From Bacteroidales bacterium (GTDB taxonomy: Bacteria; Bacteroidota; Bacteroidia; Bacteroidales; WRLA01): DNA of 64,000 nucleotides. A model generated the notes under the pieces. It had not been told where the DNA came from. It did no database searches and was given only the letters and a program-made list of their open reading frames with translations. Within the stretch, counting starts at the first letter, position 1; the number at the start of each line of letters is the position of its first letter. Positions 1 through 64,000 of this stretch are shown here, one piece after another. The stretch is taken from the NCBI GenBank assembly GCA_965230045.1, contig OZ245940.1, forward strand, positions 1,847,590 through 1,911,589, written 5' to 3'. Made by a program: the position numbers and the translations under genes.

Positions 1-1819
1 GTACCGTGAAATCATGCTCGATTTTGCCCTCATTTTCTTTCATAAACTCAATGGTATAAAAGGTTTCGCTGCCTTCCTGTTCGCGTTGGGTGTAGCTGAT
101 CAGGTAGCCCGACATGCTGAGGGTGTCGTTTTTCATCAAAACTATGTTTTCCTGATTGCTTTTTGTATTGCCCAGATCGTATGAGGAAGTGTTTTTAGAG
201 ATGGTGTAGGCATTGCTGAAAGTCAGCACAACGCCAATAAGGAAGAGTGCAAAGCCAATATGAGCCAGTCCGGCAGCAAGGCTGATTTTATTTCCTTTGT
301 TCTTGATAACGAATATAATGGATCCAATTAAAGCCATATAAAGTGCGATCAGGAAGAGAACAAAACTTGTTTCCCGCAATGGAATGATGGCTGAAGTGGC
401 CAGTGTAAGGCCAAAAGCTGCCAGTAGAACATAAATTGTTTTCGTGAGAAATTTTTTGACTTCATTTTGCCCGTAGCGCAGAAAATAGGCCAGGCCGATC
501 AGAAGAACCATTAACAACGCATAAGGAAGCTGCCAGCGGTTGTAATAGGCCACAGGGTCATTTGGCGGGCTCATATTCAATCCAAAAAGAGTGTTCCAAA
601 CAGGTACAGATGTTACAAAAATAATCTGGAAAGCAGCCAAAACCATGATAATACCGCCTAAAAAGATAAAAAACTCGCGACTTAATAGGCTGTCTTTAAT
701 ATTAATATTGAGTTTTTTATGGCGGCGTATGAGCAATATCAGCGGCAGTAAAAGGAATACAAGCATATAAATGACCAGCTGGGTGACCATACCGTCATCT
801 CCGAAGCTATGCACCGAAGTTTGTCCCAGAACACCCGACCGGGTCAAATAACTGGCATAGAGTACAAAGAAATAGGCCAGTGTAGTAAACAGGAATGCCA
901 GCATCAGTGCATTATTTTGTTTTTTGCTGATAATGCTGAAATGCAGCGCAGCAACCAGTATCATCCAGGGAACAAGTGATGCGTTTTCGACTGGGTCCCA
1001 TGCCCAGAATCCGCCAAAAGTCAGCGAAACATAGGCCCACATCCCGCCTAAAAGGATGCCTGCACCCAAAATCAAGGTGCTAAAAATCATCCAGGGAAGA
1101 GCGGGTTTCAGCCATTCCTGCCACATGCCGCGCCATAATCCGGCAATGGCATATACAGCGGGTACCATTACGGCAGCATAACCCAAAAAGAGCACAGGCG
1201 GATGGGTTGTCATCCAGATGTTTTCAAGCAAAGGGTTCAGTCCATTCCCATCTGTAATGCTTTCCAAATAATTGGGTTGCGTGAAAATTGTATTGCTGAT
1301 ATCGCTGACCGTATTGCGGAGCAGTTCAAAAGGGCTGGTGCCGAGTTTTACCGCGCCCATTTTTATTCCCAGCAAAGCGGACGACAGGAAAACCTGCGAT
1401 AAAGCTGCAAGGCTCATGACCCATGGTTTCCAGCTTTTGCTGGTTTTTAGCAAAACAAGGCCGATGATAGCCTGCAGAAATGTCCAGGTGAGGAAGCTTC
1501 CTTCCTGTCCGGCCCAAAAACAACTGATAATATATTTTAACGCCAGATCCGTTGAGGAATATTGCCATACATATTGATATTCAAAGCGATGCCGCAATAT
1601 CAATTGCAAGAGCATGATGACGCTGAGCAGCACAGCTGAAAAGTGTACATAAAATGCAATGCTGCCAATGCGTTGCAGGCGGTTTTTGTCTTTTCGGTTC
1701 TTTTCAGTGGCCTGATAAAATGCCATAGCAGCCATAGCGGCTGCAAGAAAAGCAATAATAATGCCTGCTTTTCCCAGGATTCCGCTCGTAATTTCTTCGC
1801 CAATGTAATTGATGTCCAT
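1..1819 (-). CDS. ccmF: Cytochrome c biogenesis heme lyase CcmF, 3' end beyond the window
   Basis: Hand translation from ATG at 1819: MDINYIGEE...FWAGQEGS...HPPVLFLGY...GGMWAY...GGFWAWDPVENASLVPW (WWD motif). Absent from the ORF track because no stop is reached in the window. Confidence 0.9.
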   Translation of the reverse strand, partial: MDINYIGEEITSGILGKAGIIIAFLAAAMAAMAFYQATEKNRKDKNRLQRIGSIAFYVHFSAVLLSVIMLLQLILRHRFEYQYVWQYSSTDLALKYIISCFWAGQEGSFLTWTFLQAIIGLVLLKTSKSWKPWVMSLAALSQVFLSSALLGIKMGAVKLGTSPFELLRNTVSDISNTIFTQPNYLESITDGNGLNPLLENIWMTTHPPVLFLGYAAVMVPAVYAIAGLWRGMWQEWLKPALPWMIFSTLILGAGILLGGMWAYVSLTFGGFWAWDPVENASLVPWMILVAALHFSIISKKQNNALMLAFLFTTLAYFFVLYASYLTRSGVLGQTSVHSFGDDGMVTQLVIYMLVFLLLPLILLIRRHKKLNINIKDSLLSREFFIFLGGIIMVLAAFQIIFVTSVPVWNTLFGLNMSPPNDPVAYYNRWQLPYALLMVLLIGLAYFLRYGQNEVKKFLTKTIYVLLAAFGLTLATSAIIPLRETSFVLFLIALYMALIGSIIFVIKNKGNKISLAAGLAHIGFALFLIGVVLTFSNAYTISKNTSSYDLGNTKSNQENIVLMKNDTLSMSGYLISYTQREQEGSETFYTIEFMKENEGKIEHDFTV

Positions 1820-1944
1820 GGGGTTGTGCCTTAAGTTTGGTTTAAGTTTTTCTCAAGTAAATCTGTATATCAAACAATATGCGGAACAATTTGTTGTTAA
1901 CTTTTTTATCGTATATTAGCCTGTATAAAATAAACAAACGATTT

Positions 1945-2691
1945 ATGCCAAAGATAGGAATTATCGGTGGTTCGGGACTTGAAAAACTGAATGTGCTGAA
2001 AGATGTTAAAGAGGTCTATGTAACCACTCCTTATGGATTGCCGAGTTCTAGTTTCCTTACGGGGACAATGTTCGGAAATGAAATTGCAATTTTGTCACGG
2101 CACGGAAGGGAGCATACAATTACGCCCGCCGGCATTAACAACAAAGCCAATATTTGGGCTTTTAAAGAGCTGGACTGCACGCATATTATTGCAACAACCG
2201 CTTGTGGTAGCCTGAAAGAGGAAATCGGTAGGGGCGATATTGTGCTTTTGGATCAGTTTATAGACTGGACCAAGCACAGGGCGCTTACTTTTTTTGATGA
2301 TTTTCATCCCGATGCCATGAGCCATACACCAATGGCCGATCCTTTTTCGGAAGATATCAGGAAAATTATTAAAAAAGCCGCGGATGAAATTAATTGTCCG
2401 CTTCATGAAAAGGGAACAGTAGTTACAATTGAAGGGCCACGTTTTTCAACGCGTGCCGAAAGCCATATGTTCCGCATGCTGGGTGCCGAAGTTATTAATA
2501 TGACCACTGCTCCCGAATGTATCCTGGCAAATGAACTGCAAATCCCTTATGCAGCCATTGCTTTGAGCACAGACTATGACTCCTGGAAAAATGATGAAGA
2601 ACCCGTAACCTGGGAGGCTGTTTTAGAGATATTTAAGAAAAATGTTGAGAAAGTAACAACGCTGCTTATTAAGAGCGTGGAGCTAATGTGA
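1945..2691 (+). CDS. mtnP: S-methyl-5'-thioadenosine phosphorylase
   Basis: KIGIIGGSG, SRHGREH, EGPRFSTRAES, INMT, TDYD motifs; start moved to MPKIG at 1945. Confidence 0.92.
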   Translation: MPKIGIIGGSGLEKLNVLKDVKEVYVTTPYGLPSSSFLTGTMFGNEIAILSRHGREHTITPAGINNKANIWAFKELDCTHIIATTACGSLKEEIGRGDIVLLDQFIDWTKHRALTFFDDFHPDAMSHTPMADPFSEDIRKIIKKAADEINCPLHEKGTVVTIEGPRFSTRAESHMFRMLGAEVINMTTAPECILANELQIPYAAIALSTDYDSWKNDEEPVTWEAVLEIFKKNVEKVTTLLIKSVELM

Positions 2692-2821
2692 GAAAGAAAA
2701 GAGAAAGTGATTTTTATGTAGATTAAATTTAAGTTAATTGTACTTTCACTTGATTTTCTTATGTTTGTAGTATTATTTTTGTGCGCTTTTTGCACAAATT
2801 TGGTTTGTTAAAATTTGAAGT

Positions 2822-4765
2822 ATGGATTATATAGAGTTAAGAAAGAAGGAATTAGTAAATTTGGAATATTCCCTCACCCGGGAAATATTGCGTTCCAACA
2901 GGGCAGGAGCTTATGCATCTTCAACAATAATTAACTGCAACACCAGAAAATACCATGGCCTCCTCGTGGTGCCACAGGCAGGAATAGATGACGACCCGCA
3001 TGTTTTATTGAGCTCTCTGGACGAAACCATCATTCAGCATGATGCGGAATTTAATTTGGGCATACATAAATATGATGGTGAAACTTATAACCCAAAAGGG
3101 CATAAATATATCCGTGACTATACCTTGCAACCCATTCCTAAAATAACATATCGGGTGGGTGGCGTTGTGCTTACACGTGAGCTGATTTTGCTCGATAAAG
3201 AAGACAGGGTTTTGATCCGATATACTTTGGTTGATGCCCACAGCCCGACAAAATTGAGGTTGAAACCATTTCTGGCCTTTCGGAATGTGCATTTCCTAAC
3301 GCATGCCAATAATAATGCAAATACTGCTTATGAGGATTGCGAAAAAGGGATAAAAATGCGCATGTATCCGGGTTATTCAAATCTCTATATGCAGTTTAAT
3401 AAGGATGTTGATTATGTGCATGTGCCGGATTGGTATTATAATATTGAATACCAAAAAGAGCGTGATCGCGGATATGATAGTCATGAAGATTTGCTTGTGC
3501 CCGGCTTTTTTGAAACAGAAATTAAAAAAGGCGAGAGTATCGTTTTTTCTGCAGGGGTCAAAGAAGCGAAAAGCAATGGGCTCAAGCGGGCATTTGCAGC
3601 GCAGGTTAACCGCCGCACACCACGCAACAGTTTCCAAAATTGCATGAATAATGCAGCTGAGCAATTTATTGTAAAAAAGGAAGACAAAACATACCTTATT
3701 GCCGGATTTCCTTATTTCGGGATGTGGAGCCGCGATACATTTATCGCCTTGCCCGGAATTACATTAAGTACCGGAAATGAAAAGCTGTTTTTAGAGGCTG
3801 TTGATACAGTTTTGGCAAAACTCAATGGTGCTTTGTTCCCAAGTATTCTCGGCAGAAAAAATGCATTAAATAATTCCGTTGATGCACCGCTTTGGTTTTT
3901 CTGGGCGATGCAGCAATATTTGAAATATAAGCCTGCTGCGAAAATCTGGAAAAAATATGGCAAAGCCATGAAGCAGATTTTAAAAGGATTTAAAGAGGGT
4001 ACGGAATTCAATATCAAAATGACAGATGATGGATTGATTTCTGCCGGTCAGCATGGCGTAGCTCTTACTTGGATGGATGCCGTGATCAACCAGAAACCGG
4101 TGACGCCCCGAATGGGAATGCCTGTTGAAGTAAATGCACTTTGGCTAAATGCTGTCTCTTTTGCTATTGAACTTGCAAGTGATGAAGGGGAAAATGATTT
4201 TGCCGATGAGTGGCAAACTATTTTGGAAAAAGGTAAGGCCTCCTTCAATGAACTCTTTTGGAATGATGAAAAAGGATATCTTGCCGACTGTATTACAGAT
4301 GGCAATAAGGATTGGAGCGTTCGGCCAAATCAATTGATTGCCGCCAGCCTGCCTTATTCTGCTTTGTCGGAATACCGGCAAAAGGCTGTTGTTAGTAAGG
4401 TAAAGAAAGAGCTGTTGACACCACGTGGAATCCGGACCCTTTCCCCGAAAAACCCTGCTTACAAAAGTGTTTATTACGGTAATCAGCAAACCCGCGACAA
4501 TGCCTACCACAATGGGATTGTTTTTCCATGGTTGATGTCGCATTTTACAGAAGCCTACCTCAGGATACACGGTAAGAGTGGCCTGTCCTTTATCAAAGAC
4601 CTGTATGAAGGTTTTGAAGAAGTGCTCTTTAATCATGGTATGGCTAGTATTTCAGAGGTTTACGATGGCGATCCGCCCTATAGGCCCGGAGGAGCCATTT
4701 CGCAGGCATGGAGTGTAGCTGCAATGCTCCAAATGAAAGATATAATAGACGATTACGAAGCTTAA
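2822..4765 (+). CDS. Glycogen debranching enzyme (amylo-alpha-1,6-glucosidase, GH133)
   Basis: NTRKYHGLL N-terminal motif, AGFPYF..WSRDTFI, SVDAPLWF, LTWMDA, AYHNG, ISQAWS. Confidence 0.93.
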   Translation: MDYIELRKKELVNLEYSLTREILRSNRAGAYASSTIINCNTRKYHGLLVVPQAGIDDDPHVLLSSLDETIIQHDAEFNLGIHKYDGETYNPKGHKYIRDYTLQPIPKITYRVGGVVLTRELILLDKEDRVLIRYTLVDAHSPTKLRLKPFLAFRNVHFLTHANNNANTAYEDCEKGIKMRMYPGYSNLYMQFNKDVDYVHVPDWYYNIEYQKERDRGYDSHEDLLVPGFFETEIKKGESIVFSAGVKEAKSNGLKRAFAAQVNRRTPRNSFQNCMNNAAEQFIVKKEDKTYLIAGFPYFGMWSRDTFIALPGITLSTGNEKLFLEAVDTVLAKLNGALFPSILGRKNALNNSVDAPLWFFWAMQQYLKYKPAAKIWKKYGKAMKQILKGFKEGTEFNIKMTDDGLISAGQHGVALTWMDAVINQKPVTPRMGMPVEVNALWLNAVSFAIELASDEGENDFADEWQTILEKGKASFNELFWNDEKGYLADCITDGNKDWSVRPNQLIAASLPYSALSEYRQKAVVSKVKKELLTPRGIRTLSPKNPAYKSVYYGNQQTRDNAYHNGIVFPWLMSHFTEAYLRIHGKSGLSFIKDLYEGFEEVLFNHGMASISEVYDGDPPYRPGGAISQAWSVAAMLQMKDIIDDYEA

Positions 4766-4779
4766 TTAATAGGAAGAGG

Positions 4780-6072
4780 ATGAAAGTATTAATGTTTGGA
4801 TGGGAATACCCGCCGCATATTTCAGGAGGTCTCGGTACTGCTTGCTACGGACTTACAAAAGGTTTGAGCAAACAAGGTACAGAAATCATTTTTGTTGTGC
4901 CGCGGGCATTCGGGGATGAAGACCAGCGTTCAGCCAAAATTGTGAACGCCAGTGATGTGATGGTCGATTATAAAGACAGCAAATATCAGGAGTACTGGAA
5001 ACGAATCGAATATATGGAAATTGGTTCCAGCATCATTCCTTATGTCAGCCCGGAAGAATACGAACGACTTGCAGCTATGGAAGAGCTGGATACAGTCCTG
5101 GATGAGCAAACAGTTTTGTCGAAAAAGTATGTCTTTAGCGGGAAATACGGGAAAAACCTCTACGAAGAAGTGTCGCGTTATGCTTTGGTCGCATCAGCTA
5201 TAGCCGCTGACAAAGAGTTTGATGTAATCCATGTGCACGACTGGTTAACGTATCCCGCAGGTATCGCAGCTAAAAAAGTTAGCGGAAAACCGCTGGTTGC
5301 GCACATACATGCCACCGAATTCGACCGCACAGGAAGGAACGTGAACCAAAAGGTTTACGACATTGAACGCGAAGGCATGCAGGCTGCAGACAAAGTTATT
5401 GCTGTCAGTAATCTTACAAGAAATACAGTAATTGAACATTATGGCATTGATCCTCAAAAGGTTGTAACTGTGCATAATGCCGTGGAGCCAGTTGATAAAG
5501 GTGATATAGGTGATGCCAGCAAGGCCGTAAATGAAAAAATTGTGACTTTCCTCGGGCGTATTACCTTCCAGAAAGGGCCGGAATATTTCGTGGAAGCAGC
5601 CAAGAAAATTTTGGATCGTGATGAAAATGTCCGTTTTGTGATGGCCGGGTCGGGCGATTTGCTCAACAAAATGATTCGCCGTGTGGCTCAATTGCGCATA
5701 GGGAACAAATTTCATTTTACAGGATTCCTCCGCGGAACCAGCGTTGATCGTATGCTGGCCATGAGCGATGTTTTTGTAATGCCATCTGTTTCAGAACCTT
5801 TTGGTATTGTGCCACTCGAGGCAATGCGATCAAACGTGCCGGTGGTCATTTCCAAACAATCCGGTGTTGCCGAAATTTTGCGCCATGCACTGAAAGTTGA
5901 TTTCTGGGATGTTGATGCAATGGCAGACGCCATCTACGGCTTGCTCCATCATAAAGCATTATCTGAAACATTTATTAAATACGGCAAAGATGAGGTAGAT
6001 AGCCTGAAATGGGAGAAAGCTGCCGTGAAAATTAATGATGTTTACGACAAAACAGTAAAAGGGTTTAAATAG
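4780..6072 (+). CDS. Glycosyltransferase family 4 (glycogen locus)
   Basis: MKVLMFGWEYPPHISGGLG, HVHDW, GRITFQKG, SEPFGIVPLE (EX7E). Confidence 0.9.
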   Translation: MKVLMFGWEYPPHISGGLGTACYGLTKGLSKQGTEIIFVVPRAFGDEDQRSAKIVNASDVMVDYKDSKYQEYWKRIEYMEIGSSIIPYVSPEEYERLAAMEELDTVLDEQTVLSKKYVFSGKYGKNLYEEVSRYALVASAIAADKEFDVIHVHDWLTYPAGIAAKKVSGKPLVAHIHATEFDRTGRNVNQKVYDIEREGMQAADKVIAVSNLTRNTVIEHYGIDPQKVVTVHNAVEPVDKGDIGDASKAVNEKIVTFLGRITFQKGPEYFVEAAKKILDRDENVRFVMAGSGDLLNKMIRRVAQLRIGNKFHFTGFLRGTSVDRMLAMSDVFVMPSVSEPFGIVPLEAMRSNVPVVISKQSGVAEILRHALKVDFWDVDAMADAIYGLLHHKALSETFIKYGKDEVDSLKWEKAAVKINDVYDKTVKGFK

Positions 6073-6099
6073 TAGTTATTTAGTTTAAAAAGAATGATT

Positions 6100-7722
6100 A
6101 TGAGGTCAATTTGTTTGTATTTCCAGGTTCATCAACCGCTTAGGTTACGTACATACCGCTTCTTTGATATGGGGCGCGACCATCACTATTACGATGATTA
6201 TCAAAACCGATATATTATTAAAAGGGTAGCCGAAAAAAGTTACCTTCCGGCCAATAAAGTTATGCTCGATCTGATTAAGGAATACGGTTCTGCTTTTAAA
6301 GTGAGCTATTCTATCTCGGGAATTGCATTGCAGCAGTTGGAAGAGTATGCCCCACAGGTTATTGACAGCTTCAGGGAGCTTGCCAAAACCGGATGTGTTG
6401 AGTTTCTTACCGAAACCAACAGCCATTCGCTGGCCTCGCTCAAATCCGTCGATGAATTCCGTCATCAGGTTGAAAAGCATAGTGCGAAAATAGAGAAACT
6501 CTTTGGCGTAAAGCCGGTTACTTTCCGTAATACCGAGCTGATCTATTCTGATGAAATTGGGGCACAGGTGGCTGATATGGGTTTTGAAACCATGCTCACA
6601 GAAGGAGCGAAACATGTTCTGGGTTGGAAAAGCCCGAATTATTTGTATTGTAATGCAATAAATCCCCGCTTGAAACTGTTGCTGCGCAATTTCACCCTGA
6701 GCGATGATATCGCTTTCCGCTTTTCACAGCAAAGCTGGGGCGAATGGCCGCTGACCGCTGAAAAATTTGTGCGTTGGCTCAACGAAATTGACAAGAACGA
6801 AGAAGTCGTGAATATTTTTGCCGATTACGAAACTTTTGGTGAACATCAGTGGGCAGAAACCGGAATTTTTGATTTCTTGCGCAGCCTTCCGAAAACCGTG
6901 TTTGAAAATTCGGATTTCAAGTTTAAAACGCCTGCCGAAGTTTCGAAAGAATTGCAGCCGGTTAGTGCTGTTCATGTGCCTTATCCAATCTCCTGGGCCG
7001 ATGAGGAACGTGACCTCACTGCATGGTTGGGCAATGATTTACAGGATGATGCATTCAATAACCTTTATGCGCTTGAGCCTTTGGTTAAAGGTTCTGAGGA
7101 TCCGGAATTATTGAAAGACTGGGATTTTCTGCAAACCAGCGACCACTTTTATTATATGTGTACCAAGTGGTTCTCCGATGGTGACGTGCACAAATATTTC
7201 AATCCCTACCCGGGGCCTTACGAGGCATACATTAACTTTATGAACGTGGTTTCTGATTTTACGATCCGCGTAAACGAGGATGCACGCAAACGAGGTGCCG
7301 ACCCTGCAGAAATAATGCAAAAACTTGCCGATAAGCAAAAGGAGATTATCAAAGAGGTTTCTAAAACCGTGAAAGAGAAAGTCAGCAAAACAGCCCGTAA
7401 GGGTATTGAAGCTGCCGGCAAAACAAGCAAACAGGCGAAGAAAAAAGTGAAAGAGGTTACTAAGGATGTGGATTTTGAAGCACTCTCCGAAATCAGCAAA
7501 ACACGCATGAAAAAGCTTGTCCGTGAAGTGAATTCAGAAGATATCGCTAAAGCTCTGAAAGGAGCTAAAGAAGACCTTCAGGAGTTTGTACAGGACAATA
7601 TGGGCGTGCAAGCCAGGAAAAAATACGAAGAAATCAGTGCAAACCTTAAAAAAGTTACTCAAAGAGACATCAAAGACAGTCAGAAACGTATTTTAAATCA
7701 ATTTAAGGAACTCTTTAAATAA
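6100..7722 (+). CDS. GH57 alpha-amylase-like enzyme with Lys-rich linker and FliG-C-like C-terminal domain
   Basis: FQVHQP, FRNTELIY, DYETFGEH, QTSDHFYYM GH57 motifs; C-terminal ~85 aa resemble FliG C-terminal domain. Start could be 6094 or 6100. Confidence 0.88.
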   Translation: MRSICLYFQVHQPLRLRTYRFFDMGRDHHYYDDYQNRYIIKRVAEKSYLPANKVMLDLIKEYGSAFKVSYSISGIALQQLEEYAPQVIDSFRELAKTGCVEFLTETNSHSLASLKSVDEFRHQVEKHSAKIEKLFGVKPVTFRNTELIYSDEIGAQVADMGFETMLTEGAKHVLGWKSPNYLYCNAINPRLKLLLRNFTLSDDIAFRFSQQSWGEWPLTAEKFVRWLNEIDKNEEVVNIFADYETFGEHQWAETGIFDFLRSLPKTVFENSDFKFKTPAEVSKELQPVSAVHVPYPISWADEERDLTAWLGNDLQDDAFNNLYALEPLVKGSEDPELLKDWDFLQTSDHFYYMCTKWFSDGDVHKYFNPYPGPYEAYINFMNVVSDFTIRVNEDARKRGADPAEIMQKLADKQKEIIKEVSKTVKEKVSKTARKGIEAAGKTSKQAKKKVKEVTKDVDFEALSEISKTRMKKLVREVNSEDIAKALKGAKEDLQEFVQDNMGVQARKKYEEISANLKKVTQRDIKDSQKRILNQFKELFK

Positions 7723-7902
7723 GATTTAGGGCTGTACTAAAGCTTTTTTGCATTTTTGCAAACCGAGAAGTTCTGTGACAGCCTTTTTTGTGTTTGTTTG
7801 AATAGAACTGTTTTGTGCTTATTTTGTTGATTACAAAGTTGTTTGTTGAATATGAATGTTGTTTTCAGGAGGGTTTTCTTCTCCTGTCTTAAATTATAAA
7901 TT

Positions 7903-10900
7903 ATGAGAAAACCAGATTTTTTGTTTGAAGTGAGTTGGGAATCATGCAACAAAATTGGAGGCGTACACACAGTGTTGACCACTAAGGCTGCTGCTATGAA
8001 GCAAGTGTTTGGGGATAATTACATTATTATCGGTCCGGATGTCTGGAAAGAAACTCATAGCAATCCAAATTTTCGTGAAGATAATCAGCTGCTTACATCC
8101 TGGCGTGAGATTGCCTCAAATGAAGGCTTGAATATCCGGATTGGTCGTTCTTCAGCTGCTGCTGATTCCATTACTGTTCTGGTGGATTTTACGCCATTGT
8201 TTGCGAAAAAGGATGAAATCCTCACACAATTGTGGGAAAAATTTGGCCTGGATTCGCTTTCCGGCCAATGGGATTATGTGGAGCCGGCCCTTTTTGGGTG
8301 GGCCGCAGCAAAAGTAATTGAAAGCTATTACCAGTTTTACTGCACAAGCAGGCATAACGTCATCGCTCATTTTCATGAGTGGGTTTCCGGTTCGGGCGTG
8401 CTTTATTTGCGCGATCGCCAACCTTTGATTGCCAGTGTATTCTCTGCACATGCAACTGTAATTGGGCGTGGTATTGCCGAAAGGGGATGGAACCTTTATG
8501 AAAAGCTCGATAGCTATAATGCCGATTTGCTCTCGCATGATTTTGGTCAGGTAGCCAAAAATTCAATGGAGAAAACATCAGCCAATAATGCAGATGTGCT
8601 TACAGTGCCCAGCAGTATTACCAATAGGGAATGCAAACAGTTCCTGGGAAGGGATGCTGACATAATTACCCCTAATGGAATCAGTAAAAGTTTATTGCCT
8701 AACGATTCTGATCTGGCGCAGATGCGTATTAATGCGCGTAAAAGGATACTTGAAGTGGCTTCGGTAATGAGCGGTGCTGAGTTCTCTGATGATACGTTTA
8801 TCCTGGGCAGTGGAAGCCGTTACGAATTTCACAATAAAGGTATTGATGTCCTTCTTGATTCTTTGGCAGCATTTAAACAGCAATATCAGGGAACGCGTAA
8901 TGTTTTAGCCGTATTGGCTGTAACCGCTCCAAACCTCGGCCCCTGCGATCCGCTTCAACAGAGGCTTGCCGGGCAACAACTTGCTGAGGAGGATGTGAAC
9001 CCATTCCTAACGCACGAATTGACGGATTTTGATAAAGATCCGATTATCAAAAGTCTGAAAAAGCTTGGCTTTGAAAACAAGCCTGATGATAAAATTAAAG
9101 TGATCTTTATTCCGGCTTTCCTCGATGGAGAGGATGGTGTCCTGAATATGGGATTCTATGATTTAATTTCGGCTTCAGACCTGAATGTGTACCCATCTTA
9201 TTATGAACCATGGGGTTATACGCCACTCGAAAGCCTTGCATTTGGGGTGCCTGCTGTTACGTCCACTTTGAGTGGCTTCGGGCAGTTTGTGCAAAACCAT
9301 AATTTAAAGCCTGAATCCGGATTGGAAATCATCAAAAGAAATGGCGATGATATACCGTCAGTACAGTTGCTTGTTAGCCTGTATCATGAATATATCAGTA
9401 AAGATGGGCAGCAATGGAAAGAATCTTCACAGGAGGCCCGGAATTTCGCAGCTAATTTTACCTGGGAAAAGCTGATTTCATATTTTGAAAAAGCCTATGA
9501 CCTTGCCATAGCAAAAACCCTTGAACGTACTCCCGAAATCCGGCGTGATGCATTGCGCGAACAACAAACGGATATTCCGTTGCCGCAGAGAGAAAAACCG
9601 CAGTGGAAAAAGGTACTGGTAAAACCTACTGTTCCTAATGCGCTTACGGGCCTGCAAAAATTGAGCAAAAACCTTTGGTGGACCTGGAATACCGAAGCGG
9701 CTGAGCTTTTTGAAATGATCAACAAAAAACGTTGGAATGAGCATAAATTCAATCCAATTTCTCTTCTTGAATCGCTTTCAACGGAGGAATGGAATGAATT
9801 GAGCCAAAACGAAGCGTTTATTTCCAAGTTGCATTCTGTTGTGAAAAAGTTTGATACCTATATGGCCGAAGCCAACCATCAGGATCCAAACAGGATTGCT
9901 TATTTCAGTATGGAGTTTGGTTTGCACGATACGATTAAAATATTCTCAGGTGGATTGGGAATGCTGGCCGGAGATCATTTAAAGGAAGCTAGCGACCTGA
10001 ACCTCAATATGGTGGGTGTTGGCCTGCTGTATCGCTATGGCTATTTCCAGCAGCGGCTGAGCCTGCATGGAGAGCAGATTTCGGAGCTTACGCCTCAGAA
10101 ATTCAGCCACCTTCCTGTTGAGCCTGTGCGTTTGGAGGATGGCAGCTGGGCAAAAGTGGAAATAGCACTGCCCGGTCGTGTGATGTATGCGAAGATCTGG
10201 GTTGCTCAGGTAGGGCGTGTTCCGCTTTATTTATTTGATACCGATATCGAAGAGAACAGTCATGCCGACCGTTTTGTGACACATCAGCTTTATGGTGGTG
10301 ACCTTGAGAACCGCCTCAAGCAGGAATTACTGCTTGGTGTGGGGGGTATCCGTATGATAAACCTGCTGAACCTAAGCCCAAATATCTATCATTGCAATGA
10401 GGGCCACGCTGCCTTTATTGGCTTGGAACGTTTGCGGAATTTCGTACAAAACCGTACGCTTAATTTTATGCAGGCAACCGAAGTGGTGCGTGCTTCAACG
10501 CTTTTTACAACGCATACGCCCGTTCCGGCAGGCCATGATGCTTTCCCTGAAGACCTGCTCAGGGCCTATATACCGCATTATGCGGAGCGTTTGGGGCTCA
10601 GTTGGGATGCTTTTATGAACCTCGGTCGTTTTACTCCTTATGATAAAAACGAACTGTTCTCAATGAGTGTTCTTGCTGTAAACCTTTCGCAGGAAGTGAA
10701 TGGCGTTAGTAAGATCCACGGAAGAGTAAGCCGAGAAATGTTTGCGCGCCTTTACGATGGCTATTTTGCCGATGAGGTGCATATCGGTCATGTAACTAAT
10801 GGAGTGCATTTCCCAACCTGGACAGCCAAAAGCTGGCAAAAACTCTATAAAAAGACTTTTGGTGAGCAATTCCTGAAAGATCAGTCAAATCCTGTGCATT

Positions 10901-12132
10901 GGCGAAAAATCCTTGATGTGGATGATTCCGTTATCTGGGAAACACGTATGAAACAGAAAGGACAATTGGTCGATTATCTTAAAGATCGTATGACCAATGA
11001 CCTGCGCCGCCGACAGGAAAAACCTCAGAATATTTTCCGATATACCGAATCACTTAACAAAAATGCATTGATTATTGGTTTTGCACGGAGGTTTGCTACA
11101 TATAAGCGTGCAGGGCTGTTGTTCGCAAATCCCGAACGTTTGGCGAAAATTGTCAATGATCCTGATCGTCCGGTTCAATTTGTGTTTGCCGGTAAAGCAC
11201 ATCCTCACGATAAAAACGGACAGGCGCTGATAAAAATGATTATAGATTATAGCAAGCGCCCCGAATTTATGGGTAAAATTTTCTTTGTGGAAAATTATGA
11301 TATCGAGTTGGGTAAATATCTCGTACGTGGTGTTGATGTGTGGCTCAACACTCCAACACGTCCTTTGGAAGCATCCGGAACATCCGGCGAAAAAGCCGTA
11401 ATGAATGGTGTGGTCAATTTCAGCGTGCTTGATGGCTGGTGGGCAGAAGGTTACAGAAAAGACGCCGGTTGGGCAATCGATGAGGTCCGGACTTATGAAG
11501 ATCAGGAACTGCAAAATGAACTTGATGCAGAACAGATATTCAATACCTTCGAAGAGGAGATTATTCCGGCATATTTTGAAAAGGACAAGAACGGTATAAG
11601 CAAAAACTGGGTGTCGCATATTAAAAACACAATCGCACACATCGCTCCCCATTTTACGATGAAACGGCAGCTTGATGATTATATCGATCAGTATTATACT
11701 ACGCTCTTTGCTTCAAGTAGCGCGATGCAGAAGGATAACTATGCAAAGGCAAGAGTGCTTGCAGCATGGAAACGCAATGTTTATAAGCGTTGGAGCGGAA
11801 TATCCGTTAAAGAATTACGCATCCCGCAAAACACCCAGGAACCATTGAAACTTGGTGATTTGTTTGTGTCCGAAGTGCACCTCAATATGAATGGGCTGAA
11901 CTGTGAAGATATTGGCGTAGAAGTTATTTTTGGCCGCAAAGAAAATGATGTGGTAAACAAAATTATCTATAAACGTGAACTTGAGGGAGAAAAAGCTGAT
12001 AACGGCACAGGCATTTATTCCTGTTCGTTCCCAATTTCCCGTGCCGGTGTTTATGACTTCACTTTCAGAGTGTTTCCAAAAAATCAGGGACTTGTGCACC
12101 CTCAGGAAATGAAACTTGTTAAATGGATTTAA
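7903..12132 (+). CDS. glgP: Fused GT3 glycogen synthase and GT35 alpha-glucan phosphorylase
   Basis: N-half FEVSWESCNKIGG, RYEFHNKG, PSYYEPWGYTPLE; C-half YFSMEFG, SGGLGMLAGDH, ARRFATYKR, EASGTSGEKA. Confidence 0.92.
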   Translation: MRKPDFLFEVSWESCNKIGGVHTVLTTKAAAMKQVFGDNYIIIGPDVWKETHSNPNFREDNQLLTSWREIASNEGLNIRIGRSSAAADSITVLVDFTPLFAKKDEILTQLWEKFGLDSLSGQWDYVEPALFGWAAAKVIESYYQFYCTSRHNVIAHFHEWVSGSGVLYLRDRQPLIASVFSAHATVIGRGIAERGWNLYEKLDSYNADLLSHDFGQVAKNSMEKTSANNADVLTVPSSITNRECKQFLGRDADIITPNGISKSLLPNDSDLAQMRINARKRILEVASVMSGAEFSDDTFILGSGSRYEFHNKGIDVLLDSLAAFKQQYQGTRNVLAVLAVTAPNLGPCDPLQQRLAGQQLAEEDVNPFLTHELTDFDKDPIIKSLKKLGFENKPDDKIKVIFIPAFLDGEDGVLNMGFYDLISASDLNVYPSYYEPWGYTPLESLAFGVPAVTSTLSGFGQFVQNHNLKPESGLEIIKRNGDDIPSVQLLVSLYHEYISKDGQQWKESSQEARNFAANFTWEKLISYFEKAYDLAIAKTLERTPEIRRDALREQQTDIPLPQREKPQWKKVLVKPTVPNALTGLQKLSKNLWWTWNTEAAELFEMINKKRWNEHKFNPISLLESLSTEEWNELSQNEAFISKLHSVVKKFDTYMAEANHQDPNRIAYFSMEFGLHDTIKIFSGGLGMLAGDHLKEASDLNLNMVGVGLLYRYGYFQQRLSLHGEQISELTPQKFSHLPVEPVRLEDGSWAKVEIALPGRVMYAKIWVAQVGRVPLYLFDTDIEENSHADRFVTHQLYGGDLENRLKQELLLGVGGIRMINLLNLSPNIYHCNEGHAAFIGLERLRNFVQNRTLNFMQATEVVRASTLFTTHTPVPAGHDAFPEDLLRAYIPHYAERLGLSWDAFMNLGRFTPYDKNELFSMSVLAVNLSQEVNGVSKIHGRVSREMFARLYDGYFADEVHIGHVTNGVHFPTWTAKSWQKLYKKTFGEQFLKDQSNPVHWRKILDVDDSVIWETRMKQKGQLVDYLKDRMTNDLRRRQEKPQNIFRYTESLNKNALIIGFARRFATYKRAGLLFANPERLAKIVNDPDRPVQFVFAGKAHPHDKNGQALIKMIIDYSKRPEFMGKIFFVENYDIELGKYLVRGVDVWLNTPTRPLEASGTSGEKAVMNGVVNFSVLDGWWAEGYRKDAGWAIDEVRTYEDQELQNELDAEQIFNTFEEEIIPAYFEKDKNGISKNWVSHIKNTIAHIAPHFTMKRQLDDYIDQYYTTLFASSSAMQKDNYAKARVLAAWKRNVYKRWSGISVKELRIPQNTQEPLKLGDLFVSEVHLNMNGLNCEDIGVEVIFGRKENDVVNKIIYKRELEGEKADNGTGIYSCSFPISRAGVYDFTFRVFPKNQGLVHPQEMKLVKWI

Positions 12133-12190
12133 GACAGGATATTACAGGATATTTCTGTTTTAGTCAGTTCTGAATAATCCTTACTCAATA

Positions 12191-12226
12191 AAAGCCATCC
12201 TGATTTTCAAGGATGGCTTTTTTTTT
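12191..12226 (+). terminator. Intrinsic terminator of glycogen operon
   Basis: AAAGCCATCC-N10-GGATGGCTTT followed by T run. Confidence 0.8.
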
Positions 12227-12318
12227 ACTTGTTTCTTTTTTTTGGAATTTTTTGATTTGTGGAATCTGTTTATTTTTTGTATGTTTGATGCACTTATAAA
12301 AACTGATTAAACACTGGT

Positions 12319-13671
12319 ATGGAAGCTTTGAAAGTATTTGTTGTTGAGGATGATAAGGTTTTTGCAAAAACGCTGAAATATCATCTTGAACTTAATCCAG
12401 AATATGAAGTGGAGATATTTTATAGTGCACGTGAGTGTATTGATAACCTCTATAAAAATCCATCGCTTATTACGCTCGATTATGATTTGCCGGGCATGTC
12501 GGGGCTGCAGTTCCTGCAATGGCTTAAAGAGCATAATAAAAAGGTTCCCGTGATCGTGGTCTCCGGTCAGCGGGAGGTGCAGGTTGCCATTGATATACTG
12601 AAAGCAGGGGCATACGATTATTTGGTAAAGGATCAGGATATCTTTGAGCGTATTTGGGCAGCAATATCGCGCATCAAAGAAAACCGTGATTTAATGCATA
12701 GGATTGATGCACTGGAAGATGAACTCGACCGTAAATTTCAGTTTGATAAGTACATCAAAGGCCAAAGTGAATCCATCAACAAGGTTTTTTCACTAATCTC
12801 AAAAGCGGTTAAGACCGATATAAGTGTTTCAATAACAGGAGAAACGGGTACAGGTAAAGAGATGGTGGCCAAGGCGATTCATTTTAATTCCAAAAGACGG
12901 AAAGGGCCTTTTGTTGCTGTCAACGTTTCGGCTGTTCCTCATGAGCTTATAGAAAGTGAAATGTTCGGACACGAAAAAGGTGCTTTTACAGATGCAAACT
13001 CACGCCGCATCGGTAAGTTTGAAGAAGCAAGCGGGGGCACACTTTTTCTGGATGAAATCGGGGATATGAACCTCAATATGCAAACCAAACTTTTGCGTGT
13101 TCTTCAGGAGGGCGAATTAAACCGTGTAGGTGGAAATCAATCAATTAAATTGGATACGCGCCTGGTTACCGCTACCAATAAAAACCTGCTCGAAGAAGTA
13201 AAAGCCGGACGTTTTCGCGAAGACCTGTATTATCGTATTATGGGGCTGCCTATTAGCCTTCCGCCATTGCGCCAAAGGGGAAATGATGTTTTTATCCTTG
13301 CGAAGTTCTTCCTCGATGAGTTTTGTGATAAAAATAATATGGAACATAAGCGCCTGAGTACCGAAGCGCAACAAAAATTAAAAAAGTACAGCTTCCCGGG
13401 AAATGTGCGTGAATTAAAAGCTATGATGGAACTCGCTGCTGTTATGGCTGATAATCCGGTGATTGAAGAGAACGACATCTCGATGAACCCTACAAATGAA
13501 CTGGATAACCTGCTGATGCAGGAAACAACGATGCGCGAATACCATAAGAAAATCATCAAATACTATCTAAAAAAATATAATAATAAAGTACGGGTCGTTG
13601 CAGAAGTGCTTGATGTGGGTAAGTCCAGTATTTATAATATCCTTAAAGATGAACGGGAAAGGGGTTATTGA
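12319..13671 (+). CDS. Sigma54-dependent response regulator (NtrC family)
   Basis: REC domain, GETGTGKE, ESEMFGHEKGAFTDA, LFLDEIG, FREDLYYR, FPGNVREL, C-terminal HTH. Confidence 0.93.
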   Translation: MEALKVFVVEDDKVFAKTLKYHLELNPEYEVEIFYSARECIDNLYKNPSLITLDYDLPGMSGLQFLQWLKEHNKKVPVIVVSGQREVQVAIDILKAGAYDYLVKDQDIFERIWAAISRIKENRDLMHRIDALEDELDRKFQFDKYIKGQSESINKVFSLISKAVKTDISVSITGETGTGKEMVAKAIHFNSKRRKGPFVAVNVSAVPHELIESEMFGHEKGAFTDANSRRIGKFEEASGGTLFLDEIGDMNLNMQTKLLRVLQEGELNRVGGNQSIKLDTRLVTATNKNLLEEVKAGRFREDLYYRIMGLPISLPPLRQRGNDVFILAKFFLDEFCDKNNMEHKRLSTEAQQKLKKYSFPGNVRELKAMMELAAVMADNPVIEENDISMNPTNELDNLLMQETTMREYHKKIIKYYLKKYNNKVRVVAEVLDVGKSSIYNILKDERERGY

Positions 13672-13892
13672 CCTGTCCTTAACGTTTTTCAATAACTGTA
13701 GGCTTGCCTGAAAGTTTGATTTGCGTTTAATTGATCTGGCTTACACGGGTTTAATCTGAGTTTGTTTTTTCTGACCATACGTTTTGGCCGTTGGGATTTA
13801 ATGTCGTTATTATTTGTGGTGATAAATCCTCTGACTTTTTCCTCTAAATGATAAAATCATTGTAATTTAGTGGATTCACTATAGCGTGCAAG

Positions 13893-16724
13893 ATGGAACA
13901 TGATTTTTCATTTTTTCAAAACCATAATAAACGGCCTGTTCTTTTAGTGCTGTTGTTTGTTTTATTTATAATTACAGAACATGCGGATGCCCAAAACGGA
14001 AAGCCTGATAATCCGGAGGGCAATTATTTTGAGCGGGTTAATGATGCTTTTCTCATGCTAAGCCGCGACAGCATGTCTGTAAATGCAACGAGAAATGCTG
14101 AAACCCTTTTGGATCAGGCGCGAGACCAAACCAAAAATAATGATGAATTATATAACCTTGCTCAGGATATTGATGATAAGGGTCGTCAACTTAGAAACCG
14201 CGCCTTTTATCAGCCTTCGCTTCTGTTTCATAATTACGCCCTGAAAATTGGTGAAGATTTGAATAATTCGCTTTTTGTTTCGAGGGTGCTTAATAATATC
14301 GGTGTGGTTTATCGCCGTATTGATGACTATCAAAAAGCAATGAACTACCATTTAAGGGCCATGGAAATTGCTGATAGTATTGGTGCCGACAAAGGTACCG
14401 CGATATCCTTAAACAGTATCGGTAATATTTATTACTTGATGTCAGATTATCAGAAAGCTATTGAATGTTTTCAGCAAGCACTGCAAATTGAAAAAGATAA
14501 AGATAATGTTTTAGGGCAGGCCATTAATTTTAATAATATTGGTAATGTTTATAAATCCTGGGGCCATTTTGATAAAGCACTTGAGTATTACCAGCTTTCC
14601 CTTGAAAAGAATAGGGAAATCAACAGCCATAAGGGAATCGGGATTTGCCTCAATGATATTGGTCTCATTTATCTTGAAACAGGGAAGGCTGAAGATGCTC
14701 TGTCTTTTTTTCGGGAAGCACTGGCAATCAATTTGCTGCTTGATGATGTACGTTATACTGCCGATAATTATCTTAATCTGGGGCGGGTTTACCTGGCTCT
14801 GGATGAACTAGGTAAAGCTCAGGAAAATACAATCTTAGGTTTGGATTTGTCTTTAAAAATTGATGCGAAAAGTCAGGTGCATGAAGCTTATGAAATGCTT
14901 TCCATAATTAACAGCCGCCAGAATAACTATAAATTGGCGCTGGATAATTATATGCAATCAATTCAATACAAGGACAGTGTTTTGAATGAAAGCAACCAAA
15001 GGGATATTGCGCGTATGCAGGCCCGTTATGAAAGCACCCGGATGGAAAATGAACTGGAATTGGCGCTGAAACAGCAGGAAATACAGGAGCTTAACTTAAA
15101 AAGGCAATGGTGGATTTTGGGCATTACAATAATTATACTGGTTCTTGTAATGGTGTTTATTGTTTATGCCTATTGGGTAAAAGTGCGTTCAAACCGCGTG
15201 TTGGTGCAAAAAAACAATGAGATACAGCAGGCTCAGGATGAGTTAAAAAAATACGCTGAAGAACTTAAGGGTGCCAAAGAAGCTGCAGAAGCATCGGAAC
15301 GGGCAAAAAGCGAATTTCTTGCAAATATGAGCCATGAAATCAGGACACCAATGAATTCTGTTTTAGGTTTCTCCGAATTGCTCGACCGGCACATCAGTGA
15401 TAGTAAACTAAGAACCTTCCTCGAAGCAATCCAGTCCAGTGGTAAGAGTTTGTTGACATTGATCAATGATATCCTCGACCTGTCGAAAATTGAAGCAGGG
15501 CGTTTTACCATTAATCCGGATATCAGTGTGTTTCGTCGTTTTTTGGATGAACTTGTACGTGTATTTGAACTGCCTTTGAAAGAAAAAGGTGTTGCACTGA
15601 AACTCAAAATTGATGACCAAATTCCTTCGGCCCTGATTTTTGATGAGGTTCGCTTGCGCCAAGTGCTTTTCAACCTGCTTGGAAATGCTGTGAAATTTAC
15701 GGATAAAGGACAGATTGTGCTGGAAGCAAAGGCGCACAATATCTTAGGAAGCCGTGCGGATATTCTTATTAGCGTGGAAGATACCGGTATTGGTATCCCA
15801 AAGCAGCAACAGGAAGAAATTTTTAAGCCTTTTACACAACGTTCCGGGCAAGACAGCAGGAGGTTTGGCGGCACCGGCCTTGGCCTTTCCATCTCCCGCA
15901 GGCTGGTTGAAATGATGGACGGAAAGCTGGAAATTGAAAGCGAACCGGGAAAAGGAAGCCGTTTTACCGTGCACCTGAAAAATATTGAAATCGCTCCCGA
16001 TATTGATTATAACCAAAGCTTTCAGGCTTCTGATAAACTTTTGGATTTTAAAAATGCCCGTGTCCTCGTTGCCGATGATGTGCAACTTAACCGGGACCTG
16101 CTTAAAAATATGCTGGAGGAAATGAATATTCAGGCAATCCTTGCAGAAGACGGACAGCAGTGTTACGAGCTTGCTATTGTTCATAAACCGGATCTTATTT
16201 TGCTGGATATCCGCATGCCCGTTTTAGATGGTTTTGGTGCAATGGAAATGCTGAAAGTACATCCCACCCTAAAAAATGTGCCGGTTATTGCTGTTACAGC
16301 ATCAAGCAGCGATGAAGAAAAAATGATGAGCTTCGGTGCTGCACAAATCATACGCAAACCGGTGTCTTTTGATGTGCTCAGCAACCTGCTTTGTGAATAT
16401 CTCGATTTTTCTGAAATGAGCCTTAAAACGAACACTCCTGATCAAAAACCTTCTTCGGTCACGCTTGATCCATCGCAAATTATCGCTTTAAAACCTTTCT
16501 ATGTAAAAGCAATACAGTCTAATATGATGGACGATATTAAATTGCTTGCCGAAAAAATGACAGATACGGCTGCAATAAACAATAATCCTGAATTGAAAGC
16601 TCTGGCAAAAAACATAAAAACTGCTGCGGAAACTTTTGATATCGAAGAGATTAGTAAGCTGTTATCGTATTTTGAATCTTTTTTGAAACAGAATGAAAAT
16701 ACGGACTCCTCTGCGAAAGCATAG
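13893..16724 (+). CDS. TPR-sensor hybrid histidine kinase
   Basis: TPR repeats (NNIGVVY, NSIGNIY), TM helix, [42 protein letters not shown] (LLDIRMP). Confidence 0.93.
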
Positions 16725-16731
16725 ATTTTAT

Positions 16732-17067
16732 GGTTCTACTAGGAATTTCGTGGGTAACAATAATGTTTGAAAATAATATGGAGATATTTATTAATAAACT
16801 ATTGATCCCTAACAGATTCCTCCCTTCACAAAGCCTTAATCACTTCGTTTGGCTTTGTTCCGGTCGGAATGACGCTGTTTATTAGGTGTTTAAGGCAAAT
16901 GCGGCGAGGACACAATAGTATATTTTAAAGACGTCCTCGCCGCATTTGCCTCCTGACTTCATAAAAACGCGTCATTCCGACAAAGTTTCTCGAAGAATGA
17001 GGAAACTTTGGAGGAATCTGTTTGAAATAGCATTCTAATTTCTTTCCACGAAATTCCGTGTAGTACC
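16732..17067. mobile_element. MITE-like non-autonomous element (336 bp) with nested inverted repeats
   Basis: TIRs GGTTCTACTAGGAATTTCGTGG (16732-16753) and CCACGAAATTCCGTGTAGTACC (17046-17067); 8-bp direct repeat GATTTTAT at 16724-16731 and 17068-17075; no ORF in the track. Confidence 0.8.
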
Positions 17068-17118
17068 GATTTTATTTAATCAGCTTTATTAAGTAATTTC
17101 GCTATTTATATTTTAACT

Positions 17119-18282
17119 ATGGACAATCTACAAAATTTAATAGAAGCTTTTAACAAACAATATGGCCGGGGATCGAAGCCTTCATTATTTTTTGCTCCCG
17201 GACGAGTCAACCTGATCGGTGAGCACACGGATTATAATCAGGGATATGTGCTGCCCATGGCTATTCATCTCGGTACGTATTTGCTTGTTCGTCCAAACAC
17301 CGACAGCTTGTACCGTTTCGCATCCCTTAACATGGATCAAACAGCAGAAATTCCGATCAATGCAGATTTATCCAAAGAGGCCAAAGATTGGGTGCGATAT
17401 CCCGCAGGTATTATTGATGTCTTGAATAAACGTGGGCACAAATTTCCGGGTTTGGATTTTCTTTTTTATGGAGATTTGCCTCATGGCGCGGGTTTATCTT
17501 CCTCTGCTTCAATTGAAATCGTTGCTGCCTATGCCCTGAAAACTCTTTTTAATTTGAATATTTCCAAAGTCGAGCTCACTAAAATTGCACGCGAATGTGA
17601 AAATGATTTCATAGGGCTTAATTGCGGGATTATGGATATGTTTGCCATAGCTCTGGGTAAGCAGGGACATGCGCTCTTCCTTAATTGCGGCACACTCAAT
17701 TATGCTTATGTTCCAGTGCATGCCGATGATTTTGTTTTCGTTGTTGCAGATACACGAAAAGAACGGAAACTGAGCGACAGTAAATACAATGAACGCGTTA
17801 TGGAATGTAAGACCGCCCTGGAATCCATGCCTTTGTATGAACACAAAACGAGTTTGAGCCATCTGGGTATCGAAGAATTCGATAAACTTTCTCATCATAT
17901 AAAAGATGATAAGGTGCGCAGTAGGGCCCGGCATGTGATTTCTGAAAACGAGAGAGTTTTTTCTGCAGTGAAAGCGCTGAACAATAAGAATATCCTTGAT
18001 TTTGGAAACCTGATGAAAGCATCTCATCAATCCTTGCGCGATGATTATGAGGTAACTGGAATGGAACTTGATGCCCTGGTTGCTGATGCTTTGGAAATTC
18101 CGGGTGTTATTGGTGCCAGAATGACCGGTGCAGGTTTTGGAGGCTGCACCATTAATCTGGTAGAACGGAATAGCTTGCCGGAATTTAAGGAAAAACTTGC
18201 TGTTTCCTATAAAAATAAAACCGGTCTTGAAGCCGCTTTCTATGAGGTTCGGCCATCGTCTGGCCCGGTACAGCTAGCCTGA
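17119..18282 (+). CDS. galK: Galactokinase
   Basis: APGRVNLIGEHTDYN, PHGAGLSSSAS, CGIMD, GARMTGAGFGGC. Confidence 0.95.
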   Translation: MDNLQNLIEAFNKQYGRGSKPSLFFAPGRVNLIGEHTDYNQGYVLPMAIHLGTYLLVRPNTDSLYRFASLNMDQTAEIPINADLSKEAKDWVRYPAGIIDVLNKRGHKFPGLDFLFYGDLPHGAGLSSSASIEIVAAYALKTLFNLNISKVELTKIARECENDFIGLNCGIMDMFAIALGKQGHALFLNCGTLNYAYVPVHADDFVFVVADTRKERKLSDSKYNERVMECKTALESMPLYEHKTSLSHLGIEEFDKLSHHIKDDKVRSRARHVISENERVFSAVKALNNKNILDFGNLMKASHQSLRDDYEVTGMELDALVADALEIPGVIGARMTGAGFGGCTINLVERNSLPEFKEKLAVSYKNKTGLEAAFYEVRPSSGPVQLA

Positions 18283-18328
18283 TGTTTGAGTTAAATGCTC
18301 ATTGCTTAAGATTTTAATATTGATGTTT

Positions 18329-20263
18329 ATGCGTATAAATATATTTTTTGGATTTATTTTTCTCCTGATAATTGTTTCATGTAGCCATGATGAAACAGTT
18401 TATATTGCCTCAGAAAAATTGTTGGATCCAAGGGCTTTTTACCCGGAAACAGCACCGGAATACCATATGGTTTCCAGTTTTGATACAACCGGAGGGAATA
18501 TCGACAGGATAAACCTGAAAACAGGACAAACCGCTGTTTTAATGGATCAAAAAGGGCAGGGGCTGATTAAACGTTTATGGATCAGGATCGATGAAACCAA
18601 CCGTGACCTGATGCGTGGCCTTTTGCTGCGTATGTTTTGGGACAATAACGAAGAACCTGCTGTTTCTGTGCCGTTTGCAGATTTTTTCTCCCTGGGGCCA
18701 AATCAGGATGCAGTATCCACAGTTTATACATTTTCAAACGGTACGGAGTTTTTATCACATTTTCCAATGCCTTTCGTAAAAGGCGCCAGGATTGAACTTA
18801 TTAACCAATCCTCAGAAGAACTGCCTGAACTGTACTATAAAATAGATTATTATACCTTCCGGGATTCGATTCGCCCCGATTGTCCTCGTTTTTATGCAGC
18901 GTGGAATAGAGATCACCAAACGGAAAACGATACAGATTATGTGGTGCTGGCAACAAAAGGCTCGGGATTTCTGGCAGGATTAAACCTTAATGTGCACGGG
19001 CATAATATAAAACAGGCTTTCATTGCCTCAGACGAACGTATTTGGATTGATGCTGCCCGTATTCCTGCGGCACATGGTACAGGCATTGAGGATCTATTTG
19101 ATGTACAATCCCAAACTGATGTGTCCGGTGTGAGCGTTGATGATGCAAATACTTTTTCTGCATGGCGTTTTTTTGCAGATGCTCCTGTATTTTTTAATAA
19201 AAGTCTTTTGTTTACAATCGAACATGGGCATGATAATCAAGATGTGCTCGATTTCTCCTCAACCGTATTCTGGTATCAGTCGGGCCATGATGTGCATCTT
19301 ACTGAAATTGATTCGGCTCCCATGCGTAAATACCCAAAGGTTTATGTTCCCTTCGATGCATACGAAGCTGAAAATCTTATTTTTGAATCAAACGATAATA
19401 TAGAAGTATCCACAAAGAATATGGAAGAGTACGCTCCGGATTGGGGCAATGATGCCATGCTGCTGGTTGCTTCACGAAATCTGAGCCGTTTTTCGCTTAC
19501 GCTTCCTCATTTGGCCGAAAGTGCCTATAATGTTGATGTTTATATGAATACGGGGCCATACATGGGCAATATTTATGTGAGTCCTGCCGGCAGGCCGCAA
19601 AGCCAGTATCTCGATGCATATGCTCCGGCTTATGGCCATGCCCCTGTTATGCACTTTGAGAATGTTCCCGTGCGGGATGGCCGTTTGGAAATGGATTTTC
19701 GGATTATGGGAAAAAACCCTTCTTCTGCCGAGTTTTATGCAGGGATCGATGCTGTAAAAATCAGTCCGGTTCGGAAGTTCATCCCAAATTGGTCGCTGTC
19801 TCAGCTTTATCCGGCCAAACGTTTATCAGATCACCTGCGCTTCGGCCTGGACAGTTTGTTTGATCCTGAGTTAGCAAAAAATAATGAAAGCGTTTCCGAA
19901 GAAGCATATGGTTTGAGGCGTGTTCTTCCTGATGGTGAGGGTTTGCTCAAACATCCGGATGAAAATCAACATAATTACGGTATTTTCTATGCACGCGTCT
20001 TCGTGTATGCGCCTGAGAAAATGGAAAAAACGCTCCTTATTGGATGTGGCACGGGGCATAAGGTGTTTTTAAATAATCAGGAATTATTCAGAAACAGTGA
20101 TTTAACATATGCTGAGGCTGATAAAAACGCAATTCCGCTGCCTCTGGAAAAAGGTTGGAATGAGTTGGTTATAAAATCGGAATGGCTTCGGGGAAATCAG
20201 GGCTTTTATGCCCGCATACCGGATGCAGCAAATGAATTGCGCTATAACTTGTATTTCAAATAG
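18329..20263 (+). CDS. DUF2961/GH172-like lipoprotein with C-terminal beta-sandwich domains
   Basis: Lipobox-like IVSC; SSFDTTGGN.D, LRMFWD..EEPAVSVPFADFF, FPMPF, HGTGIEDLF, TIEHGHDN. Start uncertain (18302-18329). Confidence 0.75.
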   Translation: MRINIFFGFIFLLIIVSCSHDETVYIASEKLLDPRAFYPETAPEYHMVSSFDTTGGNIDRINLKTGQTAVLMDQKGQGLIKRLWIRIDETNRDLMRGLLLRMFWDNNEEPAVSVPFADFFSLGPNQDAVSTVYTFSNGTEFLSHFPMPFVKGARIELINQSSEELPELYYKIDYYTFRDSIRPDCPRFYAAWNRDHQTENDTDYVVLATKGSGFLAGLNLNVHGHNIKQAFIASDERIWIDAARIPAAHGTGIEDLFDVQSQTDVSGVSVDDANTFSAWRFFADAPVFFNKSLLFTIEHGHDNQDVLDFSSTVFWYQSGHDVHLTEIDSAPMRKYPKVYVPFDAYEAENLIFESNDNIEVSTKNMEEYAPDWGNDAMLLVASRNLSRFSLTLPHLAESAYNVDVYMNTGPYMGNIYVSPAGRPQSQYLDAYAPAYGHAPVMHFENVPVRDGRLEMDFRIMGKNPSSAEFYAGIDAVKISPVRKFIPNWSLSQLYPAKRLSDHLRFGLDSLFDPELAKNNESVSEEAYGLRRVLPDGEGLLKHPDENQHNYGIFYARVFVYAPEKMEKTLLIGCGTGHKVFLNNQELFRNSDLTYAEADKNAIPLPLEKGWNELVIKSEWLRGNQGFYARIPDAANELRYNLYFK

Positions 20264-20277
20264 ATATAAAGTTTATT

Positions 20278-21153
20278 ATGAAGAATATAATTCTGTTCAC
20301 ACTATTATTGTCTTTGCACCTTGCATCCTCAGCACAGCAGCCAGGGAGTTTCTGTGTCAGCGAAGATGAACTGGCTCTCTGGGAGCAAATAAACACCTAT
20401 CGTTTGAAATTTGCCCTGGATCCGCTTCCGTTGAGCAAGTCACTGAGCTATGTAGCTTATTTGCATGTTCGTGATCTTTATCTGAATCATCCCGATGAAG
20501 GCGATTGCAATTTGCACAGCTGGTCGGATAATGGCACATGGAAACCTATTTGCTATCCGGAAGAGCAAAGCCGAAAAAACAATGCATGGAAAAAACCTCT
20601 GGAGCTGGCCAACTACAAAGGAAAGGCGATGGAAATTGCGTATTACGAAAATAATGATGCGTTGCCGGAAAATATCTTTGAAATGTGGAAAATGAGCTCG
20701 CCTTCCGCCTCTGTTATGGTCAATACCGGTAAATGGAACCGTTATGAGTGGAAGGCGATTGGGGTAGCGATTTACCGTGGCTATGCCGTGGCTTGGTTTG
20801 GCGATGCAGAGGATGCATATGATGGTATCCGCGTGTGTAATTCTGATCGTATGATCTTTAAAGAGGAAAAAGGCGAAGAAACGAAAACATTAGCTGAAAA
20901 AAGCGATTTAATACCGGTAATTGTGAACCCAACTTCTCAGTTTTATTTAATCTACGGGAGTTTTGATAATGAAATTCAGGCGAAGGAAAAAGCGAAGGAT
21001 TACAAAACAAAAGGTTTTAAGGAAGTTGCAATCATCAGTGCCGACCGCCGTTTCCGGATTGCGCTTCAGCCTTTTAAATCGGAAGAAGAGGCAAAGGAGG
21101 CAAAAACATCATTCCCTGTTGAGTTTCGTTCTGCATGGGTTTTGGAGTTTTAA
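20278..21153 (+). CDS. Secreted CAP/SCP-like protein with C-terminal SPOR domain
   Basis: Signal peptide; INTYR...LPLSKSLSYVAYLHVRDL, WKAIGVAI..GYAVAWFG; C-terminal FYLIYGSF...AWV. Confidence 0.7.
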   Translation: MKNIILFTLLLSLHLASSAQQPGSFCVSEDELALWEQINTYRLKFALDPLPLSKSLSYVAYLHVRDLYLNHPDEGDCNLHSWSDNGTWKPICYPEEQSRKNNAWKKPLELANYKGKAMEIAYYENNDALPENIFEMWKMSSPSASVMVNTGKWNRYEWKAIGVAIYRGYAVAWFGDAEDAYDGIRVCNSDRMIFKEEKGEETKTLAEKSDLIPVIVNPTSQFYLIYGSFDNEIQAKEKAKDYKTKGFKEVAIISADRRFRIALQPFKSEEEAKEAKTSFPVEFRSAWVLEF

Positions 21154-22154
21154 GTTTTTTTGCCATTATCCCATTTTAAATAATATGCGAGCCATTTAAA
21201 CGTGTTTTTAAAGGTTCCCATATTACAAATCAATTCTTCTCTCGAGTATTCCGGTAATTTAAATATGTTGTCGTTTTCTAGTTTTGCCAATTGATCCAAA
21301 CAAACCAAACCCCTACTTGCAATTATTGCAATGAACCTTGCAAATTTCATTTTATTTTTTTGTGGAAAATCTGATTGCTCAATTAGTTTATAGATTTCAT
21401 TTAGAATTGAATTATAATGAGCGCGGAGGCTTTTCATCGACTTCGTTCTTGTTGCCAAGGTGGATATCTTTGCCTGATAATCTTTATAAATGTCAAAAAT
21501 ATCATTCTCCAGTTGGCCTAACAAACCAATTTTCATTAAAAGCCCGTTTTCTGTTTCGGTGGGCTTGCCATTTAATGCCGATCGATAGAAAAGTATCGAA
21601 ACGCCTCCCTTTTGTTTGGTGATATGCAAAATATCATCAGAAGACAGCTTTGCGTTTGTTTGTTGTTTGCTTAAAATCTGGGCATTATAAACGGCCTTGA
21701 AGCTGCTCTTGATTTGTTCGCCACCTTCTTGTTCGAGGGCTTTTAAGTAAAACCCGACGAATAACTTTTCATGGGCATTTTCGCATATTGCAATAGCCGG
21801 ATTATTAATAAGCTCTTTAATATGCTCTTCATGCGTGTCTTTTTCATCAAAAAAGTCATCAAATAAGCCTGTTAAGCCACCTAAATAAGTCAGGGTCTTT
21901 CTTTCCGGAAGGGTCATTTTTGTTCCTCTCAGAAGGCAGAATATTTCACCGATTATTGGTACGGCCAATCCGTAATATTGCCTGATTTTGGTAAAGTCTT
22001 TTTCAGTTAAACTTTGGTCGTTATCCTTGTTAATATCTTTTAAGTCAAGTAAAATGCTTTTTCCCATGAAAATTTTCTGCATCTTAAAACTCTTTCGTAG
22101 AAAAAGATACAGCGAGGGTATTTTGATCGTATTGCTTAGGATTTTTAATATCAT
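21150..22154 (-). CDS. Class I isoprenoid/terpene synthase-like protein
   Basis: DDxxD motif (LFDDFFD), KGG, and NSE/DTE-like QLENDIFDIYKD. Confidence 0.6.
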   Translation of the reverse strand: MILKILSNTIKIPSLYLFLRKSFKMQKIFMGKSILLDLKDINKDNDQSLTEKDFTKIRQYYGLAVPIIGEIFCLLRGTKMTLPERKTLTYLGGLTGLFDDFFDEKDTHEEHIKELINNPAIAICENAHEKLFVGFYLKALEQEGGEQIKSSFKAVYNAQILSKQQTNAKLSSDDILHITKQKGGVSILFYRSALNGKPTETENGLLMKIGLLGQLENDIFDIYKDYQAKISTLATRTKSMKSLRAHYNSILNEIYKLIEQSDFPQKNKMKFARFIAIIASRGLVCLDQLAKLENDNIFKLPEYSREELICNMGTFKNTFKWLAYYLKWDNGKKT

Positions 22155-22310
22155 AAGTTATGGTGTTTGTCGGAGTGCACTCATGAGAATGAATCATTTT
22201 ACATTAATTTTCAAGTAGCATTCTTATGTCGGTTACAACATTTTGTGCTATTGCTCAAAGATAAAGATTCTCATCATGCGGAAGGTTTTGTTGTCCATAA
22301 ATGCGTGCAC

Positions 22311-22345
22311 AAAAAAAGGCTGCCTTTTTGTGGACAGCCTCTTTT
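22311..22345 (-). terminator. Terminator after rny
   Basis: AGGCTG/CAGCCT stem with A run on the plus strand. Confidence 0.65.
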
Positions 22346-22363
22346 GCTTTAAAAGCTGTGAAA

Positions 22364-23905
22364 CTACTTGGCGTAGCTTACGGCTCTTGTTTCGCGAATC
22401 ACAGTAATTTTGATTTGTCCGGGATAGGTCATTTCTTCCTGGATTTTTTTACTGAGATCGTAAGAAAGCTTATTGATATCGTCATCGGTAACTTTATCGG
22501 CGCCAACGATAACGCGCAGTTCACGTCCTGCCTGGATGGCATATGTTTTAACAACGCCCGGATAGTCCAGGGCGAGTTCTTCCAGTTTGTTGAGGCGCTG
22601 TATGTAAGCTTCAACCACTTCCCGGCGTGCTCCGGGGCGTGCTCCGCTAATGGCATCGCAAACCTGAACCAGAGGAGCAAAAAGTGATTCCATTTCCACT
22701 TCATCGTGGTGGGAACCGACAGCATTGCATACGTCTGGTTTTTCTTTGAATTTTTCAGCCAGTTTCATGCCGAGTATAGCGTGCGGAAGATCGGTTTCGT
22801 TTTCTGCTACTTTTCCAATATCGTGCAACAGTCCGGCGCGTTTGGCCTTTTTGGGGTTCAGCCCGATTTCCGAAGCCATTGTAGCGCATAAACGGGCGAC
22901 TTCTTTGCTATGGTGCAGCAGGTTTTGTCCATAAGATGAACGGTATTTCATTCTTCCAACCAGTTTAATTAGTTCCAGGTGCATTCCATGGATTCCAAGA
23001 TCCATAGTGGCACGTTTCCCGGTTTCAATAATTTCCTGATCCAGCTGTTTCTTGGTTTTCGCAACCACTTCTTCAATGCGAGCCGGGTGGATGCGGCCAT
23101 CAGTAACTAGTTTGTGCAGCGAAAGGCGTGCAACCTCGCGGCGGATCGGGTCAAAAGAACTCAGGATAATCGCTTCCGGACTGTCGTCAATAATGATTTC
23201 AACGCCTGTAAGTGCTTCTAAAGCCCTGATATTTCGTCCTTCACGTCCAATAATGCGGCCTTTGATTTCGTCGCTCTCGATATTGAATACCGAAACAGTA
23301 TTTTCGATGGCGTGCTCGGCAGCTGTACGTTGAATAGTTTCGACAACAATTTTTTTGGCTTCGCTGTTTGCGGAGAGCCGGGCTTCTTCAATGATTTCCT
23401 GAGCTAAGTTGCTTGCCTCGGCCCTTGCTTCATTTTTCAGGCTTTCAACCAGTTGTTCCTTGGCTTCTTCTGCAGAAAGGCCACTGATTGTTTCCAGTCT
23501 TTTTACATGTTCGCGATGCGCATTTTCAACCTCTTTTTCCTTGCGTGTCAGCGATTCTTCTTTAGCAGTCAATTCATTTTTAAGGTTGTTGACTTCCCTT
23601 TGTTTGTTTTTCAGGTCTTCAAATTTGCTGTTTAAGCTTTGTTCTTTTTGTTTTAGCCTGTTTTCGTTTTTCTGAACCTGGCTATTTCGGTTATTGACCA
23701 GCTTCTCATGTTCTTCTTTTAACTGAAGGAATTTTTCTTTTGCCTGAAGGATTTTGTCTTTTTTGATTACTTCGGCTTTTTCTTCAGCTTCTTTTATGAT
23801 CTTGTTGCTTTTTGATGCTGCAGATTTTTTGAAGTATTGTGCAACACCAATCGCGCCCAGGATCAGTCCGGCCAGCCCGGCTGCTATTGTAAGGATAATG
23901 TCCAT
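22364..23905 (-). CDS. rny: Ribonuclease Y
   Basis: N-terminal TM, coiled coil, KH ([13 protein letters not shown]), HD (LLHDIGK), YAIQAGRE. Confidence 0.97.
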
Positions 23906-23943
23906 AAGCTATTAAATTTAATAGGAAAGCCTGAAGCGTAAAA

Positions 23944-24136
23944 GATACCCGCAGGAGGCCCATGAGTTATGGTAACCCCATAACTGACAGGTTTAGAGTT
24001 CCGGACAACCACAAACGTCCACTGCTTCCAAGGAAGATCCCAAAGGGATTGAGGCCTGTTTTTGGCTATCCAAGTTTACTCTGCTGGATAGTTTACTGTT
24101 GAGTTTCCAAACTGGTGGACCAATGCGGGTAATATC
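23944..24136 (-). ncRNA. ssrS: 6S RNA
   Basis: ~190 nt between zapA and rny (conserved synteny); terminal complementarity GATACCCGCA / TGCGGGTAATATC; internal hairpins. Confidence 0.75.
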
Positions 24137-24166
24137 ATTTTATGTGCAAGAACGTAGCCAATGGCA

Positions 24167-24451
24167 TCAGTTGTTCTTCAGCATATCGTCTAAGGAACTG
24201 AGTTTTTGAGCGAAGCCTGCCCGTGTATCATGCAATTCCTGCTTGTGATTGAGCGCTTCCGTTGTATATTGCAAGGCAACCATCGCCAGCAAATCTTGCT
24301 TGTCGCGAAAGGCAAAACTTGACGCGTACTTCTTGGATTGCTCTTCTATAAGCCGGGCTGCTTCCCGGAAAAGAGCTTCTTCCTCCTCGCTTTCAACGTT
24401 AAGCCTGTAAGGGCGGTCGGCTATGGTTACACTTATCTTTAATATCGGCAT
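24167..24451 (-). CDS. zapA: Cell division protein ZapA
   Basis: ISVTIADRPYRL..EEE..FREAA...DKQDLLAMVAL. Confidence 0.9.
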   Translation of the reverse strand: MPILKISVTIADRPYRLNVESEEEEALFREAARLIEEQSKKYASSFAFRDKQDLLAMVALQYTTEALNHKQELHDTRAGFAQKLSSLDDMLKNN

Positions 24452-24469
24452 AAAACTTGTTTTCCCTTA

Positions 24470-24760
24470 TTATGTCTGCTTCAAAACTGTGATGCACTTG
24501 TCTATTTCCCGCACCAGTTCGGTTATGTATTTTTTAGCTTCAGCGTTTCCTTTGCTGTTTTTAATTGATTCTGAATACGTTGTTAAATTAAAATTCTTTT
24601 TAAGTTTCTTGATTTCTTCATTCTGCTCTTGCATGCTCTGGCTTAACTCCTTGTTGCGGGCAATAAGCCCTTCTTTTTCAATCTCCAGTTTTTCATTATG
24701 GTCAATTAATTTTTTTAATCGACTTTCAATGCTGGAAATGAGTTCATCCAAATTGTCCAT
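24470..24760 (-). CDS. Coiled-coil protein upstream of zapA (ZapB-like)
   Basis: Heptad-rich, ends LVREIDKCI; start at MDNLDEL. Confidence 0.8.
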   Translation of the reverse strand: MDNLDELISSIESRLKKLIDHNEKLEIEKEGLIARNKELSQSMQEQNEEIKKLKKNFNLTTYSESIKNSKGNAEAKKYITELVREIDKCITVLKQT

Positions 24761-24790
24761 ACATCGTTCAGATTGTATTAAATCAATTAG

Positions 24791-24798
24791 CAAAAGTA
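24791..24798 (-). promoter_or_regulatory. Bacteroidetes -7 promoter element (TACTTTTG)
   Basis: CAAAAGTA on plus strand, 30 bp upstream of the 24760 start; matches TAnnTTTG. Confidence 0.6.
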
Positions 24799-24862
24799 CT
24801 AAAAATACAAGCTGAGTAGTACTTTTGTTCGATTTAATTTAATTTGCTTGCCTTAAATTCTT

Positions 24863-25555
24863 CTATTCTTCGCCGCTTTCCTCCTGCAGCAGGTCCGGTC
24901 GCCTTTTTTTTGTGCGTTCAAACGACTGCCGGTATTTCCATTCAATTATTTTTTTTTCATTGCCGGATAGCAGGATGTCAGGTACTTTCATCCCCCGAAA
25001 ATCATAGGGGCGCGTATAAACCGGGGCGCTTAGCAGCCCGTCCTGAAAGGAATCGCTCAAAGCAGAGGTTTCATCGCCCAAAACTCCGGGCAGCAAACGC
25101 ACCAGGCTGTCGGTGATAACGGCAGCGGCGAGCTCTCCGCCGGACAAAACATAATCGCCAATACTGATTTCACGTGTAATGTATTTTTCCCGAATGCGTT
25201 CGTCAAGGCCTTTATAATGACCGCAAATGATCATCAGGTTCTTTTTCGTGCTTAAATGATTGGCAATGTTTTGATTAAATGGCTCACCGTCGGGCGTCGT
25301 GAAAATGATTTCGTCGTATGCCTGATTTTTGGTGAGAAATTCGATATTATCAGCGACAGGTTGCGGCATCATCACCATACCTGCACCGCCGCCATAAGGA
25401 TAGTCATCGGCCTGCTTGTGCTTGTTTGTGGCAAAATCCCTGATATTGTGCAGCCTGATATCAACAAGTGCTTTGGCTTTTGCCCGCTTGATGATGGAAT
25501 GGCTGAACGGTCCTTCAAACATTTCCGGGAAAAGGCTTAGGATATCTATATTCAT
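24863..25555 (-). CDS. trmD: tRNA (guanine37-N1)-methyltransferase
   Basis: [43 protein letters not shown]. Confidence 0.97.
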
Positions 25556-25616
25556 AAGTATTTCGTTTTGAATCGCCAAAATTAAGCTTTTCAGAAAACT
25601 CCGGGCTATCGAAAAG

Positions 25617-25647
25617 AAAAAGGGATTCCGTTTTTGAAATCCCTTTT
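25617..25647 (-). terminator. Terminator after aldehyde dehydrogenase
   Basis: AAAAGGGATT / AATCCCTTTT stem. Confidence 0.6.
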
Positions 25648-25651
25648 GATC

Positions 25652-27046
25652 CTAGCAACCCTGACCACAAGGTGCTACTATTCCAATCCATATGGTTTTG
25701 ATATTCACAAATTCACGAATTCCAAAATGTGACAGCTCACGGCCAAAACCGGATTTTTTTATGCCACCAAAAGGCAGACGAGGATCAGATTTCGTCATTC
25801 CGTTTATAAATACACTACCGCTTTCAATGCGGCGCGCCATTTTTTCGGCTTTCGTGATATCGTTACTCCAAATGCTGGCTCCAAGGCCAAATTCGGAGAG
25901 ATTCGCCAATTTTATGGCTTCATCCATATCTTTTGCTTTGATAATGGGCATCACCGGGCCAAAAGTTTCTTCATCAAAAACAGGCATGCCGGGCTTCACA
26001 TCTGTTAGAAGCGCAGGCATAAAATAATAACCGCTGCGTTCTGGGATTGTGCCTCCAAAAATCAATTTAGCTCCGGCATCCACAGATTTTAAAACTTGTT
26101 GGTGCAATTCATCGCGCAGGTCTTTGCGTGCCAGCGGGCCAATATCCGTTCCTTCTTCTGTCGGATTTCCGATTTTCATTTTCTCTAGCCTGTTTTTGAT
26201 TAATGCTACGAACTCATCATGCACGCTTTCCAGGACAATAAACCGTTTGGCCGCAATACAGCTCTGCCCGTTATTGATCATGCGCGCAATTATGGCTGTG
26301 TCGGCAGCTTTCTTGAGGTCGGCGTCGCAACAAACGATGAAAGGATCTGCCCCGCCAAGCTCTAAAACAGATTTTTTGAGTGCTTTACCTGCTTGTGCAG
26401 CAACGGCGCTTCCGGCAGATTCGCTGCCTGTGAGGCTCACAGCTTTTACATTTTTGTTGTTGATTACGGCCTCTACGCCATCGGAAGAAATGATCAGATT
26501 CCGGAATATATTTTTTGGGAGGCCGGCTTTGGTAAAAGTATATTCAATCCATTGGGCGCAGCCCTGAACATTGGAAGAATGCTTAAGCAAAGCAGCATTT
26601 CCAGCCATGATTGCCGGGGCTGCAAAGCGGTACACCTGCCAGAATGGAAAATTCCAGGGCATCACCCCCAGCACAATGCCTAATGGCTCGTAGGTTATCA
26701 TGCTTTTAAATGCATCAGACGCAATAAATTCATCTTTGAGCATCTCTTTTGCATGATTGGCATAATACTCACATACCATTGCGGATTTTTCTACTTCTGC
26801 AAGTGCTTCAGGGAGGATTTTGCCCATTTCAAGGCAAATAATTTTGGCCAGTTTCTCTTTTTCTTCACGCAATTGTTTGGCGACTTCCCGGAGCAGGTTG
26901 GCTCTTTTTTCAATGGGCTTTTCTTTCCAAAGTAACCAATCGGCCTGCGTTTTTTCGATTATCTGTTGAACCTCCTCCGGTGCGTGTTTGGTGTATTCCT
27001 GGATTATTTCTTCCGTTGCTGGGTTGATGCTTTTCATGTCATTCAT
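25652..27046 (-). CDS. NAD(P)-dependent succinate-semialdehyde dehydrogenase-like ALDH
   Basis: MPWNFPFWQ, LELGGADP, NNGQSCIAAKR, EETFGP, PFGGIKKSGFGRE. Confidence 0.9.
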   Translation of the reverse strand: MNDMKSINPATEEIIQEYTKHAPEEVQQIIEKTQADWLLWKEKPIEKRANLLREVAKQLREEKEKLAKIICLEMGKILPEALAEVEKSAMVCEYYANHAKEMLKDEFIASDAFKSMITYEPLGIVLGVMPWNFPFWQVYRFAAPAIMAGNAALLKHSSNVQGCAQWIEYTFTKAGLPKNIFRNLIISSDGVEAVINNKNVKAVSLTGSESAGSAVAAQAGKALKKSVLELGGADPFIVCCDADLKKAADTAIIARMINNGQSCIAAKRFIVLESVHDEFVALIKNRLEKMKIGNPTEEGTDIGPLARKDLRDELHQQVLKSVDAGAKLIFGGTIPERSGYYFMPALLTDVKPGMPVFDEETFGPVMPIIKAKDMDEAIKLANLSEFGLGASIWSNDITKAEKMARRIESGSVFINGMTKSDPRLPFGGIKKSGFGRELSHFGIREFVNIKTIWIGIVAPCGQGC

Positions 27047-27155
27047 TTTAAGTTATTTGGATATGTTGTTATGCGGATGGCAAACAGCCGATAAGATACG
27101 AAAATGTTTCGTAATAACCAAAAAAACATGAAATGGGGCGTATAAGGTTTACCTA

Positions 27156-27518
27156 TTAGCTTAGATAGCGATTGAGTATTTTCTTGAATGCCAGAATGTC
27201 GATAGGCTTACTGATGTAATCAGAACATCCACTATCCAGTGCCTTTTGTTTATCGCCCGACATTGCAAAGGCGGTTTGGGCAACAATGGCTACCTCATTA
27301 TTGGTTTCCCTGATTTTTTTTGCGATATCCAATCCGCTGATATCGGGTAAACGGATATCAAGCAGGATTAGCTTAAGGTCGGCCTGATGCTTTTCAAATA
27401 ATTCCATCGCTTCAGCTCCGTCATGTGCCCAAAAAAGCTCAACCGGATATTTGCCTATTATTTTGCTGATAAGAAAGTAATTATCTTCAACGTCTTCAAT
27501 GACCAATACTGCGCTCAT
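27156..27518 (-). CDS. Single-domain response regulator
   Basis: VIED, LLDIRLP, AQTAFA, ISKP. Confidence 0.9.
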   Translation of the reverse strand: MSAVLVIEDVEDNYFLISKIIGKYPVELFWAHDGAEAMELFEKHQADLKLILLDIRLPDISGLDIAKKIRETNNEVAIVAQTAFAMSGDKQKALDSGCSDYISKPIDILAFKKILNRYLS

Positions 27519-27574
27519 AATATCTGTTTTATTCTTGCAATATTAGTGAAAATTGTTCAAAAATTCCAGTAGTT

Positions 27575-29071
27575 TTAAAGGTGGATATGCTTTTTTTGAA
27601 ACGAAAAGAGGAATAAACCCATAAAAGTGATCATTCCGTTTATTATAAGTAGTTCAAAGCCAAATTTATAACCGTTAAACCAGCTTTCAGAGTTCAGGCT
27701 GATGACATAGCTGATTATTGGGGATGCCAGGGCAATGTAGGGAACAGCTTTGTCCATGCTTTTTCTTTTCGTAAACAAACCAAATGAATAAAGCCCAAGT
27801 AATGGCCCGTATGTGTAGCCTGCTGCACGGAAAACCTCATTGATTACACTGTCGTTATTAATGATTTTAAACCCGGCAATAACCAAAAACATAATTGTGG
27901 ACATCATAATGTGAATGCCCAGACGCACTTTTTTTTGTTTCGTTTTTTCCATTTTGCCGATGTTTAAAAAATCAATGCAAAAGGATGTGGTTAATGCAGT
28001 AAGTGCTGAATCGGCACTGGAGAATGCTGCCGCGATGATGCCGAGCAAAAATACAATGCCGGCAAAGGTGCTGAAATGTTTGATGGCCAGAATCGGGAAA
28101 AGTGCATCAGTATGACTGTAAGCGCCTTTTCCCGGATCAAACCAAAAGCCGTCTTCCGGAGTAAAAGCTATAGCATTTTGCTGAATATAAATATAGAGCA
28201 GTGAGCCGAGCGACAGGAAAAGCAAATTCACCGGAATTAGTGTCAGGCTCATGCTGATCATGTTTTTTTGCGAATCTTTCAGGCTGCGGCAGGTAAGGTT
28301 TTTCTGCATCATATTCTGATCAAGCCCGGTCATCACAATGGCAATAAATGCTCCGGAAAAAAATTGTTTGAAAAAATTCCCTTTGGCTCGCCAGTCCCAG
28401 TTGAAGGTATTCGAAAATTCGCTTTCGCGTATGCTGGAAACCATTTGCGAAAAATCCATGTTCAGGTCTTTGGTGATAATAAACATGCTTACAATTACCG
28501 CCAGAAGCATAAATAAGGTTTGCAGCGTATCTGTCCAAACGATGGTTTTGATGCCGGCACGAAATGTGTAAATATAAATCAGGGCAATGGTGATTAACAC
28601 GGTGATTTCAAAGGGAATGCCAAATGCATCGAAAAAGGCAATCTGCAATACATTGGCCACAAGGAAAAGCCGGAAAGATGCGCCAATCATTTGGCTAATT
28701 AGAAAAAACGCAGCTCCGGTTTTGTAAGAGCGTTTGCCAAACCGAGTGCCTAACCAACTGTAAATCGAGATGAGGTTGTTTTTGTAATAAAGCGGAAGCA
28801 GGATGCCGGCAATGGCTGCATAACCAAGAAGATAGCCTAAAACGAGCTGGAAATAACTGAAGCCGCTGTTTCCAACTTCGCCGGGAATGCTGATAAAGGT
28901 AACTCCCGAAAGTGATGCGCCGATCATTCCAAAAGCCACAACAAACCAGGGCGATTGCCTGTTCCCTGTAAAAAACGTGCTGTTGCTCCTGTTTTTTGAT
29001 GTAAAATGTGAGATGATGATCAGGATCAGGAAGTAGGAGGCAATAACGCCAAAAACCAGTAGTGGGCTCAT
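27575..29071 (-). CDS. Sodium:solute symporter
   Basis: Polytopic; FFTGNRQSPW, GASLSGVTFISIPG, WTDTLQ, GLDQNMMQK, AAAFSSADS. Confidence 0.9.
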   Translation of the reverse strand: MSPLLVFGVIASYFLILIIISHFTSKNRSNSTFFTGNRQSPWFVVAFGMIGASLSGVTFISIPGEVGNSGFSYFQLVLGYLLGYAAIAGILLPLYYKNNLISIYSWLGTRFGKRSYKTGAAFFLISQMIGASFRLFLVANVLQIAFFDAFGIPFEITVLITIALIYIYTFRAGIKTIVWTDTLQTLFMLLAVIVSMFIITKDLNMDFSQMVSSIRESEFSNTFNWDWRAKGNFFKQFFSGAFIAIVMTGLDQNMMQKNLTCRSLKDSQKNMISMSLTLIPVNLLFLSLGSLLYIYIQQNAIAFTPEDGFWFDPGKGAYSHTDALFPILAIKHFSTFAGIVFLLGIIAAAFSSADSALTALTTSFCIDFLNIGKMEKTKQKKVRLGIHIMMSTIMFLVIAGFKIINNDSVINEVFRAAGYTYGPLLGLYSFGLFTKRKSMDKAVPYIALASPIISYVISLNSESWFNGYKFGFELLIINGMITFMGLFLFSFQKKHIHL

Positions 29072-29075
29072 AAAA

Positions 29076-30266
29076 TTAATTTTCGGGATAGAGTAAATAG
29101 TTTTTTCTCAGTCGGCCGTATGTTTCCAGATCAGCGCTCCAGCTTTTACGGATATCCTCAATGCTTTCTCCGTTCAGGATTTGTTCTGCAAGTATATCAT
29201 TGCCTGCCAGCAGGTTAAACCAGCGTTCCCTGCTGATGAAATCCGCTTCCGTATTGATTTCCCTAAGTTTAACAAAAGCCTCGGTCAGATACGAAAGATC
29301 GAAAATAACATCCTGTATTTCAGTGAGCCGTAGGTCGGTGCCGTAACATATTTTGTTTTCATGGCGGGGATTTTTGGACATGCCTTCAATGCTTTTTGGA
29401 ACAAAACTAAACTCTCCAAAACGTTGATCGGGATAGCCGATTACCTGAAAAGGAAAATAAGTGCCACGTCCGATACTGATATCTGTTGCTTCAAAAAAGC
29501 AAAGTGAAGGATAAAGCTTGATGCTCAAATGATTAGGTAAATTTGGGCTGGGTTTGACCGGTAAGGGATACTCCATATTGTGCTTGTAGCCTGACATGGG
29601 AATAACCGTGAGTTCGGCCTTGGATTTATTTTTTAACCAGCCTTCGCCATTGATCATCAGTGCCAGCTCACCAACTGTAAGCCCATGAACAACCGGAATG
29701 GGGTGCATGCCCACAAATGATCGGAAAGCAGTGTCAAGCACGGGGCCATCAAAATATTGTCCGTTGGGATTGGGACGGTCGAGCACTATAAAGGGTATGT
29801 TGTTTTCGGCAGCAGCTTCCATCGCCAGGTGCATGGTGCTGATGTAGGTGTAAAAACGTACGCCAACGTCTTGTATATCAAATACCAGGACATCAATATC
29901 ACGAAGCATTTCCTTGCTGGGTTTGCGTGTTTTACCGTAAAGCGAACGGATTTCCGTGCCGGTTTTGCTGTCTTTTGAGCTGTTTATTTTTTCTCCGGCA
30001 TCGGCATTGCCCCGGAAACCATGCTCGGGCGTAAAAACAGCTTGCACTTTGAGTCCGGCATTTAAAAGGCTGTCGAGCAGGTGTTTGCCGTTAATTAAAC
30101 TGCTTTGGTTGGCAATGAGCCCAATCCTTTTGCCTTCCAATAAAGGAAAGTATTCATCGGTTTGATAACATGCCGGCAGTTTTTGGTCTGTGGGCGTTTC
30201 CTGGGCCTGGCAGGAAAGCGTAATAAAAACCAGCAGGGCTATGTGGATGAAAATGCTTTTCTTCAT
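29076..30266 (-). CDS. Exo-beta-N-acetylmuramidase NamZ family (DUF1343)
   Basis: PEHGFRG, FDIQDVGVRFYTY, LDRPNP, PSPNLPN, SIGRGT. Confidence 0.88.
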   Translation of the reverse strand: MKKSIFIHIALLVFITLSCQAQETPTDQKLPACYQTDEYFPLLEGKRIGLIANQSSLINGKHLLDSLLNAGLKVQAVFTPEHGFRGNADAGEKINSSKDSKTGTEIRSLYGKTRKPSKEMLRDIDVLVFDIQDVGVRFYTYISTMHLAMEAAAENNIPFIVLDRPNPNGQYFDGPVLDTAFRSFVGMHPIPVVHGLTVGELALMINGEGWLKNKSKAELTVIPMSGYKHNMEYPLPVKPSPNLPNHLSIKLYPSLCFFEATDISIGRGTYFPFQVIGYPDQRFGEFSFVPKSIEGMSKNPRHENKICYGTDLRLTEIQDVIFDLSYLTEAFVKLREINTEADFISRERWFNLLAGNDILAEQILNGESIEDIRKSWSADLETYGRLRKNYLLYPEN

Positions 30267-30347
30267 AGTTGTTTTTTGCAAAAATAATCCTTTTATGCAG
30301 ATTGCTTTTGCAATGAGGCGGCGATTCGGAAATTTCAAGGGAACTAT

Positions 30348-30878
30348 TTACCTGAAATCGCTGAAGCCGTCCTCTTCCTTAAACTTTTTCGGTTGAGGAG
30401 GCGTATATTCATCTTTAAGCAGGCCATAGCAAAAAATGTCGTAATATTTTCCTTCAAAGTATTTTGCCTGGCGCAAAGTGCCCTCTTTTTTAAAGCCGCA
30501 GGAAACAAAAAGTTTTTCGGAAACAGGGTTAAAAGCCACTATTTCAGCTTCAATGCGCATCAGGTTCATGCTTTGGAACGCATATCTTAAAACAGAAGTG
30601 AGCGCCTTTTTTCCATAGCCCTGCCCCTGAAAACTCTCAGCAATAAATATGGAAACCATGGCTTTGCGGTTATACCATTTTATGTTTCTCAGGCTGATTT
30701 CGCCAATGAGCATATTTTCTTCTTCAATTCGGAAAATCTGTTCGTTGGGCATTTTTTCCGGATATAAGCGTGTTTCGCTGAGCGGACTGATGTCGGAATA
30801 ATCCGCTATAAGCCTTTCCAGCTCAGGGTCATTGGCTGAGGTGGAAATCAGTTTCAGGTTCTCCCATTGCAGGTACAT
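30348..30878 (-). CDS. GNAT acetyltransferase (RimJ/RimL type)
   Basis: FQGQGYG, N..SEKLF...GFKKEG.LR. Confidence 0.85.
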   Translation of the reverse strand: MYLQWENLKLISTSANDPELERLIADYSDISPLSETRLYPEKMPNEQIFRIEEENMLIGEISLRNIKWYNRKAMVSIFIAESFQGQGYGKKALTSVLRYAFQSMNLMRIEAEIVAFNPVSEKLFVSCGFKKEGTLRQAKYFEGKYYDIFCYGLLKDEYTPPQPKKFKEEDGFSDFR

Positions 30879-31028
30879 TTTTATTTGGTTTTAATGATGT
30901 TGCAATAATAAATGGCAATGAAAATATATATCTTGTCGTTTGGAATCGGCTTCGGATAAATATCTGACCCAAGGCAAATTTATAAATAAAAATGCTCTGC
31001 TTTATGACAGGCGTGAAAATATTTCATC

Positions 31029-31490
31029 TCAAATTTGATGCTCCTTAATAATAGAGTTAATCTCCTGGGTGAGATCGCCCTTATAAAGCTCAGAGCGCTG
31101 AAAAGCAGCAATCAGGTTTGTCTTTGCATGGTATCGGACAGCTTCCTTTGCGTATTTTATTCCTTTGTCATTGCTTGCTGTCGTGATGAGGCTTACTTCG
31201 ATATTTTCCGGTATTTCTTTGAGGAATGTGCGTATGGCAGGGCTCAGGCCTTTCATCCACACAGGGCCGATCAAGATGAGTTTTGTAACCAGGTTATATG
31301 GAATCTCTTCATGCCGGATGTCGGTGTCATTCTTGTTCAGTGCATCCCATTCGTTGCGGAAAAAGCCAAACAAGCCATGACGTTTTTTGAGGTCAATAAG
31401 TGGAAATAGCGGAGCAGTAAGCCGTTCGGAAAGTTTTTCGGCCAGAAATCTGGAATTGCCTTTCAATGAATAATAGCAAACAATACTCAT
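31029..31490 (-). CDS. Flavodoxin-like protein
   Basis: YYSLKGNSR..AE and LIGPVW motifs. Confidence 0.7.
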   Translation of the reverse strand: MSIVCYYSLKGNSRFLAEKLSERLTAPLFPLIDLKKRHGLFGFFRNEWDALNKNDTDIRHEEIPYNLVTKLILIGPVWMKGLSPAIRTFLKEIPENIEVSLITTASNDKGIKYAKEAVRYHAKTNLIAAFQRSELYKGDLTQEINSIIKEHQI

Positions 31491-31563
31491 ATCCCCAAAA
31501 GTACGTTTTTTCAGGAGATGGGCAATTCATCTGAATAAAATTAGAATAGCTTATTTCAAAAAC

Positions 31564-32340
31564 CTATTGCAAGCTGATGGACAATGAAAAATAGAATTTC
31601 TTATCTATGCTGTTATACACCAAATGGCCATTGTATGGAATGCTCCATTTTTTCGTGATACAGATGCTGGAACTGTATGTAATTCCGTAATTGAAAATCG
31701 CAGCTTTATTGGCATACATGCTTTTGGCAGGAGTACCGCCAAGTGTAAGCAGTATGTTGTGCTTACCGCGAAGCAGCGGGTAATTCATCTCAAGATAAGT
31801 GGAGTAAAGCTGGTTTTGTTTTTCGTCCATATCAAAACCGCCGATAAAGCATCCGGCCATTACCGAAAGGGGGAGCTTTTCGGTTCCCAGCCAACTTGCC
31901 TGTGCTTCAAACAAATGGCGTGTTGAAGGTTTGTCGAAATTAAAGAATTCGTTGGAAGCAGCGGCATCCGACGGGCAATAATAATCGAAAATGCCTATTT
32001 GAAAATTCTTCCAGGTATATGTAGCGAATAAATCCAGTTCTTTATAGCTGTTGTCAAAGGCCCATGATGCCCAGGCGCTCACTGCCAGTCCGCCACTGGA
32101 AAATGTTACCAAAGGTTCGATACAAGGTGCATCACCGGCAGGCATGGCGCGCCAGATATGTTTGGATGTTAGTGTCGTGCTCAGGTGAAAAGCCGCCGGA
32201 TTTTTTTGCAGGCTGTCTTTTTCCATTTTATTGAGCTTTACCGGAATGGTAAGATCGGATGCTTCGGCATGAGAATCAATTGCCCAGAGGCAAAGGATTA
32301 CTATGAATACCTGTGCCATTAGTTTTTGAACAGTGGTCAT
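31564..32340 (-). CDS. Putative outer-membrane beta-barrel protein
   Basis: Signal peptide, SKHIWR, ELDLFATY, alternating aromatic strands, terminal strand FYFSLSISLQ. Confidence 0.55.
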   Translation of the reverse strand: MTTVQKLMAQVFIVILCLWAIDSHAEASDLTIPVKLNKMEKDSLQKNPAAFHLSTTLTSKHIWRAMPAGDAPCIEPLVTFSSGGLAVSAWASWAFDNSYKELDLFATYTWKNFQIGIFDYYCPSDAAASNEFFNFDKPSTRHLFEAQASWLGTEKLPLSVMAGCFIGGFDMDEKQNQLYSTYLEMNYPLLRGKHNILLTLGGTPAKSMYANKAAIFNYGITYSSSICITKKWSIPYNGHLVYNSIDKKFYFSLSISLQ

Positions 32341-32360
32341 TTTTAGATGAGGAAGTTTGG

Positions 32361-33539
32361 TTATCCGAGGTTTACGAACATACTAATCAAAACGAAAGCA
32401 TAATGTGCCACAATTCCGGCAACGATTCCGCCAATTGTGTGCGACAGCAGTGCTTTGCTGGTCAGTTTGCGGTATCCCAGTGTATCCAGCATCGCGGTAT
32501 GCGTGCTCAGGTATCCGCTCCAGCACATGCCCATGGCCGTGAAAACCGCAATGGCATTTCCATTGATGATGTTCTCGTCCACAAAAGCTTTTACCAGTGA
32601 GAGTGATGCTCCGACCGCACCCAGTGATGTGATGGGGAAGGCGATGAGCTCTGCATTTTCAAAACCGAAAAGGCCATAGAACAGCCAGTCAATTTTCCCG
32701 GCAAGATAGGGAAGGAGGGGCACGCCTTCGTAGGCCAGGCCCTGATATCCAACACTGGCATCTTTGGGGCCAAATGTTAGGATCATGATGATGGTACTGA
32801 TGATCAATACGCCGGGAATAATGCTCAAACCCAGATCGACCCCCGATTTTCCGCCATCGAGTATGGAGTTCAGAAAACGGAGAAAGGTTCCTCCTTCAGA
32901 TTTGAAAGAAATGTTTTCTTCCAGGTCTTTTTTGGCTTCTTTGCGTTTTAGGTGGGCTTCTTCGGGGAAATCTTTGCTGATGAGCTTTTGCATTATACGG
33001 GTGGAAACCACAGCGCCCACAACAGCGCCGAAAAGGCCAACCATGGCCGCTTTGAAATACCCAAAACCCGACATATAGGTAAGCACGATCAGGCCCATGC
33101 CAAAAGCAGTACCGAAATTGGTCAGTGAAATCAATTCCCTTTTCAGGAAATATTTGCTGAAGCTTTTATCGTTCGAAAGGCCGATAATGGCGGGATTGTC
33201 TGAGAAGAATGTCATCAGGCCGGCCAGTGAAGCCACGCCAGGCAGGTTAAACAATGGGCGCATAAGGGGCGAGAGGATTTTTTCGATGAGGCGTACTACG
33301 CCAAACTCAATCATCAGGCGACCCAATGCCCCGGTAAGTACCGTAATGCCCATAATATAAAAGACCGTGTTCATCAACAGGTCCCAGGCTGTGTTCATAA
33401 TGGTGTTGAGCATATTGTCGATGCCCATTTTTGTGCCCAGAAAACCAAAGAAACCAAAGAAAAGCAGCAGGAATACCAAGGCTTCGTACCTTCTGTTGAG
33501 CAGGAAGTTTTTATTCCGAATGGTTTTTAAAGATTTCAT
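32361..33539 (-). CDS. Gate-domain membrane transporter (CD0519/CD1768-like)
   Basis: Polytopic; PLMRPLFNLPG, FSDNPAI, TNFGTAFGMG, CWSGYLSTH. Confidence 0.65.
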   Translation of the reverse strand: MKSLKTIRNKNFLLNRRYEALVFLLLFFGFFGFLGTKMGIDNMLNTIMNTAWDLLMNTVFYIMGITVLTGALGRLMIEFGVVRLIEKILSPLMRPLFNLPGVASLAGLMTFFSDNPAIIGLSNDKSFSKYFLKRELISLTNFGTAFGMGLIVLTYMSGFGYFKAAMVGLFGAVVGAVVSTRIMQKLISKDFPEEAHLKRKEAKKDLEENISFKSEGGTFLRFLNSILDGGKSGVDLGLSIIPGVLIISTIIMILTFGPKDASVGYQGLAYEGVPLLPYLAGKIDWLFYGLFGFENAELIAFPITSLGAVGASLSLVKAFVDENIINGNAIAVFTAMGMCWSGYLSTHTAMLDTLGYRKLTSKALLSHTIGGIVAGIVAHYAFVLISMFVNLG

Positions 33540-33928
33540 TACCAGTTAATTAGTGTGTTTAGACAAGGTTTAAATCTGGCCGCGAAAGTACATTATTTTT
33601 TGAAGTGGCAAAGATTGAATCGTTAAAAATAATCATCCCTTTTAAAAAATTTTATGATATTGTAAAAGCTTGTAAACCAATATTTAAGGTTGTATTGAAT
33701 AAAGATTCGCTGAGTAGAAGGGCTTGTGATGCGTGAAGCTTTTTTGAAATAAAGCGATTGTCTTTGGATCTTGATGTTTCTTGTTGATTAATATTATCTG
33801 AGCTGTTTGTTTGTGTTGGTCTAAGAGGGAAAGATGAGTGTGTAAATGCAATTTGGTTTAGAATATATTATCAGTTTCTCATTAAAATAATGTAACTTTA
33901 TGGTGTTTATTTTTTTAGCCCTCTCCAA

Positions 33929-36250
33929 ATGAAAACAAAAGTAGTCTCTCTGGTATTGATTTTATTGATGTTCCTATGGTTTTGCAAGGAGCTTTCAGCC
34001 CAAACCACCCACTGGCTCAATCCCCTCCCAGCTGGCAATGAATTTTATGATATTGCTTTTTTTGACGGGCAGCATGGCCTGATGTGCGGCCAATATGGCA
34101 TGATATGCGCAACAAATGATGGGGGCAGTCATTGGGAGATTGTTTTTAACGAAGGAAGCAGTTCGCTGAGCCAGATCAATATTGTTGCCCCGGGTCATGC
34201 CTTTATTAAAATGGGCAGCAGGCAACTGATCTCCACCCATGATTACGGACGGGTGTGGGCAAAAGTGTGTCAATTCCCGGACAGCATGAGTATAACAAAG
34301 TTTAGAATGTTTGATGAGCATTACGGATATGTTCTTTTGGTACACAATGAGTCTAAAAATACATTGATTGGAAATACTATAAACGGAGGGAAAGGATGGA
34401 ACTTAAGCTATACATCCGAACTGTTAACTAATGAATCGAAAATTAGTGATTTTGCTTTTGAAAACGCTAAGAAAGGCATGCTGTTAAGCCAAGAGAATCA
34501 GAGGCTTTATCTTACAAGTGATTCATGTGCCACATTTGAGTACGTGACTTTTTTTCCTGATGAGTTTTATTATAAAATTATTAATCAAAATAATGGGATT
34601 TATTATGCCTTAGGTAGAAGAGATGATGATTGGCATGAAAGGATAGCCTCAAACGAAAAGGAGGTGTATATTGACTTTTCATATATAATATTGAAGAGCA
34701 ATGATGATGGTAATTCATGGCAAAGAGTTTATGACAAGAATGAAATGCCTGATTTGAATAAGATGAAAACTTTTGGAGATTCTTTGGTGTTTGTTTATGG
34801 ATACTGTAATTATGACTGGCATCCGGAAGGTTGCATAAAGTTTCCAATGCTTGTTTCGAGAGATCAAGGTATAAGCTGGAGTGCTGCACAGGAAAAACCC
34901 GACCTATATGGGAAGGGTTTTACGCGGCCTAATATCAGAAGTGTAGGGATTGTTGACCATCAAAAAGCATTTTGCTGTATAACATCTATCAACTATGATT
35001 TGGAAGGAGGACGGTCTTCCGTTTTTCTTGAAAATCTTAATATGAGCAATCTCTGGATACCGGCCTCGGACAATTTTATTGAGAAAATCATGGATTTGGA
35101 ATTTGATGATGAACAAATGATCCTGCTAACGAAAGATGTCGTATTGAATTATTATACACAGGATCGGGTATGGGACAGCCTGCTTTACCCAAATATAAAC
35201 AATTTGGTTTTTGAGGATATGGATATACTACAGGATAAATCTTGTATTATTGGGCGTACTTTTTTTAGTGGTAACTTATATTGTTATTATTCAGAAGATG
35301 GTTTCAATAGCTATTGTGAGGGCATTATAAAATCCTATGAGCTTTATAATATGTCAGTAGATATTCTGGATGATGACCGCGTCTATATCTTTCAACCCTA
35401 TGAATATGAGTATGGTATAATTCCCAAACTTTTTAAATTTAGCCCGATTGATACCAGTTTGGCAGAATTAGAATTACCTTCGGTAAGCTCTTCGGCTATG
35501 ATGGATATGGAATCTTGCGATGATCACATATATGTATTTGGTGGTTCCGCTGGCAATGGCGGATACTATGCAAGCACAGATGAAGGCGAAAGCTGGGACT
35601 TTACCAATTTGGGGGTGAATAAAATCCTTAAAGCATTTCAAATTAACGACTCCATTTTTTATATAACCAATGGATATACATATGGGGAAAGTGGTAGCCC
35701 TGCCGTGTGGCCGGTCAATATCCGAACGGGAGAGCTTATGGAACAGATTTTTTCTGCTGAAAATCTTGCTGTTCTTGATATAGTACAAACCAATGCAGGA
35801 GATGATTACCTGTTAACAGGAAATTATATTTACAAAAGAACAGATGGCACATACTGGGAGCGTTTTGGCCCATACCCTGATTTTCAAAGCCTGAAACTTG
35901 ATCCGGACGGGCAGCATGTATGGGCTTATGGCATAACGGGGCGTATGATGTATATGGGCGAAAAAATGCCGGTTGGCCTTGAACCGGAACAAAAAAGGGC
36001 GGAAGGAATGGCCTTGCGTTCCAATCCGGTAGGCCATGCCCTCGAAATAGACCTTAACCTGCAATACTCAGGCAATGCCCTGCTGAGCCTCTATGACCTG
36101 AGCGGCAAAACCATGATGCAGCACAAGCTAAAGCTCAACGGAAGCCCAAAAGGATATAATTTCAATGTTGGGCATTTAAAGCCTGGCATGTATATCCTCA
36201 ATTTGGAATATGGCGGGCAACGGATTAGTGAGAAGGTGGTGAAGAGGTAG
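33929..36250 (+). CDS. T9SS-secreted Asp-box beta-propeller protein (YCF48/VPS10-like), copy 1
   Basis: Signal peptide ending A|Q; Asp-boxes TNDGGSHW, SNDDGNSW, SRDQGISW, STDEGESW; CTD NPV...LYDLSGK...LKPGMYIL...KVVKR. Confidence 0.85.
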   Translation: MKTKVVSLVLILLMFLWFCKELSAQTTHWLNPLPAGNEFYDIAFFDGQHGLMCGQYGMICATNDGGSHWEIVFNEGSSSLSQINIVAPGHAFIKMGSRQLISTHDYGRVWAKVCQFPDSMSITKFRMFDEHYGYVLLVHNESKNTLIGNTINGGKGWNLSYTSELLTNESKISDFAFENAKKGMLLSQENQRLYLTSDSCATFEYVTFFPDEFYYKIINQNNGIYYALGRRDDDWHERIASNEKEVYIDFSYIILKSNDDGNSWQRVYDKNEMPDLNKMKTFGDSLVFVYGYCNYDWHPEGCIKFPMLVSRDQGISWSAAQEKPDLYGKGFTRPNIRSVGIVDHQKAFCCITSINYDLEGGRSSVFLENLNMSNLWIPASDNFIEKIMDLEFDDEQMILLTKDVVLNYYTQDRVWDSLLYPNINNLVFEDMDILQDKSCIIGRTFFSGNLYCYYSEDGFNSYCEGIIKSYELYNMSVDILDDDRVYIFQPYEYEYGIIPKLFKFSPIDTSLAELELPSVSSSAMMDMESCDDHIYVFGGSAGNGGYYASTDEGESWDFTNLGVNKILKAFQINDSIFYITNGYTYGESGSPAVWPVNIRTGELMEQIFSAENLAVLDIVQTNAGDDYLLTGNYIYKRTDGTYWERFGPYPDFQSLKLDPDGQHVWAYGITGRMMYMGEKMPVGLEPEQKRAEGMALRSNPVGHALEIDLNLQYSGNALLSLYDLSGKTMMQHKLKLNGSPKGYNFNVGHLKPGMYILNLEYGGQRISEKVVKR

Positions 36251-36330
36251 GCTTACGGTAGAATCAGAGGGTATTTTAAAATAGTTGGAATTTGGATATA
36301 ATTTTCATGAATTACTGAAATATTATTAAG

Positions 36331-38021
36331 CCTGTTTAATTCATAAACTCCCAAAAACAGGCAAAATTTTTTAACCGAGCAGGGTCAGGCATTGCGAATC
36401 AAGAATAATCGCTTAAATTTCTATATATTTACTCTAATCACATGGCTTATGAGCATAATTTTCCTATTTGGGTTTTCCCGTAAAGCCCATTGATAATTTT
36501 ATTTGACATCAAGATGTTGAAGAACATTAGCTTACCGAATTTTGGCCTAAATCCTTAGGGTTTCGAATTTCTTAAAGCATTTCATAAACACCCGGTCGCT
36601 GTAAAATTCTGCAGGCAGCTCTATTTTAATTTTTGATTTCAGTACTTTGATCCGGGCAGCTACTTTGATCAGCTTCAATTGAAGTGTTTTCATAGTTGCT
36701 TTAGCAAACTCTGTCCCTACTAACGCCATGCTTTGCAAGCTGTGCATCAGGACATAAGCAGCAGAATGCAAAAACAACCTGAACTGATTGGCCTTAAAGC
36801 TGTTGCAGGACATCCTGTCCGACTTAAGGTATGTTTTATGTTCTTTGATACGCAATTCGGCTGCGCCCCTTGCACAATATCCTTGTTCGTAAAGCGCCTT
36901 GGCACGAACATTTTGCAGGCTGCTGACAATATACCTTACATTTGTCCCCATGCTGCTTACTTCTACTTTGACTACCACTCGTTCGGCAAAAGCCCAACTG
37001 GATGCCTGATATTGAAAGCTATGATAACGTTTCACTGGTGTACCCGACTGTTGGAAGTTTTTTTTGGCGCTTTCTATGGTTATTTTGGCCTTTTGGTTTA
37101 AAACAGAATTGCCACTGAGCCCTGTGATAAATTCAACCCTATGGCTCTCCCTTGCCCACTCCATAAACTCTTTGGAACAAAAATGGCTGTCGCCCCTAAG
37201 GATGATCATCGTGTTGGGCCAATGCTGGCGCAGGTAGCTTATGATGCGTTTGTGGATCGAAAAAACATCAAGGCTTTTGCTGCGGCGGCCAGGTTTGAGG
37301 ATAGTGGTTACCAGCTTGCCCGAAAAGCCTTCATATATGTGCAAAGGCATATAGCAATAGTCCCCGTAGTAATTATTGAACATGGTAAGCTGCTGATTAC
37401 CATATGTTAAGCTGCTTGTATCGTCAGAATCAAGTATAATAATTTTTGGTTCGTGGTCATAGGAAGCGATAAATTTATCTACAAAGACCTTGGCCATTTT
37501 GTAGTTCTGAGAAGCCGTGATTTGATTCTCAAAACGACTCATTGTAGGCTGGGCTGAAAGGCTTTCTGTAGTCTCACAGCATACCTTAACTACCTCATCG
37601 TCCCTGAGCGCATTGCAGTCATTTGCATCTTCAAAGCCTGCAGCAATTTGCATAATACGCTGGCTTAGAAGGCGTTTTGTGCTGTGCTTGACATAACTTT
37701 GGTTGCGGGGGTCTTCAATGCAGCCTGCAAGGCTGTCGATTAAACCAAGCTGTTTTTCTACTTCGCGAAGCAATAATAGGCCGCCATCACTTGATGTCTT
37801 TTTCAAAGTAAAGTTAACATCAACCTTTTTGCCATTTGAACTGGTGAGAGGAAAAAGGCTCTTTTGTGTAATTTCCTGTGGTTTTGTGCCACTGTTTGAA
37901 ATATTCTTTGTATTTTTAGCCATAGGGATTTTTGTTTTTGTTTGCCGACATAAAGATACTGAATATCAATGAGGTATCGCACAAATTTCCCTATTTTTTT
38001 TTGGTTTATGAATAATTTAGG
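36331..38021 (-). mobile_element. IS1380-family insertion sequence
   Basis: Ends CCTGTTTAATTCATAAAC and (reverse complement) CCTAAATTATTCATAAAC; TAAG duplicated at 36327-36330 and 38022-38025; the empty site is visible at 40391-40397. Confidence 0.92.
36547..37923 (-). CDS. IS1380-family DDE transposase
   Basis: SSDGGLLLL, DANDCNALRDD, QPTMSRFEN, ILDSDDT, LRGDSHF, YCARGAAELRIKE, ANQFRL. Confidence 0.93.
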   Translation of the reverse strand: MAKNTKNISNSGTKPQEITQKSLFPLTSSNGKKVDVNFTLKKTSSDGGLLLLREVEKQLGLIDSLAGCIEDPRNQSYVKHSTKRLLSQRIMQIAAGFEDANDCNALRDDEVVKVCCETTESLSAQPTMSRFENQITASQNYKMAKVFVDKFIASYDHEPKIIILDSDDTSSLTYGNQQLTMFNNYYGDYCYMPLHIYEGFSGKLVTTILKPGRRSKSLDVFSIHKRIISYLRQHWPNTMIILRGDSHFCSKEFMEWARESHRVEFITGLSGNSVLNQKAKITIESAKKNFQQSGTPVKRYHSFQYQASSWAFAERVVVKVEVSSMGTNVRYIVSSLQNVRAKALYEQGYCARGAAELRIKEHKTYLKSDRMSCNSFKANQFRLFLHSAAYVLMHSLQSMALVGTEFAKATMKTLQLKLIKVAARIKVLKSKIKIELPAEFYSDRVFMKCFKKFETLRI

Positions 38022-38025
38022 TAAG

Positions 38026-40314
38026 ATGAGACATAAGCTGGTTAAACATACGCTTTGCTTTTTTGCGGTTTTAATATTTTGCACAGCATCAACCGCCCAA
38101 ACCACCCACTGGCTCAATCCCCTCCCAGCCGGCAATGAATTTTATGATATTGCTTTTTTTGACGGGCAGCATGGCCTGATGTGCGGCCAATATGGCATGA
38201 TATGCGCAACAAATGATGGGGGCAGTCATTGGGAGATTGTTTTTAACGAAGGAAGCAGTTCGCTGAGCCAGATCAATATTGTTGCCCCGGGTCATGCTTT
38301 TATAAAGATGGGGAACCGGCAACTGATCTCCACCCATGATTACGGGCGGGTGTGGGCAAAAGTGTGTCAATTCCCGGACAGCATGAGTATAACAAAGTTT
38401 AGAATGTTTGATGAGCATTACGGATATGTTCTTTTGGTACACAATGAGTCTAAAAATACTTTGATTGGAAATACTATAAACGGAGGGAAAGGATGGAACT
38501 TAAGCTATACATCCGAACTGTTAACTAATGAATCGAAAATTAGTGATTTTGCTTTTGAAAACGCTAAGAAAGGCATGCTGTTAAGCCAGGAGAATCAGAG
38601 GCTTTATCTTACAAGTGATTCATGTTCCACATTTGAGTACGTGACTTTTTTCCCTAATGAGTTTTATTATAAAATTATTAATCAAAATAATGGGATTTAT
38701 TATGCCTTAGGTAGAAGAGATGATGATTGGCATGAAAGGATAGCCTCAAACGAAAAGGAGGTGTATATTGACTTTTCATATATAATATTGAAGAGCAATG
38801 ATGATGGTAATTCATGGCAAAGAGTTTATGACAAGAATGAAATGCCTGATTTGAATCAAATGAAAACTTTTGGAGATTCTTTGGTGTTTGTTTATGGATA
38901 CTGTAATTATTACTGGCATCCGGAAGGTTGCATAAAGTTTCCAATGCTTGTTTCGAGAGATCAAGGTATAAGCTGGGAGGAAAGCAGGGAGAGTCCTGAT
39001 CTTTATGCATATGGCTTTCAATACCCTATAATAAGAGGATTTGGTGTGATTGATAAGAATAATGCAGTATGTTGTGTCTCTGCTAAAAATACTGGAATGA
39101 CCGGCGGTAATCCGTCAGTTCTTCTTTTTGCAGACGAAGAGCAGGTTTGGAGGCCTCTAAAAAATAATTTCATTGATATGTTGCTTGAACTTGATTTTGA
39201 TGAAAGAAGCATATCTGCACTTTCGCAAAAGTACTATGTGAAAAGGGATTTGTCGCAAGCTGTTTGGGATACTGTCTTTTTTGCTGAAGAAGATGTTAGA
39301 TTTACGGGTATGGATGATGTTAATAATGAAAAAGTAATTGTTGGTTATGATTCTGATGAGTACTTGCATTTTTATTATAGCAATGATGCAGGAGAAAGTT
39401 GGTGGTCATTTCAATTTAATGAGCCTCTTAGGCAGATGAATGTTAAGCTGCAGGGCTTGAATACAATTTATGTATTTAGGGGCTATGAAAATGAAATACC
39501 ACTGTATCCAAAATTGCTAAAACTTTTCATGCAGGATACGGTATTTCAAGTAATTGATTTGCCTGAGACTTATGCAAGTGCTATGATGGATATGAAATTC
39601 ACCGATGATCACATATATGTATTTGGTGGTTCCGCTGGCAATGGCGGATACTATGCAAGCACAGATGAAGGCGAAAGCTGGGACTTTACCAATTTGGGGG
39701 TGAATAAAATTTTAAAGGCTTTCCAAATCAACGATTCCGTTTTTTACATTACGAATGATTATTCTATTGTGTACTCGGTCAATATCCGAACAGGAGAACT
39801 TTTGGAACAGGTTTTTTCTGCTGAAAATGTTGCTGTTCTTGATATAGTACAAACCAATGCAGGAGATGATTACCTGTTAACAGGAAATTATATTTACAAA
39901 AGAACAGATGGCACATACTGGGAGCGTTTTGGCCCATACCCTTATTTTCAAAGCCTGAAACTGGATCCGGACGGGCAGCATGTGTGGGCTTATGGCAAAT
40001 CGGGGCGCATGATGTATATGGGCGAAGAAATGCCGGTTGGCCTTGAACCGGAACAAAAAAGGGCGGAAGGAATGGCCTTGCGCTCAAATCCGGTAGGCCA
40101 TGCCCTCGAAATAGACCTTAACCTGCAATACTCAGGCGAAGCCCTGCTGAGCCTCTATGACCTGAGCGGCAAAACCATGATGCAGCACAAGCTAAAGCTC
40201 AACGGAAGCCCAAAAGGATATAATTTCAATGTAGGGCATCTAAAGCCGGGCATGTATATCCTCAATCTGGAATATGGCGGGCAACGGATTAGTGAGAAGG
40301 TGGTGAAGAGGTAG
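38026..40314 (+). CDS. T9SS-secreted Asp-box beta-propeller protein, copy 2
   Basis: Starts MRHKLVK as in copy 3; same Asp-boxes and CTD. Confidence 0.85.
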   Translation: MRHKLVKHTLCFFAVLIFCTASTAQTTHWLNPLPAGNEFYDIAFFDGQHGLMCGQYGMICATNDGGSHWEIVFNEGSSSLSQINIVAPGHAFIKMGNRQLISTHDYGRVWAKVCQFPDSMSITKFRMFDEHYGYVLLVHNESKNTLIGNTINGGKGWNLSYTSELLTNESKISDFAFENAKKGMLLSQENQRLYLTSDSCSTFEYVTFFPNEFYYKIINQNNGIYYALGRRDDDWHERIASNEKEVYIDFSYIILKSNDDGNSWQRVYDKNEMPDLNQMKTFGDSLVFVYGYCNYYWHPEGCIKFPMLVSRDQGISWEESRESPDLYAYGFQYPIIRGFGVIDKNNAVCCVSAKNTGMTGGNPSVLLFADEEQVWRPLKNNFIDMLLELDFDERSISALSQKYYVKRDLSQAVWDTVFFAEEDVRFTGMDDVNNEKVIVGYDSDEYLHFYYSNDAGESWWSFQFNEPLRQMNVKLQGLNTIYVFRGYENEIPLYPKLLKLFMQDTVFQVIDLPETYASAMMDMKFTDDHIYVFGGSAGNGGYYASTDEGESWDFTNLGVNKILKAFQINDSVFYITNDYSIVYSVNIRTGELLEQVFSAENVAVLDIVQTNAGDDYLLTGNYIYKRTDGTYWERFGPYPYFQSLKLDPDGQHVWAYGKSGRMMYMGEEMPVGLEPEQKRAEGMALRSNPVGHALEIDLNLQYSGEALLSLYDLSGKTMMQHKLKLNGSPKGYNFNVGHLKPGMYILNLEYGGQRISEKVVKR

Positions 40315-40394
40315 GCTTACGGTAGAATCAGAGGGTATTTTAAAATAGTTGGAATTTGGATATAATTTTCATGAATTACTGAAATATTATTAAG

Positions 40395-42713
40395 ATGAGA
40401 CATAAGCTGGTTAAACATACGCTTTGCTTTTTTGCGGTTTTAATATTTTGCACAGCATCAACAGCCCAAACCACCCACTGGCTCAATCCCCTCCCAGCCG
40501 GCAATGAATTTTATGATATTGCTTTTTTTGACGGGCAGCATGGCCTGATGTGCGGCCAATATGGCATGATATGCGCAACAAATGATGGGGGCAGTCATTG
40601 GGAGATTGTTTTTAACGAAGGAAGCAGTTCGCTGAGCCAGATCAATATTGTTGCCCCGGGTCATGCCTTTATTAAAATGGGCAGCAGGCAACTGATCTCC
40701 ACCCATGATTACGGACGGGTGTGGGCAAAGGTGTGTCAATTTCCGGACAGCCTGGGCTTAAAACGTCTGCAAATGCTGGATGCCAGCAGCGGCTATGCAC
40801 TATTGGTACACGCAACAACAAAGAAAACTTTGTTGGGGCAGACTTTTGACGGAGGAAAAAACTGGGAAATTGATTATACGGACAACATCCTGAATGATAC
40901 AGCTACTGTTTCGGATTTGGTTTTTGAAGATATGGCCATTGGGGTATTCCTGACTGCTGAAAACAAAAGGTATTACAGGACTTCAGACAGTTGCCATAGT
41001 TTTGAATATAAAAATTATGAGGATGATGAAAATCTATACAGTTTGGCTAGACAAGGGAATGGAATTTTTTATGCTTTGGGTAAAAAATTTCTTGTTGACT
41101 ATGATAAAGAAGGGAAGGGGTATTCATCTACAATTACAGCCTTTATTATTGAACGCAGTATAGATTTTGGTGTCAATTGGGAAGAAGTTTATTTAAGCGA
41201 AAATTTTCCGGCACTAAGAAATATGAAGACTTTTGGTGATTCGGTAGTATTTGCATATGGTTATTGCAATGATCCTGGCGGTTGCCCCCTTTCATTGATA
41301 AAATCATCGAATGCCGGGAAAGATTGGATAAACGTCCAGGCTATCCCTAGCCTTAATAATATTGGGTATATGCAGCCAAATGTGAAAGGATTTGGAATAT
41401 TAGATGACAAGAAAGCATTTTGTAGTATAACATCCGAGCATATGGAGCTGGACTGGGGGCATGTAAATGCTGTGTTGGAATGTGATGAAGGAAATATCTG
41501 CAAACCTTTGGAGAATAATATTATTGAAAGGGTTGAAGATCTTGAGTTTCAAAATAATCAAATGTATGTGTTATTGCCAAAGGTTTTAATAAAATATGAG
41601 CCACTTGGAAGGGTATGGGATACCGTTTCAAATGAATCCCTCAGTAATCTGGCATTAAAGAGTTTTGCAGTAAATGAAACGAAAATATGTATCCTGGGCC
41701 AGAGTTCCTATAGTGACTTACGCCTGGCTTATACAGGAGATTTGGGCAATAATTGGTGTTCTGTTGACCTTAATATTGGCATAGATTATTTTTATTCGCC
41801 CGTTGTCCGGTTTTTTTCATCAAACAAGGTGTATTTCTATCAAACATATAATTTTGATATAGGAATAAGTCCTGTTTTATTCGGCTTTAACCCTGATGAT
41901 ACATCTTATTTTGAAATCTCACTTCCAAATGTCAGTGCAAACACCATGTTGGACATGCTTTTGAGAGAGGAAGCATTTTATGTTTTCGGAGGTTCAAACG
42001 GAGGAAACGGGGGGTATCATAAATCTACCGATGAAGGCCAGAGCTGGGAATTCGTTAACCTGGGTCTAGAAAAAATTATGCGGGGATTCCTGATAGATAA
42101 TTCTTTGCTTTATGTGACACAGGGGTTTACATATAATGAAAAAGCCTTGCCTGCTGTTTGGTCAGTGGATGTAAATACGGATCAGCTAATAGAGAAGGTT
42201 TTTTCTGCTGAAACAGGTATGATAATGGATATTGTCGAGACAAATAACGACAATCAATATCTCTTAATGGCAATTGCTGAAGAATCGTATATTTATAAAA
42301 GAACAGATGGCACATACTGGGAACGTTTTGGTCCATATCCTTATTTTCAAAGCCTGAAGCTTGATCCGGACGGGCAGCATGTATGGGCTTATGGCAAATC
42401 GGGGCGCATGATGTATATGGGCGAAGAAATGCCGGTTGGCCTTGAGCCGGAACAAAAAAGGGCGGAAGGAATGGCCTTGCGCTCCAATCCGGTAGGCCAT
42501 GCCCTCGAAATAGACCTTAACCTGCAATACTCAGGCGATGCCCTGCTGAGCCTCTATGACCTGAGCGGCAAAACCATGATGCAGCACAAGCTAAAGCTCA
42601 ACGGAAGCCCAAAAGGATATAATTTCAATGTTGGGCATTTAAAACCAGGTATGTATATCCTCAATCTGGAATATGGCGGGCAACGCATTAGTGAGAAGGT
42701 GGTGAAGAGGTAG
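40395..42713 (+). CDS. T9SS-secreted Asp-box beta-propeller protein, copy 3
   Basis: Same N- and C-terminal blocks, divergent centre. Confidence 0.85.
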   Translation: MRHKLVKHTLCFFAVLIFCTASTAQTTHWLNPLPAGNEFYDIAFFDGQHGLMCGQYGMICATNDGGSHWEIVFNEGSSSLSQINIVAPGHAFIKMGSRQLISTHDYGRVWAKVCQFPDSLGLKRLQMLDASSGYALLVHATTKKTLLGQTFDGGKNWEIDYTDNILNDTATVSDLVFEDMAIGVFLTAENKRYYRTSDSCHSFEYKNYEDDENLYSLARQGNGIFYALGKKFLVDYDKEGKGYSSTITAFIIERSIDFGVNWEEVYLSENFPALRNMKTFGDSVVFAYGYCNDPGGCPLSLIKSSNAGKDWINVQAIPSLNNIGYMQPNVKGFGILDDKKAFCSITSEHMELDWGHVNAVLECDEGNICKPLENNIIERVEDLEFQNNQMYVLLPKVLIKYEPLGRVWDTVSNESLSNLALKSFAVNETKICILGQSSYSDLRLAYTGDLGNNWCSVDLNIGIDYFYSPVVRFFSSNKVYFYQTYNFDIGISPVLFGFNPDDTSYFEISLPNVSANTMLDMLLREEAFYVFGGSNGGNGGYHKSTDEGQSWEFVNLGLEKIMRGFLIDNSLLYVTQGFTYNEKALPAVWSVDVNTDQLIEKVFSAETGMIMDIVETNNDNQYLLMAIAEESYIYKRTDGTYWERFGPYPYFQSLKLDPDGQHVWAYGKSGRMMYMGEEMPVGLEPEQKRAEGMALRSNPVGHALEIDLNLQYSGDALLSLYDLSGKTMMQHKLKLNGSPKGYNFNVGHLKPGMYILNLEYGGQRISEKVVKR

Positions 42714-42737
42714 GCGGATTTGAAATTTTTCGGTGAG

Positions 42738-43050
42738 TGTTTTTCTCGCTAAGCCGCAGTGCCGCTAAGTTTTTTTGCGCCTTTGCGTCTTTGCGTGCCA
42801 TGATTAATGATTATTTGTTGGTTCGTGTTTTTTTCTCGCTAAGCCGCAGTGCCGCTAAGTTTTTTTTTGCGCCTTCGCGCCTTTGCGTGCCATGATTGAT
42901 GATTGTTTGTTGGTTCGTGTTTTTTTCTCGCTGAGCTGCAGAGCCGCTAAGTTACTAAGTTTTTTTGCGCCTTTGCGTCTTTGCGTGCCATGATTGATGG
43001 TTATTTGGTGGTTCGTGTTTTTTTCTCGCTAAGCCGCAGGGCCGCTAAGT
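42738..43050. repeat. Tandem 90-98 bp imperfect-hairpin repeats (3 full units and 1 partial)
   Basis: CTCGCT unit starts at 42745, 42835, 42927, 43025; unit CTCGCTAAGCCGCAGTGCCGCTAAG-Tn-GCGCCTTTGCGTCTTTGCGTGCCATGATT...GTTCGTG. Confidence 0.9.
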
Positions 43051-43322
43051 ATTTTAGGACCGGTGTAGATGGAAGATTTTACCGCACAGACGGGGAGACG
43101 AGGTTTGCACGGACTGTTTTTTTGATGCTGAGGGCAAACCGTATTCTCCAGTATTTCTTAGCGCCTTAACGGTTGGATGAAGTCCGCGATGCTTGAACGT
43201 CATTCCGTAGTCATAGGCAAGGCAGGCCTTTGGGTTCGGTAATATACCACACCGAAACAAACACCGAACGCACAACCCCAATCAAAAACCATCATCAAAT
43301 CCAAACTCCTACGCCCTGCTCG

Positions 43323-44522
43323 TTAATACAAAAATCCAAATAACCATAAAGGTATTTTTCTATCATTTCCGTATTCTATTCCATCCGCGGCAATAAATGC
43401 TTTTTCTTCCGGCCAGTTGGCTATTTGCTTCTGACCTTTGTTTTTACCTCCGATTTCAAACAGAAATTTCTGATCTATTAAAAAATCAGCGGAAGAAGGG
43501 TAGTTGAGCTTGTGCTTGTATTTCAGTTGGTTGAGAAAGAAGGTCTCTCGCAAATTTCCAGGGTTTGGATATGCCGGATTTATTGCGAATGCAATATTCG
43601 TGTTTTCAAGAAAAATTTTATCGGGTTTCTGCATACGGCTGATGCCAAAGGAGTCTTTGTAAAGATGGGCAATCAGGTCTGCCTCCTGCAGGTATTGCAT
43701 ATAAGCGATGAGTGTTGTTCTGTTAATGCCAATTTTTTGACTCAGTTTACTTATATTGGGAATAAATGGCGCACTTTCAGAAATGATCAAAAGCAGTTGC
43801 TTGATTTTGCGGGTAAAACCAATATCTACTTTACGTAAAAGGGGAAGCTCAATATCGATGATCAGATTAATAACTTCTTCAATACGAATATGATATGATT
43901 TTGGATCTTCATTGAAAAACGGATAATATCCCTCTCTGAGGTAATGGTCAAAGAATACTAATGGTTTTATTTTATTGACGATGTCTGCGGCAATGTCTTC
44001 ATGATGTTCGATGAGTTCATGTAGCTCATAAACAGGCAAATCCTTATGCTTTAGTAGTTTTAGATATTCCCTGAAAGACAGGCCTTGTAGCTGGTATGTT
44101 AATGCCCTTCTGCTGAGGTCGGCACGTGCATTAAGAATCTCCAATAAGGATGAACCGGTAAAAACAAGATGCAAATCAGGATGGTCGTCATAAATATTTT
44201 TAATTTCTTTTGACCAGTCCGGATATTTATGTACTTCATCAAGAAACAGGTACTTGCCTCCTTTTTTTGTGAAAGTATCGGCGAGATCCACAAGTTTGTG
44301 TTCGGAAAACCAGATATCGTCGAGACTTACATAGAGCACAGAGCTGTCAAGAGGAAGATGTTTCTTTATATACTGAAGCAAAAGTGTGGTTTTTCCTACA
44401 CCCCGGGCGCCTTTAATACCAATAAGACGGGCATTCCAGTTGATTTCGTCCATCAGGCTCCTGCTAAAATCTGTAGAAACCAGCTTGATTTTTTTTCTGA
44501 ATTTTTCAATTAGTGAATTCAT
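43323..44522 (-). CDS. AAA_14/DUF4143-type ATP-binding protein
   Basis: GARGVGKT, LFLDEVHKY, FTGSS, GYYP, RETFF, ADFLID...FEIGGK. Confidence 0.85.
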   Translation of the reverse strand: MNSLIEKFRKKIKLVSTDFSRSLMDEINWNARLIGIKGARGVGKTTLLLQYIKKHLPLDSSVLYVSLDDIWFSEHKLVDLADTFTKKGGKYLFLDEVHKYPDWSKEIKNIYDDHPDLHLVFTGSSLLEILNARADLSRRALTYQLQGLSFREYLKLLKHKDLPVYELHELIEHHEDIAADIVNKIKPLVFFDHYLREGYYPFFNEDPKSYHIRIEEVINLIIDIELPLLRKVDIGFTRKIKQLLLIISESAPFIPNISKLSQKIGINRTTLIAYMQYLQEADLIAHLYKDSFGISRMQKPDKIFLENTNIAFAINPAYPNPGNLRETFFLNQLKYKHKLNYPSSADFLIDQKFLFEIGGKNKGQKQIANWPEEKAFIAADGIEYGNDRKIPLWLFGFLY

Positions 44523-44674
44523 TGTTGTTTATTGTAATGAGCAAAGATAGAATAAATTTGCTTACCATACTAAGCAATTTTTTACTGGGGTTTTGGGGAA
44601 TGATAGTGGGAGAGTTTGAGGATTGCTGAGACGTATCAATTGCGTGGGCATACAGTATTATCCAGTATTTCTTG

Positions 44675-44784
44675 TTGCGCCTTTGCGTACCATGATTGAT
44701 GATTGATTGTTGGTTCGTGTTTTTTTCTCGCAGGGCCGCTAAGTTTTTTGCGCCTTTGCGTGCCATGATTAATGATTGGTTCGT
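44675..44784. repeat. Degenerate copies of the 42738-43050 repeat unit
   Basis: TTGCGCCTTTGCGTACCATGATTGATGATT...GTTCGTGTTTTTTTCTCGCAGGGCCGCTAAG...GCGCCTTTGCGTGCCATGATT. Confidence 0.85.
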
Positions 44785-44839
44785 TTAAGTAAATGTAAAA
44801 GAAAGCATATTAAAATGCAATATAACTGAAAATTCAAGC

Positions 44840-45436
44840 CTAATCTTTCTTCCTCCCCAAGAACCGTATCGTAATCCCTTCGCCATCATGAAAAGAACCT
44901 TCCTTTAAATGGCGTTTGGCTTTTTCGCAATGCAATATCTCCAATCCGGAGAAATCGTACAGGATTTCTTTCTCGGTGTAGAGTAAGTCCGCGTTTTGTG
45001 GCCCCATTTTTCTGATGGGCAGGTTGTCCACATCAAAAACTTCCATAATGATCAGTCCGCCGGGTTTGAGGTGTGCAAGTATTTTTTGGTGAAGGTCTTT
45101 TCGTTGAGCCGGTGGCAGGTGCAGGAAAAAAGAAGCAATAGCGTCAACTTGTTCCGGCCATTCGTTTTTCAGTACATCAGCAATTTGATAATTGATCGAA
45201 ACTTTTTGCTCATGAGCCAGACTCAGGGCTTTTGCTTTGCCTTCGGTACTATAATCCATGGCAAGTACATCCCAACCCAATTTCGCCGCGAAAACCGCAT
45301 TGCGCCCTTCGCCCTCCGCAGGCAAAAAGATGCTGCCATTCTTTGATTTATCCAGACATTGAGCAAACCATTCGTTGGGTCTGGTGCCATAAACGTATTC
45401 TTCTGAAGCAAAGCGCTTGTCCCACATTTCTTTCAT
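44840..45436 (-). CDS. Class I SAM-dependent methyltransferase
   Basis: WDKRF..EEYVYG..PN, PAEGEGRNAVF, LKPGG. Confidence 0.88.
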   Translation of the reverse strand: MKEMWDKRFASEEYVYGTRPNEWFAQCLDKSKNGSIFLPAEGEGRNAVFAAKLGWDVLAMDYSTEGKAKALSLAHEQKVSINYQIADVLKNEWPEQVDAIASFFLHLPPAQRKDLHQKILAHLKPGGLIIMEVFDVDNLPIRKMGPQNADLLYTEKEILYDFSGLEILHCEKAKRHLKEGSFHDGEGITIRFLGRKKD

Positions 45437-45448
45437 ACGTGTCTAAAC

Positions 45449-45486
45449 AAAAAATCAGCCCGAAGGTTTTGGGATCTTTCGGGCTG
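45449..45486 (-). terminator. Terminator after ABC permease
   Basis: CAGCCCGAAG / TTTCGGGCTG stem with adjacent A run. Confidence 0.55.
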
Positions 45487-45552
45487 TAGTTTAACTTTTT
45501 CAATCCTAATCTATGGAAAAGTTTAACCTGAATATTTTGTGAATTATTCAGG

Positions 45553-46374
45553 TTAAAGGTTCTTTTTTTGCAGATATTGATATACGACTCCCAAATACAG
45601 AATGCAATATCCAATGGCAACCAAAACGGGAACCCAACTGACATGGGTTTGTAAAGTAAAGGGCATGTCGGATGAACTGATTTCCACCAGACTGGTATTC
45701 GGGCTGGTGAGGATTGCATTCATGGCGTTTACCGGCAGATAAGGCCAGGCGCTTTCGGGAATGAGTTTATATTGTACAATCAGCTCGATAATCAATACCA
45801 AAAAGAGCGCGCTGATGGCAAATCCTGTTTTTTTGATGAATGTTCCCAAAAGCAGAGCAAAGCTGAGGTAGGTGAAGATCTCGAGCATGTAGCCAAACAG
45901 AAAGGACATTTTCCCAAATATTGCTGCAAGTCCTGTGGTGCTTGAATTCATCAGCCCCAGATAAACTCCGGAAATAATCAGGATGAAAGTAGAGAGCAGC
46001 GTAAGCATCACAGCATACATCACTTTGCCCCAGAAAAATTCCGCGCGTGACATGCCGGAAATTATGTTTTGCCGGATGGTTTTATGGGAATATTCCTGGC
46101 AAACATGGATGATCATAATCATTCCGAGTATGACTTTAATAAAAAAGCGCAGGCTTCCGGCCCAGGTGATATTTTGCCAGATATCCGGGAAATTGAAAAC
46201 AAAATATTTCAACAGTTTGAGCTCATTGGAGCGCGTGGTTTCAGAGATTTCTTCAATGATTTCGGGCAGTCCCCAGTTGATAAGGATCACCACAGTGAAA
46301 TAAATGCCTGTAAGTACCCAAAAGGCTTTAAAATATAATATCTTGCGTAATTCGATGCGTGCTAAGCGTAACAT
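45553..46374 (-). CDS. ABC-2 type permease
   Basis: Six hydrophobic segments; EYSHKTIRQNIISGMSR; follows the ABC ATPase. Confidence 0.85.
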   Translation of the reverse strand: MLRLARIELRKILYFKAFWVLTGIYFTVVILINWGLPEIIEEISETTRSNELKLLKYFVFNFPDIWQNITWAGSLRFFIKVILGMIMIIHVCQEYSHKTIRQNIISGMSRAEFFWGKVMYAVMLTLLSTFILIISGVYLGLMNSSTTGLAAIFGKMSFLFGYMLEIFTYLSFALLLGTFIKKTGFAISALFLVLIIELIVQYKLIPESAWPYLPVNAMNAILTSPNTSLVEISSSDMPFTLQTHVSWVPVLVAIGYCILYLGVVYQYLQKKNL

Positions 46375-46410
46375 GGTAATTGGTCTTTGTTTTGCGAAAA
46401 TATTTTACGT

Positions 46411-47301
46411 CTATTTGGAAGTGATGTCGAGGAAATGTTCTTCCAAACTTTTCTTTTTCAATGCGATATGCTTGAGTATAATGCCCCGTTCAAACATCAT
46501 TTTGTTGATGGCAGCCGGGTCGAGATCTTCGGAAGCGTGGACCTTTATCAGTCCTTTATCTTCGGTAACAGTGGTAAAGATGCCACTTTCCTCACAGGCT
46601 ATTTTCAGCAGATTGAGGTTGTCGGCAGCCAGTTCGAGGCTGGCTTTATCGTTGAGCACTTCCTCAACCGGTCCGTCGAAGAGTTTTTTGCCATTGCGCA
46701 AAACGCAGACATGTGTGCAGAGTTTTTGCACTTCATCCAAAAGGTGGCTGGCCAGGATGATGGTGATGCCTTTTTCGGCAATTTTCAGGATCAGCTCGCG
46801 GGTGTATGCAATACCTTGAGGATCAAGCCCGTTTGTGGGTTCGTCGAGAATCAGTACTTCCGGGTCGCCCAAAAGTGCTGCGGCCAGGGCCAGACGCTGT
46901 TTCATGCCCAGCGAATAGGTTTGGAATTTACTGGATGCACGTTCTTTCAGGTTTACGGTATCCAGGACTTCCATAATCTGGCTTTGTGGTGCTTTTTTGA
47001 TATCGGCGATTACCTGCAGGTTTCTGTATCCTGATAAGTAAGGGTAGAAGAGGGGCTGCTCTAATATTGTGCCGATTTTTTTTCGGTGGTTGTGGGTTGG
47101 GATTTCTCCAAACCATTTAAAGCTACCGCTATCAGATTTTACGACATCGGTGAGCATACCAAGGGTAGTGGTTTTTCCGCTGCCGTTTGGGCCGAGAAAA
47201 CCATAAATATCCCCTCTGTTCACTTTTAAACTCAGTTGATCCACGGCTTTTATGGAACCGAAACGTTTGCTGAGTTTATTAATGCTGAGGATTTCTTCCA
47301 T
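46411..47301 (-). CDS. ABC transporter ATP-binding protein
   Basis: GPNGSGKTT, YSLGMKQR, ILDEPTNGLD, SHLL. Confidence 0.95.
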   Translation of the reverse strand: MEEILSINKLSKRFGSIKAVDQLSLKVNRGDIYGFLGPNGSGKTTTLGMLTDVVKSDSGSFKWFGEIPTHNHRKKIGTILEQPLFYPYLSGYRNLQVIADIKKAPQSQIMEVLDTVNLKERASSKFQTYSLGMKQRLALAAALLGDPEVLILDEPTNGLDPQGIAYTRELILKIAEKGITIILASHLLDEVQKLCTHVCVLRNGKKLFDGPVEEVLNDKASLELAADNLNLLKIACEESGIFTTVTEDKGLIKVHASEDLDPAAINKMMFERGIILKHIALKKKSLEEHFLDITSK

Positions 47302-47313
47302 AATTGGGTGTTT

Positions 47314-49866
47314 TTATAAAGAGATCGTAAAGGAAGCCTTTACGGCAAAGTTTTTTGCATCATCGCCATCGAGGTAGCTGAGCCTGTGAATGGCCTGGAT
47401 ACGGAATATCTTTAAAATATTTTCAACGCCATAACTCACTTCCATATAGGGTTTGTCCCAACTTAGTTGCTTGAATTGCGTAAGTGGCTGGCCTTCATAT
47501 TCAGGGGGCAGCAAACCTTCAGGGTTGTCTTCTGTGCGGATATAGTTTTTCTCGTTATACTGTCCCCACACAAAGTTGAAACCTGCAATAGAACGGAGTT
47601 TCAGTCGCTTCATCAATGGTATTCTATTGAGCAACAGTCCATTAAAGTGATGGAGAAAAATGCCTTCTACGGATTCGTCCACCACAAATTCAAAGAAGTT
47701 CATCAGGTTATAACTGCGTTCAGAGGCAAATGGGGGCTCATTACCTTGCGGGATATTGGCTTCCGGATAAGGTACTTTTCCAAATACCTTGTTGGCGGCT
47801 ACGATATAATCGAGACGTCCCCATAATCCAAGTTGCCATTTACGGCGCACGTTTAGGGATATTTTCTGGAAGGTAAAATCACTGCCCAAAACATTTTTAA
47901 ACCCTAAAGTCAGTTTCGCAGTCCATACCGGAGCCTTGAACATGCCCATGCCCATGCGCCAGTTGTCTTCTACAAGCCAAACCCGTTTGCTGGAATAGCT
48001 TGTCATGAGTGTAACACTACTGATTTTGTATTTGTCGTGCACATTTCCATCATCATCATACCAGGCAAAAACATAACCGCCTTGCGGATTAAATTCATTG
48101 TGGTTCAATGTGATCTTAGAATTCCAGCCGTGCCAGTGGTCGGTTTCATACCATAAACGGTATTCGTGCGAAAGGCTCATGCGCTGCAAATAACCAAACT
48201 GGTTTGAAAGCATAAACATGAAATTAAGGAATACGTGCGATTCGAGGAAGTCGCGGTCGATTCCAAGCCGATCCATATCATAGCGGATATGGCCACCTAT
48301 TTTTCGCCAGCGGTCGCGGTCGAGGAAGTATTCGGCCTCAGCCAGATATTTGAATTTCTCATCTTTGAAGCCATAGGCACCATAACCTTTTAAAATCCAT
48401 TTCTTGCTGAAATCAATGGTAGTTTGGGCGGTTGCCTGTGTACGGAAACCTTCAATTTCATTATAACCAAATAAAGTAAACCAATGGCCAAACTGCACAG
48501 GGCCAACTGTATAATATCCATCCCAAACCGTACGGATTATTTTGCGCAAACGGCTGATTTGCGGGCTTTGCCGCATGGAATCAATGACCGCATAAGATTG
48601 CTCCACCTGTGCAACATCATTTATCATTTTATGGCGGGTGGTATCCCAATAAACCTCATTTTTATTGCGGGCATTGGGATCAATTTCCACATTCTTTTTA
48701 TAAAAATCAAGGTCATAAGGTTCGTTGATCACATAATCTTTGTTGGAAACATAAAATTTTCCGATAAGCCCAATGGAGTTATCGCTGAGTTCCTCCATGT
48801 CCACAAGAATTCTGGAACGGATTGGCATGTATGCACTGTCGCCAACCATATCATAATCCTGTTGGAGCTTATAACGTTCGATGAAGTTGAGGTTTGCAGA
48901 TTTGCCGATTTCGAGATCGAGCCTGCGAAGGGCAAAGGAAGAATCTGCTATCCAGATATTGCCATAAAAAGCCAGGTCCTGTGGGCGTTTTGGCTTTACT
49001 TTAATTTTGAAACAGCTGTCCTGGTCAATCAGGACTGTGTCTATGATATAATATTCATAATATCCAAACCCGCTTAAAGCCAAAGGGCTAACGAAATTTC
49101 GGTCGAAAATCCGAACCCAGTTTTCGTTAAAATTGTAATCCTGAAAAGCACGGGCAAGGAATTTTTCAATAATCTGTGTATTATCTAGTATTAGGCCGGT
49201 AAGCTTATTGGCGTGTACTACCTGTTTTTCTCGTTTTGGATTTTTGAGATAATAATTATCTACCATATTTTCGCTGATAAAGAATGGGATAACCGCCTTT
49301 CCATCACGGCCGGCAGCTACATCCAGACTGTCAAAAATATGTTTGAAGGGCTTCATTGCCTTTGAGTTCTTAAATTTTTCGCTGACTTTATCAATAGATA
49401 CGTCCACTTTCACGTAGCTTTTGTACTCATAGGCATCAAGGCGCTCCTGATTGTAGAATTTTTTCTTTTTCCGCGCGGCCCGGATTATGGGGTGTGCGGG
49501 GTTTTCTCCTGCTTCGATCAGTACTTCGCCAAGTTCAAAAGATGTAGGCTGCAGCTGAAAATTAAGCGTTTGATTACGGTTTTTTTTAATTTTTCGGGCT
49601 TTGGTGATATAACCTACAACCATAACTTTCAGCGAATCACCGGCCATTTGGGTGCTTATGCTGTAGTTCCCGTCAAAATCGGTTGTTGCGCCAACCGTGG
49701 TGCCCGGGAAAAAAACATTGGCAAAAGGAATTGGCTCGGCTGTTTCCGAATCGGTGATTTTTCCCTTAATTTCCGTAACTTGTGCCAGCAAAGGCTGGCC
49801 AATAAGAAGAAAGGCCAAAATAATAAGGCCGTTTGTTAGTTTCTTTCTAAAATTTATTTTTGGCAT
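47314..49866 (-). CDS. DUF5686 outer-membrane protein with N-terminal carboxypeptidase-regulatory-like domain
   Basis: GKITDSETAEPIPFANV...TDFDGNY, ENPAHPII, FVSPLA, YNEIEGFR, PYMEVSYGVENILK. Confidence 0.85.
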   Translation of the reverse strand: MPKINFRKKLTNGLIILAFLLIGQPLLAQVTEIKGKITDSETAEPIPFANVFFPGTTVGATTDFDGNYSISTQMAGDSLKVMVVGYITKARKIKKNRNQTLNFQLQPTSFELGEVLIEAGENPAHPIIRAARKKKKFYNQERLDAYEYKSYVKVDVSIDKVSEKFKNSKAMKPFKHIFDSLDVAAGRDGKAVIPFFISENMVDNYYLKNPKREKQVVHANKLTGLILDNTQIIEKFLARAFQDYNFNENWVRIFDRNFVSPLALSGFGYYEYYIIDTVLIDQDSCFKIKVKPKRPQDLAFYGNIWIADSSFALRRLDLEIGKSANLNFIERYKLQQDYDMVGDSAYMPIRSRILVDMEELSDNSIGLIGKFYVSNKDYVINEPYDLDFYKKNVEIDPNARNKNEVYWDTTRHKMINDVAQVEQSYAVIDSMRQSPQISRLRKIIRTVWDGYYTVGPVQFGHWFTLFGYNEIEGFRTQATAQTTIDFSKKWILKGYGAYGFKDEKFKYLAEAEYFLDRDRWRKIGGHIRYDMDRLGIDRDFLESHVFLNFMFMLSNQFGYLQRMSLSHEYRLWYETDHWHGWNSKITLNHNEFNPQGGYVFAWYDDDGNVHDKYKISSVTLMTSYSSKRVWLVEDNWRMGMGMFKAPVWTAKLTLGFKNVLGSDFTFQKISLNVRRKWQLGLWGRLDYIVAANKVFGKVPYPEANIPQGNEPPFASERSYNLMNFFEFVVDESVEGIFLHHFNGLLLNRIPLMKRLKLRSIAGFNFVWGQYNEKNYIRTEDNPEGLLPPEYEGQPLTQFKQLSWDKPYMEVSYGVENILKIFRIQAIHRLSYLDGDDAKNFAVKASFTISL

Positions 49867-49914
49867 GAGTTATGCAATTCTTATTCTAAATCTATTTTTG
49901 CAAAAAAGATACAA

Positions 49915-50454
49915 ATGTATTCAAAACCTGTTTCCATTGCGCTAATTCTGCTGATGTTTTTTCAGCTAAGCAATCCATTACAGCATGATGACCCACCGCT
50001 GTCCGAATCCGATCAGTCACCGGATCGCTTGTTTTATATAGCACGCAGCAAAAATACAAATGTTGTTTGCTATGACGTGCAATATAAAAAGCCCGGACAA
50101 ATTAATCCGTCCGACCCTATAAAAGTGTACTGGATAAACCGTACTGATGATCCCGGAAAGCGTGATGGGCTGAGCTTTGTCCAAAGGAAATTTGCCTATG
50201 GCTATGATTTCGATAAAACTGCCGAAAATACTTTTCAGGTGCATCTTGTTGCTTTCAAAGAACGCTCTCTTACTCTCAAAATGGAAAACAATAAAGCTGT
50301 TTGCCGCATCCCGATTAACAAAAAGCCTGCCATTTTGCACAAAATCTTTATCCAATCCGACCCCTCGAGCTTTACAAAAGTACAATATGCTGAATTAGAG
50401 GGCGTTGATGTCGAAACGGGAAAATCAGTACGCGAACGGGTATATCCGGATTAA
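49915..50454 (+). CDS. DUF4833 domain protein
   Basis: Signal peptide; RLFYIARSKNTNVVCYD, PIKVYWI, LSFVQRKFAYG. Confidence 0.8.
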   Translation: MYSKPVSIALILLMFFQLSNPLQHDDPPLSESDQSPDRLFYIARSKNTNVVCYDVQYKKPGQINPSDPIKVYWINRTDDPGKRDGLSFVQRKFAYGYDFDKTAENTFQVHLVAFKERSLTLKMENNKAVCRIPINKKPAILHKIFIQSDPSSFTKVQYAELEGVDVETGKSVRERVYPD

Positions 50455-50520
50455 CGGGACAAAAAGTATTGTGTACGATGACGGACACTGGTGTTCGCTT
50501 TAACTTTCCGCGCTGAGCAG

Positions 50521-50564
50521 AAATAAGCTTTTCCGAAATTTCACAATCCCGGAAAAGCTTATTT
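50521..50564. terminator. Bidirectional terminator between convergent genes
   Basis: AAATAAGCTTTTCCG / CGGAAAAGCTTATTT 15-bp stem. Confidence 0.75.
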
Positions 50565-50567
50565 TGT

Positions 50568-53141
50568 TTAATATTGGTTTTCAGGATACAGCTCATCCCA
50601 CCACTGGTTTTCACCTTTCAAATAACGGTCGAACCAGGCCAGAATGGTCTTTTGCCACAATATCCTCTTTTTGTAATCTACAATATGGTGGTCCTGTTTG
50701 TCGATTTCAATCAGTTCCACCGGGCGGTTGAGCAGTTTCAGCGCGGCATAAAGCTGTCGGCTTTCACCAGGTGGTACGTTTGTGTCGGAATTACCGTGCA
50801 GCAGCAGTAGGGGCGTGTGGATTTTATCCGCATGATAAAGAGGGCTCTGTTCCACGTACAATTCTTTGTTGTTCCAAGGGAAACTGTTGGCTGTAGCAGT
50901 AGAACTGTAAAGGTAGCCCCAATAGCCTTCGCCCCAGTAAGAAGCAATGGAACTGATCCCGGCATGCGCAATGGCTGCAGCAAATATATCGGTGCGCGTT
51001 TGTAATAGCATCGTCATAAAACCTCCGTAAGATGCTCCCATGCAGCCCACTTTTTCGGCATCAGCAAAGGGATGTGCTGCTAAAAATTCTTTCGCGCCTT
51101 TAATAATTTCATCCGCAACGGTAATGCCCCAATTATTCACATGCATGGCCGAAAATTCCTGTCCAAAACCGGTGGCGCCGCTGGGCTGAAGCACATATAC
51201 CAGATAATCCATGGCAGCGAAAAGGTTTTTGGGATAGCGCCCGCCAAAACTGCGGTTCACAGGGCTGGTTCCTCCATAATAATACACAATGACCGGATAT
51301 TTTTTTGCGGCATCGAAATTGGGCGGATAATAAACCCGGCCTTTGATTTCCACGCCTTTTTTGTTTTTGAAGTTCCAGTCTTCTGTTTTCCCGAATTTTA
51401 CAAACTGATATTCTTCTTCCCAGGGTGCTGAGATCCTTTGGAAATTATCGGTATCAAGCTGCCCCATAAATGCAGAAGGCGGTGTGCTGATGCTGTTGGC
51501 TATACAGGCCAGTTGCCCTTTGTTGGAAACGCTTATTCTTGTAACTACGTCGGCATCAATATTCTGACGTGTATATTCCTTGCTGTTGATGTCGTATGTG
51601 TAAACCCTGTCGTAGCTCTCTTCTTCAACAAGGAAAACAATACCGAATTCTTTCCAGTAAGCACGCTGGATGTTGGGTTTAAAATCCTTGCTGATGGCAG
51701 TAGCTTCTCCGCTGCCTAAATCATAGATGTAAGCCTGTGTGTCATAATCGTTTGGGATTTGCTTTTTGCTTACGTTTTTGCCCAAATCGCCAAACAGTAC
51801 CGGGCTGCCGGTAACAAGCAGTTTTGTACCATCCGGATTGTATTGCACGCTGCCGCTGTAGTTTTTTGTCCAGATTTCTTTCAGTTCGCCTGTGCTAAGT
51901 GTCATTTCGTACAGCTTTTGCACCGAGTAAGGCCGTTGAGTGAAATCCGGGCTGCTCGTACTGAAAAGGATTTTTGTGCCATCGGGAGAAATATCCTGTA
52001 GGCCGGCTGACAAATTGCCATGTGTCAGGCGTTGCTGCATACCGTTTTCGATAAACAAAATGTTGAGCTGATAACGGTTGCGCCACCAGGGCCAGTGGTC
52101 GGGCATGCCTTCGAGCTTTTTAAGGCCGCTCTTGTTTTCATCTGCTTTGTCCCGACTGGAAAAAATAACGAAATCGCCATTGGGAGACCAGTTATAGCCG
52201 TATATTTCATCGGAACCGGTCGCCAGTTTTTTATAGCTCTGCCATTCGGGATCAAATGCCATCAAATGATGCTCCTCACCTGATTTCTGAACAAAACTGA
52301 AAGTATTGCTTTTTGGGATCCAGTTTGTTGATGAAGGCGTATCGGTAATGAAGGCTTCCACCAATTCGTTCGTGGCGGTTTTGCGTATTTCAGACCATGA
52401 TTTGCTTTTGCCTTCCGGTGGGTACGTCTCGCTATAGCTTACGTAATAATAATCCCCTTTGGGCGAAATATTGATATTGCGTACGTTTTTGCCGTTCATC
52501 AGGTGCTCAATATCCATAAAGGATTCAGGATTCAGGCTGATTTCCAGTTGGGCATCTGATTCAGCTGAAGCACGCAGTTTGCCTTCTTTTCGGCCTTCGG
52601 GCAAAAGTACTTTTATCAGCAGCAGGTGCTTTCCCTGCATCAGTTTCAACTCTTTGCTTTTGCTTCCGGCATCTAACGTATCGGCTTCGCAACTGTTTTT
52701 GCTGAATATTTTTTTGCCATCCACATAAGCTTCCAGCATAAAATGGCTTTCTGCTTCAATGGTGGTTTTCGTAAATTCCGGACAATAAAAATAGCTTGCC
52801 AGATATTGGATATGCCATTTATCGCTGTCGTGGCCAAGTAAAATTCCGCTTGAATCCGCAGTAGAAAGTTTTTTCCAGGATAATCCACTGCTTTTGCCCA
52901 TTTGCATGCTTTTACTGATGAAGGGCCTGATGTCGCTGATTTCAATGAAATCATTGCTCAGGAGGTCTTTATCTTCAAAGGTTTTTTCCTTGATATTTTT
53001 TATTGTGTCAAAAGCAGGTTTGATGATCCGGAACTGTTCCGAAATCAGCCAGGAGTTAATGTTTTGTGCTTTGATGCTGCCAAATCCCGCAAATAATGCC
53101 AGAATAAGCAGCGAGATAAGGGTGGTGGAATATTTTTTCAT
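50568..53141 (-). CDS. S9 family peptidase
   Basis: Signal peptide, propeller repeats (SPDG, NPDG), GASYGG nucleophile, HGNSDTNV, QDHHI. Confidence 0.92.
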   Translation of the reverse strand: MKKYSTTLISLLILALFAGFGSIKAQNINSWLISEQFRIIKPAFDTIKNIKEKTFEDKDLLSNDFIEISDIRPFISKSMQMGKSSGLSWKKLSTADSSGILLGHDSDKWHIQYLASYFYCPEFTKTTIEAESHFMLEAYVDGKKIFSKNSCEADTLDAGSKSKELKLMQGKHLLLIKVLLPEGRKEGKLRASAESDAQLEISLNPESFMDIEHLMNGKNVRNINISPKGDYYYVSYSETYPPEGKSKSWSEIRKTATNELVEAFITDTPSSTNWIPKSNTFSFVQKSGEEHHLMAFDPEWQSYKKLATGSDEIYGYNWSPNGDFVIFSSRDKADENKSGLKKLEGMPDHWPWWRNRYQLNILFIENGMQQRLTHGNLSAGLQDISPDGTKILFSTSSPDFTQRPYSVQKLYEMTLSTGELKEIWTKNYSGSVQYNPDGTKLLVTGSPVLFGDLGKNVSKKQIPNDYDTQAYIYDLGSGEATAISKDFKPNIQRAYWKEFGIVFLVEEESYDRVYTYDINSKEYTRQNIDADVVTRISVSNKGQLACIANSISTPPSAFMGQLDTDNFQRISAPWEEEYQFVKFGKTEDWNFKNKKGVEIKGRVYYPPNFDAAKKYPVIVYYYGGTSPVNRSFGGRYPKNLFAAMDYLVYVLQPSGATGFGQEFSAMHVNNWGITVADEIIKGAKEFLAAHPFADAEKVGCMGASYGGFMTMLLQTRTDIFAAAIAHAGISSIASYWGEGYWGYLYSSTATANSFPWNNKELYVEQSPLYHADKIHTPLLLLHGNSDTNVPPGESRQLYAALKLLNRPVELIEIDKQDHHIVDYKKRILWQKTILAWFDRYLKGENQWWDELYPENQY

Positions 53142-53187
53142 AGTAGATGTTTTATCCGGCTAATATAATCTAAATGCCCTTAATATG

Positions 53188-53227
53188 AAAAAACCGGATA
53201 TACTGCCATAGCTGAATATCCGGTTTT
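53188..53227 (-). terminator. Terminator after inositol-3-phosphate synthase
   Basis: AAAACCGGATAT / ATATCCGGTTTT stem. Confidence 0.7.
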
Positions 53228-53251
53228 GTTTTTATTCAAATATTTTGAGGA

Positions 53252-54568
53252 TTACTCAAAAAGTTTGATTTTTTCATCAAGATGATCAATCGGGTCTTCG
53301 TTCATAATCTGGCGCAGGGTGTTTTTGAGTTTCACCTGCTGGATGAATAGATCGTGCTCGGGCACAACGTCTTCTGAGTGCATCGGGCTCTTAAAGTAGA
53401 AAGAAAGCCATTCCTGGATTCCTTCGAAACCAACGCGTTTTGAAAGGTCCATCAGCAGAACAAGGTCGAGTACAATCGGTGCTGCCAAAATGGAGTCGCG
53501 GCAGAGGAAATCGATTTTCATTTGCATGGGGTAGCCCATCCAGCCAAAGATGTCGATATTGTCCCAGCCTTCTTTATTGTCGCGGCGAGGTGGATAATAA
53601 TTGATACGTACCTTGTGGTAGTAGTCTTTGTAGAGTTCCGGATAAAGCTCGGGTTGCAGGATGCTGTCGATAACGCTCAGTTTGCTTTCTTCCTTGGTTT
53701 TGAAAGAACCCGGATCGTCGAGAACTTCACCGTCACGGTTTCCGAGGATGTTGGTAGAAAACCATCCGTTGAGGCCCAACATGCGCATTTTAATCATAGG
53801 CGCAATGATGGTTTTTACCATGGTTTGTCCGGTTTTGAAATCTTTTCCGGCAATGGGCATGTGGTTTTTCTCAGCCAGTTCCATGATGGCCGGCATGTCG
53901 ATGGTGAGGTTTGGTGCACCATTAATATAAGGAACACTTTCTGAGATTGCTGCGTAAGCATACATCATACTTGGGCTGATGTGCTCATCATTTGAACGCA
54001 GGCCTTCTTCGAAATTGGCCAGGCTGCTGTGTACTTCGGAGGCTTTCAGGAATACTTCGGTACTGCCGCACCAAACCACGATCATATCTTCGCAATTGTT
54101 ATCTGCTTTAAACTGCTTGATGTCATCACGAAGCATTTGTGTCAGCTCCCATTTGCTTGGTGCTTGTTTCACCCACTCGCCATCAAGGCGTTTTACGTAA
54201 TTCTTGTCAAAAACAGCCTTCATGGGGCGTAAAGCCGAAAGCTCATCTTTGATCTGGTCGAGATGTTCGTTGCTGAGAACCTGTGATACTTTGCAAGCTT
54301 CATAGAGGTCTTGATCCATGATGTCCCAGCCACCAAAAACAATATCATTTATGTCGTGCAGTGGCACAAAATCCTTGATTTTTGGAAAGTTTTCATCGGT
54401 ACGTTTGCCGATGCGAATTGTGTTCATTTGTGTCAGTGATCCAACCGGTACAGCATGTCCGTTGCGCACTGAGATGGTTCCTGCAACAAAGGTTGTAGAA
54501 ACGGCACCGTTGAGCCCTACTACGAGCACACCGAGTTTCCCTTTAGGTTTTTCAGGTATCTTTTCCAT
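53252..54568 (-). CDS. ino1: myo-Inositol-3-phosphate synthase (MIPS)
   Basis: VFGGWD, WCGSTE, NGAPN, GKDFKTGQT, NILGNRDG, RDSILAAP, LSFYFKSP. Confidence 0.96.
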   Translation of the reverse strand: MEKIPEKPKGKLGVLVVGLNGAVSTTFVAGTISVRNGHAVPVGSLTQMNTIRIGKRTDENFPKIKDFVPLHDINDIVFGGWDIMDQDLYEACKVSQVLSNEHLDQIKDELSALRPMKAVFDKNYVKRLDGEWVKQAPSKWELTQMLRDDIKQFKADNNCEDMIVVWCGSTEVFLKASEVHSSLANFEEGLRSNDEHISPSMMYAYAAISESVPYINGAPNLTIDMPAIMELAEKNHMPIAGKDFKTGQTMVKTIIAPMIKMRMLGLNGWFSTNILGNRDGEVLDDPGSFKTKEESKLSVIDSILQPELYPELYKDYYHKVRINYYPPRRDNKEGWDNIDIFGWMGYPMQMKIDFLCRDSILAAPIVLDLVLLMDLSKRVGFEGIQEWLSFYFKSPMHSEDVVPEHDLFIQQVKLKNTLRQIMNEDPIDHLDEKIKLFE

Positions 54569-54585
54569 CTGTTTAAAATTAAGGT

Positions 54586-56277
54586 TTACAATATGTTGAG
54601 TAATTTTGTTATGTCGTCTGTAATAATATCGGCTGTTTCATTGCCCGACCAGGCTTTCCAGGAACGCCCTTTGAGCCAGATTGTTTTGCAACCGGCCTTT
54701 CGGGAGGCTTCAATGTCGCGGGTGTAGGAATCGCCTACCACAGCTGTTTCTTCTGCTTTGATGTCCATTTCGTTCAGCGCCATACGGAATATTTCCGGAT
54801 CGGGCTTGCTGACGCCAGCCAGTGTGCTGTCCACGATCACATCAAAATAGGGAGTGAGCCCGAATTTTTGCAAAACCGTGGGCATATTGCCATGGAAATT
54901 GGAAACCAGCCCCAAACGGTAATTTCTCGATTTAAGCTGCGTTAGGATTTTCCGGCTGTTTTCAATGTTTTCTTCTACTTTTTGATAGCAGAGGTCGGTA
55001 ATTTTTTGCTGCATCGCACTGATGCTGCCGGCAGTAATTTTTTGGTATTTGGCCAGGCTTTCAAGCTGTAGCCTGATTTGCATGCTGATGGTATCGCGGA
55101 AATCAAAATCAGTTTTTACATGGCCTTGTACCAGCTCCTTATTGGCCTGTACATAAGCTTTTTCGTATTCCTGTTTTTCTACATTGGCTCCGCTGGCCAT
55201 ATAGGCGTCCCAGAACATTTCACTCCAATGTATGCCGTTGGTGTCCAGCGTCCCGCCAAAATCAAATAGTATGTTTTTTACCTTTAGTTTGTTCATTTCC
55301 TGTGTTTTGTTTATGTGAAATCGCGACAAAATAAGCCCGACCAGAATCCAGAAAAATTCCCGTATGCGTGTAACCAGGCTTACGAATATTCCGGTTGAGG
55401 CGGTGAGGCCAAGGCTTTGAAAAACCAGATAAAGCCCGCTTTCGCGCGTCCCCAGTTGAAGGGGGATAAAGAAAAATATATTGGCAATCAGGCTACTGCC
55501 CGCACTGATGTAAATTGCCTCAAGGAAACTGACATCAATGGAAATCGCTTTCATGATGAAGTAAAATTCTGCAGAGCTGACGATGCGCGCCAGGTATTCC
55601 CAAAAAAGGGCACGGTAAAATGCGCCCCGTCTTTTGTTGTAAAGCTCGATTATGAGTTCATCGGTATGGCGCAGTTGTGCATCATTGTGTTCCCTGAGCC
55701 TTGCGATCATCTTTTTAAGGCCGGGAATACTGCCCAGGATTTTCAAAAATAAAAAGATAACACCTTTGCGATGACCGGCATAAAAAAGGATAATCAGGCC
55801 GAGGATAATCAAAAAGCTGATGGCCAGTATAATGTATGTTGTTGTATCAAAGGTGCTTACAAAAACAATCATCAATACAGCTGTGAGCCAGAAAAAGAAA
55901 TGCGACAGCATATGCAGCATATTGTAGAGCACAATGCTGGATGTAGATTTTTCAATGCCGTAACGGTCTTTGATCAGCATCACTTTGTAAGGTTCGCCGC
56001 CCAGCCCTACAACAGGTGTAATATAATTGAGGGCAAAACCGGTGATGCTGTAAGAAAACAATTTCATAAAACTGATTTTTCCTTGTGCCAGGATAATCTG
56101 CCAGGCGCGGGTGTTCATCAGGTAAACAGGAATCCATGTGGCAATTACAGGTATAAACCACCAGCCGGTTTTTTGGATATTTTCGAGGATGTTTTCCCAG
56201 CCAAAATTCCAGGCCATGAGCGCTAAAATCCCAAGTCCAACAATGAATAATATGCCGTTGATCAGTTTTTTGCTCAT
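54586..56277 (-). CDS. Fusion of LPG-synthase TM (flippase-like) domain and HAD phosphatase
   Basis: N-half NYITP..LGGEP, PLQLGTRE, TRIRE; C-half FDFGGTLD, VSNFHGN, KPDPEIF, VGDSYTRD. Confidence 0.85.
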   Translation of the reverse strand: MSKKLINGILFIVGLGILALMAWNFGWENILENIQKTGWWFIPVIATWIPVYLMNTRAWQIILAQGKISFMKLFSYSITGFALNYITPVVGLGGEPYKVMLIKDRYGIEKSTSSIVLYNMLHMLSHFFFWLTAVLMIVFVSTFDTTTYIILAISFLIILGLIILFYAGHRKGVIFLFLKILGSIPGLKKMIARLREHNDAQLRHTDELIIELYNKRRGAFYRALFWEYLARIVSSAEFYFIMKAISIDVSFLEAIYISAGSSLIANIFFFIPLQLGTRESGLYLVFQSLGLTASTGIFVSLVTRIREFFWILVGLILSRFHINKTQEMNKLKVKNILFDFGGTLDTNGIHWSEMFWDAYMASGANVEKQEYEKAYVQANKELVQGHVKTDFDFRDTISMQIRLQLESLAKYQKITAGSISAMQQKITDLCYQKVEENIENSRKILTQLKSRNYRLGLVSNFHGNMPTVLQKFGLTPYFDVIVDSTLAGVSKPDPEIFRMALNEMDIKAEETAVVGDSYTRDIEASRKAGCKTIWLKGRSWKAWSGNETADIITDDITKLLNIL

Positions 56278-57167
56278 TATGAATGAAATTCCCTGAGGAG
56301 TTTTTTGCTTGTTTTTTCTGTTTTGATGATGAGGTACACCAAAAGGGTATTTAAAACAGTGAGTTCAAAAATCCAGTAAAGCCAGATGAAATTGGTCAAA
56401 AGCGCAACAAAAAGTGCAATGGCGCGGGCATTGAACGAAAGGGCGTTGGTAATCCACAGCAGTGGGCTGATTTTTTTCAGGTATGTGTCCCTTACTGTAG
56501 CCGGGATATTTCCGTTTTCCCTGATTTTTGCCAAAAGTTTTTGGAAAGAAGGGGAGGCAACTTCCTGCTCTCGGGTATAATTGGTGTACATATTCATGTA
56601 CAATTTTTCAAAGAGGTTTTTTTTCCAGCTGAGTTTTGCTTCCTGCTGTTTAAGTTTGGCTGCATTTTCGAGCTCACTACCCGATTCTCCATTCAGGAAA
56701 AACAAATAGGCATTGCGGTGATAATCGGCCATTTTTGCCTGAAAAGCATGCATATAACCGGTGATGGCGGCAAAAATCCAGATCCAATACGCAACGCCTT
56801 CATGACTGAGGCGTAAAACCAATCCCAGGTAAATAGCAAGAAACCAAAAGTTTCCGGCCAGGCCATCGAGGAAGCGGCCTAATCGCGAGCGCTGGTCGGT
56901 AATCCGCGCAAGCTGGCCATCGGCACTGTCGAGGCTGTTGGCAAACATGAGGCTGAGGATGCCCAGGATATTGATTGTTAAATCATTGAAATAGAATAAA
57001 ATTCCTGCTAAAATTCCCCAGAAAAAACTGAATACGGTTACCTGATTGGGCGTGATGCGCAGAAATTTTGCAAACAAGGCCAATTGATAACCAATGGGTC
57101 GGTAAAACCAGATATCGATCCATTCTTCGGTTGCTTTGGATTTATATGTTTGGGAAACTTTGCTCAT
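56277..57167 (-). CDS. CDP-alcohol phosphatidyltransferase
   Basis: TPNQVT and DSADGQLAR...SRLGRFLDG signature. Confidence 0.92.
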   Translation of the reverse strand: MSKVSQTYKSKATEEWIDIWFYRPIGYQLALFAKFLRITPNQVTVFSFFWGILAGILFYFNDLTINILGILSLMFANSLDSADGQLARITDQRSRLGRFLDGLAGNFWFLAIYLGLVLRLSHEGVAYWIWIFAAITGYMHAFQAKMADYHRNAYLFFLNGESGSELENAAKLKQQEAKLSWKKNLFEKLYMNMYTNYTREQEVASPSFQKLLAKIRENGNIPATVRDTYLKKISPLLWITNALSFNARAIALFVALLTNFIWLYWIFELTVLNTLLVYLIIKTEKTSKKLLREFHS

Positions 57168-57180
57168 GTTTTTGGTTTTC

Positions 57181-58011
57181 TTAGTTTTTTTCCATGAATT
57201 TCCGGGCTTTTTCATCGATCAGTTTCGCGATATGCACGCAGGCTTCGTTTCTGATTGGTGCGTAGCTGGGCCAGTCGTTCAAGTCGATAATATGTATGCC
57301 TCCGTTTTTGTCGATAATGGCATCACCACCAAAAATGTCCACGTTAACTGCATTGGCTGCATCGGCTGCGATTTTTTTAAGTTGTTCGTCATCAAATTGG
57401 TGCTGGCCGTTTTTTTCAAGATAATACCAATGAAAAAATTCGCTGCCGCGTACACTATAAAATTTAACCACATCTCCATCTATATGTTCTTGTACCACAG
57501 CTTTTTCAATGCCACGACGATGGTATTCGCGCAGAATATTGTCGCGTTCGGCATGTGAATAAACAAGTGTAACATCTTCGCGGTGAATAGCATGCACATC
57601 GCCACGTTTTACCCAAATTTTTTCGCCCAGGCTGTCGGCTTCTTTTGCTTTAAATTTTCCGGGATCGGTTTCTACAACATAAGTTGTTGGCGCAGGGACA
57701 TGATGCTTGGGCAGTAAAACAGCCAGATTAATGCGGTAACAATTGTAGATGGCGTCCACGGAATTAATGATCAGGGCACCATTATTGGCATACTGACGCA
57801 GAGTTTCCAAAGCATTGTATCCGCGTATCATATTAAAAAACAAGGTATTACCGCTTTTGTCTTCGGCGAGGTTGTCTTCTTGGAAAACCCGGACTTTATG
57901 CCCCATCTTTTCCAGTTCCTCTATGGTTTTATATAAAATCAGTGTGTCGTTTTCGATATGGTTGGGCGAGTACTGATGGCCTCGTTGAATCGCGCTGAAA
58001 GAATAACCCAT
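57181..58011 (-). CDS. ATP-grasp fold protein (possibly ITPK1-like kinase)
   Basis: IINS, VPAPTT, IWVKRGD, VVQEHIDGDVVKFY, FGGDAII, IIDLNDWPSY. Confidence 0.75.
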   Translation of the reverse strand: MGYSFSAIQRGHQYSPNHIENDTLILYKTIEELEKMGHKVRVFQEDNLAEDKSGNTLFFNMIRGYNALETLRQYANNGALIINSVDAIYNCYRINLAVLLPKHHVPAPTTYVVETDPGKFKAKEADSLGEKIWVKRGDVHAIHREDVTLVYSHAERDNILREYHRRGIEKAVVQEHIDGDVVKFYSVRGSEFFHWYYLEKNGQHQFDDEQLKKIAADAANAVNVDIFGGDAIIDKNGGIHIIDLNDWPSYAPIRNEACVHIAKLIDEKARKFMEKN

Positions 58012-58035
58012 TATTAGTCGCTTTTAAGAATAAAT

Positions 58036-58674
58036 TTAGTCTGTCTGTAAGTCGCTGAAGCTTTCCGTTCTATGTTCTTCTATTATTTCCATGCCTTTTT
58101 CAGTGGAAATACCCCGGATGAAGTTTATCGTAACATTATCAAGTAGCTCCTGAATGCTGTGCCTTTTGTTGAAATAAAAATCTTCACGCAAAATGAAACT
58201 CAGTGTTTCTACAATTATTTTGGCCGTAATGGTTATATTGATGTTTTTGCGGAAAATCCCTTCATTAATGCCTTTCCGCAATAGTTTGTATATTTCATTA
58301 TAACGTGTTTCATTTATCCGGTTCATTTCTGATTCCCAGATGTTTGGATAATACTTTTGTGTGTCAAGATAGTAATTAGGGTTGATGTCCTGAAGGATGC
58401 GGGTTTGCATTTCTGCTACATTAAATATTGCCATGATAACATTGGCCGATTTTTGAATGATTTGCAGCGAGCCGGACTTTATTTCATTTTCGTGGCCAAC
58501 AACGCAATCCTGTATGAGCTCTACCTTATCGCGGTATTTTTCGTAAATCGTACGTTTCGAAACCCCTGCTTCTCGTGCAACTCTGTCCATCGTAACGGTT
58601 TTTATTCCGTATTTTCGGAAGAGCTCACCCGCTGTACGGGCTATTTTTTCTTTGACGTTCATTATTTTAGGCAT
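58036..58674 (-). CDS. TetR/AcrR family transcriptional regulator
   Basis: LFRKYGIKTVTMDRVAREAGVSKRTIYEKY HTH. Confidence 0.92.
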   Translation of the reverse strand: MPKIMNVKEKIARTAGELFRKYGIKTVTMDRVAREAGVSKRTIYEKYRDKVELIQDCVVGHENEIKSGSLQIIQKSANVIMAIFNVAEMQTRILQDINPNYYLDTQKYYPNIWESEMNRINETRYNEIYKLLRKGINEGIFRKNINITITAKIIVETLSFILREDFYFNKRHSIQELLDNVTINFIRGISTEKGMEIIEEHRTESFSDLQTD

Positions 58675-58684
58675 TAATGAGCGG

Positions 58685-58719
58685 CAAAGATAAAAACTTT
58701 TTCGGTTTTCAAAGTTTTT
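58685..58719 (-). promoter_or_regulatory. -7 promoter (TATCTTTG) with adjacent inverted repeat, candidate TetR operator
   Basis: CAAAGATA at 58685-58692; AAAAACTTT-N10-AAAGTTTTT at 58692-58719. Confidence 0.5.
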
Positions 58720-59417
58720 TATTCGTCTTTAAGGAAGGACTTTGCTTTTTCTATATCGCTAATGTGGTCAACATCAATAATTTTATCAATAAAGTGTGCT
58801 TTGATTTTTAGTTCCTGCTCAACCAAAAACTGCTGGAAATTCCGCATACGGCTGATGCTTCTTTGCATTGCGGTTTCTGCCAACCTAAATACTTCAGGAT
58901 AAAAGCAATAGATGCCTCCACTGATGCAATTATAATCCGCTTGTGTACCTTGAAAACTCCGAATCATCTGCTGCTTATCAGTTTTTATGAAAAGTGGTTT
59001 TTCATCATCAACATATCCGGTAACAGCCATGCAGGCATCAAGTCCCGGCTGATGAGCAGCCTTGATATAGTTTTTATAGTCATTTTCCGGTATGATGGGG
59101 TCGACGGTACTGATAAGTATTGGCTGGTTTTGCTCGCAAGCTTTACTCAACTCATAAAAACTATGAAAAGAACTGGGCGTACTTTTGATGATAAAATGGA
59201 AATCTTTATCGGGAAAAGTTTTCAGTACATAATCGCGTACTTCTGTTGATTGCTCGTTGATAATGATATAAATTTTATCCATACCGGCTTCGATGCCCAG
59301 GCGTAATTGCCTGCTGATCAGACTTTCTTCATTAATTTTAACTAGTGGTTTGGGTAGGCTGATCCCTTCCTGGCGTAATCTGCTGCCTTCTCCTGCTGCG
59401 ATGATTCCAAGGTTCAT
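58719..59417 (-). CDS. NTP transferase (IPCT-like nucleotidyltransferase)
   Basis: GIIAAGEGSRL...PKPLVKI, STVD, VDDEKPL, DVDH..DI. Confidence 0.85.
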   Translation of the reverse strand: MNLGIIAAGEGSRLRQEGISLPKPLVKINEESLISRQLRLGIEAGMDKIYIIINEQSTEVRDYVLKTFPDKDFHFIIKSTPSSFHSFYELSKACEQNQPILISTVDPIIPENDYKNYIKAAHQPGLDACMAVTGYVDDEKPLFIKTDKQQMIRSFQGTQADYNCISGGIYCFYPEVFRLAETAMQRSISRMRNFQQFLVEQELKIKAHFIDKIIDVDHISDIEKAKSFLKDE

Positions 59418-59440
59418 TTTTTTTATTTTAATGCTTCGAC

Positions 59441-59458
59441 TTAATTTTGCAAAATTAA
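59441..59458. promoter_or_regulatory. Perfect 18-bp palindrome carrying a TAATTTTG -7 element on both strands
   Basis: TTAATTTTGCAAAATTAA, 24 bp upstream of the NTP transferase start. Confidence 0.55.
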
Positions 59459-59460
59459 AC

Positions 59461-59496
59461 AAAAAGTCCCTGCTCATTTTTTTGAACAGGGACTTT
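59461..59496 (-). terminator. Terminator after DUF4412-like gene
   Basis: AAAGTCCCTG / CAGGGACTTT stem. Confidence 0.7.
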
Positions 59497-59518
59497 GCAT
59501 GTCAGGCTTAATTTGGTT

Positions 59519-60304
59519 TTATTCCATTTGCATCATCATTTGCGACATTTCTTCGGTCGTCATTTTTTTGTAGCCTGAAGGTACGTTCATGATTTCAGAG
59601 GAAATATTGGTTTTTTCAGCAGATTTAACTGTGCTCATTGTGGTTTCCATCCCGCCTGTATATTCAATAGTTTTCATTGGATATCCTTTTTGGATGATTT
59701 TCATCACATCATCCGACAGGTCATAATTGTCCTCAGCATTATCAGAACCTCCTGCTATACTTTTTAGCTGGTTAGCCAATTTTTGAAATTTGTGTACATC
59801 AATTTCGGAAGTAATTTGTACATCCTTTGCCAGGGCTTGTTTTTCTTTAAGCTGCCCATTAACGTAAATCTCATACCAGGTAGTTTTGTAACCGGCGATT
59901 TCGGGGCCTGCACCGGCCTCTTTTACATCAACATCCGGCAGCTTGATATCTCCTTTTTGGCTTTTTTCCATGGCTGTGATGGAAGCCTGGATCATTGGTT
60001 TATATTCTTCCGGCATTTGCGCCATAGCTGCTTTCATGCCATCAATCGCTGCCTGGATCATTTCTTTAGGTGTGCCTTCCCAATAAGCTTGCTGTGCGTC
60101 AAAACACATTTTGAGCGTACCTTTGGAAACATCAAATATCATTTTTTGGCCTCCATCCTGAAATTCAACAATTTTATTGTCCTGAAAATAGATTTTGGAA
60201 TTAGCGCCGTCATCTTCCTCAGTGATGACCCATCCGGCGAAAGAGGGCATTGCTACGGCCATAATGATTACGACCATAAGGATTTGTTTCAATTTTAAAA
60301 TCAT
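59519..60304 (-). CDS. Secreted DUF4412-like protein
   Basis: Signal peptide ending SFA|G; IAGYKTTWY, GYPMK, VPSGYKKM. Confidence 0.65.
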   Translation of the reverse strand: MILKLKQILMVVIIMAVAMPSFAGWVITEEDDGANSKIYFQDNKIVEFQDGGQKMIFDVSKGTLKMCFDAQQAYWEGTPKEMIQAAIDGMKAAMAQMPEEYKPMIQASITAMEKSQKGDIKLPDVDVKEAGAGPEIAGYKTTWYEIYVNGQLKEKQALAKDVQITSEIDVHKFQKLANQLKSIAGGSDNAEDNYDLSDDVMKIIQKGYPMKTIEYTGGMETTMSTVKSAEKTNISSEIMNVPSGYKKMTTEEMSQMMMQME

Positions 60305-60469
60305 AAGTTGTTGTTTTTGATTGCTAAAAATTATGTTAGTTCGGGCAAATATAAAAGATTTTTGTACAGAAAGTGAGTGATAATTAAAGGATAGATGGAT
60401 TTTTTGACTTGTTTTTTGTTTTGATCGAAAAAAAGAATGCCAATGTTTAGGATGCAATGAAAAAAACTA

Positions 60470-60477
60470 TATTTTTG
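60470..60477 (+). promoter_or_regulatory. -7 promoter element TATTTTTG
   Basis: TAnnTTTG consensus 20 bp upstream of ATG 60498. Confidence 0.6.
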
Positions 60478-60497
60478 CAGCCTTTAAAAATGAGATT

Positions 60498-61181
60498 ATG
60501 GCGAAGAAGAAAGATACTACTGAAGAGAATTTGATGGCTGTTGAAGAAGCCCTGAGTAAGTCAGAGATTTTTATTGAAAAACATCAAAAGAGCATCCTTA
60601 TTGTTCTGGGAACTATTGTTATTGTTGTCCTGGCAGTGCTTGGATATCATAAGTTTATCAAAGTACCTAACGAAATTGCAGCAGCCAATGAAATTTTTAT
60701 GGCACAGCGCTATTTCGAGCAGGATTCGCTCAGCCTTGCTTTGAACGGTGATGGTAATCACCTCGGATTCCTTGATATTATTGATGATTACAGTGGTACG
60801 CCCAGTGCAAACCTGGCGCAGTATTATGCAGGTATCTGTTATTTGAAATCCGGTGATTTCGAAACAGCAGTGGATTATCTGCGCAAGTTCAGTACAACCG
60901 ATGTTTTGGTTGGGCCAATGGGTATTGGCGCGATAGGCGATGCCTATATGGAGCTTGGCGATACCGACAAAGCTTCCAGCTACTATCTTGAAGCTGCAAA
61001 CCATAACGAAAATGAATTTACTACTCCGCTCTTCCTGATGAAAGCCGGTTGGGCTTTTGAAAAAAACGGAGAATACAGCAGGGCACTTAATGTTTATGAG
61101 CGTATTCAGAAAGATTATGCAAACAGCAATGAAGGACGCGGTATTGAGAAATATATTGCCCAGATGAAAGCAATGAAATAA
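60498..61181 (+). CDS. Membrane-anchored TPR protein (YfgM-like)
   Basis: Single TM then ALNGDG...GFLDII..YSGT..ANLA.YYAG and TPR helices. Confidence 0.85.
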   Translation: MAKKKDTTEENLMAVEEALSKSEIFIEKHQKSILIVLGTIVIVVLAVLGYHKFIKVPNEIAAANEIFMAQRYFEQDSLSLALNGDGNHLGFLDIIDDYSGTPSANLAQYYAGICYLKSGDFETAVDYLRKFSTTDVLVGPMGIGAIGDAYMELGDTDKASSYYLEAANHNENEFTTPLFLMKAGWAFEKNGEYSRALNVYERIQKDYANSNEGRGIEKYIAQMKAMK

Positions 61182-61201
61182 GCTGAAACAAATAAAAAAT
61201 G

Positions 61202-61234
61202 AAAAGCCTGGATTGTTGTCCGGGCTTTTTTTTT
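61202..61234 (+). terminator. Intrinsic terminator
   Basis: AGCCTGGA / TCCGGGCT stem followed by T run. Confidence 0.75.
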
Positions 61235-61399
61235 GAATGATTATTTGTTGATGCCTGATTATTTGAGTAGTTTGGCAGATTAAAAATTGAGAGGATAAAA
61301 CAAAGCATGGGTGAATAATTCGAAACGCGGTTCTTGCCCGATATAATTCCCTGTTTATGTGATGTTCTGTCCGCCATTTGAAAATTAAATAGTAATTGG

Positions 61400-62371
61400 A
61401 TGAAAAGTTTGAGAATAGTTTTTTTTGCAACGGCAGATTTTGCAGTTCCTTCTTTAAGTGCATTGGTCGAAAGCCGTCATGATATTCTTGCAGTAGTAAG
61501 CGCACCCGATAAACCTGCAGGCCGTGGAAAAAAGCTGCGTCAAAGTCCTGTGAAAGAATATGCCTTAAAAAAAAATATTAAGGTGCTGCAACCCGAAAAA
61601 TTGCGCGACGATACATTTTTGAATGAGCTGAAATCATTTGGTGCTGATCTTTTTGTTGTGGTTGCATTTCGGATGTTGCCTGAGCTTGTTTGGGATATGC
61701 CCCCAAAAGGGACTGTGAACCTTCATGCGAGCCTTTTGCCACAGTATCGGGGCGCGGCTCCCATAAACCATGCCATCCTGAATGGAGAAAAGGAAAGCGG
61801 TGTGAGCGTTTTTCAGCTGAGCCATACAATTGATACCGGAGATGTTATTTTGCGTGAGCGTGCGCCTATTCATGAAAATGATAATGCAGGAAGCCTTCAC
61901 GACAGGCTGATGTTTCTTGGGGCAAAAACGCTCTGTCGTGCCATCGATATGATGGCTGATGATAATTATACATTAACAGCACAGGGGAATTTCGACCCGG
62001 AAGTACAATTAAAGGAAGCCCCAAAAATATTCAAAGAAGATTGTTTGCTCGATTTTAATTTGCCGGCAAAAGATGTTCTTTTGAAAATCAGGGCGTTGGC
62101 TCCTTATCCTGCGGCCTTTTGCTATATTGAGTGTCCACAAAAAGGAAAACTTCAATTGAAAATATATGCAGCTTCTATACAGGAAGAAATGGGTGATTTT
62201 AGTAAAAAAGTTGGCAATATTATTACAGATGGTGAAAGATACATAAATATTATAACAGGAAAAGGGCTGATTGCGTTGAAAGAAGTACAGTTGCAAGGCA
62301 AAAAACGCTTGTCTGTATCTGACTTTTTAAGAGGGTTCAGGAATTTTTCTGGTTGCAGTATTCTGCTCTAA
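61400..62371 (+). CDS. fmt: Methionyl-tRNA formyltransferase
   Basis: PDKPAGRG, VVAFRMLP, NLHASLLPQYRGAAPI, APKI, LQGKKR. Confidence 0.97.
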   Translation: MKSLRIVFFATADFAVPSLSALVESRHDILAVVSAPDKPAGRGKKLRQSPVKEYALKKNIKVLQPEKLRDDTFLNELKSFGADLFVVVAFRMLPELVWDMPPKGTVNLHASLLPQYRGAAPINHAILNGEKESGVSVFQLSHTIDTGDVILRERAPIHENDNAGSLHDRLMFLGAKTLCRAIDMMADDNYTLTAQGNFDPEVQLKEAPKIFKEDCLLDFNLPAKDVLLKIRALAPYPAAFCYIECPQKGKLQLKIYAASIQEEMGDFSKKVGNIITDGERYINIITGKGLIALKEVQLQGKKRLSVSDFLRGFRNFSGCSILL

Positions 62372-62474
62372 AGCAAAAAAAATGCCACTATATGCTTTTT
62401 TGAGAAATTGGCTTAAATATTGGCTTATGTGCAAAAAAAATCAGTCATTTACTTGCATTTTTGAATTTAAGGCT

Positions 62475-62482
62475 TATATTTG
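62475..62482 (+). promoter_or_regulatory. -7 promoter element TATATTTG for HU gene
   Basis: TAnnTTTG with upstream TTG near 62453. Confidence 0.65.
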
Positions 62483-62521
62483 CAAAGGTTTACTAAAAAT
62501 TAATAATCAAAACCGACAAAG

Positions 62522-62794
62522 ATGAATAAAGCACAATTGATCTCAAAAATGGCCGAAGTAAGCGGTTTGTCAAAAGCTGATGCAAAAAAAGCACTTGACG
62601 CTTTTATTGATGTTACTAAAGAAACAATCAAAGGAGAAGACAAAGTAACCCTTATTGGATTTGGAACTTTTTCAGTGACTACTCGTTCTGCTCGAATGGG
62701 CCGCAATCCCCGCGACAACAAGCCCATGCAGATACCTGCTAAAAAAGTAGTGAAATTTAAGCCCGGTAGTGACCTGATCGCTTCGGTTCAGTAG
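62522..62794 (+). CDS. hup: HU family DNA-binding protein
   Basis: MNKAQLI, VTLIGFGTF, GRNP, IPAKKVVKFKPG. Confidence 0.96.
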   Translation: MNKAQLISKMAEVSGLSKADAKKALDAFIDVTKETIKGEDKVTLIGFGTFSVTTRSARMGRNPRDNKPMQIPAKKVVKFKPGSDLIASVQ

Positions 62795-62812
62795 CTTGCA
62801 TTAAAATTATTG

Positions 62813-62847
62813 AAGCCCCGATTTTTAATAAAAAGCCGGGGTTTTTT
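62813..62847. terminator. Terminator between HU and recQ
   Basis: AAGCCCCG / CGGGGTTT stem with T run. Confidence 0.65.
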
Positions 62848-62953
62848 GTTTTCGCCTATATTGTTGCGTGCTGAGTTCAGCATGTTCGCCTGCGAGGTGT
62901 TTTTCCAAGCGCAGCCGAAGTGCATTCACTGGACAGAAACTATGTTTTTTGTA

Positions 62954-64000
62954 TTAGTCTTTTTTCCAAATATACCGCTTCTCCTTATCCAGCTCTACCT
63001 TATTATATTCAAGCAGGTATTGAACTACGCGGGCAATTTTATCCGGCTGGGTATTGGAGTGCATTTCTATAAGCTCTGTTAAGCTGTGGCTGTGTGCTTT
63101 GAGAATAGGCTTGATGTATTCAATGATCTGGTCAAATTCATAGCGGCTTAGCTCCGCCTTATTCCTGCTAAGGCAAACATCGCACTGGCCACAACGGTTA
63201 ATGTTGCTTTGTCCAAAATAGCTTATCAAAAGCATGCTGCGGCATTTATTGGTCGATTTCACATAATTAAGCACGGACGAAAGCCTCTGTTTTGCAGCCT
63301 CTTTTCGGTTTGCGTAATTTTCCGGGGAAAGACGAAAATTTTCTTTCCCCAAACGCTCTTTTATAAATACAATTTGTGGTGCGTTTTTCCGGGGCACATA
63401 GTCAATGATACCGATTTTGTGCAAATAGGCCAGTGTTTGTACAATCCTGTTCTTGTCCAAACCACTGATGCGTGCCAGGTCTTCCTCATTGATCCGGCCG
63501 TATTCAGTATATAAGCCCGAATATGTCCTTAAAAGCAGCTTGATAAATTTGTCGTACGATGGCGTTTCAACCTGAAAACGGTACAAATCCGTTTGGTTTA
63601 CCGTAATCAGGATTTTAGATGGCGTTTCCAGCGCATCCGAAAGCAAAATAAGCCCTTCCTTTTCGATGAATTTTAAAGCATTAAATGCTTCAATGGGTTT
63701 GAGTTCATAATTCCGGGCAAAATCTGCAATATCAAAATCATAGGAAAGGTTTTTGCCTCCTCCTACCGGGATGCTCAGGTAATTGCCCAAGGCGTGATAT
63801 ACCTTCGAAATGTATTCTCGGGAAGGAAATGATTGCTCAAAATTATGGGTGATGTTCAAAATATCCGATTGCTCATAAAGGATAACGGAATAGGATTTCT
63901 TCCCATCGCGCCCGCCGCGCCCTGCTTCCTGAAAATACGCCTCCAAACTGTCGGGCAAATCGAGGTGCACCACAAAACGCACATCCGGTTTATCGATGCC
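62954..64000 (-). CDS. recQ: RecQ-family helicase, C-terminal part (start beyond window)
   Basis: GIDKPDVRFVVH, YFQEAGRGGRDG (motif VI), CRS...YFG...CGQCDVC zinc site. Confidence 0.9.
   Translation of the reverse strand, partial: GIDKPDVRFVVHLDLPDSLEAYFQEAGRGGRDGKKSYSVILYEQSDILNITHNFEQSFPSREYISKVYHALGNYLSIPVGGGKNLSYDFDIADFARNYELKPIEAFNALKFIEKEGLILLSDALETPSKILITVNQTDLYRFQVETPSYDKFIKLLLRTYSGLYTEYGRINEEDLARISGLDKNRIVQTLAYLHKIGIIDYVPRKNAPQIVFIKERLGKENFRLSPENYANRKEAAKQRLSSVLNYVKSTNKCRSMLLISYFGQSNINRCGQCDVCLSRNKAELSRYEFDQIIEYIKPILKAHSHSLTELIEMHSNTQPDKIARVVQYLLEYNKVELDKEKRYIWKKD

Follow-up and report, generated by a model that had tools for sequence, protein, structure and literature searches.

Gene organization of the inositol cluster

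The window, a stretch of 64,000 nucleotides from contig OZ245940.1 of a Bacteroidales bacterium (GenBank assembly GCA_965230045.1), contains a series of genes that all lie on the - strand (Table 1). Genes for an NTP-transferase, a CDP-alcohol transferase, a HAD phosphatase and MIPS are co-located with an orphan ATP-grasp gene, and the cluster is of the CDP-inositol head-group type. The CDP-alcohol transferase gene begins within the stop region of the ATP-grasp gene, with an overlap of 35 nt, and itself overlaps the gene of the flippase-like/HAD fusion by 1 nt; 17 nt separate the fusion from MIPS. These distances bear out the common orientation and tight packing of the four genes given in the preliminary description of this DNA.

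The genes for the NTP-transferase and a TetR-family regulator, on the same strand upstream of the ATP-grasp gene, were absent from that description. The TetR gene is rare at related loci (9 of 80, and 8 of 160 when non-redundant loci are counted) and is a lineage-specific insertion.

Table 1. Genes of the inositol cluster in the window, with family matches (E-values) and predicted roles of the products.
Gene	Position	Strand	Length	Family matches and location	Predicted role
NTP-transferase family, IPCT-like	58719..59477	-	252 aa	Pfam NTP_transferase 1.7e-12; top NCBIfam match the IPCT half of IPCT/DIPPS, 3.5e-14, below cut-off	Cytidylyltransferase giving a CDP-activated inositol head group
TetR-family regulator	58036..58674	-		Pfam TetR_N 5.1e-11; between the NTP-transferase and ATP-grasp genes	
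Orphan ATP-grasp	57181..58011	-	276 aa, ATG start	Sub-threshold family matches only	Inositol-monophosphate kinase
CDP-alcohol phosphotransferase, BEPIS/AIP-synthase-like	56277..57215	-	312 aa	Pfam CDP-OH_P_transf 6.5e-11; NCBIfam archaetidylinositol-phosphate synthase 1.3e-12 and IPCT/DIPPS 2.5e-11, both below cut-off	Transfer of the phospho-inositol head group to a lipid alcohol
LPG_synthase_TM (HpnL-type, flippase-like) + HAD phosphatase fusion	54586..56277	-	563 aa	Pfam LPG_synthase_TM 6.3e-33 (residues 12-314), HAD 4e-23 (residues 333-534)	HAD: removal of an extra head-group phosphate
myo-Inositol-1-phosphate synthase (MIPS)	53252..54568	-	438 aa	Pfam NAD_binding_5 1.4e-106, Inos-1-P_synth 3.2e-32	Source of Ins3P

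Sequence and family membership of the ATP-grasp protein

The orphan ATP-grasp gene is a real gene, its product being matched by 562 database proteins at E ≤ 1e-3 (best 1e-171). The motifs quoted in the preliminary description were located in this single open reading frame, with QEHIDGDVVKFY at residues 174-185, FGGDAII at 227-233 and IIDLNDWPSY at 241-250. Over 218 family sequences the residues K135, K183, D230, D243, N245, R10, R93, R136, R166 and R254 were invariant, and six basic positions were conserved besides the two ATP lysines (R10, R93, R136, K/R144, R166 and R254). In the 'KRGDVHAIHRED' loop, His140 and His143 vary across the wider family, which counts against a kinase reading.

The protein fits no curated family. 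The model PF05770 (Ins134_P3_kin) gave no match to it even at E ≤ 10 and matched 3 of 44 family members, all below threshold with a best E of 0.01. No kinase family model matches the protein, and this counts against a kinase reading. Sub-threshold scores were obtained with MptN (39.1 bits, cut-off 350), rimK_fam (35.8, cut-off 143.4) and LysX (33, cut-off 275.6), and Pfam RimK scored 20.1 against a threshold of 21 for the ATP-grasp protein, while ITPK chains reached at most 21.6 bits, lower than MptN and rimK_fam. A genome-wide search with TIGR00768 (E ≤ 1e-5) identified four other places in the genome of the window, the ATP-grasp gene not being among them. Matches to ITPK chains in a profile search of the PDB were marginal overall (E 9e-4 to 0.1), and those between 9e-4 and 0.017 were followed just below by beta-lactamase noise at E 0.03. 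All matches in the ESM Atlas belonged to the unnamed family of the protein itself, with RimK on 14% of the members in one cluster.

At the level of motifs the resemblance to the ITPKs is real. The motifs G-x-D and D-x-N-x-[FW]-P-[SG]-[YF] were aligned by HMMER with ITPKs (2odt/2q7d, 7pup and 1z2n), the C-terminal motif aligning to human ITPK1, AtITPK4 and Entamoeba ITPK1 with D-x-N in all three, and K-F-Y aligned to AtITPK4 (7pup) in a weak stretch only. The RimK reference was L245, a bona fide RimK-family protein with 165.6 bits to TIGR00768. When the family profile was aligned to it with hhalign, K183 fell in the column of the D-I-R arginine and D243 in that of the E-x-N glutamate. A 12-residue gap in the window subfamily, where L245 has ...ELRSN, left no counterpart of R-S-N...G-G; the alignment had a probability of only 3% (E 0.015), and the column assignments rest on conserved anchors. 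The contrast with RimK drawn in the preliminary description (K-F-Y and D-x-N versus D-x-R and E-x-N) holds within this weak alignment.

Structural comparison with ITPKs and carboxylate-amine ligases

The structure of the ATP-grasp protein was modelled with AlphaFold2, giving a mean pLDDT of 91.2 and a pTM of 0.89. In this model the predicted fold is superposable on both the solved ITPKs and RimK/LysX, and is closer to LysX/ArgX/RimK. The best structural matches in Foldseek were ArgX/LysX, Ddl and RimK at E 1e-15 to 1e-12 (3vpb 4.8e-15; 4iwx 4.7e-13), and no ITPK chain was among the Foldseek matches listed (ranks 1-49); a wide VIA search listed ITPKs at Z 18-19. In VIA alignments the ligase folds gave Z scores of 20.7-22.2 (5k2m 22.2, 3vpb 22.0 and the RimK structure 4iwx 21.8), whereas ITPK1 (2qb5) gave a Z of 19.0 with an rmsd of 3.5 over 253 residues, followed by 8oxe (18.9), 7pup (18.3) and 1z2n (18.2). 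The best structural match is a carboxylate-amine ligase, which is the first half of the outcome (such a match together with the lack of a cationic pocket) that the preliminary description had named as refuting its proposal. As a statement of kinship its phrase 'ITPK1-like rather than RimK-like' fails, with PF05770 silent, the RimK HMMs scoring higher and the ligase folds closer.

The protein is also about 35-70 residues shorter than the ITPK1 chains (302-347 aa; AtITPK4 479-490 aa). RimK, LysX, ArgX and MptN are similar to it in size and include the best structural and the best, sub-threshold, HMM scores, but the RimK-type ligases act in peptide or cofactor glutamylation, whereas the context of the ATP-grasp gene is lipid head-group synthesis. 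The main alternative to a kinase is a RimK/LysX/Ddl-type carboxylate-amine or carboxylate-hydroxyl ligase, which would attach an acid or amino acid via an acyl-phosphate to an inositol head group, possibly aminated, or to its CDP precursor. The closest folds (ArgX/LysX, RimK, DcsG and Ddl) and the sub-threshold HMM matches favor such a ligase, while the substitution of Lys for the Arg of D-x-R, of D-x-N for E-x-N and the missing R-S-N...G-G argue against it with the limited weight of the L245 alignment (probability 3%).

Conserved partners and gene fusions

The gene neighborhood was compared at 160 non-redundant ATP-grasp loci, each having 4 kb or more of sequence on either side. A CDP-alcohol transferase was present beside the ATP-grasp gene at 158 loci, a HAD at 156, an NTP-transferase at 152 and MIPS at 82. 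Among 151 genomes drawn evenly from the order of the window, 21 contained both the ATP-grasp and the NTP-transferase, one the NTP-transferase alone, none the ATP-grasp alone and 129 neither (Fisher p 8e-25, uncorrected for relatedness). Where the NTP-transferase orthologue was set apart, in five genomes, the ATP-grasp was encoded elsewhere in all five. Together with the cytidylyltransferase, the CDP-alcohol transferase and the HAD, the ATP-grasp protein makes up a head-group module of four enzymes and is an obligatory member of it.

A phosphatase as a near-universal partner suggests that any extra phosphate is transient, and nothing points to stable inositol polyphosphates, which the preliminary description had raised as an implication. 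More than half of the HADs from these loci (33 of 58) also match PF09419, the mitochondrial PGP phosphatase family. This match and the fusions of the HAD described below give it the look of a phosphatase for lipid head groups.

The ATP-grasp was in several cases part of a larger polypeptide. Single open reading frames that join an NTP-transferase at the N-terminus to an ATP-grasp at the C-terminus were identified at 12 of 155 loci, including that of Prevotella jejuni, and all three 'longer' database homologues contained an NTP-transferase domain. A scan of 12 among the 150 best representatives revealed nine fusions: seven of NTP-transferase and ATP-grasp, one of HAD, NTP-transferase and ATP-grasp, and one of NTP-transferase, ATP-grasp and CDP-alcohol transferase. 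The HAD itself was fused to the CDP-alcohol transferase at three loci and to the flippase-like domain at four. The fusions set the ATP-grasp beside the cytidylyltransferase. The HAD/NTP-transferase/ATP-grasp fusion, together with a separate operon of ATP-grasp, HAD and MIPS in one Prevotella genome, suggests that the substrate of the phosphatase may be a soluble intermediate and not the lipid.

The same neighborhoods bear on the ligase. A class-III aminotransferase gene comes directly after the ATP-grasp gene, and a Gfo/Idh/MocA oxidoreductase gene after that of the transferase, at 23 of 80 loci, and these enzymes could supply an amine nucleophile; the flippase-like domain of the cluster, moreover, belongs to the MprF family. 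Against this, the aminotransferase is missing from the window and from most loci (AT3 at 16 of the 160 non-redundant loci), and the fusion partners identified are the nucleotidyltransferase, plus the HAD or the transferase once each, with an amino-acid-supplying enzyme in none. Tannerella forsythia, which carries the gene, makes undecorated inositol-phospho-dihydroceramides, with no other lipid labelled in the work reported (PMC4587543). Taken with these observations a ligase appears unlikely.

Proposed supply of inositol phosphate by MIPS or a PfkB kinase

MIPS was found within 8 kb of the ATP-grasp gene at 47 of 80 loci and in 20 of the 21 ATP-grasp-positive genomes, while only 22 of the 151 genomes of the order sample contained it at all. 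The linkage to MIPS on which the preliminary description placed weight is strong in these counts but is not obligatory, as 11 genomes contain the cluster and lack MIPS. An orthologue of a PfkB kinase was present in 9 of these 11 genomes, including T. forsythia, compared to 4 of 23 MIPS-positive genomes (Fisher p 5e-4), and in Cytophagales the PfkB gene lies inside the cluster at the position that MIPS occupies elsewhere. The two MIPS-less genomes without the orthologue were one MAG and one genome 94% complete in 390 contigs. The alternation is not strict, with MIPS and PfkB together at five loci.

The best solved relatives of the PfkB kinase were TM0415 (E 5e-28) and a T. kodakarensis kinase (E 3.7e-8), both myo-inositol kinases (PMC5931981). 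The product of TM0415, the closer of the two, is Ins1P and not Ins3P (PMC5931981), a point against the kinase reading as regards a common intermediate. The ATP-grasp gene is kept with either MIPS or PfkB, so the enzyme is required however inositol phosphate is supplied, and its step lies downstream of that supply.

Tannerella forsythia ATCC 43037 illustrates the second arrangement. Its genome contains no MIPS, and its operon has the order permease, NTP-transferase, ATP-grasp, CDP-alcohol transferase, HAD. The ATP-grasp is 40% identical to that of the window, and the NTP-transferase directly upstream of it is 46% identical to the one in the window (E 3e-58). Its orthologue of the PfkB kinase has 56% identity to that kinase. 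This organism has been described as relying on exogenous inositol only, the authors finding no inositol kinase candidate, and as lacking an IPCT, its transferase being called a BEPIS homologue (Megson et al., PMC4587543). The PfkB enzyme, and not the ATP-grasp, is a candidate for the inositol kinase reported as missing.

That the ATP-grasp is itself the missing myo-inositol kinase was the reading favored first, when five of five cluster genomes were MIPS-less and the exogenous inositol of T. forsythia was considered. Free inositol, taken up from outside or produced by the HAD from Ins3P, would be converted to the isomer needed by the cytidylyltransferase as the first Kennedy step. The 11 cluster genomes without MIPS and the single HAD/NTP-transferase/ATP-grasp fusion are in its favor, and kinases are commonly found fused to nucleotidyltransferases. 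It was dropped as the best reading on finding the TM0415-like PfkB in 9 of the 11 MIPS-less genomes, an enrichment, with the Cytophagales position, that it leaves unexplained, and the ATP-grasp and HAD are retained in PfkB-bearing genomes. Free inositol is also no substrate for the four inositol-phosphate kinase families, ATP-grasp ones included, covered by a review (PMC8024741). A role as myo-inositol kinase is now regarded as very unlikely.

Comparison with known inositol lipid systems

The cluster is close in composition to the putative 'alternative' (Bacteroides vulgatus-like) cluster described by Heaver et al. 2022 (PMC9246714), which shares with it an NTP-transferase, a CDP-alcohol phosphatidyltransferase and a HAD around MIPS, and in whose vicinity a CarboxypepD_reg/DUF5686 protein and a membrane protein resembling lysyl-PG synthase are also encoded. 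The logic proposed for that cluster is also alike, inositol phosphate and CTP giving CDP-inositol and then the lipid (PMC9246714). Heaver et al. call the alternative pathway unconfirmed and propose the HAD as a PI-to-PI-DHC synthase, and they report inositol lipids for B. vulgatus and P. veroralis (PMC9246714). The term 'ATP-grasp' has no occurrence in the full text of that paper (PMC9246714), whereas conservation of the ATP-grasp at the loci compared here equals that of the three genes named there, and the domain is at times part of the 'NTP transferase' polypeptide. Literature searches, with the main text of Heaver et al. included, found no description of this ATP-grasp in print.

Two other systems are related in part. 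The MIPS/IPCT/BEPIS operon of Rhodothermus marinus (Jorge et al. 2015, via PMC4587543) likewise yields an inositol phospholipid from CDP-inositol through a CDP-alcohol transferase, whose gene lies beside those for MIPS and a cytidylyltransferase, but it consists of three genes in which the MIPS-derived inositol phosphate is used directly, while the clusters described here nearly always add the ATP-grasp and the HAD. Bacteroides thetaiotaomicron BT_1523/BT_1525 (PIP synthase/PIP phosphatase; Heaver et al. 2022) share the proposed logic of a phosphorylated inositol lipid that is then dephosphorylated. In that route, however, the PIP synthase depends on CDP-DAG and the phosphatase is of the PgpA type, with neither cytidylyltransferase nor ATP-grasp, and the match of the window's CDP-alcohol transferase to the BT1523 model reached no more than E 3.8e-5.

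Proposed role of the ATP-grasp protein

The best reading, which is tentative and falls slightly short of an even chance, makes the ATP-grasp protein a kinase of inositol monophosphate, with the HAD later removing the phosphate that it adds. From the earlier proposal, the function as an inositol-phosphate kinase is retained as the best fit to the comparative genomics, and the kinship to ITPK1 is unsupported. We infer kinase rather than ligase chemistry, and with it the substrate and the position that would be phosphorylated.

The module would build inositol phospholipids or sphingolipids by a CDP-inositol, or Kennedy-type, route; the ATP-grasp is a soluble enzyme. Inositol monophosphate would be provided by MIPS, as in the window, or by a PfkB-type myo-inositol kinase in genomes lacking MIPS, and would be converted by the ATP-grasp and ATP to inositol bisphosphate. 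The neighboring and at times fused cytidylyltransferase would activate one of the phosphates with CTP, and the CDP-alcohol transferase would then transfer phospho-inositol-phosphate onto diacylglycerol or ceramide. The HAD, acting either before or after lipid transfer, would strip the extra phosphate to give a plain inositol-phosphate head group, and the flippase-like domain may afterwards move the lipid across the membrane. Such a pairing of kinase and phosphatase would leave no trace in the product, which fits the plain inositol lipids of T. forsythia.

Ins3P has been reported as a substrate of ITPK1 (PMC8024741), and the reviews consulted place ATP-grasp inositol-phosphate kinases in eukaryotes and Lokiarchaeota only. 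The fuller form of the proposal, a bacterial soluble ATP-grasp inositol-phosphate kinase that is convergent with or very distantly related to the eukaryotic and archaeal ITPKs, with InsP2 passing through CDP-inositol-phosphate, an intermediate not described before, to a transient PIP-like phospho-inositol glycerolipid or sphingolipid that is trimmed by the HAD in more than 590 species, is possible but somewhat less than evenly probable.

It is highly doubtful that the protein works as a kinase elsewhere in the pathway, with CDP-inositol, a lipid-linked inositol or a cyclitol phosphate that has been oxidised or aminated as its substrate, or that it adds phosphate to phosphate as PPIP5K does. 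PPIP5K2 is among the structural matches (Z 18.4), some cassettes are expanded by an oxidoreductase and an aminotransferase, and a near-universal HAD would suit any transient phosphorylation, but those two enzymes are missing from the window and most loci, diphosphate formation has no specific support, and a soluble ATP-grasp fused to a soluble cytidylyltransferase argues against a lipid substrate.

Significance for inositol lipid synthesis in Bacteroidota

The inositol lipids of gut and oral Bacteroidota influence host interaction and fitness. The alternative pathway has been proposed for most Prevotella and many other genera, and is described as never reconstituted (PMC9246714). The published three-gene model leaves out a fourth, equally conserved enzyme, which, being recognised by no Pfam model, is at times hidden inside an 'NTP transferase' protein. 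A concrete order of reactions is proposed here, from the inositol-phosphate source through the ATP-grasp, the cytidylyltransferase and the transferase to the phosphatase. If it is a kinase, the ATP-grasp protein of the window would be to our knowledge the first bacterial ATP-grasp inositol-phosphate kinase. The proposal, if true, would give a 'phospho-Kennedy' route in more than 590 species, including the gut and oral genera Phocaeicola, Prevotella, Parabacteroides and Tannerella, and an aminated version of the route in Ignavibacteria and other phyla.

Genomic context of the ATP-grasp gene

The ATP-grasp gene named in the preliminary description was recovered as an exact open reading frame, and the three motif strings attributed to its product were located at residues 174–185, 227–233 and 241–250. 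The predicted structure of the protein was confident (pLDDT 91.2) and 562 relatives were present in the database at E ≤ 1e-3. The neighboring genes are all encoded on the same strand (see table). The top NCBIfam match of the NTP-transferase was the cytidylyltransferase half of IPCT/DIPPS, with an E-value of 3.5e-14 that lay under the cut-off. The insertion of a TetR-family regulator was seen at 9 of 80 loci, confined to close relatives of the window and a few Bacteroidales MAGs, a distribution suggesting that the operon's regulation is specific to this lineage. The two genes flanking the operon, a 312-residue reading frame and an S9 peptidase-family gene, are kept only in the nearest relatives (3–4 of 80 loci).

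Coordinates of the operon in the window and of related features in the compared loci (L) and genomes (G)
Feature	Location	Strand	Remark
S9 prolyl-oligopeptidase-family gene	window 50568-53141	-	857 aa; flanks operon
MIPS (myo-inositol-1-phosphate synthase)	window 53252..54568	-	17 nt after LPG_synthase_TM+HAD fusion
LPG_synthase_TM+HAD fusion	window 54586..56277	-	563 aa; 1 nt overlap with CDP-alcohol transferase
CDP-alcohol transferase	window 56277..57215	-	35 nt overlap with ATP-grasp
ATP-grasp	window 57181..58011	-	276 aa
TetR-family regulator	window 58036-58674	-	between NTP-transferase and ATP-grasp
NTP-transferase	window 58719..59477	-	upstream of ATP-grasp
Flanking reading frame	window 59519-60457	-	312 aa; no Pfam match; predicted membrane/signal segment
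CarboxypepD_reg + DUF5686 protein	L039:4604-7174
CarboxypepD_reg + DUF5686 protein	L170:2802-5366
CarboxypepD_reg + DUF5686 protein	L156:7358-10066
CarboxypepD_reg + DUF5686 protein	L127:6437-9397
Paralogous CDP-alcohol transferase	L087:7307-9188		adjoins flippase-like gene
Paralogous CDP-alcohol transferase	L086:8674-9561
Paralogous CDP-alcohol transferase	L156:6723-7667		adjoins NTP-transferase + DUF5686
NTP-transferase+CDP-alcohol transferase fusion	L254:605-1876		genome G078; 436-aa frame
PfkB-family kinase	L039:11652-12572		Dyadobacter alkalitolerans
SAM methyltransferase + PEMT-family phospholipid methyltransferase	L039:13319-14793		Dyadobacter; just downstream of cluster
PfkB orthologue	G161:C139:49332-50192		Tannerella forsythia ATCC 43037
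Asp-Al_Ex/TrkA_C permease	L170:5521-7191		T. forsythia ATCC 43037; 16 nt overlap with NTP-transferase start
Expanded cassette	L013:4754-15188		and 22 other loci

The gene content corresponds to the "alternative" B. vulgatus-like inositol-lipid cluster, described by Heaver et al. (2022; PMC9246714) as an NTP transferase, a CDP-alcohol phosphatidyltransferase and a HAD near MIPS, and proposed there without being confirmed. The term "ATP-grasp" is absent from the text of that article, and among the papers reached by literature searches none mentions this ATP-grasp.

Family assignment of the ATP-grasp protein

The ATP-grasp protein belongs to no curated family. RimK was the sole Pfam match, at 20.1 bits against a cut-off of 21 over residues 177–264; at E ≤ 10 ATPgrasp_ST was added, while the inositol-phosphate kinase (ITPK) model PF05770 gave no match. 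The NCBIfam models MptN, rimK_fam, LysX and CofF matched at 20–39 bits against cut-offs of 143–350, the three strongest being limited to residues 208–274. When 44 family members were scanned singly, the matches were to RimK (11), ATPgrasp_ST (11), ATP-grasp_3 (7) and Ins134_P3_kin (3), all sub-threshold.

A single-sequence search of solved structures matched ITPK1 chains at E 0.1. The 44-sequence profile matched AtITPK4 (8.6e-4), Entamoeba ITPK1 (5e-3), PsnB (0.01) and human ITPK1 (0.013–0.017), with no RimK, LysX or Ddl chains among its matches; these values are marginal because beta-lactamases come next at 0.03. The structural model gave ArgX/LysX, Ddl, PsnB and RimK as top Foldseek matches (E 5e-15 to 2e-12). 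A second, Foldseek-independent search of 48,161 chains gave the best scores to CPS (22.3), LysX/ArgX (22.2 and 22.0), RimK (21.8), Ddl (~20.8) and synapsin (20.2), with human ITPK1 (19.0), potato ITPK1 (18.9), PPIP5K2 (18.4), AtITPK4 (18.3) and Entamoeba ITPK1 (18.2) lower.

A genuine RimK-family protein (L245, 165.6 bits) from a genome of the window's genus was used as the RimK reference. Its alignment with the family profile, which had a probability of only 3%, placed K183 opposite the Arg of D-I-R, D243 opposite the Glu of E-x-N, and a 12-residue gap of the window's subfamily opposite RimK ...ELRSN; at this position other subfamilies, T. forsythia and the fused forms among them, have an insertion in which no Arg is conserved. 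Across 218 non-identical sequences with 29–95% identity to the window protein, the ATP-grasp core residues K135, K183, D230, D243 and N245 were invariant or nearly so, as were R10, S15, P16, N17, D22, N83, R93, R136, D146, R166, D246 and R254, with K/R at 144; His140 and His143 were not conserved. Clustering at 50% gave 471 representatives at E ≤ 1e-30, 941 at E ≤ 1e-10 and 1313 at E ≤ 1e-3.

The sequence models, structure matches, RimK comparison and conservation therefore define a distinct ATP-grasp family, outside both ITPK and RimK by membership, whose overall shape is closer to the small LysX/RimK ligases while some catalytic-site motifs are of ITPK type. The preliminary description had called the protein an ITPK1-like rather than RimK-like candidate inositol-phosphate kinase; the kinase function is probably right, but kinship with ITPK1 is not supported, with PF05770 silent and the fold nearer LysX/RimK.

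Conservation of the cluster and gene fusions

A pattern search using one genome per species identified relatives in at least 592 species, and 80 loci were retained. Within 8 kb of the ATP-grasp gene these contained a CDP-alcohol transferase (77/80), LPG_TM/HAD gene(s) (71/80), an NTP-transferase (69/80) and MIPS (47/80). With two more scans added and duplicates removed, 160 loci had at least 4 kb on either side, and in these the core partners were the transferase (158), HAD (156) and NTP-transferase (152); MIPS was present in 82, the flippase-like domain in 68, and PfkB, aminotransferase and Gfo/Idh/MocA genes in 16 each. DUF4833, which comes after the PfkB gene, was found in 23 of the 160.

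An even draw of 151 genomes from the window's order, nearly every one from a different family, was also compared; Fisher tests ignore relatedness. ATP-grasp was encoded by 21 genomes, all with a transferase orthologue (≥43% identity), and the NTP-transferase orthologue occurred in these 21 and in G078. Of 22 MIPS-positive genomes, 20 contained ATP-grasp, and the NTP-transferase was also missing from the other two (G008 and G135). Five genomes had a lone NTP-transferase orthologue and all five encode ATP-grasp elsewhere (three matches contain in-frame stops). In one Prevotella genome an operon of ATP-grasp, HAD and MIPS is separate from the NTP-transferase, transferase and DUF5686 genes. In G078 the NTP-transferase is fused to the transferase in an IPCT/DIPPS-like architecture, followed by a flippase-like gene and then HAD as fragments only; ATP-grasp and MIPS were looked for and neither was found, and the locus may be decaying or a different system.

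The NTP-transferase and ATP-grasp share one open frame at 12 of 155 ATP-grasp loci and are adjacent, with <300 bp between them, at 103. One fusion, checked by Pfam and BLASTP, was 42% identical to the window NTP-transferase over residues 1–230 and 36% identical to the window ATP-grasp over residues 237–507. NTP-transferase Pfam domains were found in all three "longer" ATP-grasp homologues from a set of 5.8 billion proteins; the ATP-grasp part is unseen by any Pfam model, so the fused protein resembles a long "NTP transferase". Of the 150 best ATP-grasp representatives in the library, 12 were scanned, and nine of these proved to be fusions: seven NTP-transferase+ATP-grasp, one HAD+NTP-transferase+ATP-grasp and one NTP-transferase+ATP-grasp+CDP-alcohol transferase. 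HAD is fused to the transferase at three loci and to the flippase-like domain at four.

Paralogous CDP-alcohol transferases, 37–38% identical, were found without ATP-grasp or HAD, in some genomes (G154, G006, G114) as a second copy alongside the full cluster. A large CarboxypepD_reg + DUF5686 protein, which Heaver et al. (PMC9246714) noted as BT_1527-like, recurs by the cluster or by stand-alone NTP-transferase genes. The Dyadobacter methyltransferases hint at further lipid head-group chemistry.

Source of the inositol phosphate

The MIPS model PF07994 had no match in 11 cluster-bearing genomes (Dyadobacter alkalitolerans, D. luticola, Runella defluvii, a Larkinella, Parabacteroides faecalis, P. 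distasonis NM39_I3, T. forsythia ATCC 43037, a Tannerella MAG, G114, G157 and G158), while control genomes behaved as expected. The inositol-phospho-dihydroceramides of T. forsythia are reported to be made solely from exogenous inositol, with "no candidates for an inositol kinase" (Megson et al., 2015; PMC4587543). From these observations ATP-grasp was first read as the inositol kinase, a reading displaced by a PfkB kinase gene that in the Dyadobacter cluster lies directly after HAD, at the position of MIPS elsewhere. Among solved structures this PfkB family comes closest to TM0415 (E 5e-28) and to a T. kodakarensis enzyme, MI3K (E 3.7e-8). Both are myo-inositol kinases, the first producing Ins1P and the second Ins3P (Nagata et al., 2018; PMC5931981).

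Nine of the 11 MIPS-less genomes, T. forsythia included, carry a PfkB orthologue (56–60% identical or in-cluster), compared with 4 of the 23 genomes with both MIPS and ATP-grasp that were searched genome-wide (p 5e-4, Fisher, relatedness ignored). The alternation was exact in a five-genome set, with PfkB in both MIPS-less genomes and in none of the three with MIPS, but both genes occur together at five other loci, which makes it a tendency rather than a rule. Most simply, PfkB would take over from MIPS as the inositol-phosphate source; the pathway would therefore enter at inositol phosphate, and ATP-grasp, which is kept both with MIPS and with PfkB, would act later. For the inositol kinase that T. 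forsythia was reported in 2015 to lack, PfkB is a candidate.

The T. forsythia locus is an overlapping operon of the Asp-Al_Ex/TrkA_C permease at its head, NTP-transferase, ATP-grasp, transferase, HAD and DUF6769. In this organism, which depends on exogenous inositol, the permease is a candidate importer of inositol; it was found beside ATP-grasp at only 1 of 160 loci.

Proposed function of the ATP-grasp protein

The ATP-grasp protein is soluble and ATP-using, and is wedged between the cytidylyltransferase and the transferase by gene order and fusion. Its pairing with the HAD phosphatase is near-constant, and it leaves no mark on the final lipid of T. forsythia, in which no other lipid was labeled (Megson et al., 2015; PMC4587543). 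All of these features fit a kinase that works together with a phosphatase. ATP-grasp would phosphorylate inositol monophosphate (InsP) to the bisphosphate (InsP2), which the NTP-transferase would turn into CDP-inositol-phosphate; the head group would be moved onto the lipid, giving lipid-P-Ins-P, and HAD would take off the extra phosphate to leave lipid-P-Ins. In this exact form the mechanism is tentative, its chances falling slightly short of even; that ATP-grasp is a kinase acting on some inositol-derived substrate is rather probable. PF09419 (PGP phosphatase) matched 33 of 58 cluster HADs, one at the curated cut-off, giving mild support to a predicted role as lipid head-group phosphatase. 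Ins3P from MIPS is a reported ITPK1 substrate (review, PMC8024741), so InsP kinase chemistry has precedent in this fold.

The HAD may instead trim a soluble bisphosphate, amounting to positional isomerization of InsP before cytidylylation, as suggested by the HAD+NTP-transferase+ATP-grasp fusion and the operon of ATP-grasp, HAD and MIPS. A ligase function also retains some weight, since both the fold and the HMMs point toward it and 23 of 80 loci (Ignavibacteria type) have an aminotransferase immediately downstream of ATP-grasp, with a Gfo/Idh/MocA oxidoreductase following the transferase.

The expanded cassette of Ignavibacteria, Melioribacter and others comprises NTP-transferase, MlaE/F/D, ATP-grasp, class-III aminotransferase, CDP-alcohol transferase, Gfo/Idh/MocA oxidoreductase, flippase-like protein, HAD and MIPS, and so suggests amination of the inositol head group together with a linked system for lipid transport.

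R. marinus has a related CDP-inositol pathway of three genes (Jorge 2015, as discussed in Megson et al., PMC4587543). The proposed kinase and phosphatase sequence mirrors the PIP-synthase/PIP-phosphatase logic of the B. thetaiotaomicron route (PMC9246714). The inositol polyphosphates earlier thought to be implied are not supported. The cluster contains an ATP-grasp enzyme that probably works as an inositol-phosphate kinase, although membership tests place it in neither the ITPK nor the RimK family.
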